Source: Escherichia coli (GTDB lineage: Bacteria; Pseudomonadota; Gammaproteobacteria; Enterobacterales; Enterobacteriaceae). Taken from it: a stretch of 64,000 nucleotides of DNA. Within the stretch, counting starts at the first letter, position 1. Each line of letters opens with the position of its first letter. Where the stretch lies: NCBI RefSeq assembly GCF_003334815.1, contig NZ_QOWO01000007.1. One strand, given 5' to 3'. This document shows positions 1 to 64,000 of this stretch, one piece after another. Below the pieces are notes generated by a model that was not told where the DNA came from, searched no databases, and saw nothing but the letters and a program-made list of their open reading frames with translations. The translations under genes were made by a program, and so were the position numbers.

Positions 1-324
1 GCCCACGGTGAAGCTATCGTTAACTATCTTGCGCGTAAAGAGGCAGCAACACACAGTGGACGTCGGCGGAAAGGGGAAACACGGAAACTGGATTACGCGT
101 TGCTAGGTTGGGCTATATCGGCAAATTTGGGGAGGGAATGGGCGTTACGCATTGCCCCTTCGCTTTCTTCGGCGATTCGCGCTCCAGAGATTGCCCGTAA
201 CGGCGTTTTATTCTCATTACAGACGCACCTAAGTTGCGGGGCCAATACCAGTTTGTTGGGGCGAAGTTATTCCGGTGGTGGTGCTGGCGGCGGCGCGGGT
301 GGCGGAGGCGGTGGTGGCTGGTAA
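1..324 (+). CDS. yciQ: 3' end of an upstream membrane-protein gene (probably DUF2207 family YciQ); C-terminal fragment with a Gly-rich tail
   Basis: Frame 1 is open from base 1 to a TAA at 322-324; tail reads ...SGGGAGGGAGGGGGGGW; position upstream of rluB fits recalled K-12 order (yciO-yciQ-rluB). Identity is from synteny memory only. Confidence 0.5.
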   Translation, partial: AHGEAIVNYLARKEAATHSGRRRKGETRKLDYALLGWAISANLGREWALRIAPSLSSAIRAPEIARNGVLFSLQTHLSCGANTSLLGRSYSGGGAGGGAGGGGGGGW

Positions 325-451
325 TTAAGCTGATGTTAATCGAAACAAGCTTTAACCATAAAGATAGTGTAGTATGTTGCGCCTCAAAGCCAGGCCGATA
401 AACGTCGAGTCGTTTACTTAAGGCCTGAAGAGTTCAAACAGACTTTACTAT

Positions 452-482
452 CAGTGAGTCAGATGTAAGTTCTGACTCACTG
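452..482. other. Perfect 12-bp stem hairpin in the yciQ-rluB spacer
   Basis: CAGTGAGTCAGA - tgtaagt - TCTGACTCACTG; no U-tract follows. Confidence 0.55.
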
Positions 483-534
483 TTGCACAAAAGCATATCA
501 GACGCCTGGGAAGGCGACACCAAAAGGAAGCTCT

Positions 535-1410
535 ATGAGCGAAAAGCTACAGAAAGTGCTGGCGCGTGCCGGCCACGGTTCTCGCCGTGAAATCGAATCT
601 ATTATTGAAGCCGGTCGTGTGAGTGTTGATGGCAAAATTGCTAAACTCGGCGATCGTGTTGAAGTTACCCCTGGATTGAAAATCCGTATCGATGGTCACC
701 TGATTTCGGTACGTGAGTCCGCTGAACAAATTTGTCGCGTTCTGGCCTATTACAAACCGGAAGGTGAGTTGTGTACCCGTAACGATCCGGAAGGACGTCC
801 AACGGTGTTTGACCGTCTGCCAAAACTGCGTGGCGCACGCTGGATTGCCGTGGGTCGCTTGGACGTTAATACCTGTGGTCTGCTGCTGTTCACCACCGAT
901 GGTGAACTGGCAAACCGTTTAATGCACCCAAGCCGTGAAGTTGAACGTGAATATGCCGTGCGTGTATTTGGTCAGGTTGACGACGCGAAACTGCGTGATT
1001 TGAGTCGTGGCGTGCAGTTGGAAGATGGTCCGGCAGCTTTTAAAACCATCAAGTTCAGCGGCGGCGAAGGGATCAACCAGTGGTACAACGTGACTCTGAC
1101 CGAAGGCCGTAACCGTGAAGTTCGTCGTCTGTGGGAAGCGGTTGGTGTGCAGGTGAGCCGCCTGATCCGTGTTCGTTACGGTGATATCCCACTGCCAAAA
1201 GGTCTGCCACGCGGTGGCTGGACGGAGCTGGACCTCGCCCAGACTAACTATCTGCGCGAACTGGTGGAGCTACCGCCAGAAACCAGCTCTAAAGTCGCTG
1301 TAGAAAAAGACCGTCGTCGCATGAAGGCGAATCAGATTCGTCGTGCGGTGAAACGTCACAGTCAGGTGAGCGGCGGTCGTCGTTCTGGCGGACGTAATAA
1401 TAACGGTTAA
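535..1410 (+). CDS. rluB: 23S rRNA pseudouridine synthase RluB
   Basis: 291 aa; N-terminal S4-like region and RsuA/RluB-type catalytic motif [17 protein letters not shown]; basic C-terminal tail. Confidence 0.93.
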
Positions 1411-1417
1411 TCAAAGT

Positions 1418-1444
1418 ATGCCGGACGTCATATCCGGCATTTTT
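1418..1444. terminator. Bidirectional intrinsic terminator between convergent rluB and btuR
   Basis: Hairpin ATGCCGGA-cgtcata-TCCGGCAT followed by TTTT on the + strand and A-tract on the other side. Confidence 0.75.
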
Positions 1445-1449
1445 ACAGA

Positions 1450-2040
1450 TTAATAATCGATCCCTATCTGCGCTTTTACACCGGCATCAAACGCATGTTT
1501 GACGGGGCGTAATTCACTTACCGTATCTGCCAGTTCAAGAATATCCCGATGACAACCACGACCCGTGATAATCACCGTCTGTTGATGTGGACGTTCATTT
1601 AACGCCTGCACCACTTCTTCCAGTGGCAAATAGTCATACGCCACCATATACGTCAGTTCATCAAGCAAAACCATATCCAGTGAGGAATCAGCAAGCATCC
1701 GCTTTGCATGTTGCCAGACTTCGCGGCAGGCGGCGGTATCAGACTCGCGGTTTTGTGTATCCCAGGTAAAGCCCGTTGCCATCACCTGAAACTCAACGCC
1801 ATGTGGCTCCAGCAGATTGCGTTCGCCATTAGGCCAGGTGCCTTTAATAAACTGCACGACGCCTACTTTTTTTCCGTGACCAACTGCGCGTGTTGCCGTA
1901 CCAAATGCCGCGGTGGTTTTGCCTTTTCCATTGCCGGTAAAGACGATGATAATACCGCGTTCATCCTGGGCCTGGGCCACACGAGCATCTACTTTTTCTT
2001 TCACTCGCTGCTGACGCTGTTGGTAGCGTTCATCACTCAT
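1450..2040 (-). CDS. btuR: Cob(I)yrinic acid a,c-diamide (corrinoid) adenosyltransferase
   Basis: 196 aa; P-loop GNGKGKTTAAFG; stop/start overlap with yciK (operon). Confidence 0.93.
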   Translation of the reverse strand: MSDERYQQRQQRVKEKVDARVAQAQDERGIIIVFTGNGKGKTTAAFGTATRAVGHGKKVGVVQFIKGTWPNGERNLLEPHGVEFQVMATGFTWDTQNRESDTAACREVWQHAKRMLADSSLDMVLLDELTYMVAYDYLPLEEVVQALNERPHQQTVIITGRGCHRDILELADTVSELRPVKHAFDAGVKAQIGIDY

Positions 2041-2795
2041 TGGGAAATTCCTGGTTTACGGCCCGGTTGGGCGTCAAAGGTCATGCCGGTTTTACGGCGG
2101 CTGTCATCGCCCATCAGCCAGAGGTAGAGCGGCATGATATCAGCGGGTGTTTTAAGTTTCTGTGGATCTTCGGTCGGGAAGGCGCTGGCACGCATTGCGG
2201 TGCGCGTACCGCCTGGGTTAATGCAGTTGACACGCAGGCGCTGCTGATATTCATCGGCCAGTACCTGCATCATCCCTTCGGTGGCAAATTTCGACGCTGC
2301 ATATGCACCCCAGTTGGCTCGTCCCTGACGTCCAACGCTTGATGAAGTAAAGACCAGTGAACCGGCGTCCGATTTGAGTAATAAAGGAAGCAGTGCCTGG
2401 GTGAGCATAAAGGTGGCATTAACGTTGACCTGCATGACGTCCTGCCAGACCTGCGGATTTTGTTCGCTCATTGGGCAAACATCGCCGAGCAATCCGGCAT
2501 TATGCAAAACACCATCCAGACGCGGATAATTAACGGCAATGCGCTGTGCCAGTTGTTGGCAATTTTCGGACGTGCAGGTCAGCAAATCGAGAATAAACCA
2601 CTGTGGCTGACGCCCAGTTTCTTCGTTTATGTGGCTGGCTACCTGACGTAATTTTTCTTCATTACGGCCCAACAGAATCACTGTCGCACCATAGCGTGCA
2701 TACGTCATCGCGGCTTCACGACCAATACCATCGCTGGCTCCCGTCACCAGGATAATGCGATCATTGAGTAAATCTTGTTTTGGCTGGTAATGCAT
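2037..2795 (-). CDS. yciK: Short-chain dehydrogenase/reductase family oxidoreductase YciK
   Basis: 252 aa; Rossmann motif VTGASDGIG; overlaps btuR start by 4 nt. Confidence 0.9.
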   Translation of the reverse strand: MHYQPKQDLLNDRIILVTGASDGIGREAAMTYARYGATVILLGRNEEKLRQVASHINEETGRQPQWFILDLLTCTSENCQQLAQRIAVNYPRLDGVLHNAGLLGDVCPMSEQNPQVWQDVMQVNVNATFMLTQALLPLLLKSDAGSLVFTSSSVGRQGRANWGAYAASKFATEGMMQVLADEYQQRLRVNCINPGGTRTAMRASAFPTEDPQKLKTPADIMPLYLWLMGDDSRRKTGMTFDAQPGRKPGISQ

Positions 2796-3014
2796 GGCTA
2801 CTCCTCAACGACGTTGTCTGTCGCGCTGCCAGTGTACTTTATGACTTTGGGGCTTTATGCCTGAAACAGAAGGGCATTTCAATCAGCCTGGGGCGATAAC
2901 ACCGCAAAATGGATACTTTGTCATACTTTCGCTGCAATAACATCTCTGCGAGACGGCTTAACATGCCTGTTGTAAACTGTGAGCCAAAGCGTTGTTTAAC
3001 CAAGGTGGGGACTC

Positions 3015-4064
3015 GTGGAATTGTTGTCTGAATATGGTTTGTTTTTGGCGAAAATCGTTACCGTTGTGCTAGCGATTGCGGCGATTGCCGCCATTATTGT
3101 CAATGTTGCTCAACGTAATAAACGCCAGCGTGGCGAGTTACGGGTCAACAATCTCAGCGAACAGTATAAGGAGATGAAAGAAGAACTGGCCGCGGCGCTG
3201 ATGGACTCACATCAGCAAAAACAGTGGCACAAAGCGCAGAAGAAAAAGCATAAGCAAGAAGCGAAAGCAGCAAAAGCGAAAGCCAAACTGGGCGAGGTGG
3301 CAACTGACAGTAAACCCCGCGTCTGGGTGCTGGATTTTAAAGGCAGCATGGACGCCCATGAAGTGAACTCGCTACGTGAAGAGATAACGGCTGTACTCGC
3401 AGCATTCAAACCGCAGGATCAGGTTGTGCTCCGTCTGGAAAGCCCTGGTGGCATGGTGCATGGTTACGGGCTGGCGGCTTCGCAACTGCAGCGTCTGCGC
3501 GATAAAAACATTCCTTTAACTGTTACGGTAGACAAAGTCGCTGCCAGCGGCGGTTACATGATGGCCTGTGTGGCGGACAAAATTGTTTCCGCACCGTTTG
3601 CTATTGTGGGTTCCATTGGCGTGGTGGCGCAAATGCCCAACTTTAACCGCTTCCTGAAAAGCAAAGATATTGATATCGAACTGCACACTGCCGGGCAGTA
3701 TAAGCGCACGCTGACGTTGCTGGGTGAAAATACCGAAGAAGGGCGGGAGAAATTCCGCGAAGAGTTGAACGAAACGCATCAGTTGTTTAAAGATTTTGTG
3801 AAGCGTATGCGTCCTTCTCTGGATATTGAACAGGTGGCAACGGGTGAACACTGGTACGGACAACAGGCGGTAGAGAAAGGCCTGGTTGATGAAATCAACA
3901 CCAGTGATGAAGTTATTCTTAGCCTGATGGAAGGCCGTGAAGTGGTCAATGTACGCTATATGCAGCGTAAACGACTCATTGACCGATTCACCGGCAGCGC
4001 GGCAGAGAGCGCCGATCGATTGTTGCTACGCTGGTGGCAGCGGGGTCAAAAGCCATTGATGTAA
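3015..4064 (+). CDS. sohB: S49 family peptidase SohB (probable inner-membrane protease)
   Basis: 349 aa; GTG start; N-terminal TM helix; length and position match sohB. Confidence 0.9.
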   Translation: MELLSEYGLFLAKIVTVVLAIAAIAAIIVNVAQRNKRQRGELRVNNLSEQYKEMKEELAAALMDSHQQKQWHKAQKKKHKQEAKAAKAKAKLGEVATDSKPRVWVLDFKGSMDAHEVNSLREEITAVLAAFKPQDQVVLRLESPGGMVHGYGLAASQLQRLRDKNIPLTVTVDKVAASGGYMMACVADKIVSAPFAIVGSIGVVAQMPNFNRFLKSKDIDIELHTAGQYKRTLTLLGENTEEGREKFREELNETHQLFKDFVKRMRPSLDIEQVATGEHWYGQQAVEKGLVDEINTSDEVILSLMEGREVVNVRYMQRKRLIDRFTGSAAESADRLLLRWWQRGQKPLM

Positions 4065-4069
4065 AAGAC

Positions 4070-4097
4070 AAACGCGAGGCTAAGACCTCGCGTTTTG
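4070..4097. terminator. Terminator between convergent sohB and yciN
   Basis: Stem AACGCGAGG / CCTCGCGTT with loop ctaaga, then TTTT. Confidence 0.7.
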
Positions 4098-4099
4098 CT

Positions 4100-4351
4100 T
4101 TAATCAACCAGATGATATTTTTCTGAAAGCACATGGGCCAGGTGTTTGAACATATTAAACACCGCGGTGCTTTTGGCTGTTGGCAATCCTTGTTCATCTA
4201 AAAAGTAGTCGCCGGTAAATACCAGCACGCCATTACGCTGCGTGACGCCGGTGGCTTCAATCCCTGCGAGCGTATCCTCATGCTCACGAATGATTTTGTT
4301 GGCCTCTTTCAACAGCGTTTCGCGGTCGATGGGTTGTGTCTCTTTGTTCAT
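4100..4351 (-). CDS. yciN: Small protein YciN (DUF2498)
   Basis: 83 aa ORF convergent with sohB, upstream of topA. Confidence 0.8.
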
Positions 4352-4730
4352 TATTTACTCCTTAAACAAGGACATTAGTCTACGCCAGGCATGGCTTGCA
4401 GACAAATATACCACGCTGGTGGCAAGAGCGCCTTACTGGCAACTTTGGATTTTGCATGCTAATAAAGTTGCGTATCGGATTTTATCAGGTACAGTGTGAC
4501 GCTTTCGTCAATCTGGCAATAGATTTGCTTGACATTCGACCAAAATTCCGTCGTGCTATAGCGCCTGTAGGCCAAGACCTGTTAACTCAGTCACCTGAAT
4601 TTTCGTGAACAGAGTCACGACAAGGGGTTGATATCCGCAGAGAGCGAGTCCATATCGGTAACTCGTTGCCAGTGGAAGGTTTATCAACGTGCGACGCATT
4701 CCTGGAAGAATCAAATTAGGTAAGGTGAAT

Positions 4731-7328
4731 ATGGGTAAAGCTCTTGTCATCGTTGAGTCCCCGGCAAAAGCCAAAACGATCAACAAGTATCTGGGTAGTG
4801 ACTACGTGGTGAAATCCAGCGTCGGTCACATCCGCGATTTGCCGACCAGTGGCTCAGCTGCCAAAAAGAGTGCCGACTCTACCTCCACCAAGACGGCTAA
4901 AAAGCCTAAAAAGGATGAACGTGGCGCTCTCGTCAACCGTATGGGGGTTGACCCGTGGCACAATTGGGAGGCGCACTATGAAGTGTTGCCTGGTAAAGAG
5001 AAGGTCGTCTCTGAACTGAAACAACTGGCTGAAAAAGCCGACCACATCTATCTCGCAACCGACCTTGACCGCGAAGGGGAAGCCATTGCATGGCACCTGC
5101 GGGAAGTGATTGGGGGTGATGATGCGCGCTATAGCCGAGTGGTGTTTAACGAAATTACTAAAAACGCGATCCGCCAGGCATTTAACAAACCGGGTGAGCT
5201 GAATATTGATCGTGTTAATGCCCAGCAGGCGCGTCGCTTTATGGACCGCGTGGTGGGGTATATGGTTTCGCCGCTGCTATGGAAAAAGATCGCTCGTGGT
5301 CTGTCTGCCGGTCGTGTGCAGTCGGTGGCGGTTCGCCTGGTGGTCGAGCGTGAGCGTGAAATTAAAGCGTTCGTGCCGGAAGAGTTCTGGGAAGTCGATG
5401 CCAGCACGACCACGCCATCTGGTGAAGCGTTGGCGTTACAGGTGACTCATCAGAACGACAAACCGTTCCGTCCGGTCAACAAAGAACAAACTCAGGCTGC
5501 GGTAAGTCTGCTGGAAAAAGCGCGCTACAGCGTGCTGGAACGTGAAGACAAACCGACAACCAGTAAACCTGGCGCTCCTTTTATTACCTCTACGCTGCAA
5601 CAAGCTGCCAGCACCCGTCTTGGATTTGGCGTGAAAAAAACCATGATGATGGCGCAGCGTTTGTATGAAGCAGGCTATATCACTTACATGCGTACCGACT
5701 CCACTAACCTGAGTCAGGACGCGGTAAATATGGTTCGCGGTTATATCAGCGATAATTTTGGTAAGAAATATCTGCCGGAAAGTCCGAATCAGTACGCCAG
5801 CAAAGAAAACTCACAGGAAGCGCACGAAGCGATTCGTCCTTCTGACGTCAATGTGATGGCGGAATCGCTGAAGGATATGGAAGCAGATGCGCAGAAACTG
5901 TACCAGTTAATCTGGCGTCAGTTCGTTGCCTGCCAGATGACCCCAGCGAAATATGACTCCACGACGCTGACCGTTGGTGCGGGCGATTTCCGCCTGAAAG
6001 CACGCGGTCGTATTTTGCGTTTTGATGGCTGGACAAAAGTGATGCCTGCGTTGCGTAAAGGCGATGAAGATCGCATCTTACCAGCAGTTAATAAAGGCGA
6101 TGCTCTGACGCTCGTTGAACTTACACCAGCCCAGCACTTTACCAAGCCGCCAGCCCGTTTCAGTGAAGCATCGCTGGTTAAAGAGCTGGAAAAACGCGGT
6201 ATCGGTCGTCCGTCTACCTATGCGTCGATCATTTCGACCATTCAGGATCGTGGCTACGTGCGAGTAGAAAATCGTCGTTTCTATGCGGAAAAAATGGGCG
6301 AAATCGTCACCGATCGCCTTGAAGAAAATTTCCGCGAGTTAATGAACTACGACTTTACCGCGCAGATGGAAAACAGCCTCGACCAGGTGGCAAATCACGA
6401 AGCAGAGTGGAAAGCTGTACTGGATCACTTCTTCTCGGATTTCACCCAGCAGTTAGATAAAGCTGAAAAAGATCCGGAAGAGGGTGGTATGCGCCCGAAC
6501 CAGATGGTTCTGACCAGCATTGACTGCCCGACTTGTGGTCGCAAAATGGGGATTCGCACAGCGAGCACCGGGGTATTCCTTGGCTGTTCTGGCTATGCGC
6601 TGCCGCCGAAAGAGCGTTGCAAAACCACCATTAACCTGGTGCCGGAAAACGAAGTGCTGAACGTGCTGGAAGGCGAAGATGCTGAAACCAACGCGCTGCG
6701 CGCAAAACGTCGTTGCCCGAAATGCGGCACGGCGATGGACAGCTATCTCATCGATCCGAAACGTAAGTTGCATGTCTGTGGTAATAACCCAACCTGCGAC
6801 GGTTACGAGATCGAAGAGGGCGAATTCCGCATTAAAGGTTATGACGGCCCGATCGTTGAGTGTGAAAAATGTGGCTCTGAAATGCACCTGAAAATGGGGC
6901 GTTTCGGTAAATACATGGCCTGCACCAACGAAGAGTGTAAAAACACACGTAAGATTTTACGTAACGGCGAAGTGGCACCCCCGAAAGAAGATCCGGTGCC
7001 ATTACCTGAGCTGCCGTGCGAAAAATCAGATGCTTATTTCGTGCTGCGTGACGGTGCTGCCGGTGTGTTCCTGGCTGCCAACACTTTCCCGAAATCGCGT
7101 GAAACGCGTGCGCCACTGGTGGAAGAGCTTTATCGCTTCCGCGACCGTCTGCCGGAAAAACTGCGTTATCTGGCCGATGCGCCACAGCAGGATCCGGAAG
7201 GTAATAAGACCATGGTTCGCTTTAGCCGTAAAACCAAACAGCAATATGTCTCTTCGGAAAAAGACGGAAAGGCGACTGGCTGGTCAGCATTTTATGTTGA
7301 TGGCAAATGGGTTGAAGGAAAAAAATAA
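4731..7328 (+). CDS. topA: DNA topoisomerase I
   Basis: 865 aa from ATG 4731 ([21 protein letters not shown]); three C-terminal Cys4 zinc ribbons (CPTCGRK..., CPKCGTAMD..., CEKCGSEMH...). The in-frame GTG at 4689 is rejected as the start. Confidence 0.96.
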
Positions 7329-7356
7329 CCTTTAATTCTGTCAGGTTTTTATAAAC

Positions 7357-7384
7357 AAAGGGTCGCGAAAGCGGCCCTTTTTTA
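7357..7384 (+). terminator. topA intrinsic terminator
   Basis: GGGTCGC-gaaa-GCGGCCC stem-loop (GNRA loop, one G-U pair) followed by TTTTTTTATT. Confidence 0.75.
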
Positions 7385-7513
7385 TTGCATATTATTTTTT
7401 CTTCACACCTATACACTAAGGCTATAAATGATATAGTGGTTATAGTTAGCACCTTTTTTATTATTAAATCGTATTAGTCACCCGCCAGGTGTGACGAAAA
7501 AACGATGTTCTGA

Positions 7514-8512
<999 letters not shown>

Positions 8513-8842
8513 TTTCTTGCGTTATTTTCGGCACCTTTTATGTAGCGAAGGTGCCGGAATATATTCTCTTTTGTTACTTATTTCTATACCGTGCACAATA
8601 TTTTTATCCCTCATATTTATAGGGTAAATTACCTGTAAAGTAGTGTCTAATTACCCGCCTCGCAAACTCCAGTTTTCAAATATCTATTTCAGGTCAAAAG
8701 ATTGAATTATTCACTGGAGACGATTCGTAAATTCGCTGGATTTTTGACTAAAGTTTCTTTAGGATTTGTCTCATCGTATGATTAATTACACCAATCGTTC
8801 AACGTCTTGCTGATAAGTGATGGCGATTATATGAGGTTAGCA

Positions 8843-8971
8843 ATGCCTTCTGGAAATCAGGAACCCCGCCGCGATCCTGAATTAAAACGTAAAGCCTGGC
8901 TGGCGGTTTTTCTTGGTTCTGCACTTTTCTGGGTGGTTGTCGCACTGCTGATTTGGAAAGTGTGGGGATAA
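8843..8971 (+). CDS. ymiA: Small membrane protein YmiA (42 aa)
   Basis: ATG 8843, single hydrophobic helix (WLAVFLGSALFWVVVALLIWKVW); small-gene call from recalled annotation; absent from the ORF track because below its size cut-off. Confidence 0.55.
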   Translation: MPSGNQEPRRDPELKRKAWLAVFLGSALFWVVVALLIWKVWG

Positions 8972-8973
8972 CT

Positions 8974-9141
8974 ATGGTCGGTCAGGAGCAACTGGAGTCG
9001 TCACCATTATGCCAGCATAGTGACAATGAAACAGAAACGAAACGGGAATGTTCCGTCGTTATTCCAGACGACTGGCAACTAACATCGCAGCAGCAAGCCT
9101 TTATAGAACTGTTTGCTGAAGATGATCAGCCGAAACAATAA
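8974..9141 (+). CDS. yciX: Small protein YciX (55 aa)
   Basis: ATG 8974 directly after ymiA stop; the ORF-track version starts at an upstream TTG (8953). Confidence 0.5.
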   Translation: MVGQEQLESSPLCQHSDNETETKRECSVVIPDDWQLTSQQQAFIELFAEDDQPKQ

Positions 9142-9513
9142 TTATCATCATTCTTATTACCCATTTTTAATGAATTAAAGGGCTTTTAATACACCGCAGC
9201 AATAACAGCTTGAGTTATCTCAACACAAAATAATAACCGTTAAGGGTGTAGCCTATGATCAACACAAATATGAAATATTGGTCCTGGATGGGCGCGTTTT
9301 CTCTGTCGATGCTCTTCTGGGCCGAACTCCTCTGGATCATTACTCACTGATCCTTGACCCCGCTGCGGCGGGGTTGTCATTTGCTTTGCCACAAGGTTTC
9401 TCCTCTTTTATCAATTTGGGTTGTTATCAAATCGTTACGCGATGTTTGTGTTATCTTTAATATTCACCCTGAAGAGAATCAGGGCTTCGCAACCCTGTCA
9501 TTAAGGAGGAGCT

Positions 9514-12189
9514 ATGTCGTCAACCCTACGAGAAGCCAGTAAGGACACGTTGCAGGCCAAAGATAAAACTTACCACTACTACAGCCTGCCGCTTGCTGCT
9601 AAATCACTGGGCGATATCACCCGTCTACCCAAGTCACTCAAAGTTTTGCTCGAAAACCTGCTGCGCTGGCAGGATGGTAACTCGGTTACCGAAGAGGATA
9701 TCCACGCGCTGGCAGGATGGCTGAAAAATGCCCATGCTGACCGTGAAATTGCCTACCGCCCGGCAAGGGTGCTGATGCAGGACTTTACCGGCGTACCTGC
9801 CGTTGTTGATCTGGCGGCAATGCGCGAAGCGGTTAAACGCCTCGGCGGCGATACTGCAAAGGTTAACCCGCTCTCACCGGTCGACCTGGTCATTGACCAC
9901 TCGGTGACCGTCGATCGTTTTGGTGATGATGAGGCATTTGAAGAAAACGTACGCCTGGAAATGGAGCGCAACCACGAACGTTATGTGTTCCTGAAATGGG
10001 GAAAGCAAGCGTTCAGTCGGTTTAGCGTCGTGCCGCCAGGCACAGGCATTTGCCATCAGGTTAACCTCGAATATCTCGGCAAAGCAGTGTGGAGTGAATT
10101 GCAGGACGGTGAATGGATTGCTTATCCGGATACACTCGTTGGTACTGACTCGCACACCACCATGATCAACGGCCTTGGCGTGCTGGGGTGGGGCGTTGGT
10201 GGGATCGAAGCAGAAGCCGCAATGTTAGGCCAGCCGGTTTCCATGCTTATCCCGGATGTAGTGGGCTTCAAACTTACCGGAAAATTACGTGAAGGTATTA
10301 CCGCCACAGACCTGGTTCTCACTGTTACCCAAATGCTGCGCAAACATGGCGTGGTGGGGAAATTCGTCGAATTTTATGGTGATGGTCTGGATTCACTACC
10401 GTTGGCGGATCGCGCCACCATTGCCAATATGTCGCCAGAATATGGTGCCACCTGTGGCTTCTTCCCAATCGATGCTGTAACCCTCGATTACATGCGTTTA
10501 AGCGGGCGCAGCGAAGATCAGGTCGAGTTGGTCGAAAAATATGCCAAAGCGCAGGGCATGTGGCGTAACCCGGGCGATGAACCAATTTTTACCAGTACGT
10601 TAGAACTGGATATGAATGACGTTGAAGCGAGCCTGGCAGGGCCTAAACGCCCACAGGATCGCGTTGCACTGCCCGATGTACCAAAAGCATTTGCCGCCAG
10701 TAACGAACTGGAAGTGAATGCCACGCATAAAGATCGCCAGCCGGTCGATTATGTTATGAACGGACATCAGTATCAGTTACCTGATGGCGCTGTGGTCATT
10801 GCTGCGATAACCTCGTGCACCAACACCTCTAACCCAAGTGTGCTGATGGCCGCAGGCTTGCTGGCGAAAAAAGCCGTAACTCTGGGCCTCAAGCGGCAAC
10901 CATGGGTCAAAGCGTCGCTGGCACCGGGTTCGAAAGTCGTTTCTGATTATCTGGCAAAAGCGAAACTGACACCGTATCTCGACGAACTGGGGTTTAACCT
11001 TGTGGGATACGGTTGTACCACCTGTATTGGTAACTCTGGGCCGCTGCCCGATCCTATCGAAACGGCAATCAAAAAAGGCGATTTAACCGTCGGTGCGGTG
11101 CTGTCCGGCAACCGTAACTTTGAAGGCCGTATCCATCCGCTGGTTAAAACTAACTGGCTGGCCTCGCCGCCGCTGGTGGTTGCCTATGCGCTGGCGGGAA
11201 ATATGAATATCAACCTGGCTTCTGAGCCTATCGGCCATGATCGCAAAGGCGATCCGGTTTATCTGAAAGATATCTGGCCATCGGCACAAGAAATTGCCCG
11301 TGCGGTAGAACAAGTCTCCACAGAAATGTTCCGCAAAGAGTACGCAGAAGTTTTTGAAGGCACAGCAGAGTGGAAGGGAATTAACGTCACACGATCCGAT
11401 ACCTACGGTTGGCAGGAGGACTCAACCTATATTCGCTTATCGCCTTTCTTTGATGAAATGCAGGCAACACCAGCACCAGTGGAAGATATTCACGGTGCGC
11501 GGATCCTCGCAATGCTGGGGGATTCAGTCACCACTGACCATATCTCTCCGGCGGGCAGTATTAAGCCCGACAGCCCAGCGGGTCGATATCTACAAGGTCG
11601 GGGTGTTGAGCGAAAAGACTTTAACTCCTACGGTTCGCGGCGTGGTAACCATGAAGTGATGATGCGCGGCACCTTCGCCAATATTCGCATCCGTAATGAA
11701 ATGGTGCCTGGCGTTGAAGGGGGGATGACGCGGCATTTACCTGACAGCGACGTAGTCTCTATTTATGATGCTGCGATGCGCTATAAGCAGGAGCAAACGC
11801 CGCTGGCGGTGATTGCCGGGAAAGAGTATGGATCAGGCTCCAGTCGTGACTGGGCGGCAAAAGGTCCGCGTCTGCTTGGTATTCGTGTGGTGATTGCCGA
11901 ATCGTTTGAACGAATTCACCGTTCGAATTTAATTGGCATGGGCATCCTGCCGCTGGAATTTCCGCAAGGCGTAACGCGTAAAACGTTAGGGCTAACCGGG
12001 GAAGAGAAGATTGATATTGGCGATCTGCAAAACCTACAACCCGGCGCGACGGTTCCGGTGACGCTTACGCGCGCGGATGGTAGCCAGGAAGTCGTACCCT
12101 GCCGTTGTCGTATCGACACCGCGACGGAGTTGACCTACTACCAGAACGACGGCATTTTGCATTATGTCATTCGTAATATGTTGAAGTAA
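9514..12189 (+). CDS. acnA: Aconitate hydratase A
   Basis: 891 aa; Fe-S cluster cysteine motifs ([18 protein letters not shown]). Confidence 0.96.
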
Positions 12190-12194
12190 CAACT

Positions 12195-12231
12195 ATTTGC
12201 TTGCCGGTTATTTTGCTTCCGGCAAGCAAAT
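12195..12231. terminator. Bidirectional terminator between convergent acnA and ribA
   Basis: 13-bp stem ATTTGCTTGCCGG / CCGGCAAGCAAAT flanked by T/A tracts. Confidence 0.7.
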
Positions 12232-12252
12232 GAATTACACAATGCAAGAGGG

Positions 12253-12843
12253 TTATTTGTTCAGCAAATGGCCCATTTTCTCGGCTTTGGTATCGAGATA
12301 ATGTTCGTTATTGGGGTTACGACCTACAATCAATGGTACGCGTTCAACAATATTAATCCCTGCTTCGGTCAGAATTTCGACTTTTTTCGGGTTATTGGTT
12401 AACAAGCGGACTTCATTGACGCCAAGGAGTTTGAACATATCAGCGCAAAGAGTGAAGTCGCGCTCATCAGCGGCGAAGCCTAACTGGTGGTTAGCCTCTA
12501 CGGTATCGTAACCTTGATCCTGCAGTGCGTAAGCGCGGATTTTATTCAGCAGACCAATGTTACGACCTTCCTGACGGTGATACAGCAAAATACCACGGCC
12601 TTCCTCGGCAATTTGCGTCAATGCCGCTTCGAGCTGGAAGCCACAATCGCAGCGCAAGCTGAACAGGGCGTCACCGGTCAGACATTCGGAATGGACGCGC
12701 GCAAGTACCGGGGTATGCCCGGAAATATCGCCATAGACTAGCGCGACATGATCGTGTCCGGTTGCCAGTTCTTCAAATCCCACCATCAGGAAATCGCCCC
12801 ATGGGGTTGGCAGTTTGGCTTCTGCCACACGTTTAAGCTGCAT
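12253..12843 (-). CDS. ribA: GTP cyclohydrolase II
   Basis: 196 aa from [11 protein letters not shown]; Zn-binding Cys cluster (CLTGD...CDCGFQ). The ORF track extends 21 codons further upstream. Confidence 0.94.
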
Positions 12844-13012
12844 GAAATTCTCCAGATAATGCTGGTTCTGTATTGGCTTATTTTGCCATAACGAGAAGGG
12901 GTTCACCTAATCACGACGCGTCGATCGTTCACGGAATGGCACAAATCTGTCAATTTTTCCTGGAACTGGCGTTTTCAGTTATGATTGTGGGACTTATCAA
13001 AAAGGAGAGGCC

Positions 13013-13777
13013 ATGCGTTCGATTGCCAGACGTACCGCAGTGGGAGCTGCACTATTGCTTGTCATGCCAGTAGCCGTATGGATTTCTGGCTGGCGTTGGC
13101 AACCTGGAGAACAAAGTTGGCTACTAAAAGCGGCTTTTTGGGTTACTGAAACTGTCACCCAGCCCTGGGGCGTCATTACACATTTGATTTTATTCGGCTG
13201 GTTTCTCTGGTGTCTGCGTTTTCGCATTAAGGCTGCCTTTGTATTATTTGCCATTCTGGCGGCCGCAATCCTTGTGGGACAAGGCGTTAAATCCTGGATC
13301 AAAGACAAAGTCCAGGAACCACGACCTTTTGTTATCTGGCTGGAAAAAACACATCATATTCCGGTTGATGAGTTCTACACTTTAAAGCGAGCAGAACGCG
13401 GAAATCTAGTGAAAGAACAGTTGGCTGAAGAGAAAAATATCCCACAATATTTGCGTTCACACTGGCAGAAAGAGACGGGGTTTGCCTTTCCTTCCGGTCA
13501 CACGATGTTTGCTGCCAGTTGGGCACTGCTGGCCGTTGGTTTGCTGTGGCCGCGTCGGCGAACGTTAACCATTGCTATCTTGCTGGTCTGGGCAACGGGA
13601 GTCATGGGAAGCCGCCTGCTGCTCGGGATGCATTGGCCACGCGATCTGGTAGTAGCTACGTTGATTTCGTGGGCGCTGGTGGCGGTGGCAACGTGGCTTG
13701 CGCAACGAATTTGTGGGCCATTAACACCACCTGCGGAAGAAAATCGCGAAATAGCGCAACGAGAACAAGAAAGTTAA
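13013..13777 (+). CDS. pgpB: Phosphatidylglycerophosphatase B (PAP2 family)
   Basis: 254 aa; PAP2 motifs KDKVQEPRP, PSGH, SRLLLGMHWPRD; multiple TM segments. Confidence 0.93.
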   Translation: MRSIARRTAVGAALLLVMPVAVWISGWRWQPGEQSWLLKAAFWVTETVTQPWGVITHLILFGWFLWCLRFRIKAAFVLFAILAAAILVGQGVKSWIKDKVQEPRPFVIWLEKTHHIPVDEFYTLKRAERGNLVKEQLAEEKNIPQYLRSHWQKETGFAFPSGHTMFAASWALLAVGLLWPRRRTLTIAILLVWATGVMGSRLLLGMHWPRDLVVATLISWALVAVATWLAQRICGPLTPPAEENREIAQREQES

Positions 13778-13925
13778 CGCTGGTTGATTTTCCGAATTTA
13801 GCCCTTAAATCATCAACAATGCGTGTGGATGCCATTTCGCAGACGGCGCGAAAATGGTACTTTAAAGGGCTATTGCGGTAAGTTGACCATAATTTATTCG
13901 CTCTAACCACATAACGGGAAGTAAT

Positions 13926-14234
13926 GTGAAATATTTACTCATTTTCTTACTGGTGTTAGCGATCTTCGTGATTTCGGTCACGTTGGGTGCGCAGAACGAT
14001 CAACAGGTGACGTTTAATTATCTGTTAGCGCAAGGGGAGTACCGTATTTCCACATTGCTGGCGGTATTGTTTGCTGCGGGGTTTGCTATCGGTTGGTTGA
14101 TTTGTGGCCTGTTCTGGCTGCGAGTTCGTGTTTCCCTGGCGCGCGCTGAACGTAAAATAAAGCGACTGGAAAACCAGCTTTCACCCGCGACTGACGTGGC
14201 TGTAGTGCCGCACTCGTCAGCGGCGAAGGAATAA
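13926..14234 (+). CDS. lapA: LPS assembly protein LapA (YciS)
   Basis: 102 aa, GTG start, two TM helices; immediately upstream of lapB. Confidence 0.88.
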   Translation: MKYLLIFLLVLAIFVISVTLGAQNDQQVTFNYLLAQGEYRISTLLAVLFAAGFAIGWLICGLFWLRVRVSLARAERKIKRLENQLSPATDVAVVPHSSAAKE

Positions 14235-14240
14235 CTTTCT

Positions 14241-15410
14241 ATGCTGGAGTTGTTGTTTCTGCTTTTGCCTGTAGCCGCTGCCTATGGCTGGTATATGGGC
14301 CGCAGAAGTGCGCAACAAAACAAGCAAGATGAAGCCAACCGCTTGTCGCGTGATTACGTAGCGGGGGTTAACTTCCTGCTTAGTAATCAACAGGATAAAG
14401 CGGTAGACCTGTTTCTCGATATGCTTAAAGAGGATACAGGCACCGTTGAAGCCCACCTTACGCTCGGAAACCTGTTCCGTTCGCGTGGCGAAGTTGATCG
14501 CGCTATTCGCATCCATCAGACCCTAATGGAAAGCGCCTCGCTGACCTATGAACAGCGTCTGTTGGCGATTCAACAACTGGGGCGTGATTACATGGCCGCC
14601 GGGTTATATGACCGCGCGGAAGACATGTTCAATCAGCTGACCGATGAAACTGACTTCCGCATTGGCGCGCTGCAACAGTTGCTACAAATCTACCAGGCTA
14701 CCAGTGAGTGGCAGAAAGCAATTGATGTTGCCGAACGCCTGGTGAAGCTGGGTAAAGATAAACAGCGCGTCGAAATTGCCCATTTCTACTGTGAGTTAGC
14801 CCTGCAGCATATGGCCAGCGACGATCTCGATCGTGCCATGACCTTGCTAAAAAAAGGGGCGGCGGCAGATAAAAACAGCGCCCGCGTATCCATAATGATG
14901 GGACGCGTGTTTATGGCGAAAGGAGAATACGCCAAAGCCGTCGAAAGTCTGCAACGCGTGATATCCCAGGACAGAGAACTGGTCAGCGAAACGCTGGAAA
15001 TGTTGCAAACCTGCTATCAGCAGTTGGGTAAAACTGCCGAATGGGCAGAATTCCTGCAGCGTGCGGTGGAAGAGAACACCGGTGCCGATGCTGAATTGAT
15101 GCTTGCTGATATCATCGAAGCGCGCGACGGTAGTGAGGCCGCACAGGTCTATATTACGCGCCAGCTTCAGCGTCATCCGACCATGCGTGTGTTCCATAAG
15201 TTAATGGATTACCACTTAAATGAAGCGGAAGAAGGGCGTGCCAAAGAGAGCCTGATGGTGCTGCGTGACATGGTTGGCGAGAAGGTACGTAGTAAGCCTC
15301 GTTATCGTTGCCAGAAATGTGGTTTTACCGCATACACCCTCTACTGGCATTGTCCGTCTTGTCGGGCCTGGTCAACCATTAAACCGATTCGCGGTCTTGA
15401 TGGCCTGTAA
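14241..15410 (+). CDS. lapB: LPS assembly protein LapB (YciM), TPR protein with rubredoxin-like C-terminus
   Basis: 389 aa; N-terminal TM; TPR repeats; C-terminal CxxC...CxxC (CQKCGFTAYTLYWHCPSCRAW). Confidence 0.94.
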   Translation: MLELLFLLLPVAAAYGWYMGRRSAQQNKQDEANRLSRDYVAGVNFLLSNQQDKAVDLFLDMLKEDTGTVEAHLTLGNLFRSRGEVDRAIRIHQTLMESASLTYEQRLLAIQQLGRDYMAAGLYDRAEDMFNQLTDETDFRIGALQQLLQIYQATSEWQKAIDVAERLVKLGKDKQRVEIAHFYCELALQHMASDDLDRAMTLLKKGAAADKNSARVSIMMGRVFMAKGEYAKAVESLQRVISQDRELVSETLEMLQTCYQQLGKTAEWAEFLQRAVEENTGADAELMLADIIEARDGSEAAQVYITRQLQRHPTMRVFHKLMDYHLNEAEEGRAKESLMVLRDMVGEKVRSKPRYRCQKCGFTAYTLYWHCPSCRAWSTIKPIRGLDGL

Positions 15411-15603
15411 TTTTTAAAAAAAATCCGACTTTAGTTACAACATACTAATTATTAATGTTCCATTGTGCTCCGGCAACGACGGCGCAGAAAAAGCCTGCCA
15501 GGGGAGAAATCGCAACTGTTAATTTTTTATTTCCACGGGTAGAATGCTCGCCGTTTACCTGTTTCGCGCCACTTCCGGTGCCCATCATCAAGAAGGTCTG
15601 GTC

Positions 15604-16341
15604 ATGACGTTAACTGCTTCATCTTCTTCCCGCGCTGTTACGAATTCTCCTGTGGTTGTTGCCCTTGATTATCATAATCGTGATGACGCGCTGGCCTTTG
15701 TCGACAAGATCGACCCACGCGATTGTCGTCTGAAGGTCGGCAAAGAGATGTTTACATTGTTTGGGCCACAGTTTGTGCGCGAACTTCAACAGCGTGGTTT
15801 TGATATCTTTCTTGACCTGAAATTCCACGATATCCCCAACACTGCAGCGCACGCTGTCGCTGCTGCAGCTGACTTAGGCGTGTGGATGGTGAATGTTCAT
15901 GCCTCTGGTGGGGCGCGTATGATGACCGCAGCGCGTGAGGCACTGGTTCCGTTTGGCAAAGATGCACCGCTTTTGATTGCTGTGACAGTGTTGACCAGCA
16001 TGGAAGCCAGCGACCTGGTCGATCTTGGCATGACACTGTCACCTGCAGATTATGCAGAACGTCTGGCGGCACTGACGCAAAAATGTGGCCTTGATGGTGT
16101 GGTGTGTTCTGCTCAGGAAGCTGTGCGCTTTAAACAGGTATTCGGTCAGGAGTTCAAACTGGTTACGCCGGGCATTCGTCCGCAGGGGAGTGAAGCTGGT
16201 GACCAGCGCCGCATTATGACGCCAGAACAGGCGTTGTCGGCTGGTGTTGATTATATGGTGATTGGTCGCCCGGTAACGCAATCGGTAGATCCAGCGCAGA
16301 CGCTGAAAGCGATCAACGCCTCTTTACAGCGGAGTGCATGA
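15604..16341 (+). CDS. pyrF: Orotidine-5'-phosphate decarboxylase
   Basis: 245 aa from MTLTASSS; active-site region [10 protein letters not shown]. Confidence 0.95.
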
Positions 16342-16667
16342 TGAGTGATTCCAACAGCCGTCTGGTCTACTCAACGGAAACCGGACGTATTGATGAGCCC
16401 AAAGCGGCCCCTGTACGCCCTAAAGGCGACGGTGTGGTGCGTATTCAGCGTCAGACCAGTGGACGTAAAGGTAAGGGCGTTTGCCTGATTACCGGTGTCG
16501 ATCTCGATGATGCCGAACTGACAAAACTTGCAGCGGAACTGAAGAAAAAATGCGGCTGCGGCGGAGCAGTTAAAGATGGAGTTATTGAAATCCAGGGCGA
16601 TAAGCGTGATTTATTAAAATCACTACTTGAAGCGAAAGGGATGAAGGTAAAACTCGCAGGCGGTTAA
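16338..16667 (+). CDS. yciH: SUI1/eIF1-like translation initiation factor homolog YciH
   Basis: About 108 aa; overlaps pyrF stop (ATGATGA), suggesting translational coupling. Confidence 0.9.
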
Positions 16668-16672
16668 CATAA

Positions 16673-16698
16673 AAAGCCACGGATATATCCGTGGCTTT
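16673..16698. terminator. Terminator between convergent yciH and osmB
   Basis: Perfect palindrome AAAGCCACGGAT-at-ATCCGTGGCTTT with an A-tract on the + side (U-tract for osmB) and T-rich downstream for yciH. Confidence 0.7.
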
Positions 16699-16792
16699 CG
16701 AATATTTTACTGTGCGTATTATTCAGTTATTTCGTACTGAACAGAATCAAGCGTATTATAATTGCGAGTCGATAATCGACATTTATTTACGA

Positions 16793-17011
16793 TTATTTAC
16801 CGACCTGGTGACCAATAACACCACCGACAGCTGCACCACCTAATGTACCCAACGTACTGCCATCGGTCAGTACTGCACCGCCTAATGCCCCTGCACCCGC
16901 GCCGATTGCGGTGTTGCGGTCCCGTTTAGACCAGTTAGAACAGGCACTCAGAGACATTGCCAAAGTAATTGCCAGAACAGCCGCGGTCATTTTTTTGCTC
17001 GTTACAAACAT
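16793..17011 (-). CDS. osmB: Osmotically inducible lipoprotein OsmB
   Basis: 72 aa; signal peptide with lipobox LSAC; Gly-rich mature part. Confidence 0.94.
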   Translation of the reverse strand: MFVTSKKMTAAVLAITLAMSLSACSNWSKRDRNTAIGAGAGALGGAVLTDGSTLGTLGGAAVGGVIGHQVGK

Positions 17012-17279
17012 AATACTCTCTCCTGAATTTATGATTCACGGAAGTAAGCTCTCTATAACTATAATAGCTAAGAATAAGCCTGGTGAAATTATTCCGTGAA
17101 ATCTGCTCGCGCGCAGGGTTATATCACGCAGGTGATAATGACTTCCTGTTATATCGCTGATAATAATTTTATATCTTGAGAGTGTTAATAACAGGTAAAT
17201 AGTCTTAATTATCAACCAGGAATCATCTTAGAGCGGATGATTTGCCAAACTGCAAATCATCCGTAGAGAAGGGAAATGG

Positions 17280-18029
17280 TTAAATGTCAACGACGTGAAC
17301 GGTGAGTTTACTGTGCTCAAGATGCATCAGATCGCTGGCGCGTATTTTCGAATCGGTAATCACGCGATTGAATCGCTCAACGGGACCGATGGAGTATGAA
17401 TGTACAGCACCAAATTTCGAGCTGTCAGTCAGGACTATCGCTTCGCACTCTTTTTCCAGCACGGCATTGACCACATCGGTACGCATCATATCGCGACCGG
17501 TAAATCCAGTTTCAGGTTGCCAGCCATCAATACCAATAAATGCTTTGCTGAAATGCACCTGTTGGATGCACTGGCGTGTCAAAGGGCCAACCATACTTTC
17601 GCTTTTTTTCTGATACACGCCACCGAGCAAAATAACTTCACAAGGCGCGTCTTTCAGCAAATGCGCGATGTAGCTGCTGACCGTGATGATAGTGACATTT
17701 TTCTTCTGCTCGCCCAGAGTCCGGGCGAGTAGGGCATTGCTGCTGCCATTTTCGATAAAGATGGTTTCGCCCGGTTGAACCAGCGACGCGGCAAACTCGG
17801 CGAGTTCACGCTTCAGCGTATAGTTGCTCATCATACGGGTTTCGACGTCATCACTATCAAGCGAAACAGCAAAGCCATGTGCACGGCGGAGGTAACTCAG
17901 TTTTTCGAGTGTGTTGAGATCCTGGCGAATGGTAACTTCAGAAACTCCAGTGGCTTTTGCCAGATCGGTTACGCTAACCTGACCCTGGTCAATGACCATC
18001 TGTAGAATAGTTTGTTGTCGGGAATTCAT
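17280..18029 (-). CDS. yciT: DeoR-family transcriptional regulator YciT
   Basis: 249 aa; N-terminal HTH ([21 protein letters not shown]) and DeoR C-terminal sugar-phosphate-binding domain. Confidence 0.9.
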
Positions 18030-18118
18030 CGCTGTAATTCTTATAACGTTATAATACTTAATAAAAAAATACTGACGCGCCGGGCATCCTCAAATAGGAA
18101 AACCTGAAGGCACGATTG

Positions 18119-18292
18119 TTAAATCTCCCACGGTGCCTTCGGGATGTCTGGCGTAGATTCAGCAACCTGGCGCAAGAGTTCTGCTTTAAGTATCTCGAGA
18201 TTATGGATCGCAGAGTGGTAATCGCCTGCCACAAGGATATCTAACACAATATCAATACGTTCGGCAACGCGCTGGGCATCAAATTCAGACAT
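18119..18292 (-). CDS. yciZ: Small protein YciZ (UPF0509)
   Basis: 57 aa from MSEFDAQRV (60 aa if the upstream ATG at 18301 is used). Confidence 0.7.
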
Positions 18293-18439
18293 CAAGGACA
18301 TCCTTATAGCAAAAGGGGGAAAATGAATAATGCAAAAATTGCCGCTAAAAGAGAAGTGTTTAACAGCAACGGCTAATTATCATCCAGGAATACGATATAT
18401 AATGACGGGATATAGCGCTAAGTATATATATTCATCTAC

Positions 18440-20425
18440 TTATGCGCGCTTCAGATAGCGTTTATACCAGCGTTCGAAGGCGACGGCGGGCATCGGTTTG
18501 GCAAACAAAAATCCTTGCCGCTCATTGATCCCGTTCTTGGTTAAAAAAGCATCTTCCTTTGCACTCTCTACACCTTCGGCGATCACCTGAAGATTCAATG
18601 CCTGGGCCACAGCGACGATCGCCCGGACCAGTGACTGCGAGACAGGTTGTTTGTGAATATCTCGAACAAAAACCTGGTCAAGTTTGATGGCATCGATCGG
18701 AAAGCGCGCCAGTTGCGAAAGTGAAGAGTAGCCGGTACCAAAATCATCCAGATGCACTTGCGCACCTAGTTGGCTAAATTGTTGAATAACAGACAGTGCC
18801 AGTTCATCATTCTCAATCAGACAACTCTCTGTCAGTTCAACATCTATAGGGCAGTATTCAAAATTGAGTTCCTGGAGAACCTGTTTCAGGGCGGTGAAAA
18901 TGGTTTGATCGGCGAGCTGACGTGCAGAAATATTTACCGCCACTCGCAGGTTTATGCCTTTATCCCGCCACTTTGCCACCTGGCGTACGACATCGAGAAT
19001 CACCCAACGGCCTAAAGGCACAATTAGCCCTGACTCTTCGGCGTAGGAAATGAAGTCCAACGGTGGAATCAACCCACGTTCAGGTGACTGCCAACGTACT
19101 AGTGCTTCCAGACTGCGCACTTCGCCACGCCAGGTGATTTTCGGTTGATAGTGAATAACCAACTGATCGTTTTCCAGTGCTTTACGCAAGTTGGTATCCA
19201 GCCAGAGATATTCAAATACCCGTTGATTCATTTCTGGGGTAAAAACGCAAAATTGTCCTCGTCCGCCTTCCTTCGCTGTGTACATTGCTGTGTCGGCGTG
19301 ACGAATAATAGCCGTGCTGTCTGAACCATGTTCGGGAGAGAGTGCAATACCTACTGAACAGCTGGTATAAACTTCAATTAAACCAATGCGAAAGGGGAGC
19401 CGTAAGCGGGTCAAAATTCGTGATGCCATTGCTTCCAGCGCGCTTTGTGAGGTGTTGGATGCCAGTACCAGAAACTCATCCCCACCTGGACGCGCCAACA
19501 CCTGGTCATGTTCGAGACAGCTTAAAATAGCCAATGACACGTCGCGTAATAACTGGTCACCAAACAAATGCCCATAGGCGTCGTTGACCTTTTTGAAATT
19601 ATCCAAATCAAGATACACAACCCCAACTTTATTGTTATCTGCATGATTAATAGCGTGATCGATTAAATCCTGCATTGCGTTACGATTCGGCAGTCCGGTG
19701 ATACTGTCGGTATTTGCCAGAATACGCAGTCGCTCCTGAGCGCGGCGCTCTTCGGTAATGTCGGTGCCGGAACAGATTAAAAAAATCTCGTTTTTGCCAC
19801 TGCCGCTGTGGACAAATTTATTGCGAAACAGAAACAGCCGCTGGCCTTTACATGTTGGTATCCACAGTTCGACTTCATATGCATTGCCGCTTCGAAAAAA
19901 TACACGGTTATTGCGCCTGGATGCCGCAGCTTCACGACGGCTCATAAACAGTTTAAACACGCTTTGCCCAATGACGTCGTGTTCTTTCAACCCTGTGTAA
20001 TCTTCACATAACCGATTGAAGCGTTGGATATTCCCCCGGCTGTCGAGAATCACTATTGCGGAATGTGCTTCAGAAACTACCTGCTCAGCAAAGGAAAGCC
20101 CGTGTGATAAATCACGAGCAACCGCCGGTGTGTCATGCCATGCAGACGCGTTGCCAGCCCATTCCCGTTTATTGATTTTTCGTCCTACCAGATGCACAGA
20201 AAGATCGCTTTCATCGACGGTCAGACTCATCATCAGGCTGGAGGTGATGACCGTCATTTCCCTGATGCGAGCAGCCTGTTCGGCAGATAACTGCAATGTA
20301 CGATCAGGTTCTGTGGTTTCGGTGGTAGAAAAGCGCAAAACATCGCTGCTTTCCGTCAACCGCCAGTATGGATTGTGCGATCCGAGAAAGTTGTACAACG
20401 TTGTGGACTCCCTAACGGTTTTCAT
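18440..20425 (-). CDS. pdeR: Cyclic-di-GMP phosphodiesterase PdeR (Gmr); PAS-GGDEF-EAL protein
   Basis: 661 aa; GGDEF motif (RPGGDEFLVL) and EAL motif (RSLEALVRW). Confidence 0.94.
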   Translation of the reverse strand: MKTVRESTTLYNFLGSHNPYWRLTESSDVLRFSTTETTEPDRTLQLSAEQAARIREMTVITSSLMMSLTVDESDLSVHLVGRKINKREWAGNASAWHDTPAVARDLSHGLSFAEQVVSEAHSAIVILDSRGNIQRFNRLCEDYTGLKEHDVIGQSVFKLFMSRREAAASRRNNRVFFRSGNAYEVELWIPTCKGQRLFLFRNKFVHSGSGKNEIFLICSGTDITEERRAQERLRILANTDSITGLPNRNAMQDLIDHAINHADNNKVGVVYLDLDNFKKVNDAYGHLFGDQLLRDVSLAILSCLEHDQVLARPGGDEFLVLASNTSQSALEAMASRILTRLRLPFRIGLIEVYTSCSVGIALSPEHGSDSTAIIRHADTAMYTAKEGGRGQFCVFTPEMNQRVFEYLWLDTNLRKALENDQLVIHYQPKITWRGEVRSLEALVRWQSPERGLIPPLDFISYAEESGLIVPLGRWVILDVVRQVAKWRDKGINLRVAVNISARQLADQTIFTALKQVLQELNFEYCPIDVELTESCLIENDELALSVIQQFSQLGAQVHLDDFGTGYSSLSQLARFPIDAIKLDQVFVRDIHKQPVSQSLVRAIVAVAQALNLQVIAEGVESAKEDAFLTKNGINERQGFLFAKPMPAVAFERWYKRYLKRA

Positions 20426-20624
20426 GATGCATATCCTCCGGTTAACAGCGGAGTCCGCGGTTAAATAAAAGGAACAACATGACTTACATGAAATTAACGG
20501 CGGCTAAACGCATTGTTTTTTTTATATATTTATTTGTAATCCAGTTTTGGAAAAACGCCAGTTTTCAAACGAAAGTCAGTTAAAAAATCTGCCTGGATAT
20601 AACGAAGGTAGAGCGGGGAAATAA

Positions 20625-20651
20625 ACGGCCCATCCATGAGGAATGGGCCGT
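20625..20651 (-). terminator. Probable rnb terminator hairpin
   Basis: 9-bp stem ACGGCCCAT / ATGGGCCGT directly 3' of the rnb stop; weak U-tract. Confidence 0.5.
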
Positions 20652-20660
20652 GAAAGGAGA

Positions 20661-22595
20661 TTACGCGACCGGGCGCGCAATAATGCTGCGGGTTTCCATG
20701 CGGACTTCGGCAATAGTGACGTCAATAACGTCAGTCACTTTGTAAACCGTTTCACCTTTAATTTGTACAGTGCCGTTTTCCTGGCTGCAAACCAGTTCAT
20801 CGCGCACAGCGTGTAAGAAAGGTGCCGGAATAAAGGCGATAGCGCCGTTATCAACCAAACGAACACGCATGCCGCCACGGCTGATATCGACAATTTCCGC
20901 TGCGAAACGGGTGTCGGTCCCGGCTTTGTCTTTCAGGAAGCGTGCGTATAACCAGTCACCAACATCACGTTCTGCCATCCGGTTGAGACGGCGACGCTCG
21001 GCCATTTGGACAGTGATTTCATCCTGTGGGCGCGTCGCAGTTTCGCCTTTGATAACCGCTTTCAGCAGACGGTGGTTGATCATGTCGCCATATTTACGGA
21101 TCGGCGAAGTCCAGGTGGCGTATGCTTCCAGACCGAGGCCAAAGTGAGGACCGGGTTCAGTGCTAATTTCAGCAAATGACTGGAAGCGACGAATGCGGCT
21201 GTCGAGGAAACCAGTTGGTTGCGCGTCCAGTTCACGACGCAGTTTGCAGAAACCGTCCAGCGTGAGCACTTCTTCGGCATCGACATGCAGACCGTGCGTT
21301 TTCAGCAACGCTGCCAGCGCGTCGGCATTCGCCGGATCAAAGCCCATATGCACGTTATAGATGCCAAAACCGAGCTTATCGCGCAGTACGCGGGCCGCAC
21401 AAATGTTAGCGGCAATCATCGCTTCTTCGACGATACGGTTGGCAATGCGACGAGGCTCGGCGACGATATCCAGCACTTCACCTTTTTCACCGAGAATAAA
21501 GCGGTAATCCGGGCGATCTTTAAACACCAGTGCGTGGTTATGACGCCACTCGCCGCGGCGTTGGCAAATTTGCGCTAGCAAACGGACTTGTTCGGCAATT
21601 GCTTCACTTTCAGGCTGCCAGTCACCGGTATTTTCCAGCCAGTCAGAAACCTGGTCATACACCAGCTTTGCTTTGGATTCGATGGTGGCGGCAAAGAATT
21701 CGATATTATCTTCAATGGTGCCATCAGCGGAGAGCGTCATGCGGCATGCCAGTACCGGGCGGACTTCATTGGCGCGCAGTGAGCAGAGATCGTCAGAAAG
21801 CTCGCGAGGCAGCATAGGGATGTTGAAGCCAGGCAGATAGTTGGTGAATGCGCGAATTTTCGCGGCTTTGTCCAGCTTGCTGCCTTCAGCAATCCACGCG
21901 GTTGGATCGGCAATCGCCACAATCAGCTGAAGTTTGTCATCCGGCAACGCCTTAGCGAAAAGGGCGTCATCCATATCTTCTGTGCTGGCACTGTCGATGG
22001 TGACAAAATCCAGCGCGGTCAGATCTTCACGAACCAGACCTTCATCGAGCATTTCGGTAGCGACGCCGTCTGGTGCTTCTTTTTCCAGATTATGGCGTGC
22101 AAGGGTAACCCACCACGGTACAAAGTGATCGTCACCAAAAGTGATGTATTGTGTCAGTTCTGCATAGAAAGAACGATCGCCTTTCAGCGGATGACGGCGC
22201 ATTTCGGCAACCGCCCAGTCGCCTTCTTTAAACTCGTGGTTCAGGCCACGGGCTGCGCGGCAAGGAATGGCGTCTTTTAAGAGTGGATGATCAGGAACGA
22301 TGGCCAGACGGTCATTTTTGCCCTGAACCTTACCCACGAAACGAGTCAGGAACGGTTCAACCAGTTCTTCTGGCTCTGCGGATTCACGTTCTTTTTCACT
22401 GTGGATCACCGCGATAATTCGGTCGCCATGCATGACTTTTTTCATCTGCGGCGGCGGAATGAAATAACTTTTTTGCGCGTCGACTTCCAGGAAGCCAAAG
22501 CCTTTTTCTGTGGCTTTTACCACCCCTTCAGCGCGTGGCGTCTGGGAATGCAGTTGCTGTTTAAGCTGCGCTAGCAGCGGGTTGTCCTGAAACAT
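20661..22595 (-). CDS. rnb: Exoribonuclease II (RNase II)
   Basis: 644 aa; cold-shock/RNB/S1 domain order. Confidence 0.96.
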
Positions 22596-22662
22596 AATTG
22601 TCTATTTTGGTGGCCATTAGAGCGGCTGACAGTTTTACGCGAATCTGTCTGACGCGGCAAGG

Positions 22663-23790
22663 TTAATATGTCTCACCCAACGCGATTTTTAAGCGATTTA
22701 TCCAGCCACACAGCCCGCTCCATACCAGCAGATTAATAATCTGCGTTGATGATTTTTCGTGTTCGAGTAAAGGGCTGAACTGGGCGGCGCTAAAGCGATC
22801 GGGTGCTCGGGTCAGCCATTGTATCGCCTGAACGGTAGCGCGCTCAACAGAATGACGGTCAGCCCATTGGTTAATTTCATTTTCGCCCTTGCGCATAAGG
22901 GTGCTGATTTTTTTATATTCATTTGATGAATCCATACAGGTGGCAAAACAAGCAGGACTGCCATTTATACGCGCGCATAACAACGCCGCAAGCTGATTAT
23001 CCGGCTGTGTATTGCCCCGTGTGCTGTTTAACAACTTTTCGAGAAGGGAAAGTGAAATAGGGTGGAGAGAGAGTATTTCGGCCAGTTGGCAAAGTTCTGC
23101 AGTTGAACTTTTTGTGTGCTCTTCAGGTAGTTTTTCCACCTCATAGCTGCTTCGCCAGCGTAATGATTCATCAGCAAACAGTGACGCGTCGGCGTAGTTT
23201 TGTATCTCCAGCCCGGGTAACCAGCGTACCGGATGCCCGAGATAAGCCTGAAATGTCGCAATTGTCCGCGCCTGAAAGCCAATAAAACCAATGATTTGGC
23301 TAATGATCACACAGTCCCAGGCAGTAAGACCGACGTCATTCAGATGCTGGCGCGATCGGTTGTCGATAATAGAAGGCGAGCTAGCCAGTTGGCGGGCATA
23401 TTGCGTGATTTGTGCCAACCGATGATTACTTTCCCTGGTGGAATCAGGCCCGGGGAGCGGCGTAAGTCGCGCCGAATAGTAGTTACATAACCGCTGGACG
23501 CCGCAAACCTGAGCAACCGTCAGGGCCGTCGACAAGCGTTCATAAGCGGTGAAGGTCTGTGAACGGGTCACGGTAAGCTGGTCAGGGAACAAATCCACTG
23601 CAAGAACACGCGCAGGGTCCAGCCATGAAAGGAAGGGGGCCAGCGTTTCTTTTTCAAGGATCACGTCGAGTAGAAAGGGATCGCTGACCTTTGCGGCTTC
23701 CGGGACCAGAGGCAGAACGTCATACTCCGTAGTACTGGATTGCGTTTCATGATACCAGTGGCTTTTGCCGGTGATGTGGCGTTGTTCCAT
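22663..23790 (-). CDS. yciW: Uncharacterized AhpD/carboxymuconolactone-decarboxylase-like protein YciW
   Basis: 375 aa from MEQRHITGK; the ORF track continues 26 codons further upstream. Confidence 0.82.
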
Positions 23791-23895
23791 GGGCGCTCCT
23801 TGGTCGTAAAGGAAATCGTTATCCTGACGCAAGGCGGGAAGGGGAGAAAGACGGATCGGCGATAACAAATATCAGAAAGGTATAACAGAGATAAC

Positions 23896-23914
23896 GGGCG
23901 GCAGAACGCCGCCC
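23896..23914 (-). terminator. Probable fabI terminator hairpin
   Basis: GGGCGGC-agaac-GCCGCCC stem-loop 20 bp 3' of fabI stop. Confidence 0.5.
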
Positions 23915-23933
23915 ATCTTTACCAACAGAACGA

Positions 23934-34801: not shown

Positions 34802-35566
34802 ATGGAAAATATAATGAACAATCCGGTTATCGGTGTCGTAATGTGCAGGAACAGGCTTAAGGGTCATGCGACCCAGACTCTGCAAGAAAAGTACCTGAAT
34901 GCCATCATCCATGCAGGCGGCTTGCCTATTGCGCTACCACATGCGCTGGCGGAACCGTCATTACTTGAACAACTTTTGCCGAAACTCGATGGCATTTATC
35001 TTCCTGGTAGTCCCAGCAATGTGCAGCCGCACCTATATGGTGAAAACGGCGATGAGCCTGACGCCGATCCCGGGCGTGATCTTCTGAGCATGGCGATAAT
35101 TAATGCCGCACTCGAAAGGCGCATCCCCATTTTCGCCATCTGCCGGGGTTTACAAGAACTGGTGGTGGCAACCGGTGGTTCGTTGCATCGCAAGCTGTGC
35201 GAACAGCCTGAATTGCTGGAACATCGGGAAGATCCCGAACTGCCGGTGGAACAGCAATATGCACCGTCGCATGAAGTTCAGGTTGAAGAGGGGGGATTAC
35301 TGTCTGCGTTGTTACCTGAATGTAGCAACTTTTGGGTAAACTCTCTACATGGACAAGGGGCGAAGGTCGTTAGCCCACGGTTGCGTGTTGAAGCTCGCTC
35401 GCCGGATGGCTTAGTTGAGGCGGTTAGCGTCATCAATCATCCTTTTGCGCTGGGCGTACAGTGGCACCCGGAATGGAACAGTAGCGAGTACGCGCTTTCG
35501 CGTATATTGTTCGAGGGCTTTATCACCGCTTGTCAGCACCATATCGCTGAAAAACAGCGACTCTGA
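34802..35566 (+). CDS. puuD: Gamma-glutamyl-GABA hydrolase PuuD (class I glutamine amidotransferase-like)
   Basis: 254 aa from MENIMNNP; nucleophile Cys in AICRGLQ. Confidence 0.92.
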   Translation: MENIMNNPVIGVVMCRNRLKGHATQTLQEKYLNAIIHAGGLPIALPHALAEPSLLEQLLPKLDGIYLPGSPSNVQPHLYGENGDEPDADPGRDLLSMAIINAALERRIPIFAICRGLQELVVATGGSLHRKLCEQPELLEHREDPELPVEQQYAPSHEVQVEEGGLLSALLPECSNFWVNSLHGQGAKVVSPRLRVEARSPDGLVEAVSVINHPFALGVQWHPEWNSSEYALSRILFEGFITACQHHIAEKQRL

Positions 35567-35592
35567 CCACTACAGTTTAAGGAAATGCAAAT

Positions 35593-36150
35593 ATGAGTGA
35601 TGAGGGACTGGCGCCAGGAAAACGCTTGTCGGAAATCCGCCAGCAGCAGGGGCTTTCACAACGTCGTGCCGCCGAACTCTCCGGGCTGACTCACAGTGCT
35701 ATCAGTACGATAGAACAAGATAAAGTCAGCCCTGCCATCAGTACGCTGCAAAAGCTGCTGAAGGTGTATGGTCTGTCACTCTCGGAATTCTTTTCCGAGC
35801 CGGAAAAACCTGATGAGCCGCAGGTCGTCATTAATCAGGACGACTTAATTGAGATGGGTAGTCAGGGTGTGTCAATGAAGCTGGTTCATAACGGTAACCC
35901 GAATCGCACGCTGGCGATGATCTTTGAAACGTACCAGCCGGGCACAACCACTGGGGAAAGAATTAAGCATCAGGGTGAGGAAATAGGCACTGTACTGGAA
36001 GGTGAAATTGTTCTGACGATTAATGGTCAGGATTACCACCTCGTCGCGGGGCAAAGTTATGCCATTAATACCGGCATCCCGCACAGTTTCAGTAATACGT
36101 CGGCAGGTATTTGCCGAATTATCAGCGCCCATACGCCCACCACGTTTTAA
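35593..36150 (+). CDS. puuR: Repressor PuuR (XRE-type HTH + cupin)
   Basis: 185 aa; HTH (LSQRRAAELSGLTHSAISTIEQ) and C-terminal cupin. Confidence 0.92.
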   Translation: MSDEGLAPGKRLSEIRQQQGLSQRRAAELSGLTHSAISTIEQDKVSPAISTLQKLLKVYGLSLSEFFSEPEKPDEPQVVINQDDLIEMGSQGVSMKLVHNGNPNRTLAMIFETYQPGTTTGERIKHQGEEIGTVLEGEIVLTINGQDYHLVAGQSYAINTGIPHSFSNTSAGICRIISAHTPTTF

Positions 36151-36424
36151 TCTTTTTGTTCTGTAAGCCGGGTAAGCGCAATGCGCCCGGCAATCTATAC
36201 ACAAAATCATTCAAGTTGCATCAAGGCGGCAAGTGAGCGAATCCCGATGAGCTTACTCAGGTAAGTGATTCGGGGGAGCGAACGCAGCCAAGGCAGAGGC
36301 GGCTTGAAGGATGAAGTGTATATAAAGAATGTCGCCAGAAATAAACGGGCATACGGCCCGGGGATCTCTGCGCCCTGACGTTCACAAACTGCATATATCT
36401 GATAGACGTGAAACAGGAGTCATA

Positions 36425-37912
36425 ATGAATTTTCATCATCTGGCTTACTGGCAGGATAAAGCGTTAAGTCTCGCCATTGAAAACCGCTTATTTATTAACG
36501 GTGAATATACTGCTGCGGCGGAAAATGAAACCTTTGAAACCGTTGATCCGGTCACCCAGGCACCGCTGGCGAAAATTGCCCGCGGCAAGAGCGTCGATAT
36601 CGACCGTGCGATGAGCGCAGCACGCGGCGTATTTGAACGCGGCGACTGGTCACTCTCTTCTCCGGCTAAACGTAAAGCGGTACTGAATAAACTCGCCGAT
36701 TTAATGGAAGCCCACGCCGAAGAGCTGGCACTGCTGGAAACTCTCGACACCGGCAAACCGATTCGTCACAGTCTGCGTGATGATATTCCCGGCGCGGCGC
36801 GCGCCATTCGCTGGTACGCCGAAGCGATCGACAAAGTGTATGGCGAAGTGGCGACCACCAGTAGCCATGAGCTGGCGATGATCGTGCGTGAACCGGTCGG
36901 CGTGATTGCCGCCATCGTGCCGTGGAACTTCCCGCTGTTGCTGACTTGCTGGAAACTCGGCCCGGCGCTGGCGGCGGGAAACAGCGTGATTCTAAAACCG
37001 TCTGAAAAATCACCGCTCAGTGCGATTCGTCTCGCGGGGCTGGCGAAAGAAGCAGGCTTGCCGGATGGTGTGTTGAACGTGGTGACGGGTTTTGGTCATG
37101 AAGCCGGGCAGGCGCTGTCGCGTCATAACGATATCGACGCCATTGCCTTTACCGGTTCAACCCGTACCGGGAAACAGCTGCTGAAAGATGCGGGCGACAG
37201 CAACATGAAACGCGTCTGGCTGGAAGCGGGCGGCAAAAGCGCCAACATCGTTTTCGCTGACTGCCCGGATTTGCAACAGGCGGCAAGCGCCACCGCAGCA
37301 GGCATTTTCTACAACCAGGGACAGGTTTGCATCGCCGGAACGCGCCTGTTGCTGGAAGAGAGCATCGCCGATGAATTCTTAGCCCTGTTAAAACAGCAGG
37401 CGCAAAACTGGCAGCCGGGCCATCCACTTGATCCCGCAACCACCATGGGCACCTTAATCGACTGCGCCCACGCCGACTCGGTCCATAGCTTTATTCGGGA
37501 AGGCGAAAGCAAAGGGCAACTGTTGTTGGATGGCCGTAACGCCGGGCTGGCTGCCGCCATCGGCCCGACCATCTTTGTGGATGTGGACCCGAATGCGTCC
37601 TTAAGTCGCGAAGAGATTTTCGGTCCGGTGCTGGTGGTCACGCGTTTCACATCAGAAGAACAGGCGCTACAGCTTGCCAACGACAGCCAGTACGGCCTTG
37701 GCGCGGCGGTATGGACGCGCGACCTCTCCCGCGCGCACCGCATGAGCCGACGCCTGAAAGCCGGTTCCGTCTTCGTCAATAACTACAACGACGGCGATAT
37801 GACCGTGCCGTTTGGCGGCTATAAGCAGAGCGGCAACGGTCGCGACAAATCCCTGCATGCCCTTGAAAAATTCACTGAACTGAAAACCATCTGGATAAGC
37901 CTGGAGGCCTGA
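36425..37912 (+). CDS. puuC: Gamma-glutamyl-gamma-aminobutyraldehyde dehydrogenase PuuC
   Basis: 495 aa from MNFHHLAYW; aldehyde dehydrogenase catalytic Cys (GQVCIAGTR) and Glu (LEAGGKSA). Confidence 0.92.
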   Translation: MNFHHLAYWQDKALSLAIENRLFINGEYTAAAENETFETVDPVTQAPLAKIARGKSVDIDRAMSAARGVFERGDWSLSSPAKRKAVLNKLADLMEAHAEELALLETLDTGKPIRHSLRDDIPGAARAIRWYAEAIDKVYGEVATTSSHELAMIVREPVGVIAAIVPWNFPLLLTCWKLGPALAAGNSVILKPSEKSPLSAIRLAGLAKEAGLPDGVLNVVTGFGHEAGQALSRHNDIDAIAFTGSTRTGKQLLKDAGDSNMKRVWLEAGGKSANIVFADCPDLQQAASATAAGIFYNQGQVCIAGTRLLLEESIADEFLALLKQQAQNWQPGHPLDPATTMGTLIDCAHADSVHSFIREGESKGQLLLDGRNAGLAAAIGPTIFVDVDPNASLSREEIFGPVLVVTRFTSEEQALQLANDSQYGLGAAVWTRDLSRAHRMSRRLKAGSVFVNNYNDGDMTVPFGGYKQSGNGRDKSLHALEKFTELKTIWISLEA

Positions 37913-37913
37913 A

Positions 37914-39194
37914 ATGACCGAACATACCAGCAGTTACTACGCCGCCAGTGCGAATAAATATGCACCATTCGACACGCTGAATGAGTCAATCACCTGCGAC
38001 GTTTGCGTGGTTGGCGGCGGCTATACCGGGCTCTCCTCCGCGCTGCATCTGGCGGAAGCGGGCTTTGACGTAGTGGTTCTCGAAGCCTCACGCATCGGCT
38101 TTGGCGCAAGCGGGCGCAATGGCGGACAGCTTGTGAACTCCTACAGCCGCGACATCGACGTGATCGAAAAAAGCTACGGCATGGACACCGCCCGTATGCT
38201 CGGCAGCATGATGTTCGAAGGTGGTGAGATCATCCGCGAACGTATCAAACGTTATCAGATTGACTGCGACTACCGCCCCGGCGGCCTGTTTGTGGCGATG
38301 AATGATAAACAGCTCGCCACACTTGAAGAGCAGAAAGAGAACTGGGAACGCTACGGCAATAAACAGCTGGAATTGCTGGACGCCAACGCCATTCGCCGTG
38401 AAGTAGCCAGCGATCGCTATACCGGTGCGCTGCTGGATCACAGCGGTGGGCATATTCATCCGCTAAACCTTGCCATTGGCGAAGCGGACGCCATCCGCCT
38501 CAACGGCGGGCGCGTGTATGAACTTTCTGCCGTGACGCAGATCCAGCACACCACGCCAGCCGTTGTGCGAACTGCCAAAGGTCAGGTGACGGCGAAGTAT
38601 GTGATTGTCGCCGGGAATGCGTATCTGGGCGATAAAGTAGAGCCGGAACTGGCGAAACGCAGCATGCCGTGCGGCACGCAGGTGATCACCACCGAACGGC
38701 TGTCGGAAGATTTAGCCCGTTCGCTGATCCCGAAAAACTACTGTGTGGAAGACTGTAACTATCTGCTTGATTACTACCGTCTTACCGCCGACAACCGCCT
38801 GCTGTACGGCGGCGGCGTGGTCTACGGCGCGCGCGACCCGGATGACGTTGAGCGCCTTGTGGTGCCGAAACTGCTGAAAACCTTCCCGCAGCTGAAGGGC
38901 GTGAAAATTGATTACCGCTGGACGGGCAACTTCCTGCTGACCCTGTCGCGTATGCCGCAGTTTGGTCGCCTCGATACCAACATCTATTACATGCAGGGCT
39001 ACAGCGGCCACGGCGTGACCTGTACTCATCTAGCCGGACGTTTGATTGCCGAACTGCTGCGCGGCGACGCCGAACGTTTCGATGCCTTCGCCAATCTGCC
39101 GCATTACCCGTTCCCCGGCGGGCGCACGCTGCGTGTGCCGTTTACCGCGATGGGCGCGGCGTATTACAGCCTGCGCGATCGTCTGGGCGTTTAA
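37914..39194 (+). CDS. puuB: Gamma-glutamylputrescine oxidase PuuB (FAD-dependent)
   Basis: 426 aa; FAD motif VVGGGYTGLSSAL. Confidence 0.92.
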   Translation: MTEHTSSYYAASANKYAPFDTLNESITCDVCVVGGGYTGLSSALHLAEAGFDVVVLEASRIGFGASGRNGGQLVNSYSRDIDVIEKSYGMDTARMLGSMMFEGGEIIRERIKRYQIDCDYRPGGLFVAMNDKQLATLEEQKENWERYGNKQLELLDANAIRREVASDRYTGALLDHSGGHIHPLNLAIGEADAIRLNGGRVYELSAVTQIQHTTPAVVRTAKGQVTAKYVIVAGNAYLGDKVEPELAKRSMPCGTQVITTERLSEDLARSLIPKNYCVEDCNYLLDYYRLTADNRLLYGGGVVYGARDPDDVERLVVPKLLKTFPQLKGVKIDYRWTGNFLLTLSRMPQFGRLDTNIYYMQGYSGHGVTCTHLAGRLIAELLRGDAERFDAFANLPHYPFPGGRTLRVPFTAMGAAYYSLRDRLGV

Positions 39195-39231
39195 TTTCCG
39201 ATTAACCGTGAAGAGTCAAAAGGTGTGAAAC

Positions 39232-40497
39232 ATGAGCAACAATGAATTCCATCAGCGTCGTCTTTCTGCCACTCCGCGCGGGGTTGGCGTGATGTGTAAC
39301 TTCTTCGCCCAGTCGGCTGAAAACGCCACGCTGAAGGATGTTGAGGGCAACGAGTACATCGATTTCGCCGCAGGCATTGCGGTGCTGAATACCGGACATC
39401 GCCACCCTGATCTGGTCGCGGCGGTGGAGCAGCAACTGCAACAGTTTACCCACACCGCGTATCAGATTGTGCCGTATGAAAGCTACGTCACCCTGGCGGA
39501 GAAAATCAACGCCCTTGCCCCGGTGAGCGGGCAGGCCAAAACCGCGTTCTTCACCACCGGTGCGGAAGCGGTGGAAAACGCGGTGAAAATTGCTCGCGCC
39601 CATACCGGACGCCCTGGCGTGATTGCGTTTAGCGGCGGCTTTCACGGTCGTACGTATATGACCATGGCGCTGACCGGAAAAGTTGCGCCGTACAAAATCG
39701 GCTTCGGCCCGTTCCCTAGTTCGGTGTATCACGTACCTTATCCGTCAGATTTACACGGCATTTCAACACAGGACTCCCTCGACGCCATCGAACGCTTGTT
39801 TAAATCAGACATCGAAGCGAAGCAGGTGGCGGCGATTATTTTCGAACCGGTGCAGGGCGAGGGCGGTTTCAACGTTGCGCCAAAAGAGCTGGTTGCCGCT
39901 ATTCGCCGCCTGTGCGACGAGCACGGTATTGTGATGATTGCTGATGAAGTGCAAAGCGGCTTTGCGCGTACCGGTAAGCTGTTTGCCATGGATCATTACG
40001 CCGATAAGCCGGATTTAATGACGATGGCGAAAAGCCTCGCGGGCGGGATGCCGCTTTCGGGCGTGGTCGGTAACGCGAATATTATGGACGCACCCGCGCC
40101 GGGCGGGCTTGGCGGCACCTACGCCGGTAACCCGCTGGCGGTGGCTGCCGCGCACGCGGTGCTCAACATTATCGACAAAGAATCACTCTGCGAACGCGCG
40201 AATCAACTGGGCCAGCGTCTCAAAAACACGTTGATTGATGCCAAAGAAAGCGTTCCGGCCATTGCTGCGGTACGCGGCCTGGGGTCGATGATTGCGGTAG
40301 AGTTTAACGATCCGCAAACGGGCGAGCCGTCAGCGGCGATTGCACAGAAAATCCAGCAACGCGCGCTGGCGCAGGGGCTGCTCCTGCTGACCTGTGGCGC
40401 ATACGGCAACGTGATTCGCTTCCTGTATCCGCTGACCATCCCGGATGCGCAATTCGATGCGGCAATGAAAATTTTGCAGGATGCGCTGAGCGATTAA
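39232..40497 (+). CDS. puuE: 4-aminobutyrate aminotransferase PuuE (PLP class III)
   Basis: 421 aa; class III aminotransferase region (IADEVQSGFARTGKLFAMDH). Confidence 0.94.
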   Translation: MSNNEFHQRRLSATPRGVGVMCNFFAQSAENATLKDVEGNEYIDFAAGIAVLNTGHRHPDLVAAVEQQLQQFTHTAYQIVPYESYVTLAEKINALAPVSGQAKTAFFTTGAEAVENAVKIARAHTGRPGVIAFSGGFHGRTYMTMALTGKVAPYKIGFGPFPSSVYHVPYPSDLHGISTQDSLDAIERLFKSDIEAKQVAAIIFEPVQGEGGFNVAPKELVAAIRRLCDEHGIVMIADEVQSGFARTGKLFAMDHYADKPDLMTMAKSLAGGMPLSGVVGNANIMDAPAPGGLGGTYAGNPLAVAAAHAVLNIIDKESLCERANQLGQRLKNTLIDAKESVPAIAAVRGLGSMIAVEFNDPQTGEPSAAIAQKIQQRALAQGLLLLTCGAYGNVIRFLYPLTIPDAQFDAAMKILQDALSD

Positions 40498-40510
40498 TAG
40501 CCCAAGGCAA

Positions 40511-40597
40511 TAATGTCTGATGCGCTGCGCTTATCAGGCCTGCAAACGACGTATTGATTATGTATGCCGAATAAAGCATTCACGCCGCATCCGGCAA
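40511..40597. repeat. REP/BIME-type extragenic palindromic elements between puuE and pspF
   Basis: Two REP-like units (GTCTGATGCGCTGCGCTTATCAGGCCTGC and GCCGAATAAAGCATTCACGCCGCATCCGGCAAG) resembling the E. coli REP consensus. Confidence 0.7.
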
Positions 40598-40616
40598 GTT
40601 GTATTGCTCAACTTCG

Positions 40617-41594
40617 CTAAATCTGGTGCTTTTTCAACAACGCGCGGAACTGATGATAAGTTAACCCCAGTAATTCAGCCGCGCGCTTCTGGTTATATTT
40701 CCCTTGTTGCAAACTGAGTTGCAGCAACTCTTTTTCCTGCTGCATCTGAAACTCACGTAAATCCAGCGGCAGTGTTGGAAGCGAGGTGGTTTCTGAAACG
40801 GCGATAGCGTCTTCAGGCGGACGCCGTTTAAAGGGATCAATAATGATGTCATCAAGCGGATAATCGCTGGTGCCGTGGCGATACACTGAACGTTCCACCA
40901 CGTTTTTCAATTCACGAATATTTCCCGGCCAACGATAATTCAGCAATGTTTCTCTGGCGCGCTCCGTAAACCCCGGGAACAGAGGCAGCTTGATTTCCCG
41001 ACACATCTGGATGGCAAAGTATTCTGCCATCAACATTATGTCGCTTTCGCGCTCGCGCAGTGGTGGCAGTTGTACAACATCAAAAGCCAGTCGGTCGAGC
41101 AGGTCAGCGCGAAAAGTGCCTTCATTGACCATCGCCGGGAGATCGGCATTCGTCGCGCATACCAACCGCACATTCACCTGCAATGGCTGGCTGCCGCCAA
41201 CGCGCTCCAGTTCACCGTACTCAATCACGCGCAATAATTTCTCCTGCACCATCATCGGTGCCGTAGCGAGTTCATCAAGAAATAGCGTACCGCCGTCGGC
41301 ACGTTCAAATCTCCCTGGATGACGTTTTTGCGCACCGGTAAACGCCCCCGCTTCGTGACCAAACAGTTCGGAATCCAGCAGATTTTCATTTAACGCCGCG
41401 CAGTTAAGGGAAATAAACGGCCCTTGCCAACGGGAGGAGAGATAATGCAGGCGGCTGGCAATCAGCTCTTTACCGGTGCCGCGTTCGCCGATGATGAGCA
41501 CCGGTTTGTCCAGCGGTGCGAGATGCGAAACCTGTTCCAGCACTTCGAGAAAGCTGTTCGCCTCACCAAGTAAATTATCTTTGTATTCTGCCAT
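40617..41594 (-). CDS. pspF: Sigma54-dependent activator PspF (AAA+ bacterial enhancer-binding protein)
   Basis: 325 aa from MAEYKDNLLGE; Walker A GERGTGKE; GAFTGA motif; C-terminal HTH. Confidence 0.95.
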   Translation of the reverse strand: MAEYKDNLLGEANSFLEVLEQVSHLAPLDKPVLIIGERGTGKELIASRLHYLSSRWQGPFISLNCAALNENLLDSELFGHEAGAFTGAQKRHPGRFERADGGTLFLDELATAPMMVQEKLLRVIEYGELERVGGSQPLQVNVRLVCATNADLPAMVNEGTFRADLLDRLAFDVVQLPPLRERESDIMLMAEYFAIQMCREIKLPLFPGFTERARETLLNYRWPGNIRELKNVVERSVYRHGTSDYPLDDIIIDPFKRRPPEDAIAVSETTSLPTLPLDLREFQMQQEKELLQLSLQQGKYNQKRAAELLGLTYHQFRALLKKHQI

Positions 41595-41688
41595 GATGAA
41601 ATTCGCCACTTGTTAGTGTAATTCGCTAACTCATCCTGGCATGTTGCTGTTGATTCTTCAATCAGATCTTTATAAATCAAAAAGATAA

Positions 41689-42429
<741 letters not shown>

Positions 42430-42482
42430 TAACATCCAGGCGGCGTCCGAACGCGCCGCCGCTCATCGTCTAAGGAGTACTT

Positions 42483-42707
42483 ATGAGCGCGCTATTTCTG
42501 GCTATTCCGTTAACCATTTTTGTGCTGTTTGTTTTACCGATCTGGTTATGGCTGCATTACAGCAATCGTTCTGGTCGCAGTGAATTGTCGCAAAGTGAGC
42601 AGCAGCGATTAGCGCAACTGGCTGATGAAGCAAAACGGATGCGCGAACGTATTCAGGCGCTGGAATCTATTCTTGATGCAGAACATCCGAACTGGAGGGA
42701 TCGCTAA
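42483..42707 (+). CDS. pspB: Phage shock protein B
   Basis: 74 aa, single TM helix. Confidence 0.93.
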   Translation: MSALFLAIPLTIFVLFVLPIWLWLHYSNRSGRSELSQSEQQRLAQLADEAKRMRERIQALESILDAEHPNWRDR

Positions 42708-43066
42708 TGGCGGGCATTAATCTCAATAAAAAATTATGGCGTATTCCACAGCAGGGCATGGTCCGCGGCGTCTGCGCCGGGATTGCCAACTATTTTGATG
42801 TACCGGTAAAACTGGTGCGTATCCTGGTGGTGCTGTCGATTTTCTTCGGTCTGGCGCTGTTTACCCTGGTTGCTTACATCATTTTGTCATTTGCGCTTGA
42901 TCCAATGCCGGACAACATGGCCTTTGGTGAGCAGCTACCTTCCAGCAGCGAATTGCTGGATGAAGTCGACCGTGAACTGGCGGCAAGTGAAACGCGTTTA
43001 CGCGAGATGGAACGTTATGTCACTTCCGATACTTTCACGTTACGTAGCCGTTTCCGTCAACTGTGA
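42707..43066 (+). CDS. pspC: Phage shock protein C
   Basis: 119 aa; start overlaps pspB stop. Confidence 0.93.
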
Positions 43067-43074
43067 GGAAAGTT

Positions 43075-43296
43075 ATGAATACTCGCTGGCAACAGGCCGG
43101 GCAAAAGGTAAAGCCTGGTTTCAAATTAGCAGGCAAGCTGGTACTTCTTACCGCACTGCGCTATGGCCCGGCGGGTGTGGCGGGCTGGGCGATAAAATCA
43201 GTTGCTCGCCGACCGCTGAAAATGTTGCTGGCTGTGGCGCTGGAACCGCTGTTAAGTCGGGCTGCTAATAAACTGGCACAGCGTTATAAAAGGTGA
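43075..43296 (+). CDS. pspD: Phage shock protein D
   Basis: 73 aa from MNTRWQQAG. Confidence 0.88.
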
Positions 43297-43370
43297 GGGG
43301 AGTTTCGCAAAAATTGTTAAATCTCAGGCGTATAATGGATGGCAATTTTCATCCATAGAAGGACGCTTAC

Positions 43371-43685
43371 ATGTTTAAAAAAGGCTTACTTGCTCTGGCA
43401 CTGGTGTTTTCACTGCCCGTTTTCGCCGCTGAACACTGGATCGATGTTCGTGTTCCAGAGCAGTATCAGCAAGAGCACGTTCAGGGGGCCATCAATATTC
43501 CCCTGAAGGAAGTGAAAGAGCGCATTGCCACCGCCGTTCCGGATAAAAACGACACCGTGAAAGTGTATTGCAATGCCGGACGCCAGTCAGGGCAAGCAAA
43601 AGAGATCCTTAGCGAGATGGGATATACCCACGTTGAGAACGCCGGTGGCCTGAAAGACATCGCAATGCCGAAGGTCAAAGGTTAA
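43371..43685 (+). CDS. pspE: Thiosulfate sulfurtransferase PspE (periplasmic rhodanese)
   Basis: 104 aa; signal peptide; rhodanese active-site Cys in VYCNAGRQS. Confidence 0.93.
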   Translation: MFKKGLLALALVFSLPVFAAEHWIDVRVPEQYQQEHVQGAINIPLKEVKERIATAVPDKNDTVKVYCNAGRQSGQAKEILSEMGYTHVENAGGLKDIAMPKVKG

Positions 43686-43699
43686 AAGAATTCACCATG

Positions 43700-43726
43700 A
43701 GCGGCGCTTATGCGCCGTTTTTTTTT
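43700..43726 (+). terminator. pspE (psp operon) intrinsic terminator
   Basis: GC stem CGGCGC-ttat-GCGCCG followed by nine T. Confidence 0.8.
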
Positions 43727-43870
43727 CTGTCACACCTTATTTACATCCCCATAGATTATTTGCGTCAGCTCACAAATACGCTTTTTCCCTGGTAAAAAAT
43801 GATTTCCTGCGTGACTAAAACCCTTGTGCTCAATTGACAGTTTATTTTCTGCGGAGTAGTCTCTCGTTTC

Positions 43871-43885
43871 ATGGGACCGCTACCA
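43871..43885 (+). promoter_or_regulatory. Candidate LacI-family (YcjW) operator half of a repeated 15-mer, immediately upstream of ycjM
   Basis: ATGGGACCGCTACCA; imperfect palindrome TGGGACC/GCTACCA; exact second copy at 53800-53814. Confidence 0.4.
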
Positions 43886-43897
43886 CGGAAAGGCAAC

Positions 43898-45577
43898 ATG
43901 AAACAGAAAATTACGGATTACCTGGACGAAATCTACGGTGGAACATTTACCGCAACTCATTTACAGAAACTTGTAACGCGTCTTGAGAGTGCGAAACGAT
44001 TAATTACACAGCGACGTAAAAAACACTGGGATGAAAGTGATGTCGTGTTAATTACCTATGCCGATCAATTTCACAGCAATGATTTAAAACCATTACCCAC
44101 ATTTAATCAGTTTTACCATCAATGGCTGCAAAGCATTTTTTCACATGTTCATTTGTTGCCGTTTTATCCATGGTCATCTGATGATGGCTTTTCGGTAATT
44201 GATTATCATCAGGTCGCCAGTGAAGCGGGGGAGTGGCAGGATATTCAGCAACTCGGTGAATGCAGTCATTTAATGTTTGATTTTGTCTGCAACCATATGT
44301 CGGCAAAAAGTGAATGGTTTAAAAACTATTTACAACAGCATCCAGGTTTTGAAGATTTTTTTATTGCCGTTGACCCGCAAACCGATCTCAGCGCCGTCAC
44401 TCGCCCGCGTGCGTTACCGTTATTAACGCCATTCCAGATGCGCGATCATTCAACGCGCCATTTATGGACCACCTTTAGTGACGATCAAATTGACCTGAAT
44501 TACCGTAGCCCTGAAGTGTTGCTGGCGATGGTGGATGTTTTACTCTGTTACCTTGCGAAAGGTGCTGAGTATGTCCGCCTGGATGCCGTTGGCTTTATGT
44601 GGAAAGAGCCGGGAACAAGCTGCATCCATCTGGAAAAAACACATCTGATTATCAAACTGTTACGGTCGATTATTGATAACGTTGCGCCAGGTACAGTGAT
44701 CATTACCGAGACCAATGTTCCGCATAAAGACAACATTGCTTACTTTGGCGCAGGCGATGACGAAGCACATATGGTGTACCAGTTCTCGCTGCCGCCACTG
44801 GTGCTGCATGCGGTGCAAAAACAGAACGTTGAGGCGCTTTGTGCGTGGGCGCAAAACCTGACACTACCTTCCAGCAACACCACCTGGTTTAACTTCCTCG
44901 CCTCTCACGATGGCATCGGGCTAAACCCGCTACGGGGCTTGTTGCCTGAAAGCGAAATATTAGAGCTGGTCGAGGCGTTACAGCAGGAAGGTGCATTAGT
45001 AAACTGGAAAAATAATCCCGACGGTACACGCAGTCCGTATGAAATAAATGTGACCTATATGGATGCGTTAAGCCGCCGTGAGAGTAGCGATGAAGAACGT
45101 TGCGCCAGGTTTATCCTTGCCCATGCGATTTTGTTAAGTTTCCCCGGTGTGCCAGCGATATATATTCAAAGTATTCTTGGCTCGCGTAATGATTACGCAG
45201 GTGTCGAAAAAATCGGATATAACCGTGCGATTAACCGTAAAAAATATCACAGTAAAGAGATAACCCGAGAACTGAACGATGAAGCTACATTAAGGCATGC
45301 GGTATATCATGAGTTGTCGCGTTTAATTACACTTCGTCGCAGCCATAACGAGTTTCATCCGGATAATAATTTTACCATTGATACGATTAATTCATCCGTA
45401 ATGCGTATTCAAAGAAGTAACGCTGATGGTAATTGTCTGACTGGATTGTTTAATGTCAGTAAAAATATTCAGCATGTAAATATTACTAATCTGCATGGTC
45501 GGGATCTGATTAGTGAAGTTGATATATTGGGTAATGAAATAACGCTGCGCCCCTGGCAGGTTATGTGGATTAAATAA
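43898..45577 (+). CDS. ycjM: GH13 sucrose-phosphorylase-like enzyme YcjM (reported glucosylglycerate phosphorylase)
   Basis: 559 aa from MKQKITDY; conspicuously AT-rich coding sequence. Confidence 0.88.
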   Translation: MKQKITDYLDEIYGGTFTATHLQKLVTRLESAKRLITQRRKKHWDESDVVLITYADQFHSNDLKPLPTFNQFYHQWLQSIFSHVHLLPFYPWSSDDGFSVIDYHQVASEAGEWQDIQQLGECSHLMFDFVCNHMSAKSEWFKNYLQQHPGFEDFFIAVDPQTDLSAVTRPRALPLLTPFQMRDHSTRHLWTTFSDDQIDLNYRSPEVLLAMVDVLLCYLAKGAEYVRLDAVGFMWKEPGTSCIHLEKTHLIIKLLRSIIDNVAPGTVIITETNVPHKDNIAYFGAGDDEAHMVYQFSLPPLVLHAVQKQNVEALCAWAQNLTLPSSNTTWFNFLASHDGIGLNPLRGLLPESEILELVEALQQEGALVNWKNNPDGTRSPYEINVTYMDALSRRESSDEERCARFILAHAILLSFPGVPAIYIQSILGSRNDYAGVEKIGYNRAINRKKYHSKEITRELNDEATLRHAVYHELSRLITLRRSHNEFHPDNNFTIDTINSSVMRIQRSNADGNCLTGLFNVSKNIQHVNITNLHGRDLISEVDILGNEITLRPWQVMWIK

Positions 45578-45590
45578 AAAGGAACATCTC

Positions 45591-64000: not shown

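Follow-up and report, generated by a model that had tools for sequence, protein, structure and literature searches.

A conserved stem-loop in the RNA leader of rluB in Escherichia coli and other Enterobacterales

The messenger RNA of rluB in Escherichia coli carries in its 5′ untranslated region a perfect hairpin that we read as a cis-acting RNA stem-loop, and comparison across the Enterobacterales suggests that it is a conserved, previously undescribed and fairly ordinary kind of RNA leader element. The window, by which we mean the whole stretch of 64,000 nucleotides analysed here, is from a K-12-like E. coli chromosome; it has 100% identity to many strains, and MG1655 is identical to it over the region compared. 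MG1655 coordinates equal window coordinates plus 1326317, an offset that was fixed via the Term-seq tables of Adams et al. (PMC7815308) and then verified. The hairpin (452–482) lies between the yciQ (DUF2207) stop codon at 322–324 and the plus-strand gene rluB (535–1410, with its ATG at 535), which encodes the 23S rRNA pseudouridine-2605 synthase; all of the leader features given below are on the plus strand. Its arms, CAGTGAGTCAGA at 452–463 and TCTGACTCACTG at 471–482, are 12 nt long and 100% complementary, and enclose the 7-nt loop TGTAAGT (464–470), with the sequence, a repeat finder and the covariance model described below all placing the stem here. A sequence-only reading had reported just such a stem and loop some 50 bp upstream of rluB, without a following U tract and too distant from the yciQ stop to be an obvious terminator. 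All of this is borne out: the stem ends 52 nt before the rluB ATG and begins 128 nt after the yciQ stop, on the 3′ side of the rluB promoter and transcription start site (TSS), and it is followed by TTGCACAAAAGC and hence not by a U tract.

Folded alone, the hairpin has a predicted energy of −20.1 kcal/mol (z = −5.4), and none of 200 shuffled sequences folds as well. The window has three loci with a perfect stem of 12 bp or more and a loop of 3–10 nt, versus 0.03 expected per dinucleotide-shuffled 64-kb window. The hairpin is single-copy, the median over 3977 E. coli genomes being one site each; we considered and rejected a REP/BIME repeat, as there is also no REP consensus, and a start-stop open reading frame (ATG-TAA) in the loop at 463–468, which is buried beside the stem and is not conserved in a divergent Escherichia allele (L002). 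We note that two other perfect hairpins are present in the window, at 17233–17263 and 61949–61984 (a 12-bp stem and 6-nt loop in the first, a 16-bp stem and 3-nt loop in the second), and that stems of 10–11 bp with flanking A and T runs lie at 4069–4095 and 16672–16698.

The element is transcribed as part of the rluB message. The SMRT-Cappable-seq supplement (PMC6131387) gives a transcription unit at 1326700–1327761 containing b1269 alone, and the TSS of this rluB-only unit, MG1655 1326700, corresponds to C383 in the window; the hairpin therefore occupies nucleotides +70 to +100 of a 152-nt rluB 5′ UTR (383–534). A second TSS at 1326297, inside yciQ, likewise gives rluB-containing transcripts (PMC6131387). 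Mapping of transcripts in the yciQ–rluB spacer, which the sequence-only reading had proposed as a check, thus finds the element covered, with full-length reads running from the TSS at 383 to the rluB terminator. The Term-seq tables for K-12 (PMC7815308) contain no RNA 3′ end in the yciQ–rluB spacer and list only the 3′ end after rluB, and the hairpin does not terminate transcription in K-12, where full-length units from the two TSSs cross it. An antisense 3′ end is reported within rluB at window position 622 (MG1655 1326939, minus strand; Adams et al., supplementary file 2).

The rluB promoter was located solely through the published TSS, 7–8 nt upstream of which is a −10 hexamer, TAGTAT (370–375), followed by a G+C-rich discriminator, GTTGCGC. 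A consensus scan of 200–700 called no plus-strand promoter or terminator, having missed the rluB promoter because its −35 region is weak; the E. coli −10 region is homologous to CTGTATACTACGCGGCC and GTGTAGTATGTGCG of other genera. The discriminator region at 370–383 (TAGTAT-GTTGCGC-C+1; ACGCGGCC in other genera) resembles those of stringently controlled rRNA promoters.

The fold of the RNA from 383 to 560 has a predicted energy of −58.3 kcal/mol (z = −4.4), and the TSS and fold together describe the 5′ UTR as a series of separate hairpins with the Shine-Dalgarno sequence AGGAAG (525–530) left unpaired. Two hairpins are predicted by folding upstream of the 452–482 stem: hairpin a at 391–427 (CAGGCC..UAAACG-ucgagu-CGUUUA..GGCCUG), which is E. 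coli-specific, the sequence at its position being different in other genera, and the small hairpin b at 429–446. A long-range stem pairing 363–378 with 437–452 was set aside, because its 5′ arm precedes the TSS and is therefore absent from the main transcript. A putative MazF site, ACA at 487–489, occupies the single-stranded linker directly 3′ of the stem; in Table 1 of PMC5001579 the entry for rluB gives a 'cleaved ACA' at 49 nt from the start codon, a distance at which there is no other ACA. MazF cleavage at 487–489 would strip both upstream hairpins off the rluB mRNA.

Conservation of the stem was assessed by comparing the upstream regions of 80 rluB loci fetched from Enterobacterales genomes; the protein search gave close relatives only, and the leader comparison thus covers this order. 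With the arms located in homologues by an anchored 3′ arm, a recognisable stem is present in leaders from Kosakonia, Leclercia, Enterobacter, Shimwellia, Pseudocitrobacter, Cedecea, Erwinia, Pluralibacter and Yersinia, the basal 10 bp of the homologous stem being CAGTGAGTTA / TAACTCGTTG. Pairing extends to 89% of cells in the 25 homologous leaders, and both sides have changed in 7 of 10 pairs, a result matched by none of 500 shuffles and to be compared with 32–50% pairing in slid controls. A covariance model (R1) built from 15 leaders with E. coli left out has a single match in the 64-kb window, at 448–522 (61.6 bits, E = 2e-11), in which 452–482 is aligned to the model helix. Applied to 90 sources the model aligned 73 leaders of all types, and in 72 leaders the 10-bp helix is 87.6% paired, versus 34–49% in slid controls, with double changes at all 10 pairs (143 cells). 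These pair counts come from structure-fitted alignments, and the contrast is weaker in a control in which both arms are freely chosen, where shuffled sequences already reach 8.2 of 10 pairs versus 9.4 observed. The departures from Watson-Crick pairing are informative as to the molecule concerned, as there are 24 G·U cells and two A·C cells, which indicates rluB-sense RNA and not duplex DNA or the opposite strand.

Taken with the transcript data, these sequence comparisons show what we take to be a transcribed, sense-strand RNA helix that is under selection for pairing and that belongs with rluB, not with yciQ. The sequence-only reading had placed an rluB leader or operator here. The leader stands, on the TSS at 383 and the full-length reads; the operator is not supported, since the sequence of the arms varies freely while the pairing is kept, with compensatory changes in other Enterobacterales, and since the stem of sister genera is shaped like an intrinsic terminator. 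A spacer with no transcript over the element, or a failure of pairing in other Enterobacteriaceae, would have counted against that reading, and neither is seen because the element is transcribed and its pairing conserved. More broadly, nearly all Enterobacterales have a helix between the rluB promoter and an invariant GNRA hairpin beside the ribosome-binding site, which in E. coli lies at 501–518: of 80 distinct leaders, 76 contain a hairpin of 5 bp or more that ends no more than about 25 nt from the invariant one, and in homologous leaders the spacing between the two is nearly constant at 17–18 nt. The stems differ in length and in stability, from −1.5 to −25 kcal/mol, and leaders with a strong TATAAT promoter have a weak stem (−1.5 to −7 kcal/mol). 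In the interval between promoter and hairpin, some 60–110 nt upstream of rluB, several non-E. coli leaders (L016, L022, L023, L035, L046) have four tandem TTGTGTGACA-like units of about 12 nt each (UGUGUGACA, UGUGUGACA, UGUUUGCCA, UGUGUACCA).

The variation within E. coli is of two kinds. Of 5426 complete genomes 3977 have the region, 2635 of them in identical form, and the only common polymorphism is C479T (approximately 1340 genomes), which changes a G-C pair to G·U; T is the state of other genera, and the perfect C479 allele is therefore derived. The divergent allele L002, CAGTGGGGCAGG-tgataaa-TCTGCCCCACTG, differs by two double compensatory changes, its flanks being otherwise nearly identical. 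The second kind is presence or absence of yciQ together with the E. coli-type leader. Approximately 940 of 4918 matching E. coli genomes are without yciQ and have yciO directly upstream of rluB with another leader, in which a different hairpin, AAAAUGGCGC-uauac-GGCGCCAUU, is found; homology to the window restarts at 501 (window 1–500 compared with L081, E. coli 2015C-3905). The yciO–rluB spacer is a hotspot across genera, yciO adjoining rluB in some and unrelated genes or yciQ being inserted in others, and among the rluB loci fetched yciQ is upstream of rluB in E. coli only. In the Enterobacterales loci compared the hairpin stays with rluB irrespective of the gene upstream. We note also that the C-terminal tail of YciQ (271–321) is low-complexity and glycine-rich (GGGAGGGAGGGGGGGW).

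What the hairpin may do is suggested in part by its homologues. About half of the homologous leaders have UUUUUGAAAG or a similar sequence after the stem, and in 32 of 76 leaders there are at least four U residues in the eight bases after the hairpin. The Kosakonia copy (L035), a stem followed by TTTTTGAAAG, scored as terminator-like, a metagenomic variant (L103) has a G+C-rich stem followed by UUUUU, and in Enterobacter and Lelliottia a hairpin comprising an A tract, a G+C stem and a U tract lies a few nucleotides after a start site that is itself predicted from homology with the E. coli promoter. The U-rich tract that L035 and L103 have is lacking in the window, where UUGCACAA comes after the stem. 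The U run is missing from Yersinia, Serratia and some Pantoea leaders as well as from E. coli, and termination is therefore not a universal role of the element.

The reading that we favor, while giving it slightly less than even confidence, is that the E. coli hairpin descends from a leader attenuator and is now a non-terminating block of structure and stability, a mechanism that we infer with the help of general knowledge of 5′ UTRs. The ancestral form would have been a leader attenuator, and versions with a U run would act as a partial intrinsic terminator, damping rluB transcription and also blocking read-through from any upstream gene. The E. coli lineage would then have exchanged UUUUUG for UUGCAC and lengthened the stem, leaving what is most likely a stable, non-terminating block that pauses or insulates transcription. 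Such a block would prevent base pairing between the initiation region and the variable leader sequence upstream and would impede 5′-end-dependent RNase E in reaching the downstream message, and it would thereby set the level and stability of rluB mRNA. The element is like known leader terminators and attenuators in being a stem-loop between promoter and ribosome-binding site, with a U run in many genera, but the E. coli copy differs from them in having no U tract and in not terminating; we found neither an anti-terminator nor a leader peptide or ligand-binding domain, and no alternative anti-terminator pairing is evident in the leader folds. Similarly, it shares with the stabilising 5′-UTR stem-loops of the ompA type and with RNase E obstacles a very stable helix and a free Shine-Dalgarno sequence downstream, but it lies 70 nt from the 5′ end in E. 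coli and not at the end itself.

The chief alternative, which we consider improbable, is that the hairpin is a relic without present function, a leader-terminator descendant that is kept perfect not by selection but by template-switching palindrome correction, acting intramolecularly on quasi-palindromes. The loss of the U tract in E. coli, leaving a non-terminating element, is consistent with this, as are the derived state of the perfect C479 allele and the replacement of this leader by one with another hairpin in the approximately 940 yciQ-less genomes; the coupled two-arm changes in L002 are also expected from template switching. Template switching yields Watson-Crick palindromes, however, and so does not explain the 24:2 excess of G·U over A·C, nor does it explain the persistence of a stable stem at one position in genera with unrelated sequences.

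A site acting in DNA, either a palindromic operator or an IHF site just 3′ of the promoter that modulates rluB transcription, seems to us unlikely, and somewhat more so than the relic. The case for IHF comes from the relatives: an exact minus-strand core, WATCAANNNNTTR, is present at one constant position in 22 of 85 loci, versus 0.5% of shuffles, and about 16 further loci match at 8 of 9 positions (AATCAA and TTA are fixed and N4 varies), the core site coinciding with the 3′ arm of the hairpin. The leaders with an exact core include L029, L030, L044, L051, L063, L064, L069 and L074, among others, and in these it lies 26–40 nt upstream of the invariant hairpin. In E. coli, however, the best match is 7 of 9 and is on the other arm, and the core has been lost there; moreover, G+C-rich variants such as L103 retain the stem and the U run but lose the IHF core, and our literature search gave no link between IHF and rluB. 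A DNA site is also at odds with the conservation of pairing but not of arm sequence, with the variation at all 10 pairs, and with the G·U pairs, which are meaningless in duplex DNA. As an intergenic inverted repeat whose 3′ arm in relatives has an exact IHF core the element has some likeness to IHF sites and REP-BIME palindromes, from which it differs in its single copy and in the poor fit of the E. coli arms to the core.

The invariant hairpin downstream is more striking than the 452–482 stem itself. It has the form GACGCCUG(G/U)GAAGGCGAC and spans 501–518, with a G501-C518 closing pair, an A502·A517 mismatch, 5 bp (503–507/512–516) and a GNRA loop at 508–511. Neither the 85 genome loci nor the 108 distinct leaders show any difference in its sequence except at the second loop position, where 59 of the 108 have U and 49 have G, exactly the freedom that GNRA permits; in 103 of the 108 leaders it ends 14–16 nt before the AUG. 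A metagenome scan for the invariant motif gave 120 matches, of which 79 are chance matches in G+C-rich, coding-like sequence, mostly with a GCGA loop. The remaining 41 all precede rluB, and as every non-chance match is thus an rluB leader there is no sign of a regulon. We note that GACGCCUGAGAAGGCGAC, with a GAGA loop, is present in metagenome contigs L124 and L146 in an A+T-rich context (CTTAATGCCT...TAAAAGCC) with no rluB downstream, and is the sole non-rluB match that is unlike G+C-rich coding sequence.

This raises the question of whether the two hairpins form an autoregulatory operator, in which RluB or another ribosome-biogenesis protein binds 501–518 and represses translation, with 452–482 as an auxiliary helix. 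The substrate of RluB is 23S helix 93 (H93). The crystal structure paper for RluB with RNA (PMC3919597) describes it as an isolated 21-mer in which seven base pairs are accompanied by the A2602 bulge and a loop of 4 nt; RluB holds the loop end through its S4 domain, with U2605 flipped out. The 501–518 hairpin resembles H93 in having seven stem levels, with a closing G-C pair and the A·A mismatch level with the target pair A2589-U2605, and a GUGA loop in 59 of 108 leaders; it differs in having no A2602 bulge and in having an A, not a U, at the target level. It also lies just 5′ of the Shine-Dalgarno sequence, and in this position and its H93-like size and loop it recalls the substrate-mimic autogenous operators such as the thrS operator and ribosomal-protein leaders. 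The nearly constant spacing between the hairpins and the invariance and placement of 501–518 ahead of the AUG are consistent with a two-hairpin operator, but the 452–482 element varies in sequence, length and stability in a manner unlike a specific protein site. Mimicry of H93 by 452–482 itself (GUGAGUCAG compared with GUGAGACAG) was rejected because the likeness is E. coli-specific and near chance level; unlike the substrate-mimic operators, this stem has no conserved resemblance to H93. The hairpin at 501–518, 20 nt downstream, would be a better operator candidate than 452–482, its likeness to H93 being one of shape only. We consider a two-hairpin operator doubtful, on a level with the DNA site, and think it similarly doubtful that rluB is under autogenous control through its leader, in which 501–518 copies H93 and 452–482 is an attenuator or scaffold of the same leader. 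Were it so, free RluB would dock on 501–518, 14–16 nt from the AUG, and block initiation, and RluB synthesis would be coupled to the supply of unmodified pre-50S particles.

Two further explanations fare worse. That the hairpin terminates yciQ or upstream read-through transcription is suggested by the presence of a stable stem 3′ of yciQ with terminator-like homologues in other genera, but we regard it as very unlikely given its distance from the yciQ stop, its position downstream of the rluB promoter and TSS, and its missing U tract; in addition, the TSS inside yciQ gives rluB-containing transcripts, no 3′ end maps to the stem, and the homologous stem is present where yciQ is absent. Least likely of all is a site for RNase III or another double-strand-specific nuclease that controls rluB mRNA decay, for although a perfect 12-bp duplex does lie in the 5′ UTR, typical RNase III substrates are of about 20 bp, the homologues have mismatches and G·U pairs, and the literature searched gave no link between rluB and RNase III cleavage.

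The favored reading is that of a leader-attenuator descendant which may now act as a stable block in the rluB message. The element seems to have escaped description: RefSeq has no annotation at the rluB leader, Rfam gives no match at E values up to 10 for window positions 1–3000 and none at gathering score at the leader in 8 related loci, rluB is absent from the supplement of an attenuator survey, and searches that included the terms yciQ, UTR, RNase III, IHF and sRNA found no published study of the rluB leader or of rluB regulation. The mRNA for a 23S rRNA pseudouridine synthase has a long, structured and undescribed leader even in E. coli K-12, in which one helix is conserved in structure and free in sequence, and a second is an 18-nt hairpin that is invariant across the Enterobacterales. 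This leader provides a concrete entry point to how the synthesis of an rRNA-modification enzyme is set.

Follow-up and report, generated by a model that had tools for sequence, protein, structure and literature searches.

Gene content of the cysB–acnA spacer

The window analyzed here is a 64,000-nt stretch of Escherichia coli DNA (RefSeq assembly GCF_003334815.1, contig NZ_QOWO01000007.1), and its arrangement in the region of interest is that of E. coli K-12: topA, cysB (7538–8512), a spacer and then acnA, the gene for aconitase A (9514–12189, plus strand), which is the downstream neighbor and enters this account only as context. Between the end of cysB at 8512 and the start of acnA at 9514 lie 1,001 nt. 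An earlier note on this DNA, made from the letters alone, had described this gap of about 1 kb as holding two tandem small ORFs, ymiA and yciX; the description holds, and RefSeq gives the same two names at 8843–9141. A third small ORF, ymiC, and the terminator that follows it had escaped the note. The MG1655 equivalents are b4522 (ymiA, 46 amino acids, window 8831–8971), b4523 (yciX, 55 amino acids, 8974–9141) and b4741 (ymiC, 31 amino acids, 9255–9350), all on the plus strand. The spacer is present at 95% identity or better in 5,422 of 5,426 complete E. coli genomes, where it is annotated with ymiA, yciX and ymiC. Two records with an interrupted spacer are NZ_CP049118.1 and NZ_CP189662.1; strain EC931 carries an IS1A insertion between cysB and acnA, and in strain 102651 the spacer match is split. 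The locus is an ordinary one, already annotated and partly studied, and it leaves the E. coli map unchanged.

Short ORFs are plentiful in AT-rich DNA such as this spacer (61 of at least 20 amino acids in 3.5 kb). Because ORFs of this size are so common, the mere presence of one is no evidence for a gene, and support has to come from comparative conservation and from experiment. An example is a 48-amino acid ORF on the minus strand at 8799–8945, which overlaps ymiA and in whose frame 66 of 80 species have no stop codon; it is most likely a by-product of the codon composition of ymiA and not a gene.

The spacer opens with a terminator-like hairpin on the plus strand (8526–8559), whose stem of 13 pairs runs into a T-rich tail. 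It separates the transcription of cysB from that of the small genes, and most of the other aligned genera have a hairpin in this position. A strongly conserved region (8630–8830, plus strand) holding promoter, regulatory sites and 5′ leader comes next, and ymiA follows it. An ATG at 8843–8845 opens a frame of 42 codons, MPSGNQEPRRDPELKRKAWLAVFLGSALFWVVVALLIWKVWG, which ends in a TAA at 8969–8971 and is preceded by the ribosome-binding sequence GAGG at 8833–8836. The 55-codon frame of yciX runs from an ATG at 8974–8976 to a TAA at 9139–9141, and its start lies exactly where the earlier note had placed it, 2 nt (CT) past the ymiA stop. The ribosome-binding sequence of yciX, GGGG at 8964–8967, falls inside the Trp41 and Gly42 codons of ymiA, 6 nt before the yciX ATG.

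YmiA, YciX and their conservation

The 42-residue product is a full-length member of a recognized family, for which the E. coli K-12 protein is the prototype: it scores 97.2 bits against NCBIfam NF000536 (cut-off 30) over profile positions 1–42 of 42, and homologues carry the Pfam domain PF22868 (YmiA-like). Residues K15-R16-K17-A18-W19 are invariant and a hydrophobic segment comes next, so that a basic KRK stretch directly precedes the transmembrane helix. AlphaFold2 models residues 12–41 as one helix, with pLDDT of at least 90 in the membrane part, and GFP-YmiA has been reported at the cell periphery or membrane; the single-helix membrane peptide of the earlier note is thus corroborated by both model and published localization, as a single-pass inner-membrane peptide with a cytoplasmic N-terminus. 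Within its frame ymiA has a dN/dS of 0.12, against 1.5–2.0 off-frame.

Where ymiA begins is a separate matter. The NF000536 profile has 42 positions and begins at the 8843 methionine, which was also the annotated start in 2006; the current K-12 annotation begins at 8831 and gives 46 amino acids. Published data favor the longer form in K-12. Tetracycline-arrested ribosome profiling (TetRP) finds that initiation occurs mainly 12 nt before 8843, which yields a protein beginning MRLAMPSG; profiling with Onc112 and retapamulin agrees on the upstream start; and the tryptic peptide LAMPSGNQEPR is possible only if translation starts upstream of 8843. Parallel reaction monitoring (PRM) mass spectrometry finds roughly 1,000–3,000 copies of the 46-residue protein per cell, and the literature also cites detection of YmiA by epitope tagging. 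The 42-residue frame of the earlier note is therefore real, but its start is not the one used in K-12, and the ribosome profiling that the note had named as a way to verify these genes already exists for ymiA and shows initiation, at 8831. Comparison across species adds a qualification: all 80 of the 80 species loci have the core ATG at 8843 and the GAGG, whereas the ATG four codons upstream that K-12 uses occurs in only 56, and most species outside Escherichia have an ATG at −11 instead of −4. From this alignment the conserved unit is best defined as the 42-residue YmiA core (8843–8971), bearing lineage-specific N-terminal extensions, of which the four residues added in K-12 are one.

In a published low-Mg2+ study, over-production of YmiA alone causes a lag of about 8–10 h and longer cells, an effect that depends on the start codon, and deletion of ymiA has no growth phenotype. 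Seven small proteins slowed growth when over-produced in that study, and six of the seven are membrane proteins.

The case of yciX rests on comparison. A word-indexed search returned homologues from Escherichia and Shigella only, as if YciX were an orphan of that lineage, while the same kind of search finds YmiA in many genera. This Escherichia-only picture was overturned when loci from 80 species were fetched with the YmiA profile and then searched for YciX by tblastn, and again by an exhaustive HMM search of 1.8 billion representative sequences. A yciX-related ORF of 49–59 amino acids directly follows ymiA in 79 of the 80 species loci, and the HMM search found 73 YciX relatives, nearly all of 50–100 amino acids, with members in Pantoea, Atlantibacter and Mangrovibacter that are named "hypothetical protein." Curated models for this family are absent from Pfam and NCBIfam, and it is defined here by alignment; comparison of YciX with Pfam, NCBIfam, PDB sequences, PADLOC and, through Foldseek, PDB structures gave nothing significant. 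By its length, motif and position the ORF in the window is the Escherichia member of the family.

Conservation is concentrated in the C-terminal half of YciX, in the motif IPxSWxLTxxQxxFIDxF, and the N-terminal half is variable. Residues W34, L36, Q40, F43 and I44 are invariant, and P31 and F47 are nearly so; in the window the motif region comprises codons 30–51 (IPDDWQLTSQQQAFIELFAEDD, 9061–9126, plus strand). AlphaFold2 predicts that the N-terminal half is disordered and that residues 38–46 form a single short, confident helix (pLDDT 92 for residues 31–40 and 85 for 41–50), and the N-terminal half is probably disordered in the protein as well. The ratio dN/dS for yciX is 0.33 in frame and 1.2–1.35 off-frame. 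Since the alignment behind this count was built on proteins, the count was repeated within genera on ungapped sequences of equal length, which gave a pN/pS of 0.20–0.46; taken by halves, again within genera, pN/pS is 0.07–0.32 for the C-terminal part and 0.33–0.53 for the N-terminal part. Judged by these substitution patterns, yciX is under purifying selection. The earlier note had called the 55-residue peptide acidic. This is true in E. coli, where 12 aspartates and glutamates stand against 3 lysines and arginines (net charge −9), but the family as a whole does not share it: orthologues have a median net charge of +2, and acidity is limited to the Escherichia and Citrobacter freundii lineages. 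In the literature searched, YciX is met through changes in its transcript, such as a 3- to 12-fold drop in mRNA on inhibition of LolCDE, and no direct detection of the protein by tag, peptide or start-site peak was found there.

The two genes stay together across species. Each of the 80 species has one syntenic copy, and distant relatives keep the order topA-cysB-ymiA-yciX-acnA. The yciX start lies 0–4 nt past the ymiA stop in 79 of 80 loci; its frame relative to ymiA varies, and the ORF stays intact. No species locus that retains the gene has either frame interrupted, and the other frames are mostly closed. A yciX ribosome-binding sequence inside the Trp41-Gly42 codons of ymiA, at −14 to −4 of the yciX start, is present in 80 of 80 loci (GGGG in 78, GGAG in 2), and ATGA-type overlaps of the two genes occur in distant loci. 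The pair is also kept together where ymiC or acnA is missing. One locus (L090) has it after cysB with acnA not adjacent, another (L086) has it flanked by genes for an ABC transporter and an MFS protein, and a third (L088) has it beside a phage-type integrase in DNA of 39% GC, with an ATGA stop/start overlap. Against the YmiA model, whose cut-off is 30 bits, the upstream peptides of L086 and L088 reach 41.9 and 33.6 bits. The integrase-adjacent arrangement is seen in only 1 of about 90 loci; plasmid and phage searches with this pair gave no matches, and a search of E. coli with the same locus matched only a neighboring gene of 137 amino acids and not the pair.

Salmonella offers the one clear departure. 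In S. enterica subsp. arizonae an internal deletion has removed the core of yciX (locus L042, 2630–2700), and ymiA and ymiC are intact, which indicates that YmiA can persist without YciX; in S. enterica subsp. diarizonae (locus L036, 2227–2397) yciX is intact and has a GTG start that follows the ymiA stop directly. The two genes are joined in a single frame in some E. coli and metagenome assemblies, as YmiA-YciX fusions of 91–97 amino acids (P0109, P0110, P0119, P0143 and P0144). Small deletions or frameshifts where the genes meet give rise to these fusions, which may be real variants or assembly errors. Taken as a whole, the link of yciX to ymiA is as faithful as that between any partners in an operon; it holds across the Enterobacteriaceae, reaches at least one Pantoea (Erwiniaceae) and survives outside the cysB–acnA interval too. 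What this analysis adds is modest: on comparative grounds, yciX is a conserved, obligate companion of ymiA; it carries a defined motif, and no family model covers it.

Transcription of the small genes and their relation to acnA

In an alignment of 25 species, about 200 nt before ymiA show strong conservation and include blocks of columns that do not vary at all. A scan of the plus strand from 8400 to 9600 for the sigma-70 consensus returned no promoter, so that the promoters of ymiA and the distal one of acnA cannot be placed by consensus. TATGAT at 8777–8782 is a candidate −10 element for ymiA, from which the position of the start site would follow, and just upstream of it is an invariant octamer, TTAGGATT (8759–8766), which does not match the consensus for PhoP or for CpxR. 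An AtoC site, GCGAGGCGGGTAATTAGACA, has been reported by ChIP at −199 to −180 of ymiA (window 8644–8663), and the cysB/ymiA spacer has been listed as a "promoter island." The leader itself (8785–8842, GATAAGTGAT...CGATTAT ATGAGG) is conserved at the nucleotide level nearly as well as coding sequence across some 25 genera. Folding and covariation gave no conserved RNA structure in this 5′ leader (−2.65 kcal/mol, no covarying pairs), and its conservation could reflect an alternative N-terminal extension, a target for a small RNA or a protein-binding site.

Reporter fusions and RNA-seq have shown that the region upstream of ymiA responds to low Mg2+ in a PhoQ-dependent manner, and ymiA-yciX-ymiC has been reported as an operon that is PhoQ-dependent and induced in low magnesium. 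The canonical PhoP box, (T/G)GTTTA-N5-(T/G)GTTTA, has no match with two or fewer mismatches upstream of ymiA. Matches with three mismatches at 8745–8761 and 8756–8772 are at chance level (171 in the window versus 127 expected) and are not conserved across species, and a scan for CpxR boxes gave only poorly conserved matches, also at chance level. Since a canonical box is absent, control of ymiA by PhoP may be indirect. Farther downstream, a PhoP-box-like sequence with two mismatches, TGTTTGTGTTATCTTTA (9443–9459), overlaps the region of the acnA P2 promoter; it may be there by chance, as about 17 matches this good or better occur in the 64-kb window.

The third gene, ymiC (9255–9350), encodes a membrane peptide that scores 66 bits against NF041484 (cut-off 42) and whose product has been detected by epitope tagging. 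It is reported to lie on the yciX 3′UTR; the region just before it was inactive as a promoter in a reporter, and dRNA-seq, as cited in the literature, likewise gave ymiC no promoter of its own. The gene is absent from the Citrobacter freundii group and from Pseudescherichia. Aligned by hhalign, the YmiA and YmiC profiles match with a probability of 90% (E = 1.6e-6) over 22 ungapped columns (K..W...F..S.LFW), and the two are possibly diverged paralogues, with the proviso that similarity between transmembrane segments can be spurious.

Rfam RF02079 (STnc180) matches 9182–9384 on the plus strand at 198 bits, well above its gathering threshold of 50, over model positions 1–208 of 208. STnc180 is listed as an enterobacterial sRNA, but the matched RNA holds the translated ymiC and the operon terminator, so the label "non-coding" does not fit it; it is no part of ymiA or yciX. 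In Salmonella an STnc180 probe detected RNAs of 500–2000 nt, which the original study called likely processed mRNA. From its position and content, STnc180 is the ymiC-coding 3′ tail of the ymiA-yciX-ymiC mRNA.

An intrinsic terminator closes the unit at 9355–9376 (plus strand), 138 nt before the acnA ATG. It is a GC-rich hairpin (−18 kcal/mol, z = −2.7), and in most species a hairpin and T-tract lie 3–9 nt past the ymiC stop and 132–145 nt before the acnA ATG. The K-12 version has an interrupted T-tract, which makes some read-through into acnA possible. In K-12 the ymiC stop also pairs into the outer stem (9348–9376), and in most of loci L002–L081 the stop lies 3–9 nt before the stem. A ribosome that has reached the ymiC stop would sit on part of the 5′ arm, and translation of ymiC could in this way modulate read-through into acnA.

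The acnA gene has its own start site, P2, reported at −50 (about 9464), which is downstream of the terminator at 9355–9376. With a terminator after ymiC and P2 beyond it, the small genes make up a separate unit, and we infer that this unit is largely independent of acnA. The earlier note had called the relation to acnA unclear; it is now less open, given the reported operon, a ymiC without its own promoter and an acnA P2 start beyond the terminator.

Proposed functional coupling and alternative readings

Very probably, ymiA and yciX are real, translationally coupled small-protein genes that form, with ymiC, a transcription unit of their own between cysB and acnA. Ribosomes finishing ymiA stop 2 nt before the yciX ATG, with the ribosome-binding sequence of yciX encoded by the last two sense codons of ymiA; translation of yciX would then be coupled to that of ymiA, and both proteins would be made together. 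The conservation of the gene pair suggests that YmiA and YciX may act as one module, most plausibly one in which the membrane peptide works with, or is tempered by, a soluble partner through its conserved helix.

Three other readings would give the two frames a different meaning. ymiA and yciX might be leader ORFs of acnA, setting by attenuation, or by protection of a long 5′UTR, how much transcription reaches it. They lie on the same strand directly upstream of acnA, the T-tract of the K-12 terminator is weak, and the STnc180 probe detects RNAs as long as 2000 nt in Salmonella; acnA is also said to have a distal promoter, P1, at about −407, which would presumably fall within the 3′ end of yciX. 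Against a leader role stand the conserved terminator between the small genes and acnA, the P2 start at −50 past that terminator, the lack of a conserved alternative RNA structure in the ymiA leader, and the survival of the pair in L090 without an adjoining acnA and in two unrelated contexts. The only terminator lies 214 nt past the yciX stop, after ymiC, and purifying selection on the peptides places the constraint on the protein sequences; we regard leader function as quite improbable. A narrower doubt concerns yciX itself, whose frame might be open only for the sake of translation, for instance so that ymiC escapes Rho-dependent polarity or so that ribosomes are kept moving along the transcript, the amino acids of YciX being irrelevant. 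This would suit the absence of a published detection in the literature searched, the confinement of homologues to Escherichia and Shigella in the first word-indexed search, the poorly conserved and predictedly disordered N-terminal half, and the loss of the core in S. enterica subsp. arizonae. It would not account for a C-terminal motif that is conserved across families at the amino acid level, with W34, L36, Q40, F43 and I44 invariant, nor for the pN/pS of 0.07–0.32 in that half, nor for an ORF that persists without ymiC and in non-syntenic loci, and we give a non-functional yciX only a very small chance.

The growth effect of YmiA raises a third reading, in which YmiA damages the membrane and YciX, made from the same message, neutralizes it as an antidote would. 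The lag of about 8–10 h and the longer cells seen when YmiA alone is over-produced would agree with this, as would the tight coupling of the two genes and the copy beside an integrase in a low-GC region. The growth effect, however, is non-specific in that six of the seven small proteins that slow growth are membrane proteins, deletion of ymiA has no phenotype, and arizonae keeps ymiA without an intact yciX. The distribution is not the patchy, multicopy or mobile one of toxin-antitoxin systems: in 80 species the pair occurs as one syntenic, vertically inherited copy, the plasmid and phage searches gave no copies, and PADLOC gave no match. A cassette of this kind is very unlikely. Type I toxins such as DinQ, Ldr and TisB resemble YmiA in being small hydrophobic peptides of the inner membrane that impair growth when over-produced, but an Rfam scan of the strand opposite ymiA shows no antisense RNA, ymiA is single-copy and syntenic, and YmiA is present at about 1,000–3,000 copies in normal cells.

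Closer parallels to the favored reading, a coupled pair of small-protein genes, come from the low-magnesium response. Like MgrB, MgtS and PmrR (the last in Salmonella), YmiA is a single-pass inner-membrane peptide of fewer than 50 amino acids that is PhoQ-dependent and induced by low Mg2+, and over-production causes a long lag in all of them. It differs from them in having no known target protein, no deletion phenotype and no canonical PhoP box, and in that ymiA is always followed by a coupled gene for a soluble partner. The pairs mgtS-mgtT and yriA-yriB, from the same low-Mg2+ study, are likewise transcribed under stress as a single RNA with at least two small ORFs, the stop of one lying next to or overlapping the start of the other; those ORFs overlap out of frame, whereas ymiA and yciX stand in tandem with a gap of 0–4 nt. 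YciX, at more than 50 amino acids, was outside the limit of that study and is not among the 17 proteins it characterized, and the pairing of ymiA with yciX is conserved beyond the Enterobacteriaceae.

A more specific proposal, which we offer as tentative and consider somewhat doubtful, is that YmiA and YciX are an undescribed two-part module of the Enterobacterales, in which the PhoQ-induced membrane peptide recruits, or is restrained by, the co-translated YciX through its invariant W-L-Q-F-I helix and acts on a target in the envelope or in cell division. As a crude test, YciX-(GGGGS)5-YmiA was modeled with AlphaFold2 as a single chain from 37 paired sequences. Judged by its confidence scores, the model shows no sign of a well-supported complex: the pTM was 0.25, and the pLDDT of YciX residues 31–40, which run up to and into the predicted helix, was 71, down from 92 for YciX alone.

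If the module exists, it would explain the lag and the elongation of cells in which YmiA is over-produced without YciX, and YciX would be the missing half. That half would have been overlooked through the absence of a family model, a name given only in Escherichia, and a length of 55 amino acids, above the 50-amino acid limit of the low-Mg2+ study. The residues W34, L36, Q40, F43 and I44 make a concrete motif to mutate, and the published over-expression and deletion experiments on YmiA, which left YciX out of account, may have probed just one half of a module.

Follow-up and report, generated by a model that had tools for sequence, protein, structure and literature searches.

YciW of Escherichia coli, a double AhpD-fold protein with a predicted CysB-type promoter and a decayed catalytic motif

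We show here that YciW of Escherichia coli, a cytoplasmic protein, joins two AhpD-fold domains in a Sestrin2-like arrangement, and, from residue comparisons, that the motif arrangement in the Enterobacterales YciW clade is reversed: the C-terminal motif has decayed, and the N-terminal domain has gained an invariant cysteine, Cys102. Comparison of upstream regions supports transcription of the gene from a CysB-type promoter of its own, with a predicted CysB site. We tentatively join these observations, at slightly less than an even chance of being right, in a reading in which a CysB-driven promoter expresses a motif-reversed double AhpD fold that would act through the Cys102 thiol as an enzyme draining cysteine and that would be subject to controlled turnover. 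Earlier literature already covers the gene, its regulation, and its Sestrin-like shape, to which a few new details are added here.

Positions 22663–23790 of the window, a 64,000-nucleotide stretch of E. coli DNA, are the known E. coli K-12 gene yciW, and this stretch is 100% identical to that of MG1655. The coding sequence lies on the minus strand from an ATG at 23790 to a TAA at 22665–22663 and encodes 375 aa plus a stop codon; these limits and the identity to MG1655 agree with the 375-aa ORF delimited by an earlier, sequence-only reading of the same DNA. A Shine-Dalgarno sequence, AAGGAG (23796–23801, minus strand), is located 5 nt 5' of the ATG, and its AAGGA is kept in nearly all loci compared. 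The MEQ start occurs at the position equivalent to 23790 in all orthologues (82/82). A 401-aa ORF with a TTG start at 23868, used in some literature, was rejected: its start is not conserved and falls within the predicted promoter. The gene, named "carboxymuconolactone decarboxylase family protein" in RefSeq, occurs in 5421 of 5426 complete genomes. A scan of genome contigs gave 261 confirmed matches, the best 80 of which are all from Enterobacteriaceae; the taxonomic edge of the YciW clade, beyond those best 80 of 261, was judged from the other searches.

The upstream neighbour, fabI (enoyl-ACP reductase; 23934–24722, minus strand), forms a separate transcription unit. Its stop codon ends at 23934, leaving a gap of 143 nt (23791–23933) to yciW on the same strand, and the coordinates match the co-directional placement 143 bp 3' of fabI described previously. 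This gap contains a terminator-like hairpin of fabI (23893–23917, minus strand) with the tail GUUAUCUCUGUUAUA. The core stem-loop, GGGCGGC-GUUCU-GCCGCCC, spans 23914–23896, exactly where the sequence-only reading had placed a hairpin between the two genes; two further pairs extend it to 23917–23893, and the extended form folds stably (−19.5 kcal/mol, z = −3.5 vs shuffles). It is flagged by a terminator scan that returned 3 sites overall against 3.2 expected in shuffles, i.e., with no enrichment, and other genera have G+C-rich hairpins at the equivalent spot. An Rfam search of the intergenic region and of a Citrobacter leader gave chance-level matches only. The order fabI-yciW-rnb is kept in nearly all Enterobacterales loci for which flanking DNA was covered, and fabI and yciW remain adjacent even for orthologues of 37–40% identity. 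However, because the entire sapABCDF-fabI-yciW-rnb block is syntenic (pdeR is also among the neighbours in the genomes examined), adjacency to fabI alone says little. A fabI-yciW operon was also considered and is ruled out, as a terminator lies between the genes and yciW has a promoter of its own and is expressed like the cys genes.

Beyond the hairpin, a 42-bp block at 23886–23845 is conserved across Enterobacterales in a phylogenetic footprint of 24 loci, and we predict that it binds CysB (GTTATACCTTTCTGATATTTGTTATCGCCGATCCGTCTTTCT; 23845–23886, minus strand; about −72 to −31). It is followed by a predicted weak −35 hexamer, TTTCTC (23844–23849, minus strand), within a conserved TCTTT block and 17 nt 5' of a predicted −10 hexamer, CAGGAT (23821–23826, minus strand), in which AGGAT is invariant or nearly so among the 24 loci. 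From this arrangement we infer that transcription would start near 23814. A sigma-70 consensus scan did not detect the −35 hexamer, a miss to be expected if the promoter is activator-dependent. A matrix derived from the 42-bp block was run over 43 kb of MG1655 DNA, where it found the cysJ promoter at rank 1 and the cysD promoter at rank 5 in one locus (L091), and the cysP and cysK promoters at ranks 2 and 3 in another (L090); all four matches to these classical cys promoters are in gene orientation and lie 115–147 nt 5' of the ATGs. The classical CysB promoters (cysJIH, cysK, cysP, and cysDNC) and that of yciW have in common an A+T-rich activator site of ~40 bp adjoining a poor −35, and the cysJ CysB site is identical to the yciW block at about 28 of 42 positions. 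A CysB motif at the yciW −35 region, identified by motif match only, is attributed to Kawano 2015 in PMC10821248. That yciW has its own promoter had already been proposed by the sequence-only reading, and the succession of hairpin, conserved block, and weak hexamers, together with the retrieval of cys promoters by the matrix, bears the proposal out.

Published expression data point in the same direction. In published transcriptomes yciW falls into one co-expression component with cysJIH, cysDNC, cysPUWA, cysK, tsuAB, and tcyP; the Salmonella cysteine regulon is reported to include it; and nine antibiotic classes induce it 6–18-fold, together with tcyP, tsuA, and cysK. The gene is described in the literature as a CysB regulon member, and PMC10821248 summarises the finding of Kawano et al. 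2015 that a yciW mutant is cysteine-hypersensitive and produces more cysteine. Expression profiling, which the sequence-only reading had put forward as a follow-up, is therefore already in print, with yciW tracking the cys genes. Its remark that the protein has no assigned activity also holds, as the literature consulted that mentions yciW gives regulation and phenotype only and no enzymatic activity; literature on the TIGR family numbers and on AhpD-like proteins in sulfur starvation held nothing decisive on YciW. The protein is listed among the 24 fastest-turnover proteins of E. coli, along with Cbl, IscR, and Fnr, with a reported half-life of about 1.3 h (PMC11246515).

The assignment of the fold depends on profiles. 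A Pfam scan of YciW gave no match at E ≤ 10, and so neither CMD (PF02627) nor PA26, and a PDB search with the single sequence returned only 2oyo at E = 0.88. A profile searched against the PDB matches 2oyo, 3c1l, and 6k40 in the C-terminal domain at E = 2.7e-14. TIGR01926 scores 43.1 bits on E. coli YciW, below its cut-off of 81.8, and TIGR04029 and TIGR04030 match in the right order, on the N- and the C-half, with 36 and 31 bits, far below their cut-offs of 100.75 and 233. YciW is all-helical with the AhpD fold, and a single chain contains two AhpD-like domains related by a pseudo-twofold, as in Sestrin2. The earlier description of the protein as AhpD-like is thus correct for the fold and has to be revised in two respects, since the fold is doubled by fusion rather than single and the protein lacks the canonical catalytic motif of AhpD.

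Constraint is strongest in the N-terminal AhpD-fold domain (residues about 28–200; 23191–23709, minus strand). Its invariant residues include Y83, R85, Q94, C102, Y105, R119, N122, R124, and R133, and its mean column identity is 62% vs 39% for the C-terminal domain. A variable inter-domain linker (residues 201–260; 23011–23190, minus strand) has the lowest conservation, 0.40–0.50, and a dN/dS of 0.30–0.43. It leads to the C-terminal AhpD-fold domain (residues 261–375; 22666–23010, minus strand), which is of the "peroxidase-related" type and has a decayed catalytic motif. Ahead of both domains, codons 1–19 (23734–23790, minus strand) encode a conserved N-terminal peptide, MEQRR..HWYHETQ, in which third codon positions vary but the amino acids are kept. 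Both models predict disorder here, with pLDDT <50 at residues 1–22/24, and the peptide may serve as a degron or in the binding of a partner.

Comparison with the AhpD active site found the Glu...CxxCxxxH centre in neither YciW domain, by alignment or in the residue table. What is left in the C-terminal domain is the remnant S278-P-A-C281-F-A-T-C285 (22936–22959, minus strand), in which, aligned to 2oyo, Ser278 takes the place of the first Cys and Cys281 that of the second. Ser278 and Cys281 are each found in 80/82 orthologues, whereas position 285, that of the AhpD centre's His, and the position of its Glu are variable. The N-terminal domain has V98 and C102, out of register with CxxC. Cys102 (codon TGT, 23485–23487, minus strand), which we propose as the reactive thiol, is Cys in 82/82 orthologues and lies one residue past the canonical second-Cys position, with His104, Tyr105, and Glu/Asp84 as neighbours; position 104 is His in 78/82 orthologues and Tyr in Escherichia. 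Among members of the YciW clade we also noted three with no thiol at either 278 or 281 and one with Ser at 102. Distant relatives retain NGCxYCASVH in the C-terminal domain, and their residue at position 102 is Ala, Thr, or Ile; TIGR01926 scores fall from 205–229 bits for these relatives to 131–137 for deep clade members, 50 for Citrobacter, and 43 for E. coli. An Fe-S cluster protein was considered because Fe-S proteins are enriched among fast-turnover proteins, and was rejected: Cys102 alone is invariant, Cys281 comes close, and others such as C96 and C285 are variable. The motif evidence does not back the database labels "peroxidase" and "decarboxylase" for YciW.

The two domains also differ in evolutionary rate, with a dN/dS of 0.05–0.08 in the N-terminal vs 0.28–0.41 in the C-terminal domain. 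Overall, yciW has a dN/dS of about 0.17 and evolves ~10–30 times faster than its neighbours, including the nearly invariant fabI. At least one Escherichia sp. lineage has a broken yciW, relatives of S. Typhimurium LT2 are reported to have one too, and Shigella and Salmonella have many truncated entries; the function is therefore dispensable. A pseudogene or unconstrained gene in E. coli is ruled out by the overall dN/dS and by the near-universal presence in complete genomes.

Our best guess is that YciW would be a thiol-based enzyme that lowers free cysteine. CysB, the activator under sulfur limitation, would bind the 42-bp site just 3' of the fabI terminator and turn on the weak yciW promoter, so that yciW would rise together with the genes of cysteine biosynthesis and sulfur uptake. 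Cys102 would then serve as the reactive thiol of an enzyme of the thiol-disulfide or sulfur-transfer type, and either glutathione or the thiol left in the C-terminal domain (278 or 281) might regenerate it. The enzyme may act on a small anionic sulfur metabolite tied to the free cysteine pool. We observed that R85, R119, R124, and R133 are conserved also in distant relatives without Cys102, and these arginines may accordingly be structural rather than substrate-binding. By draining or detoxifying excess cysteine, such an enzyme would fit both the hypersensitivity of the mutant to cysteine and its overproduction; the mutant phenotypes fit a regulatory role equally well. The level of YciW may also be set by proteolysis or by a partner, as suggested by the conserved disordered N-terminal peptide and the reported half-life, and the disordered motif may explain why that half-life is so short.

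A regulatory role could take the form of a non-catalytic, Sestrin-like sensor or adaptor, to which we assign a small but real share of the probability. The ligand of YciW would be a sulfur amino acid or a precursor (cysteine, homocysteine, or O-/N-acetylserine); via its conserved disordered N-terminal peptide YciW would act on a partner protein and thereby curb the synthesis or uptake of cysteine, and its short half-life would make the signal transient. The decay of the canonical catalytic motif, the conservation of an N-terminal linear motif in a segment predicted to be disordered, and the company of the regulators Cbl, IscR, and Fnr on the fast-turnover list all favour such a protein, and loss of a brake on cysteine accumulation would account for both published phenotypes. 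However, catalysis is suggested by an invariant Cys that lies beside His/Tyr and an acidic residue at the position of the AhpD proton relay, the functionally unrelated neighbours fabI and rnb hint at no partner, and the Pfam scan gave no Sestrin (PA26) signal. A rather improbable combination of elements is active-site migration within a fused AhpD pseudo-dimer, in which the catalytic CxxC of the C-domain would have been lost and the formerly non-catalytic N-domain would have acquired a new invariant Cys/His site, together with a conserved disordered N-terminal motif. Such a protein could, in the manner of Sestrins, sense or handle cysteine or homocysteine and so adjust the free-cysteine pool. 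If true, bacteria would possess, governed by CysB, an equivalent of the amino-acid sensing that Sestrins perform with an AhpD scaffold.

The remaining explanations follow from names or neighbours. Cysteine overload promotes oxidative damage and the yciW mutant is cysteine-sensitive, so a classical AhpD-type alkylhydroperoxidase or peroxiredoxin reductant, acting against the peroxide stress of cystine import and high cysteine, would suit the phenotype, the fold, and the labels "putative peroxidase" and "peroxidase-related" that databases use. We consider it improbable: both domains lack Glu...CxxCxxxH, the domain that once carried the motif is now under relaxed constraint, yciW is co-expressed with cys genes, and the mutant's higher cysteine yield is left unexplained. 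In E. coli, AhpC is reduced by AhpF. A link to FabI, with YciW working or being co-transcribed with it in fatty-acid or acyl-thioester metabolism, could be read from their adjacency in nearly all Enterobacterales loci with the flank covered and from a BAAT/acyl-CoA-thioesterase-like gene that is joined to, or overlaps with, some distant two-domain relatives. The strong hairpin and the conserved activator-dependent promoter predicted between the genes, expression that tracks cys rather than fab genes, the synteny of the whole block, and the disparity in rate between yciW and fabI make this very improbable. As for gamma-carboxymuconolactone decarboxylase (PcaC), suggested by the RefSeq product name, we regard it as hardly credible, given that no protocatechuate-pathway neighbours occur in the genomes examined (sapABCDF, fabI, rnb, and pdeR are found instead), that there is no Pfam CMD match and the nearest sequence and structure matches belong to the peroxidase-related branch, and that the gene is regulated by sulfur status.

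Among E. coli cysteine-regulon members, yciW is one of few without a biochemical function, and its deletion is already in use to raise industrial cysteine yields. Once known, the function of YciW would supply a missing part of the account of how enteric bacteria hold toxic free cysteine low. The present analysis provides several handles for this, namely the start codon, the predicted promoter, the invariant Cys102, the remnant thiol Cys281, and the disordered N-terminal motif.

Among known systems, M. tuberculosis AhpD and the "peroxidase-related" proteins (1gu9, 2oyo, 3c1l, and 6k40) have a Glu/CxxC/His proton-relay centre that is missing in YciW, which has Ser for the first Cys and whose conserved Cys102 lies in the other domain, shifted by one residue. 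Human Sestrin2 (5cuf, 5dj4, and 5t0n) is 10–13% identical to YciW, which has no PA26 match and, unlike Sestrin2, is a bacterial protein without a GATOR2 pathway. Sestrins have a redox cysteine in the N-terminal domain (Cys125 of Sestrin2, for which Cys102 would be the candidate equivalent) as well as a C-terminal amino-acid pocket and a motif that binds GATOR2. A further group is made up of the fused CMD_Avi_7170 + perox_Avi_7169/TIGR01926 proteins of Burkholderiales, Pseudomonas, and others (e.g., P0129, P0135, and P0139). Their genes lie either beside those of a peptide-type ABC transporter and a BAAT-like hydrolase or in an operon of a flavin monooxygenase, settings unrelated to that of yciW; the contexts of distant homologues are heterogeneous and not transferable to YciW. 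They contain E...NGCxYCASVH in the C-terminal domain and no Cys at 102, the opposite of YciW, and are without its MEQRR..HWYHETQ N-terminus. A graded series of TIGR04029, TIGR04030, and TIGR01926 scores joins YciW to relatives near or above threshold, and the fused proteins have the same domain order as YciW, are likewise about 360–400 aa long, and align with it over the full length at 21–29% identity, with R85, P139, P192, and G277 invariant in both.

The stretch derives from Escherichia coli K-12, and the 1.6 kb spanning yciW is 100% identical to MG1655, where the RefSeq annotation gives the order fabI - yciW - rnb. On the minus strand, yciW runs from an ATG at 23790 to a stop codon at 22665-22663 and encodes 375 residues, with a Shine-Dalgarno sequence (AAGGAG) 5 nt 5' of the ATG. 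The fabI-yciW spacer, which begins at the end of fabI (23934), is 143 nt long and contains a hairpin (GGGCGGC-GUUCU-GCCGCCC, 23914-23896; -19.5 kcal/mol, z = -3.5) flagged by a terminator scan; ORF, spacer and hairpin are all as the sequence-only reading had claimed. Some publications cite a 401-aa ORF that starts at TTG 23868; it is rejected as the yciW gene because all 82 extracted orthologues place the MEQ... start at the position of 23790 and because this TTG lies inside the predicted promoter.

Several features were observed within and around yciW. The sole sigma-70-like site in a scan, TTGAGC-18-TACAAT (22818-22847, minus strand), lies within the 3' end of yciW and could be an embedded promoter for rnb, whose start codon is approximately 220 nt further downstream. 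In the rnb-pdeR spacer, on the strand opposite to both genes, RefSeq annotates a 34-aa hypothetical protein (WP_000221855.1; L001:6518-6622, window about 20480-20590). Upstream of fabI, between it and ycjD, is a G+C-rich, repeat-like stretch (24830-25088; …CCCCTCGCCCCTCTGGGGAGAGGGTTAGGGTGAGGGGAAAAGCGCCCCCC…) that looks like a dispersed intergenic repeat; a similar string, GGGAGAGGGTTGGGGAGAGGG, occurs in the fabI-yciW spacer of comparison locus L076. ycjD itself (DUF559; 25089-25442) separates sapF from fabI in E. coli K-12 and, at 89% identity, in one cryptic Escherichia genome, and none was detected in the other loci having both sapF and fabI among the best 80 of 261 (L002-L081).

Spacers aligned from 24 loci (23 Enterobacterales genera or species and one metagenome contig) share a footprint (TATAnnnnTTnnGnTATTTnTTATCACnnnnCAnTCTTT) that spans about 45 bp and precedes an invariant AGGAT, beyond which comes AAGGA-N5-8-ATG. 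On the minus strand of the window the footprint corresponds to a 42-bp conserved block (23886-23845), accompanied by a predicted weak -35 (TTTCTC, 23849-23844) and a predicted -10 (CAGGAT, 23826-23821); because transcription is predicted to start near 23814, the block occupies about -72 to -31. A position matrix built from it was scanned over both strands of two MG1655 stretches (43 kb) holding classical CysB promoters. In one (L091), the top match is the cysJ promoter (score 16.3, z 5.7; runner-up -1.9), where the site reads GTTAGTCGATTTGGTTATTAGTTATCGCTATCCCGTCTTTAA against GTTATACCTTTCTGATATTTGTTATCGCCGATCCGTCTTTCT in the yciW block, and the cysD promoter ranks fifth; in the other (L090), the cysP and cysK promoters rank second and third. 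All four matches are gene-oriented and lie 115-147 nt upstream of the ATG, with a rough chance probability near 5e-7 (four of the ten top matches within about 600 of 86,000 possible positions). They agree with the account in a review (PMC10821248) that Kawano et al. found a CysB motif at the yciW -35 region "similar to that of cysJ". The gene thus has a promoter of its own, as had been expected, and yciW is probably transcribed separately from this CysB-type element. Published expression data agree with the prediction: yciW shares one independent component of 1035 transcriptomes with cysJIH, cysDNC, cysPUWA, cysK, tsuAB and tcyP, ranks with the cysteine-regulon genes that respond most strongly in a Salmonella mutant, where they are induced, and rises 6-18-fold by nine antibiotic classes along with tcyP, tsuA and cysK.

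In most non-Escherichia genera (L006-L081, e.g., L008:6918-7000) the leader is about 40 nt longer and contains, between the -10 and the Shine-Dalgarno sequence, a stem-loop (GATCCGG ... CCGGATC) with a seven-pair consensus and compensatory changes at four of the seven. It has no Rfam match and may serve mRNA stability or act as a regulatory leader. It is missing in Escherichia (window 23791-23826) and Pluralibacter, which accounts for spacers of 143 bp rather than about 200 bp.

A Pfam scan of YciW returned no match, and NCBIfam gave sub-threshold matches only, to TIGR01926 ("peroxidase-related") and TIGR04030 at residues 250-373 and to TIGR04029 ("CMD_Avi_7170") at residues 118-178. Searching 1.84 billion cluster representatives yielded only 178 relatives, and the family proper is restricted to Enterobacterales. 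The C-half profile matches the AhpD-like structures 2oyo, 3c1l and 6k40 (E = 3e-14 to 1e-12), the N-half profile matches the same structures at 2e-5 through its last two helices only, and the two halves match each other weakly (86% probability). YciW therefore has a double AhpD fold; the AhpD-like assignment had also been made from sequence, and with it all elements of that observation are borne out.

In the 2oyo alignment, the canonical CxxCxxxH falls on S278-P-A-C281-F-A-T-C285. Ser278 and Cys281 are each present in 80 of 82 orthologues, residue 285 varies, and there is no conservation at the upstream proton-relay Glu position; one thiol, at 278 or 281, is retained in nearly every clade member. 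The canonical catalytic centre is lost, and since the defining motif is absent, YciW does not belong among AhpD enzymes and fits best as a divergent variant within the AhpD-like/fused CMD-peroxidase-related kind. Conserved positions in the N-domain are Cys102 and Tyr105 (82/82), His104 (78/82), and the invariant Y83, R85, Q94, R119, N122, R124 and R133. Codon 104 (23479-23481) encodes Tyr, beside the invariant Cys102, in all four Escherichia sequences (E. coli, E. albertii and two cryptic-clade genomes). The "C-x5-C" and "C-x8-C" spacings of a cited review rest on Cys96 and Cys285, neither of which is conserved across the 82 orthologues. Model helix boundaries pair G97/V98 with G277/S278, a mapping that would put Cys102 one residue past the canonical second Cys, Tyr105 at the canonical His and Glu/Asp84 at the proton-relay Glu. 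Within Escherichia, dN/dS is 0.05-0.08 in the N-domain, 0.28-0.41 in the C-domain and 0.30-0.43 in the linker, in agreement with the catalytic motif having moved between domains; Cys102 sits in the most constrained one.

The order fabI-yciW-rnb is retained in nearly all genome loci with the flank covered (best 80 of 261 loci), and also in 37-40% identical orthologues downstream of sapABCDF-fabI. YciW diverges much faster than its neighbours, yet is under purifying selection: identity to E. albertii and the cryptic Escherichia clades is 78-80% (FabI 99-100%, RNase II 98-99%), identity to Citrobacter about 59% (97% and 91%), and overall dN/dS is 0.16-0.18 (fabI, rnb and sapF 0.00-0.02). Despite its presence in 5421 of 5426 complete E. 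coli genomes, the gene is dispensable, given a 70-bp frameshifting deletion of codons about 51-74 in Escherichia sp. MOD1-EC7003 (L005:7150-7160), a nonsense mutation fixed in S. Typhimurium LT2-like lineages, and truncated forms in many Shigella and Salmonella database entries. Outside the deletion, the MOD1-EC7003 pseudogene and its promoter retain about 95% identity to K-12.

Conservation of residues 1-19 (MEQRR-x2...) extends across the whole clade while third codon positions vary, so the constraint on this peptide acts on the protein. The motif is missing in distant two-domain relatives, and its pLDDT stays below 50 even with a deeper alignment. In a proteome-wide study (PMC11246515), YciW is among the 24 fastest-turnover E. 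coli proteins, its total half-life being 1.2-1.3 h versus about 5-6 h for stable proteins and only partially extended, to about 2 h, in a protease mutant (source data). The motif is a putative degron or partner-binding peptide.

Kawano et al. 2015, as summarised in a review (PMC10821248), report that a yciW mutant is cysteine-hypersensitive and overproduces cysteine. From this phenotype, the CysB-type promoter, the double AhpD fold with its lost centre, Cys102 and the short half-life, we tentatively infer a thiol-based enzyme. Its reactive residue would be Cys102, which glutathione or the 278/281 thiol would recycle. It would act on a small sulfur metabolite connected with the pool of free cysteine, such that YciW may lower or detoxify cysteine while the CysB regulon is active. 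A non-catalytic Sestrin-like sensor or adaptor, the main rival, would account equally well for the mutant phenotypes, rapid turnover and disordered N-terminal motif, but leaves the invariant Cys/His unexplained, and we regard it as rather unlikely. With the catalytic motif missing and constraint relaxed on the domain that formerly held it, a classical AhpD peroxidase is less probable still. A fabI-linked role has little in its favor and is very improbable, and decarboxylase activity, likewise little supported, is the least probable of all.

The gene, its CysB regulation, the cysteine phenotype and the resemblance to Sestrin are already published. Five points presented here were not found in the literature searched: the quantitative promoter evidence, the correction of which cysteines matter, the swap of catalytic and non-catalytic domains compared with the ancestral fused family, the unusually high evolutionary rate, and the connection of the reported instability with the conserved disordered N-terminus. 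A gene long without an assigned function, in a regulon that is well mapped, now has testable residues; if YciW were a sensor, the surprise to specialists would be greater, and otherwise modest.

The distant two-domain relatives (Burkholderiales, Pseudomonas and others) are 21-29% identical to YciW. Some have a BAAT/acyl-CoA-thioesterase-like hydrolase as a fusion partner or as a neighbour with a 4-nt overlap (e.g., the 847-aa protein P0136, L087:6661-9143, AFDB A0A0S4TUQ9), and in L087 the pair is preceded by a LysR regulator and an ABC transporter of the peptide type; this link may offer a clue to function in that branch. TIGR01926 scores (cut-off 81.8) fall from 205-229 bits in the distant relatives to 131-137 in deep YciW-clade members (NGCLFCAGIH persists in one of these), then to 50 in Citrobacter and to 43 in E. 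coli, a series that traces decay of the motif. The distant relatives have a perfect RA(D/E)RE...NGCxYCASVH in the C-domain and no cysteine at position 102 of the N-domain, whereas the YciW clade, with its invariant Cys102, shows the opposite arrangement.

Follow-up and report, generated by a model that had tools for sequence, protein, structure and literature searches.

An ERIC element and two further hairpins in the puuR–puuC spacer of Escherichia coli

ERIC elements, the TA duplication at their target sites, their polymorphism among strains of Escherichia coli and the REP hairpins that follow stop codons are textbook matter. REPs carry a conserved GTAG/CTAC tetranucleotide flanking the palindrome, as known from REP/RAYT biology. 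The ERIC copies of K-12 were reportedly catalogued by Wilson and Sharp in 2006, and the destabilizing Yersinia ERICs described by De Gregorio in 2005 are said to lie at or next to a stop codon, where ribosomes unmask an RNase E site. [quoted passage not shown] 1991; Wilson and Sharp 2006), is characterized in Table 1 of PMC2229807 by a length of ~127 bp, terminal inverted repeats (TIRs) of 7 contiguous bp, TA termini, a target duplication and a transcript that forms a long stem-loop; duplication of a TA is also reported for ERIC elements in PMC3184786. According to the accounts of De Gregorio 2005 given in PMC3184786, PMC2229807 and PMC10969869, co-transcribed ERICs in Yersinia change upstream mRNA levels in an orientation-dependent manner via an RNase E site.

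We describe the spacer between puuR and puuC (36151–36424, 274 nt) in a 64,000-nt stretch of E. coli DNA (contig NZ_QOWO01000007.1, assembly GCF_003334815.1), called the window below and used for all coordinates unless stated otherwise. With high confidence, we read the spacer as a mosaic of three unrelated structured elements, in which an ERIC copy would be a near-neutral passenger and the hairpins on either side of it would act as 3'-end and puuC-leader RNA elements. The spacer's conspicuous structure is real but already explained by a known mobile repeat and a REP-like hairpin; what may be new is confined to a small conserved stem-loop that precedes puuC.

The locus and its ERIC element

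The window holds the E. coli putrescine utilization (puu) cluster, with puuR and puuC both on the plus strand. In the open reading frame list, puuR (35593–36150, +; 185 amino acids, identical to K-12 b1299) ends with the stop codon TAA at 36148–36150 and forms the upstream edge of the spacer, and puuC (36425–37912, +; 495 amino acids) forms its downstream edge with an ATG at 36425. The spacer sequence is identical to positions 1362469–1362742 of K-12 NC_000913.3, and 1108 nt around it matched many E. coli chromosomes at 100% identity, with the flanks annotated as puuR and puuC.

Positions 36196–36322 (+, 127 nt) lie in reverse orientation relative to the published ERIC consensus. [quoted passage not shown] Inverted-repeat search and folding both gave TIRs of 7 bp, TATACAC (36196–36202) and GTGTATA (36316–36322), by which this copy groups with another E. 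coli copy (L003). The left copy of the duplicated TA target forms the first two bases of the element (36196–36197), and the right copy was placed at 36321–36322 by inverted-repeat search and allele comparison. At the centre is a hairpin (36235–36283, +; identified from sequence, fold and consensus alignment), in which CTTAC-tcag-GTAAG (36252–36265) is extended by CCCGA/TCGGG and flanked by direct repeats of GAGCGAA (36235–36241 and 36277–36283); the consensus has the same central layout, GTGAGTGAA..GTGAGCGAA.

As RNA, the element is predicted to fold into one hairpin over its whole length (−51.7 kcal/mol, z = −6.62), against −36.3 kcal/mol for the minus strand; the consensus, a Salmonella copy and the L003 copy show the same strand asymmetry. 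The strand with the more stable RNA is the sense strand of puuR and puuC. Among the 21 differences from the consensus, four stem pairs are altered on both sides and three are broken. In Rfam, the element aligned over its full length (1–129) and in the plus orientation with V_AS5 (RF02818, Vibrio RNA AS5) at 44.8 bits, under the gathering score of 96, and the L003 copy was likewise sub-threshold at 30.8 bits; V_AS5 has the same long-hairpin architecture and is a distant relative, not a member of the same family by the Rfam criterion.

A 135-nt ERIC query matched 2 to 16 places per genome (median, 10) in 5426 of 5426 complete E. coli genomes and is thus a dispersed repeat. An independent copy adjoining a T6SS gene cluster was 85% identical. 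A PuuR-based scan with one genome per species yielded 80 loci, and the window and these loci together contained one other full copy (L003). Like known ERICs, the element lies between genes in transcribed DNA, recurs several times per genome and varies in presence among strains, and we found no essential difference from the described family. Because length, consensus match, TIRs, TA duplication, dispersed copies, fold and presence/absence pattern all agree, 36196–36322 is an ERIC/IRU miniature inverted-repeat transposable element.

The insertion is polymorphic within E. coli. A junction query (30 nt of flank plus 30 nt of ERIC) found the filled allele in 2796 of the ~4280–4390 E. coli genomes with the locus (~65%); ~1500 genomes, about one third of those with the locus, carry the empty allele. 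Of the high-identity copies at the locus, 2791 of 2794 are at least 99% identical, which points to a single insertion event. O157:H7 is shorter by exactly 125 nt at the spacer, and the element is precisely absent from O157:H7, E. coli G12 and E69, Escherichia albertii, Escherichia whittamii, Escherichia sp. E1V33 and Pseudocitrobacter. The empty allele of G12 reads AATC-TA-TAAAG and the filled allele AATC-TA-[36198–36320]-TA-TAAAG, the bracket holding 123 nt; this comparison shows the TA target duplication. At the insertion site, CA stands in O157 and in the sister species; the insertion therefore arose on a background with a C-to-T change, or excision restored that background, and identity bands of the junction query suggest ~485 empty-TA and ~994 empty-CA E. 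coli genomes. ERIC was inserted once, at a TA, in one E. coli lineage.

Outside E. coli, the puuR–puuC spacer lacks the element in all other Escherichia species and in ~30 other genera, and among the 80 loci it occurs only in the K-12-type spacer. A search for the 125-nt ERIC segment at the same site in outgroup species did not find it there; the segment does match other ERIC copies, as a check of its identity. The ERIC-free spacer is 149 nt long in E. albertii, E. whittamii, Escherichia sp. E1V33 and E. coli E69, and 163–164 nt long in Pseudocitrobacter; most Enterobacteriaceae have 124–160 nt between the two genes, and Serratia has 15 nt.

The RNA of the full spacer folds at −98.1 kcal/mol (z = −4.67; 0 of 200 dinucleotide shuffles as good), and the natural 149-nt ERIC-free spacer reaches z = −1.77, with 10 of 200 shuffles equally good; given the z score of ERIC alone, the excess folding of the spacer is almost entirely due to ERIC. 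An earlier inspection of the letters alone (the sequence-only reading) had called the spacer longer and more structured than a terminator plus promoter would require, and rightly so. Its implication of a dedicated structured regulatory spacer is not supported: the mobile ERIC accounts for the additional 125 nt and for almost all of the surplus in folding energy. It had named structure prediction as a check, and this returns a very stable ERIC but an ERIC-free spacer near chance; it had also named poor conservation without a stable structure as grounds for refutation, and the ERIC, for all its stability, is poorly conserved at the locus, being absent from about one third of E. coli and from other species. 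The spacer coordinates and the GC hairpin at 36167–36191 had been given exactly. The 'nested symmetry' singled out in the same reading is the central ERIC hairpin; the motif is genuine, but its end at about 36275 was a few bases short of the real end at 36283, and it is only the centre of a longer imperfect palindrome that spans 36196–36322.

The hairpins after puuR and before puuC

Hairpin 1 (GCCGGGTAAGCGCAATGCGCCCGGC; 36167–36191, +, 25 nt) is a REP-like GC stem-loop that lies 16 nt after the puuR stop codon and folds at −15.6 kcal/mol (shuffles, −7.4 ± 2.4 kcal/mol). No U-tract follows it (tail AATCTATA / AATCCATA), and a plus-strand terminator scan over the spacer did not score it (tail AATCTATACAC). 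A 40-nt BLAST query placed it once per genome in 4303 E. coli genomes. It is identical at 17 of 25 positions to the reverse complement of the REP after puuE (40516–40540), and the differences between the two stems are compensatory (T.A to G.C and A.T to G.C). The GTAA that precedes it (36163–36166) matches GTAG at three of four positions. With REP/PU elements of the Z1-like type it thus shares a GC-rich imperfect palindrome 3' of a stop codon and the GCCKGRTAAGCG..GGC architecture; it differs from them in being single-copy at BLAST sensitivity, in having GTAA for GTAG and in being shorter than the canonical ~35 nt. With intrinsic terminators it shares a GC-rich stem-loop directly after the stop codon, but the Escherichia hairpin has no U-tract, and transcription unit tables show read-through into puuC. 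At BLAST sensitivity, with one copy per genome, the hairpin was not taken for a dispersed repeat, and as a canonical terminator it was rejected, given the missing U-tract; from its sequence features we call it a putative REP-like, leaky 3'-end hairpin.

Conservation of hairpin 1 is limited to Escherichia and Pseudocitrobacter. Other genera have a different hairpin at the same position, GGCCTGAG..CTCAGGCC, with a variable T-rich tail; the post-puuR hairpin scored as an intrinsic terminator in Buttiauxella, where it has a U-tract, but not in Citrobacter or Yokenella.

The puuC leader contains a third hairpin (hairpin 3), 24 nt downstream of ERIC. Its core, CGGGC-ATACG-GCCCG (36346–36360, +), has a 5-bp stem that occurs in at least 12 enterobacterial genera with compensatory changes; alignment of ERIC-free spacers showed that it is conserved as a stem and not as a sequence. 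Most genera have the stem CAGGA/TCCTG, the Citrobacter braakii group has CAGGG/CCCTG, Trabulsiella has CAGGCG/CGCCTG, and Huaxiibacter and Lelliottia share CGGG/CCCG. The sole non-Watson–Crick intermediates in the core are G.T on the plus strand, with no A.C (E. albertii, Escherichia sp. E1V33, Enterobacter sp. CC120223-11, Cedecea sulfonylureivorans and Buttiauxella noackiae), and G.U intermediates on that strand only point to a plus-strand RNA.

A covariance model (R1), built from anchored, trimmed segments, matched the puuC-leader segment (36332–36384, +) at 38 loci when 500 kb was searched, each time with a single match located between puuR and puuC. The counts of hairpin 3 pairs come from an alignment fitted to the structure model, so that the numbers lean towards the structure and the support is inflated: 98.7% of cells were paired against 90.8 ± 1.1% in shuffles (0 of 500 as high) and 44–64% in slid-partner controls; the covariation score was 0.229 against 0.103 in shuffles (0 of 500); and two of the five pairs had double changes (AU19/GC7/GU4/CG1 and AU18/CG3). 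On an unfitted MAFFT alignment, RNAalifold recovered three pairs only, because the arms were mis-registered. Hairpin 3 covaries. Covariation analysis had been another check proposed in the sequence-only reading, and the support was thus found in a stem-loop that it had not mentioned.

Around the core, an outer helix (CAGA/TCTG in E. coli) extends the stem-loop to ~36327–36383 (−24.9 kcal/mol); variants CAGA/TCTG, CGGA/TCTG, GATGC/GCATC and GGTGC/GCATC are found in many genera, and the helix is not uniformly conserved. Downstream of the core are a conserved single-stranded tail identified in the alignments, GGGATCTCTGCGCCCTGA (GGGCAnnnTGCAGCCTGA in other genera; 36361–36378, +), of which a related motif is kept in Klebsiella and Raoultella, and, also from alignment, a segment (36395–36419, +) with the box ATATCTGATAGA (36395–36406; TTATCTGATTGA in other genera) and the Shine–Dalgarno sequence AGGAG of puuC (36415–36419). 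A search of Rfam over 36323–36424 at E ≤ 10 returned none beyond chance-level matches at the start codon. Hairpin 3 probably acts at the RNA level, in the processing or stability of the puuC message. In an attractive version of this proposal, transcription would begin immediately behind the −10-like CATAAA/TATAAA at 36321–36326, and hairpin 3 may form the stem-loop at the 5' end of the transcript.

Several other readings of the leader were discarded. For sigma-54 and sigma-70 promoters in the conserved GGGGCAnnnTGCAGCC block, the spacings were unfit by eye, GG-N10-GC occurred only with poor flanks, and E. coli lacks the −35-like TTAACA found in other genera. An anti-Shine–Dalgarno role of the 3' arm of hairpin 3 was dropped because the arm covaries with its 5' partner and not with the Shine–Dalgarno sequence. 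Similarity of the leader to the puuA–puuD control region was 7.5 (chance, 8.0 ± 0.9), which gave no ground for a PuuR operator. For an N-terminally extended PuuC starting at the in-frame ATG at 36329, the reading frame is open in no group but the near-identical clade of Escherichia and Pseudocitrobacter.

Transcription and competing readings

The plus-strand starts listed in genome-wide data for K-12 are confined to 1359076, 1359392 and 1359691 (old coordinates), which lie upstream of or within puuD (PMC3923258, Table S6; PMC3415461, file 2), the next listed start beyond puu being that of pspA/pspF, and neither data set has a start within the spacer (PMC3923258 and PMC3415461). The transcription units reported are puuD;puuR;puuC;puuB;puuE and puuR;puuC;puuB;puuE (Cho 2014, PMC3923258; Kim 2012, PMC3415461). 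Starts on the puuD side and units that run through puuR into puuCBE make the spacer an internal part of a polycistronic mRNA, and we infer that the ERIC belongs to the same transcript, in which it would fold with hairpin 1 on one side and the puuC leader on the other. A consensus promoter scan of the spacer gave a single match, which overlaps the start codon. Maciag 2011 (PMC3141248) reports an EsigmaS-dependent in vitro start for puuCBE and rpoS dependence in vivo; in the rpoS mutant of Cho 2014 (PMC3923258), puuC goes up, not down. Stationary-phase wild-type array signals (PMC3923258, Table S7), which are not strictly comparable across genes, are ~9.3 log2 for puuR and ~6.8 log2 for puuC, a drop that is compatible with attenuation across the spacer and not attributable to one element. 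The 3'-end tables of Adams 2021 contain no entry for puuR or puuC.

On the mosaic reading, hairpin 1 would take the place of the post-puuR hairpin of other genera, which is terminator-like in some of them; since it has no U-tract, it would most likely serve the puuDR part of the message as a leaky 3' end or as a barrier to exonucleases. The ERIC would be transcribed inside the mRNA on its stronger-hairpin strand (−52 kcal/mol) and, by analogy with Yersinia, may alter the processing or decay of the puuDR half relative to the puuCBE half, for which it could serve as an exonuclease barrier or an endonuclease entry site. Like the co-transcribed Yersinia ERICs, it lies between two co-directional co-transcribed genes and is predicted to fold as RNA; it differs from them in starting 45 nt after the stop codon, behind another hairpin. 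Downstream of it follows the native puuC leader, with the stem-loop at 36346–36360 kept by compensatory substitutions across Enterobacteriaceae. Because the ERIC is missing, between otherwise identical flanks, from about one third of E. coli and from all sister species, it is most likely a near-neutral passenger here, with at most a modest effect on mRNA processing. Its frequency of ~65% could reflect selection rather than drift.

A conventional terminator and promoter would divide the spacer differently: hairpin 1 would end the puuDR transcript, and puuCBE would be expressed mainly from a sigma-S promoter of its own within the spacer. The ERIC would then be inert filler upstream of the promoter, or the donor of part of it (the junction TATAAA, 36321–36326), and the extended hairpin-3 stem-loop (36327–36383) a 5'-terminal protective stem-loop of the puuCBE mRNA. 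We hold this possible, if on the unlikely side. It draws on the EsigmaS-dependent start and rpoS dependence of Maciag 2011, on the Buttiauxella hairpin that scores as a terminator, on a −10-like stretch (CATAAA/TATAAA/CTTAAA/TATTAA) ahead of hairpin 3 in most genera and on the G.U pairs of hairpin 3, which in its core as in its outer helices occur on the plus strand only; it conflicts with the Escherichia hairpin 1, which lacks a U-tract and was not scored, with zero starts in the spacer in both start-site sets, with a promoter match only over the start codon and with the rise of puuC in the rpoS mutant. ERIC did not create the TATAAA, since the G12 allele, which has no ERIC, shares its T. If the start of Maciag 2011 is downstream of ERIC, part of puuC expression proceeds without the element; if it is inside ERIC, the element is a promoter donor and not a passenger. 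That the whole spacer is instead one dedicated cis-regulatory RNA for puuC (a riboswitch, attenuator or thermosensor) fits the significant folding of the full spacer but is largely refuted: 125 of the 274 nt are a polymorphic transposon that is not conserved, folding without it is near chance, zero Rfam families reach threshold, Serratia has only 15 nt between the genes, only the 5-bp hairpin and short boxes are conserved, and the PuuR-controlled puuA–puuD region shows no similarity. It was rejected on the z score of −1.77 without ERIC and the lack of conservation of the ERIC part.

The remaining alternatives give the ERIC a function. The sense hairpin may have been co-opted as a strain-specific post-transcriptional switch, an RNase E/III entry site or an exonuclease barrier that uncouples PuuR from PuuC, PuuB and PuuE, the filled allele having spread thereby. 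Its position inside the puuDRCBE and puuRCBE units, in the orientation with the more stable RNA, the orientation-dependent effects of co-transcribed Yersinia ERICs on upstream mRNA (in the secondary accounts cited above), the majority status of the filled allele (2796 genomes) and the drop from puuR to puuC in the K-12 stationary-phase array all agree with this. We nonetheless think it improbable, as ~1500 E. coli genomes, all other Escherichia species and other genera function without the ERIC, the array drop between signals that are not strictly comparable is equally explicable by hairpin 1 or hairpin 3, and 65% from a single old insertion fits drift and clonal structure. A compound proposal, that hairpin 3 and its tail (36361–36378) are an undescribed cis-acting puuC-leader RNA element of most Enterobacteriaceae, such as a signal for stability or processing at the 5' end or between cistrons, and that in K-12-type E. 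coli the ERIC 24 nt upstream was co-opted to retune the PuuR:PuuCBE ratio, is in our judgement a long shot. Hardly credible is an independently transcribed small RNA gene in the manner of the Vibrio relative V_AS5: the copy aligns with RF02818 over its full length and in the plus orientation, but its 44.8 bits fall far short of the gathering score (96), a further E. coli ERIC reaches 30.8, the two start-site sets (PMC3923258 and PMC3415461) list zero starts in the spacer, scans found promoter and terminator consensus absent around the element, and puuR and puuC are missing from the 3'-end tables of Adams 2021.

Strain differences at the locus

The main value of the mosaic reading is correct annotation: the apparent large regulatory RNA of an operon much studied in K-12 is a known mobile repeat plus a REP-like hairpin. 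K-12 is unrepresentative of E. coli here, about a third of the species, including O157:H7, having the 149-nt spacer, so that K-12 data on the coupling of puuR and puuC expression may not transfer. Were co-option and the leader element both true, putrescine catabolism would differ at the strain level between ERIC-filled (K-12, ~65%) and ERIC-empty (O157:H7) strains. Ahead of puuC, the conserved stem-loop of 5 bp offers a small candidate for a signal that governs the processing or stability of mRNA in the putrescine pathway. How ERIC duplicates its TA target in E. coli is cleanly illustrated by the naturally empty allele, AATC-TA-TAAAG, which also provides a template for scarless deletion.

Repeats in and around the puuR-puuC spacer

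Escherichia coli alleles of the puuR-puuC spacer (36151-36424) that lack the 127-nt miniature transposon ERIC (36196-36322) are of two types, AATC-TA-TAAAG (G12, L086, 386-534) and AATC-CA-TAAAG (O157:H7, L001, 859-1007). AATC-TA-TAAAG is the exact target or excision site of ERIC, and sister species such as E. albertii share the AATC-CA-TAAAG form. Identity bands suggest that roughly 485 E. coli genomes carry the TA type and 994 the CA type. A further ERIC copy, 85% identical to both the consensus and the puu copy, was located in E. coli isolate 538 (L003, 1501-1627), 22 nt 3' of a DUF4123 gene within a type VI secretion vgr cluster. The two copies have identical orientation relative to their co-directional neighbors, a hint, from these two cases only, of an orientation preference.

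Other perfect palindromes rich in GC (e.g., GCGCCGGCGGA..TCCGCCGGCGC) have independently lengthened the spacer to 238-320 nt in some Enterobacter-like genomes as well as in Klebsiella and Raoultella (loci L012, L019-L021, L025, L026, L031, L037, L039, and L048). Hairpin-forming repeats seem to land repeatedly in this spacer. As a pair, puuR and puuC need none of the spacer hairpins; in Serratia spp. (L051-L060, L063, and L072), the puuR-puuC distance is only 15 to 16 nt. In many cases from Serratia, Rahnella, and Erwinia, puuC is absent after the PuuR homologue.

Directly downstream of puuE, a REP (Z1-like) palindrome, GTCTGATGCGCTGCGCTTATCAGGC, is accompanied by a second REP arm (..CGCCGCATCCGGC; 40516-40595 in total), and additional classic REP arms occur in the window at about 28545, 56550, and 59693. 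The copy examined of the K-12 RefSeq record (NC_000913.3 5000-6000, L085) contained no repeat_region features where an annotated RIP/REP element would be expected. A result of "nothing annotated" for intergenic regions of this record is therefore uninformative.

The puuC leader

The puuC leader contains a plus-strand stem-loop with a conserved tail (36346-36384; covariance-model hit, 36332-36384). Compensatory substitutions keep the 5-bp stem across at least 12 enterobacterial genera, with G.U intermediates on the plus strand only, and no Rfam family matched the stem-loop (36346-36384). An in-frame plus-strand ATG at 36329, listed mechanically as the start of an open reading frame (36329..37912), would give puuC 32 extra codons (36329-36424); it was rejected as a conserved PuuC extension because only the near-identical Escherichia/Pseudocitrobacter clade keeps this frame open.

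An ERIC-filled allele of E. coli 2017.17.03CC (L087, about 918-1694) carries IS1 18 nt 5' of the puuC start codon, at a site corresponding to 36402-36410 (9-bp duplication, ATAGACGTG), which cuts puuC off from its own conserved leader. Published expression data for the operon are at odds: puuCBE was reported as sigma-S dependent (Maciag 2011, PMC3141248), whereas stationary-phase puuD and puuC signals were higher in an rpoS mutant than in the wild type (Cho 2014, Table S7, b1298-b1302; PMC3923258).

Taxonomic distribution of puu loci

Pseudocitrobacter faecalis and P. vendiensis (L010 and L011) share 99% PuuR and 95 to 96% PuuC identity with Escherichia, and the 3' 100 nt of their spacers are nearly identical to those of Escherichia; in comparison, Citrobacter and Enterobacter PuuC reach only about 78 to 82%. 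These identities suggest either that the puu cluster was transferred horizontally or that the relationship is closer than expected. Two further records, retrieved as L007 and L028, are likely misbinned or contaminated: the puu locus of the metagenome-assembled genome "Citrobacter sp. HRGM_Genome_0066" is of the E. coli type (100% PuuR identity; same spacer sequence as in O157), and that of the "Chryseobacterium sp. 18061" assembly is of the Citrobacter type.

Follow-up and report, generated by a model that had tools for sequence, protein, structure and literature searches.

PurR and CcpA, which are among the closest sequence relatives of the repressor YcjW, are dimers whose sites are palindromes of 14-16 bp of the form TGnnAnCGnTnnCA (the pur boxes and cre sites), and some of these sites are intragenic and block elongation, as in purB. 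YcjW itself is a LacI/GalR-family repressor of 332 amino acids, encoded on the minus strand at 56646..57644 of the window, by which is meant the whole stretch of 64,000 nucleotides of Escherichia coli DNA that was analysed. Its best NCBIfam matches are PurR, RbsR and CcpA, each of which scores under the equivalog cut-off, and its relatives in the PDB are PurR, CcpA, RbsR and LacI. An in vitro test of the YcjW motif is said to be contained in the work of Zuo and Stormo (Genetics, 2014). YcjW is not mentioned in the main text of Ravcheev 2014.

The regulator, its 14-bp operator, both of the sites discussed below, the inducer and a connection with pspE were published in 2019, and confirmation by ChIP-exo followed in 2021. 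In the earlier of the two studies (Luhachack et al. 2019, Nat Commun, PMC6599011), the two strongest ChIP-seq peaks of FLAG-tagged YcjW were found before ycjM and between ycjT and ycjU, and the YcjW motif was given as a 14-nt palindrome with a central CG. Purified YcjW was found to shift a ycjM probe, LL58, in EMSA, and was freed from it by kojibiose at 0.5-1 mM but not by sucrose or trehalose, while deletion of ycjW raised the expression of ycjM, ycjT, ycjU and ompG roughly 20-60 fold (PMC6599011). The weaker sites reported there, at narP (TGGTAGCGTTACCA) and cyaA (TGGGAACGTTACCA), fit the half-site TGG(G/T)AnC (PMC6599011). In the later study, an independent ChIP-exo analysis that lists 64 YcjW sites, the signal-to-noise ratio is 1665 at ycjU, 840 at ycjM and 120 at the next site, and the list also includes narP and cyaA (Gao et al. 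2021, NAR, PMC8464067).

The window is the psp-ycj region of E. coli, and the 1 kb around the first of the two sites is present at an identity of at least 95% in 5,423 of the 5,426 complete E. coli genomes, where it is annotated as pspE and ycjM. Gene coordinates were transferred, by an offset, from an E. coli locus of identical sequence that is annotated in RefSeq. The regulated operon ycjMNOPQRSTUV-ompG, which is assigned to sugar utilisation, occupies 43898..56535 on the plus strand according to this annotation and has a gene order that is shared with other genera; it includes ycjM (43898-45577), ycjT (51566-53833), ycjU, also called pgmB (53830-54489), and ompG (55630-56535), all on the plus strand, and ycjW is convergent with ompG. 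The operon is often damaged in nature, for example by an IS1 element in ycjM (strain ABW_A32) or an internal stop in ycjN (strain EC7), and Shigella boydii and S. dysenteriae carry proteins of 805-822 amino acids with alpha-amylase and solute-binding domains that look like YcjM-YcjN fusions.

The operator pair and its occupation by YcjW

The two copies of the 14-mer TGGGACCGCTACCA in the window are, with a probability of about 95%, operators of YcjW, the repressor encoded convergently at the end of ycjMNOPQRSTUV-ompG. The 14-mer is an imperfect palindrome, as had been recognized in the initial annotation, which was made from the DNA letters of the window. The halves TGGGACC and GCTACCA meet at a central CG and form five of the seven possible complementary pairs; at least five pairs out of seven are found in only about 1.3% of the window's 14-mers. 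LacI/GalR-family operators are expected to be inverted repeats of 14-20 bp centred on CG, and TGGGACCGCTACCA has this form, the layout of its two halves being typical of the operators of the family. A cognate LacI-family regulator is also found beside the regulated locus, in the form of ycjW. The repeat had originally been described as the 15-mer ATGGGACCGCTACCA, and the functional unit is taken here to be 14 bp rather than 15 because other genera do not keep the 5' A and have either A or G there.

The first operator, O1 (43872..43885, plus strand), is an exact copy of TGGGACCGCTACCA in front of ycjM. It had been placed over the ribosome-binding site of ycjM, when in fact it adjoins the Shine-Dalgarno sequence GGAAAGG and ends 12 nt before the ATG at 43898. 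The second operator, O2 (53800..53813, plus strand), is the identical 14-mer, separated from O1 by 9,928 bp and located at the 3' end of ycjT, where it is read within the codons N-G-T-A-T-K; the ycjT stop codon is at 53831-53833 and the ycjU (pgmB) ATG at 53830. The description of the second copy as a repeat that precedes ycjU holds in that the site ends 16 nt before the ycjU ATG, but the site is intragenic in ycjT and not intergenic.

The 50-bp EMSA probe LL58 (PMC6599011) corresponds base for base to positions 43855-43904 of the window, with the 14-mer near its centre. The top two ChIP-exo peaks are 9,810 bp apart, compared with 9,928 bp between the two 14-mers. The ChIP-exo peaks were mapped to the window using an offset derived from what we take to be the K-12 coordinate of pspA, and the one support for this assumed offset is the exact centring of the ycjU peak, which falls at 53791-53820, on O2. 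Under the same offset the peak labelled ycjM (NC_000913.2 1368320-1368355) falls at 43978-44013, about 100 bp downstream of O1 and inside ycjM. The possibility that this displaced peak marks a third YcjW site was considered and rejected, since no motif is present at 43978-44013 and this stretch is among the least conserved of the gene; the displacement is regarded as probably a peak-calling or table issue. A weaker ChIP-exo peak (signal-to-noise ratio 38) maps, again with the assumed offset, to 45657-45694 at the start of ycjN, where there is no motif. The attribution of both sites to YcjW that had been made from the raw sequence agrees with the ChIP-seq and EMSA results (PMC6599011) and with the ChIP-exo results (PMC8464067), so that this reading of the sequence had picked out a real operator pair and the right regulator.

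The YcjW dimer is proposed to bind each of the two 14-bp imperfect palindromes, with the hinge helices over the central CG and one TGG(G/T)A half-site read by each helix-turn-helix. Kojibiose, which is the substrate of YcjT, frees YcjW from its operators and induces the operon.

Conservation across genera and readings other than an operator

A scan of genome contigs with YcjT returned only five close relatives, at 94-96% identity, and distant loci were found by exact-sequence look-ups and by a protein search with YcjM, in which the YcjM proteins are 69-74% identical to that of E. coli. The loci compared are those of Citrobacter amalonaticus, C. koseri, C. rodentium, Superficieibacter, Enterobacter hormaechei, Yokenella and one further assembly (locus L013). 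Each of the distant loci, of about 21 kb, contains exactly two matches to the motif with at most one mismatch, and both matches are at the orthologous positions. The flanks of both 14-mers have diverged across Citrobacter, Enterobacter, Yokenella and Pseudocitrobacter, whereas the 14-mers themselves are invariant. At O1, all 14 positions are invariant in all ten of the aligned ycjM upstream regions, in which 48 of 151 positions are invariant overall, and the O2 sequence is identical in nine of eleven aligned ycjT 3' ends, in which the mean column identity is 63%. O1 and O2 thus both show the pattern of a phylogenetic footprint, in which the site is kept and the flanks are not.

The two exceptions at O2 differ from the common sequence by one or two bases: they are Escherichia sp. 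MOD1-EC7003, with the synonymous change T10C, and Superficieibacter, with TGGGACCGCGCCCA. The variant operators of the former are TGGGATCGCTACCA at O1 (L006:2308-2321) and TGGGACCGCCACCA at O2 (L006:12235-12248), and in the latter the O2 sequence (L009:19912-19925) changes the YcjT peptide to G-T-A-P. The flanks of O1 covary: the 14-mer is preceded by CA and followed by CG in Escherichia, three Citrobacter species and Yokenella, preceded by CG and followed by TG in Pseudocitrobacter, Superficieibacter and Enterobacter, and has TG on both sides in locus L013. The C at position -2 is paired with the G at position +2 in all of these except L013, a pairing by which the palindrome at O1, though not at O2, reaches 18 bp. 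The four asymmetric positions of the operator are conserved, in the same orientation at both sites, and the conservation of these non-palindromic positions may point to an orientation dependence of binding or function.

The coding position of O2 allows constraint on the DNA to be separated from constraint on the protein. Among 118 YcjT columns with an invariant amino acid of four-fold degeneracy, only four keep the third base across nine diverged species, and two of these four belong to neighbouring codons of the operator, for Gly and Thr. Within O2 the bases at third codon positions, G, C, T and C, are conserved. The remainder of YcjT that follows O2 varies in both length and sequence, so that the peptide GTAT looks like a consequence of the operator rather than its cause. 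The regulator has been conserved in parallel with its site: a LacI-family gene convergent with the operon after ompG, with Pfam LacI and Peripla_BP domains, is also present in Enterobacter, Superficieibacter and C. koseri, and residues 1-34 of the YcjW orthologues, which include the helix-turn-helix, are invariant save for one A/S change. This near-invariance of the DNA-binding domain matches the invariance of the operator.

The repeat statistics of the window do not in themselves separate a functional pair of sites from a coincidence. The search of the window confirmed that ATGGGACCGCTACCA occurs in exactly two copies, both on the plus strand, at 43871-43885, as had been annotated, and at 53799-53813, one base lower than the 53800-53814 given originally. 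No third copy was found in the window with up to three mismatches allowed, and the two matches obtained at this stringency compare with 1.07 expected. Second-order Markov shuffles give 3.1 direct and 4.8 inverted exact repeats of 15 nt or longer, and the window as a whole has 13 and 16. Because exact repeats of this length are so numerous, the bare repetition of the 15-mer is no proof of function, in line with the caution of the initial annotation that a lone 15-mer match may be due to chance. The degenerate motif TGGKANCGNTMCCA has two matches in the window compared with 0.01 expected, an expectation that is partly circular because O1 and O2 helped to define the motif. Other members of the repeat census are a 23-nt exact direct repeat, GAATATTCTCCAGCACCGTCTCC, at 25018-25040 and 25124-25146 (106 bp apart), a palindromic inverted repeat at about 16673-16702 with overlapping arms of 19 nt, and a 15-16-nt inverted repeat at about 25439-25483. 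No additional operators were found in the ycj locus at up to two mismatches, and the three matches with two mismatches that occur elsewhere in the window are at the level of chance. The intergenic regions ycjW-ycjX, ompG-ycjW and ycjV-ompG offer no match to the operator better than three to five mismatches, and hence no indication of autoregulation of ycjW through this motif.

What distinguishes the operator pair from a functionless coincidence is thus cross-genus conservation and published binding, not repeat statistics. The invariance of both copies at orthologous positions in several genera with diverged flanks, the conservation of synonymous sites within O2, and the presence of YcjW on both copies in the published ChIP-seq, ChIP-exo and EMSA data leave a chance origin with a practically negligible probability, and it was rejected on these grounds of conservation and binding. 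The same conservation could also be produced if the 14-mer were a shared element of the RNA leaders, acting in translational control or as a target of a small RNA, with the binding of YcjW being secondary. Both copies are transcribed in the same orientation, 12-16 nt upstream of a start codon and next to a Shine-Dalgarno sequence, the spacing between operator and start codon at ycjM is 11-13 nt in eight of nine species, the four asymmetric positions are conserved, and O1 with its flanks folds into a 7-bp hairpin in Enterobacter and Superficieibacter (z -2.0 to -2.5). A hairpin would, however, be given by any palindromic operator, the E. coli leaders fold no better than shuffled sequences (z -1.39 and +0.77), no fold is common to the two sites, and the conservation is already explained by double-stranded DNA binding, release by kojibiose and derepression upon deletion of ycjW. 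A primary role in RNA is accordingly considered extremely unlikely.

A presumed ycjM promoter and the neighbouring pspE gene

The alignment of ycjM upstream regions suggests a promoter immediately before O1. The presumed -35 element is TTGACA (43834..43839, plus strand), contained in a block TTGACAG (43834-43840) that is invariant in the ten aligned genera and species, and the presumed -10 element is TAGTCT (43857..43862, plus strand), at the end of the nearly invariant GAGTAGTCT (43854-43862) and separated from the -35 element by a 17-bp spacer. The assignment of these elements was made from the phylogenetic footprint only. A scan with a promoter consensus called no promoter at O1 or O2, and the presumed ycjM promoter is missed by the scan because its -10 element matches the consensus at only three of six positions. 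With these elements, transcription would start near 43869-43870 and O1 would extend from about +3 to +16, a placement that agrees with the predicted transcription start which precedes the site in the earlier study (PMC6599011).

On this reading a conserved sigma-70 promoter (-35 TTGACA, -10 TAGTCT) would immediately precede O1, and because O1 would cover about +3 to +16, YcjW bound there would block either initiation or promoter escape, in the manner of LacI at lac O1. The promoter with its start, the steric block at O1 and the function considered below for O2 are what we infer from the arrangement of the sites. About 100 bp upstream of the presumed ycjM start, a block at 43759-43778, TTTGCGnCAGCTCACAAATA, is likewise invariant in the ten aligned genera and species; it is similar to a CRP site of which one half is perfect (TTTGC-N6-TCACA), and just upstream of it is a less conserved GTAACA...TTACA at 43730-43746.

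The gene on the other side of this presumed promoter is pspE, which encodes a rhodanese (43371-43685) and whose stop codon is about 190 bp upstream of O1. The position of the first site downstream of pspE had been noted correctly at the outset, and the site is in addition beyond an intrinsic terminator (43699..43720, plus strand), consisting of a 9-bp G+C-rich stem followed by a run of T, that separates pspE from the ycjM promoter and O1. A link between YcjW and pspE had been mentioned in the initial annotation, and such a link was indeed reported, in that strains with the ycjW deletion or the S258N suppressor have moderately raised pspE mRNA. Direct binding is not the explanation given by the authors, who saw no strong YcjW motif in front of pspE or in the vicinity of pspA and pspF and suggested that the effect is indirect or "leaky" (PMC6599011). 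Direct control of the upstream gene by O1 could be argued from this rise in mRNA together with the short distance from the 3' end of pspE to the promoter and operator of ycjM, which the authors themselves raise (PMC6599011). O1 is, however, well past the pspE stop codon and on the far side of the terminator, a strong motif is lacking before pspE, and the gene itself is not a constant neighbour: pspE is located between pspD and ycjM in E. coli and Yokenella, and the Citrobacter, Enterobacter, Superficieibacter and L013 loci lack it there, so that its proximity to a YcjW operator is specific to certain lineages. Citrobacter, Enterobacter and Superficieibacter keep O1 unchanged all the same, and direct control of pspE from O1 is therefore judged to be improbable.

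The intragenic operator and comparison with other repressors

The role of O2, 9.9 kb downstream of O1, is a separate question from its occupation by YcjW. YcjW bound at O2 could act as a roadblock to elongating RNA polymerase, or O2 could be the operator of a weak internal promoter, and in either mode the repression of ycjU-ycjV-ompG would be tightened. An intragenic roadblock would be expected in a transcribed region far from the promoter, and O2 is located in the last codons of ycjT, 9.9 kb from the ycjM promoter. In the ycjW deletion, ycjU rises by 39-58 times and ompG by 34-47 times, compared with 20-26 times for ycjT, in three replicates measured by qRT-PCR (PMC6599011). The somewhat greater derepression of ycjU and ompG is a hint compatible with an additional block at O2, and is within the noise of three replicates. 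As regards an internal promoter, the sequence TATTTT (53785-53790) is placed exactly 9 nt upstream of O2, which is the same spacing as that between TAGTCT and O1, and it is present in seven of ten species, including the synonymous T of an Ile codon; it also overlaps conserved codons, and the alignment of ycjT 3' ends shows no conserved -35 element ahead of O2. The reading of TATTTT as the -10 element of an internal promoter is speculative. That O2 is a functional intragenic operator with a role of its own, whether as a roadblock or at a weak internal promoter, is proposed tentatively, at less than an even chance.

Two other accounts of the second site have to be weighed against this proposal. 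It might have been kept for the sake of the YcjT peptide N-G-T-A-T, with the occupancy of YcjW there being transcriptionally inert, and in favour of this account the GTAT peptide is retained in eight of the nine diverged loci of the codon analysis, and inert intragenic sites are described as common for other E. coli regulators (PMC10294691). Selection on the peptide would not, however, preserve the third positions G, C, T and C against a background of 4/118, nor is the variable tail after the site what would be expected of a structured and constrained C-terminus; the site is moreover the strongest ChIP-exo site in the genome (PMC8464067), and the identical DNA word is conserved at O1, where it encodes nothing. 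An inert O2 maintained for its peptide is consequently very unlikely. The presence of two identical high-affinity sites in one operon also raises the question of whether O1 and O2 cooperate by DNA looping through a single YcjW oligomer, as in the lac system. Looping of the lac type involves a tetramerisation helix and an auxiliary operator within a few hundred bp, and neither is found here: the second operators of lac are 92 or 401 bp away, as against 9,928 bp, and the alignment of YcjW with LacI covers LacI residues 5-313 of 360 and leaves only 13 YcjW residues beyond it, so that YcjW has no C-terminal tetramerisation helix of the LacI type. A homology model also predicts a YcjW dimer (supplement of PMC8464067). 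Given the separation of the sites and the lack of the helix, cooperation by lac-type looping is highly improbable.

If O2 does have a role of its own, the genes ycjU-ycjV-ompG would be subject to a second, separable layer of control, and the upkeep of the operator would dictate the C-terminal G-T-A-T of YcjT across genera. The two-site layout is already published, and a functional dissection of O2 apart from O1 was not found in the literature searched. The additions made here to that literature are the cross-genus invariance of O1 and O2, the DNA-level constraint in ycjT, the conserved -35 and -10 elements, and the CRP-like block; the invariance, the synonymous constraint at O2 and the promoter elements were not found in the two papers on the YcjW operator (PMC6599011, PMC8464067). 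These additions are refinements rather than discoveries, and they could be of help in the dissection of an operon which is still poorly understood.

The arrangement at O1 would be similar to that of LacI at lac O1, in that a LacI-family repressor has an imperfect palindrome just past the presumed start of transcription and responds to an inducer of the disaccharide type that is related to the substrate of the operon. The sites themselves are different, that of YcjW being 14 bp long with a central CG, like those of PurR and CcpA, whereas lac O1 is 21 bp long with a central G. The intragenic roadblocks of PurR and CcpA are likely to be the appropriate analogy for O2, with the difference that PurR and CcpA are global regulators which depend on a co-repressor, while YcjW is a local regulator of one operon and is released by its inducer.

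Follow-up and report, generated by a model that had tools for sequence, protein, structure and literature searches.

AT-rich tracts at conserved positions in the ycj operon of Escherichia coli and their possible maintenance as H-NS binding sites

Genes and regulatory sites of the ycj locus

The window, by which we mean the whole 64-kb stretch of DNA analysed here, comes from a K-12-like E. coli and is 99.97% identical to MG1655, and its ycj locus is identical to that of strain ML35. The interval 43898-45577, on which an earlier sequence-only reading had centred, coincides exactly with ycjM, which heads the ycjMNOPQRSTUV-ompG operon. Residues 83-317 of YcjM match the Pfam Alpha-amylase domain PF00128 (E 1.5e-20), and residues 47-513 match sucrose phosphorylases in the PDB (E 3e-57 to 1e-43). 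The catalytic domain and the homology to solved phosphorylases of the sucrose, glucosylglycerol or glucosylglycerate type place the product with the GH13_18 sucrose-phosphorylase-like enzymes. The genes, sites and compositional segments of the locus are as follows.

43699..43720, plus strand: intrinsic terminator 3' of pspE (9-bp stem with 6 G-C pairs, then a T run)
43700..44437, plus strand: AT-rich tract 1, comprising the ycjM promoter region and ycjM codons 1-180 (1.5th percentile of GC)
43834..43862, plus strand: probable ycjM promoter (predicted -35 TTGACA at 43834-43839, 17-nt spacer, -10 TAGTCT at 43857-43862)
43872..43885, plus strand: YcjW operator O1, TGGGACCGCTACCA, an exact 14-mer duplicated at 53800-53813
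43898..45577, plus strand: ycjM, annotated in RefSeq as a glucosylglycerate phosphorylase (GH13 sucrose-phosphorylase-like)
44438..45037, plus strand: compositionally normal centre of ycjM, codons 181-380, catalytic core
45038..45770, plus strand: AT-rich tract 2, comprising ycjM codons 381-559, a 13-bp spacer and the first ~60 ycjN codons (0.2nd percentile of GC)
46904..54489, plus strand: ycjO to ycjU, the operon interior (GC 0.542, 96th percentile for that length)
53800..53813, plus strand: YcjW operator O2, same sequence as O1, in the final ycjT codons just 5' of the ycjU start
55163..55629, plus strand: AT-rich tract 3, comprising ycjV codons 221-360 and the ycjV-ompG spacer
55630..56535, plus strand: ompG, monomeric porin
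56646..57644, minus strand: ycjW, LacI-family repressor gene, AT-rich over its full length

The terminator 3' of pspE sets the psp operon apart from the ycj operon, and the position of the probable ycjM promoter agrees with the order of predicted transcription start, YcjW site and ATG given in PMC6599011. In that study a YcjW ChIP peak and a gel-shift probe lie at the position of O1, and a second ChIP peak corresponds to O2, 5' of ycjU. O1 and O2 are identical 14-bp palindromes with a central CG, and their coincidence with the ChIP-mapped positions places the ycj operon in the YcjW regulon. Deletion of ycjW alone was reported to derepress the operon 'massively', which identifies YcjW as its main repressor (PMC6599011); H-NS would therefore be at most a secondary layer of control. 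With two identical operators, one at the operon head and one before ycjU, and with repression lifted by kojibiose (PMC6599011), the ycj operon resembles other LacI-family catabolic operons. Control of this type accounts for its specific regulation and leaves the AT-rich tracts, 450-750 bp in length, unaccounted for.

Base composition in the window and across species

The GC content of the window is 0.514, and its 55 genes have a mean GC of 0.519 and a mean GC3 of 0.555. Against these values ycjM, with a GC of 0.438 and a GC3 of 0.432, is the lowest gene of the window (z -2.7), and ycjW is the second lowest (GC 0.454, GC3 0.432). The last 400 bp of ycjM have a GC of 0.380, a value equally low in just 0.7% of same-length windows across the 64 kb, and the first 540 bp (GC 0.411, 1.9th percentile) are as AT-rich as the 3' end, while the middle 600 bp are normal at 0.500. 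GC3 accordingly runs low-normal-low along the gene, at 0.38 in codons 1-180, 0.55 in codons 181-380 and 0.35 in codons 381-559, and at third codon positions the two ends differ both from the centre (Fisher P=4e-5) and from ycjN-V (Fisher P=5e-22). The 3' AT-rich stretch continues for ~150-190 bp into ycjN. In ycjV, GC3 falls from 0.62-0.78 in the first 200 codons to 0.28-0.50 in codons 221-360, and tract 3 as a whole lies at the 4.7th percentile of GC. The three tracts, each of several hundred bp, have GC contents of 0.419, 0.398 and 0.430 and are AT-rich enough, by content, to qualify as H-NS tracts.

The sequence-only reading had judged by eye that ycjM, especially its last ~400 bp, the 3' end of ycjV and ompG were markedly AT-rich and that ycjO through ycjT were GC-rich. 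Sliding-window GC bears out the first two judgements, being non-uniform with a dip at either end of ycjM and a fall inside ycjV. The judgement on ompG does not hold, as this gene has a GC of 0.499 and a GC3 of 0.563, close to the window mean, and we have left it out of the AT-rich set because its composition in E. coli is average. The GC-richness of ycjO-T is real but mild (0.527-0.557): only ycjO and ycjP, with a GC3 of 0.72 that is the maximum of the window, stand out, and the remaining genes are no outliers. The AT-rich 540 bp at the 5' end of ycjM, the extension into ycjN and the AT-richness of ycjW had not figured in that reading.

The dips in ycjM arise from synonymous codon choice. From the amino acids alone, the expected GC3 is 0.56 in the 5' end (z -5.1 for the observed value) and 0.54 in the 3' end (z -5.4), so that amino-acid composition is ruled out as their cause; in the centre the observed value lies close to the expected 0.58 (z -0.8). 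Nor are they mainly the product of protein constraint acting site by site (an Akashi-type effect). Windowed amino-acid conservation does correlate with GC3 along YcjM (Spearman 0.67). Columns conserved at the amino-acid level, however, have a GC3 of 0.44-0.46 in the ends versus 0.65 in the centre, codons 61-180 match the centre in conservation and are still low in GC3, and ycjT and ycjU evolve at a rate like that of ycjM yet lack a dip. The dips are thus regional, not site-level. The amino acids with AT-rich codons (FYMINK) account for a fraction of 0.28 in the ends of operon-type YcjM versus 0.22 in the stand-alone proteins described below, with no such contrast in the centres. In the ycjM ends, though not in the centre, runs of at least 6 A/T are somewhat more frequent than in synonymous shuffles; the effect is weak, with z about 1 per species, and heterogeneity within segments could also yield it.

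Codon usage offers little that would mark the tracts as foreign: the 5' tract is typical of E. coli, with a rare-codon fraction of 0.022 and a log-likelihood near the median, and only the 3' tract is mildly atypical (rare-codon fraction 0.078).

The psp-ycjM...V order is present in all Enterobacteriaceae loci examined, and the downstream order ompG-ycjW-ycjXF-tyrR is kept in the three other genera sampled. Across these loci the dips recur at the same codons. GC3 in the 5' end of ycjM is lower than in the remaining operon in 45/45 species, and the same holds for the 3' end in 44/45. Between pspF and ycjV, the only strong dips common to the 44 non-Escherichia species are ycjM 1-180, ycjM 380-559 and the 3' end of ycjV, where GC3 lies 0.10-0.17 under the operon mean in 75-97% of the 44; in ycjO-ycjU no GC3 dip is conserved among the species compared. 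In Enterobacter, Citrobacter and Buttiauxella the GC3 of ycjW is 0.44-0.50 versus about 0.55-0.72 for adjacent genes, and in three other genera that of ompG is 0.48-0.53 against the same range for its neighbours. The ends of ycjM are decoupled from host composition: the slopes of their GC3 against that of the host are 0.35 and 0.52, compared to 1.14 (r 0.88) for the centre, and the 5' end keeps its total GC within 0.40-0.47 in all the species compared. Stand-alone ycjM orthologues from Pantoea and Erwinia have a similar conservation profile yet are flat in composition, with a GC3 of 0.62-0.75 along the gene that in Pantoea agglomerans matches that of the neighbouring genes. The dips are therefore specific to the operon context.

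History of the operon and patterns of substitution

The sequence-only reading had suggested that the locus was assembled from parts with different histories. We compared protein-distance matrices for the 5' end, centre and 3' end of ycjM and for ycjN, ycjQRS, ycjT, ycjU and ycjV, and these correlate pairwise with r 0.83-0.95, which argues against that suggestion at the level of a matrix comparison as distinct from a full phylogeny. The compositional boundaries cut inside ycjM and ycjV and follow no gene or module border. Taken together, the conserved gene order, the dips at the same codons and the congruent matrices mean that different histories fail to account for the composition.

Some exchange has nonetheless taken place at the locus. 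At greater evolutionary depth ycjM proves separable from the operon, since it is found alone at another chromosomal site in Pantoea and Erwinia; within E. coli there are fine-scale recombination mosaics; and the operon has passed between genera at least once, in Pseudocitrobacter vendiensis, with the junction inside ycjM. Neither the modularity of ycjM nor the mosaics in E. coli coincide with the compositional pattern, and E. coli alleles that differ by 12-14% agree in composition in each segment. The 64-kb window holds no tRNA gene and no flanking repeats, and the K-12 annotation of this part of the locus lists neither an integrase nor an IS gene. In its distribution, in mobility signatures, in whether its composition is uniformly atypical and drifting, and in whether its parts have conflicting histories, the ycj locus does not conform to a genomic island. 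Separately, ycjM is frameshifted (a pseudogene) in an O157:H7 strain, in which ycjN has an internal stop. The gene, absent from about 7% of E. coli genomes, has been suggested as a marker of enteric E. coli.

Composition in the two ends of ycjM is stable: recent changes run W>S about as often as S>W (60:51 and 48:35), versus 179:458 in control genes. Per site, the W>S/S>W ratio is equal in ends and controls, with a GC* of about 0.41-0.45 versus 0.42. On short timescales, then, the ends show no distinct fixation bias and may stand at mutational equilibrium without selection for AT. For the Citrobacter and Enterobacter clusters, polarised substitutions gave a GC* of ~0.50 in every region, an estimate that we consider uninformative: on long branches, majority-rule parsimony overcounts changes away from the common state, in AT-rich and GC-rich regions alike. 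Between genera, distances at 4-fold sites are 0.42-0.58 and formally unsaturated, and the residual synonymous memory is ~0.12. Decay per lineage is therefore at most 0.35, so that a model of decaying foreign DNA would need an ancestral GC3 of ~0-0.05, and this in the ends alone.

H-NS, rival explanations and related systems

H-NS binds any sufficiently AT-rich DNA, and its binding at the ycj locus could therefore follow from composition and not be its cause. Abundant spurious promoter-like sequences are typical of AT-rich H-NS targets. In the K-12 region we counted 1 promoter-like site versus 5.0±2.1 in shuffles, an apparent depletion that we discarded because 51 species show no departure from the synonymous-shuffle null.

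A broad literature search returned nothing ycj-specific. Several data sets bear on silencing of the locus all the same. Table 1 of PMC10294691 lists an intragenic PhoB site in ycjM inside a region reported to be H-NS-bound and describes ycjM as nearly silent; this PhoB ChIP peak, at MG1655 1371360, maps to ~45042 in the window, at tract 2. According to PMC5797941, two ChIP data sets (Kahramanoglou, Oshima) associate ycjMN-V with H-NS, and these genes are up 2.4-fold under SlyA overexpression, directly or indirectly. Expression of ompG is up 3.06-fold in Δhns ATCC 25922, again directly or indirectly (PMC11840965). The suggestion of the sequence-only reading that the AT-rich parts are xenogeneically silenced is thus partly supported: silencing has backing in these H-NS and SlyA data, with H-NS sitting perhaps on the two ycjM tracts or perhaps on the gene as a whole, whereas 'xenogeneic' is a misnomer because the ycj DNA is old and vertically inherited.

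The AT-rich tracts are a long-maintained feature and not the leftovers of a recent import. The explanation that we favour, and that we rate as about evenly poised between right and wrong, is that an old, vertically inherited operon has its tracts kept AT-rich by an ongoing pressure at the DNA level, most likely as binding sites for H-NS (and StpA). Under this explanation three or four tracts at fixed positions (the ycjM promoter with codons 1-180; ycjM codons 381-559 with the beginning of ycjN; the last third of ycjV, upstream of ompG; and ycjW) would be held AT-rich at synonymous sites and would serve H-NS/StpA as sites of nucleation and filament formation, silencing both the head and the tail of the operon over and above the specific repression by YcjW through its two identical operators. 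H-NS could also bridge the two ycjM tracts, which lie ~600 bp apart, and so hinder initiation or elongation. Selection for H-NS binding would then maintain the tracts. We offer more tentatively, and hold less likely than not, the stronger proposal that the ycjM ends, the ycjV tail and ycjW form a selected, family-wide silencing scaffold in a vertically inherited core operon. Purifying selection on base composition, acting at hundreds of synonymous sites, would in that case preserve sites for H-NS filaments or bridging in many genera of Enterobacteriaceae.

A possibility that we take seriously, while holding it less likely than not, is that in these segments the force that raises GC elsewhere, be it selection or biased gene conversion, for some reason fails to take effect. 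They would therefore rest at an AT-rich mutational equilibrium, and H-NS binding would be a by-product with no regulatory role. The GC3 of the ends lies near GC*, their fluxes are balanced, the per-site ratio is identical in ends and control genes, conservation along YcjM tracks GC3, and the locus is dispensable and decaying in some lineages, as the O157:H7 lesions and the genomes lacking ycjM illustrate. Regional neutrality nevertheless gives no reason why the same codon ranges should be affected in 45 species while the intervening 200 codons follow the host. It is also at odds with the AT-rich third positions of conserved end columns, the conserved codons 61-180, the absence of a dip in the fast-evolving ycjT and ycjU, and the flat stand-alone orthologues with their similar conservation profile. 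If the tracts are indeed passive, it is a puzzle why the GC-raising force skips the same 180-codon blocks in 45 species.

An origin of ycjM, the ycjV 3' end and ycjW in an AT-rich donor, or a stitched operon, whose parts have yet to equilibrate is close to refuted, and we consider it very unlikely. It can draw on the separability of ycjM, on the transfer seen in Pseudocitrobacter vendiensis, on the unsaturated 4-fold distances and on the slopes of ends against hosts, which numerically fit partial equilibration. It has to contend with conserved psp and tyrR synteny, congruent matrices, intragenic boundaries around a ycjM centre that is normal in every species, the extreme ancestral GC3 required, ends that lack a net W>S flux, the typical codon usage of the 5' tract, and the lack of tRNA gene and flanking repeat in the window and of an annotated integrase or IS gene at the K-12 locus. 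We give no more room to another function embedded in the DNA, such as an internal promoter for ycjN or ompG, an antisense RNA or gene, or mRNA that must stay unstructured for translation or Rho control. Tracts 2 and 3 do lie directly upstream of ycjN and ompG, and in K-12 an antisense ORF of 126 aa crosses the ycjM-ycjN junction (45392-45772, minus strand). Conservation of this ORF breaks down already in a close Escherichia relative, which rules out a conserved antisense gene at this position. The tracts, moreover, far exceed a promoter or ribosome-binding region in length, the 51 species show neither an excess nor a deficit of promoter-like and -10-like motifs relative to the synonymous-shuffle null, and the GC skew of tract 2 is positive (G>C), unlike C-rich rut sites.

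AT-rich, H-NS-bound genes of E. coli are routinely taken for recent imports, and the ycj locus is a counter-example. Its AT-rich patches are old, fixed in position and common to many genera, so that low GC here signals a maintained property and not foreignness. If the tracts form the selected scaffold proposed above, AT-richness combined with H-NS binding is no marker of foreign DNA, and compositional regulatory elements can be maintained inside bacterial coding sequence over very long periods. If selection for H-NS binding maintains the tracts, the ycj operon would offer a tractable case, by recoding, for studying how a nucleoid protein constrains synonymous composition, and would exemplify a global silencer layered over a specific repressor, YcjW.

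The proU operon (proVWX) is silenced by H-NS through upstream and downstream regulatory elements, with osmolarity as the specific input. In both proU and ycj an AT-rich tract covers the promoter and reaches into the first structural gene of a non-foreign, conserved core operon, and in both H-NS would act beside a specific regulatory input, which in ycj is the LacI-type repressor YcjW instead of osmolarity. The ycj operon differs from proU in having two intragenic tracts of ~540-730 bp that lie 600 bp apart and would be joined by hypothetical H-NS bridging, as well as tracts at the operon tail. The cryptic bgl operon is silenced by H-NS from sites upstream of the promoter and from others 600-700 bp downstream. 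Like ycj, bgl is a silent sugar-catabolic operon with an AT-rich promoter region and a second AT-rich region that lies several hundred bp into its first gene. However, bgl is known only from E. coli and close relatives, whereas the ycj tracts are conserved in position in ~45 species of many genera, and relief from YcjW alone strongly induces the ycj operon (PMC6599011). With xenogeneically silenced islands ycj shares a GC below that of the genome, reported H-NS association and counter-silencing by SlyA (PMC5797941, PMC10294691). It differs from them in its family-wide synteny, in having no mobility gene, tRNA gene or flanking repeat, and in being AT-rich patchily within genes and not uniformly. 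PMC4720273 reports that H-NS-bound DNA has elevated within-species diversity, a feature that ycj shares. Within E. coli, ycjM is unusually diverse and mosaic.

Base composition of the ycj locus

The window is E. coli K-12-like, with 99.97% identity to MG1655 from ~1,326,318, and strain ML35 is identical to it over the ycj locus. ycjM heads ycjMNOPQRSTUV-ompG, with the psp operon upstream, and downstream lie the repressor gene ycjW, on the opposite strand, and then ycjX, ycjF and tyrR. The interval marked by the sequence-only reading is exactly that of ycjM, whose product contains a catalytic domain of the GH13 alpha-amylase type and matches sucrose phosphorylases of solved structure.

Features of the ycj locus (window coordinates)
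43700-44437: tract 1, ycjM promoter region and codons 1-180
43872-43885: YcjW operator 14-mer TGGGACCGCTACCA, exact match, between the probable promoter and the ycjM ATG
43898-45577: ycjM, glucosylglycerate phosphorylase (annotation)
45038-45770: tract 2, ycjM codons 381-559 and the start of ycjN
53800-53813: YcjW operator 14-mer TGGGACCGCTACCA, exact match, end of ycjT
55163-55629: tract 3, ycjV codons 221-360 and the ycjV-ompG spacer

The compositional mosaic of the locus is real. The sequence-only reading had called ycjM, the 3′ end of ycjV and ompG AT-rich and ycjO to ycjT GC-rich, and measurement of GC and third-position GC (GC3) bore this out in part. ycjM has the lowest GC among the 55 window genes (0.438, z -2.7; GC3 0.432), and its last 400 bp are AT-rich as described, with a GC of 0.380 that is equally low in just 0.7% of same-length windows across the 64 kb. 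The 3′ end of ycjV also stood, its GC3 falling from 0.62-0.78 over the first 200 codons to 0.28-0.50 at codons 221-360. ompG proved average (GC 0.499, and GC3 0.563 where the window mean is 0.555), and the GC-richness of ycjO-T is only mild, the claim fitting best for ycjO and ycjP, whose GC3 of 0.72 is the window maximum. Overlooked were ycjW, with the second lowest GC of the 55 genes (0.454; GC3 0.432), and the 5′ AT-rich tract of ycjM. The internal profile of ycjM is low-normal-low: GC 0.411 and GC3 0.38 in codons 1-180, a normal 0.500 and 0.55 in codons 181-380, and GC3 0.35 in codons 381-559, from where the AT-rich tract extends over the first ~60 codons of ycjN. Fisher tests on third codon positions gave 4e-5 for the ycjM ends (codons 1-180 and 381-559) versus the centre (codons 181-380), and 5e-22 for the ends versus ycjN-V. 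Elsewhere in the window, the lowest-GC segments are 7151-9500 (around topA-cysB), 16901-18400 (around pyrF/yciH-osmB-yciT) and 34351-35000 (around the puuA-puuD divergent region), with 400-bp minima of 0.35-0.415.

The ycjM dips are synonymous. With the amino acids held fixed and codons used as in the other 54 window genes, the two ends would be expected to have a GC3 of 0.56 and 0.54; the observed values are 0.38 and 0.35 (z -5.1 and -5.4), and the centre equals expectation. At amino-acid-conserved columns, third-position GC is 0.44-0.46 in the ends versus 0.65 in the centre, and ycjT and ycjU evolve as fast as ycjM yet lack a dip. Codon usage in the 5′ tract is neither rare nor atypical; rare codons are somewhat more frequent in the 3′ tract. 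In the ends, but not in the centre, runs of at least six A/T are slightly but consistently more frequent than under a synonymous-shuffle null. The fraction of amino acids with AT-rich codons (FYMINK) is 0.28 in the ends of operon-type YcjM versus 0.22 in stand-alone proteins, with no such difference between their centres.

Conservation and history of the AT-rich tracts

YcjM orthologues with 10-kb flanks were taken from 80 species. ycjM leads the same ycjN-V order, mostly beside psp, in all Enterobacteriaceae fetched and in Budvicia and Limnobaculum. In Enterobacter, Citrobacter and Buttiauxella the operon is followed by ompG-ycjW-ycjX-ycjF(-tyrR), with ycjW GC3 below its neighbours (0.44-0.50) and a smaller drop in ompG (0.48-0.53). 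ycjM stands alone in Pantoea and Erwinia; the P. agglomerans gene, between yhgF and bioH, has the same GC3 as its neighbours (0.70), and stand-alone orthologues have a flat profile (0.62-0.75). In all operon-bearing species, ycjM GC3 is 0.10-0.25 lower than in the rest of the operon. Codon alignments of 44 non-Escherichia species revealed just three strong dips in common across pspF-ycjV: ycjM codons 1-180 (deviation -0.15 to -0.29, in 95-100% of species), ycjM codons 380-559 (-0.15 to -0.27, running over into ycjN) and ycjV codons 220-360 (-0.10 to -0.17). The E. coli GC3 fluctuations outside these dips, in pspF, ycjN and ycjT, had no counterpart in these alignments. The ycjM ends are decoupled from host GC3 (slopes 0.35 and 0.52), which the centre follows (slope 1.14, r 0.88), and GC of the 5′ end lies within 0.40-0.47 in 45 of 45 species. 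Specialists may be surprised by one point only: how deeply synonymous AT-richness is conserved by position.

The suggestion that the locus was assembled from parts with different histories did not hold at genus level, as pairwise protein distances give matrices that correlate with one another (r 0.83-0.95) for the two ends and the centre of ycjM, ycjN, ycjQRS, ycjT, ycjU and ycjV. Of possible signatures of mobility, tRNA genes and flanking repeats were sought in the window and not found, and no mobility gene is annotated in the K-12 locus. Within E. coli, ycjM is a fine-scale recombination mosaic in which 300-400-bp blocks are 12-14.5% apart; it diverges by 5-7% between phylogroups, versus 1-2% for psp and tyrR, and its alleles are merely 90-95% identical in 1,580 of 5,031 genomes. 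Segment by segment, composition is the same in every allele, and so goes with position, not allele history. The mosaic does not attest to recent or separate origins; it is a position-fixed feature of an old operon, maintained long-term.

Maintenance and putative silencing

Recent synonymous changes were polarised among seven Escherichia-like sequences. In the ycjM ends they are balanced (60 W>S versus 51 S>W; singletons 48:35), whereas control genes are strongly S>W-biased (179 versus 458). This balance places the ends at short-term equilibrium, with GC* about 0.41-0.45; the rest of the operon is kept about 0.2 above short-term equilibrium. Deeper-cluster parsimony gave GC* ~0.5 for all regions and was discounted as a method artefact. 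That the ends are a relic of an ancestral deviation is a weak reading that we consider improbable. W/S memory between genera at their synonymous sites is ~0.12 (codon-family corrected), and the Cauchy-Schwarz inequality limits per-lineage decay of an ancestral deviation to at most ~0.35. Given the present deviation of -0.22, a relic would need an ancestral GC3 of ~0-0.05 in the ends alone, with a normal centre, which we regard as effectively excluded; the higher memory of some genus pairs (0.2-0.3) is formally compatible with an ancestral GC3 near 0.15. Other functions embedded in the tracts are equally weak as an explanation and, by a shade, even less probable, since an antisense ORF is not conserved and promoter motifs do not depart from the null.

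The two operators are the only exact occurrences of TGGGACCGCTACCA, and both coincide with published YcjW ChIP peaks; deletion of ycjW massively derepresses the operon, and YcjW is released by kojibiose (PMC6599011). Two ChIP data sets mark ycjMN-V as H-NS-associated, and it goes up 2.4-fold when the H-NS antagonist SlyA is overexpressed (PMC5797941); ompG is up 3-fold where hns is deleted (PMC11840965). Inside ycjM, where tract 2 begins (MG1655 1371360, about window 45042), a PhoB ChIP site is flagged within an H-NS-bound region, with ycjM expression near zero (PMC10294691). The best-supported mechanism, to which we would give an even chance, is that the tracts are putative H-NS/StpA binding sites, occupancy of which would layer silencing onto YcjW repression in an arrangement similar to those of proU and bgl. 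Its main rival, a passive mutational equilibrium in which the segments escape a GC-raising force and H-NS binding is a by-product, seems to us rather unlikely and provides no mechanism for the sharp regional specificity.

Variation and insertions around the locus

Blocks 44700-45000 and 45100-45500 diverge by 12-14.5% among E. coli and Escherichia lineages, and the set of lineages sharing each variant is not the same at the two blocks. Such divergence far exceeds the usual level within a species and indicates that ycjM contains imported or very old alleles. In O157:H7 LSU61 (L005 17001-19985; homologous to window 43898-46883), the annotation gives ycjM as frameshifted and ycjN with an internal stop, so the operon head is decaying in that lineage. 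A ycjM match is missing in 395 of 5,426 complete E. coli genomes, the flanks being matched in nearly all; one strain has an IS1 insertion within ycjM, and six E. coli-collection matches to a pspE-ycjM-ycjN query fall on records labelled as plasmids.

In Pseudocitrobacter vendiensis, ycjN-V proteins are 97-99% identical to those of E. coli, compared with only 86-90% for pspF and pspA, and within the 5′ tract of ycjM (homologous to window ~44100-44200) DNA divergence from K-12 drops from 26-73% to 6-15%. These figures point to the ycj operon having passed between genera, with a recombination junction within ycjM. Strain 1162invT2, without puu genes, has ~28% mismatch to window 56400-56850 (the ompG-ycjW spacer) and a spacer ~60 bp shorter (50 versus 110 bp), implying an indel or replacement between ompG and ycjW. 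Between the same genes, Buttiauxella izardii (L088 10829-12385) carries three very AT-rich genes (GC 0.36-0.39; one DUF2645, one hypothetical, one T6SS Hcp), a genuine island-like insertion in an otherwise conserved locus.

The rhodanese gene pspE lies upstream of ycjM in E. coli, and no pspE match was found there in the non-Escherichia loci fetched. A Citrobacter locus has a rhodanese-domain gene between ycjW and ycjX (L087 12005-12322). Both placements may be relevant to the link that has been reported between YcjW-PspE and H2S production (PMC6599011). In ML35 (L001 2257-3486, and L002), an IS421 insertion splits a DUF2543 (ymjA-like) gene and a prophage adjoins sapB, both absent from MG1655.
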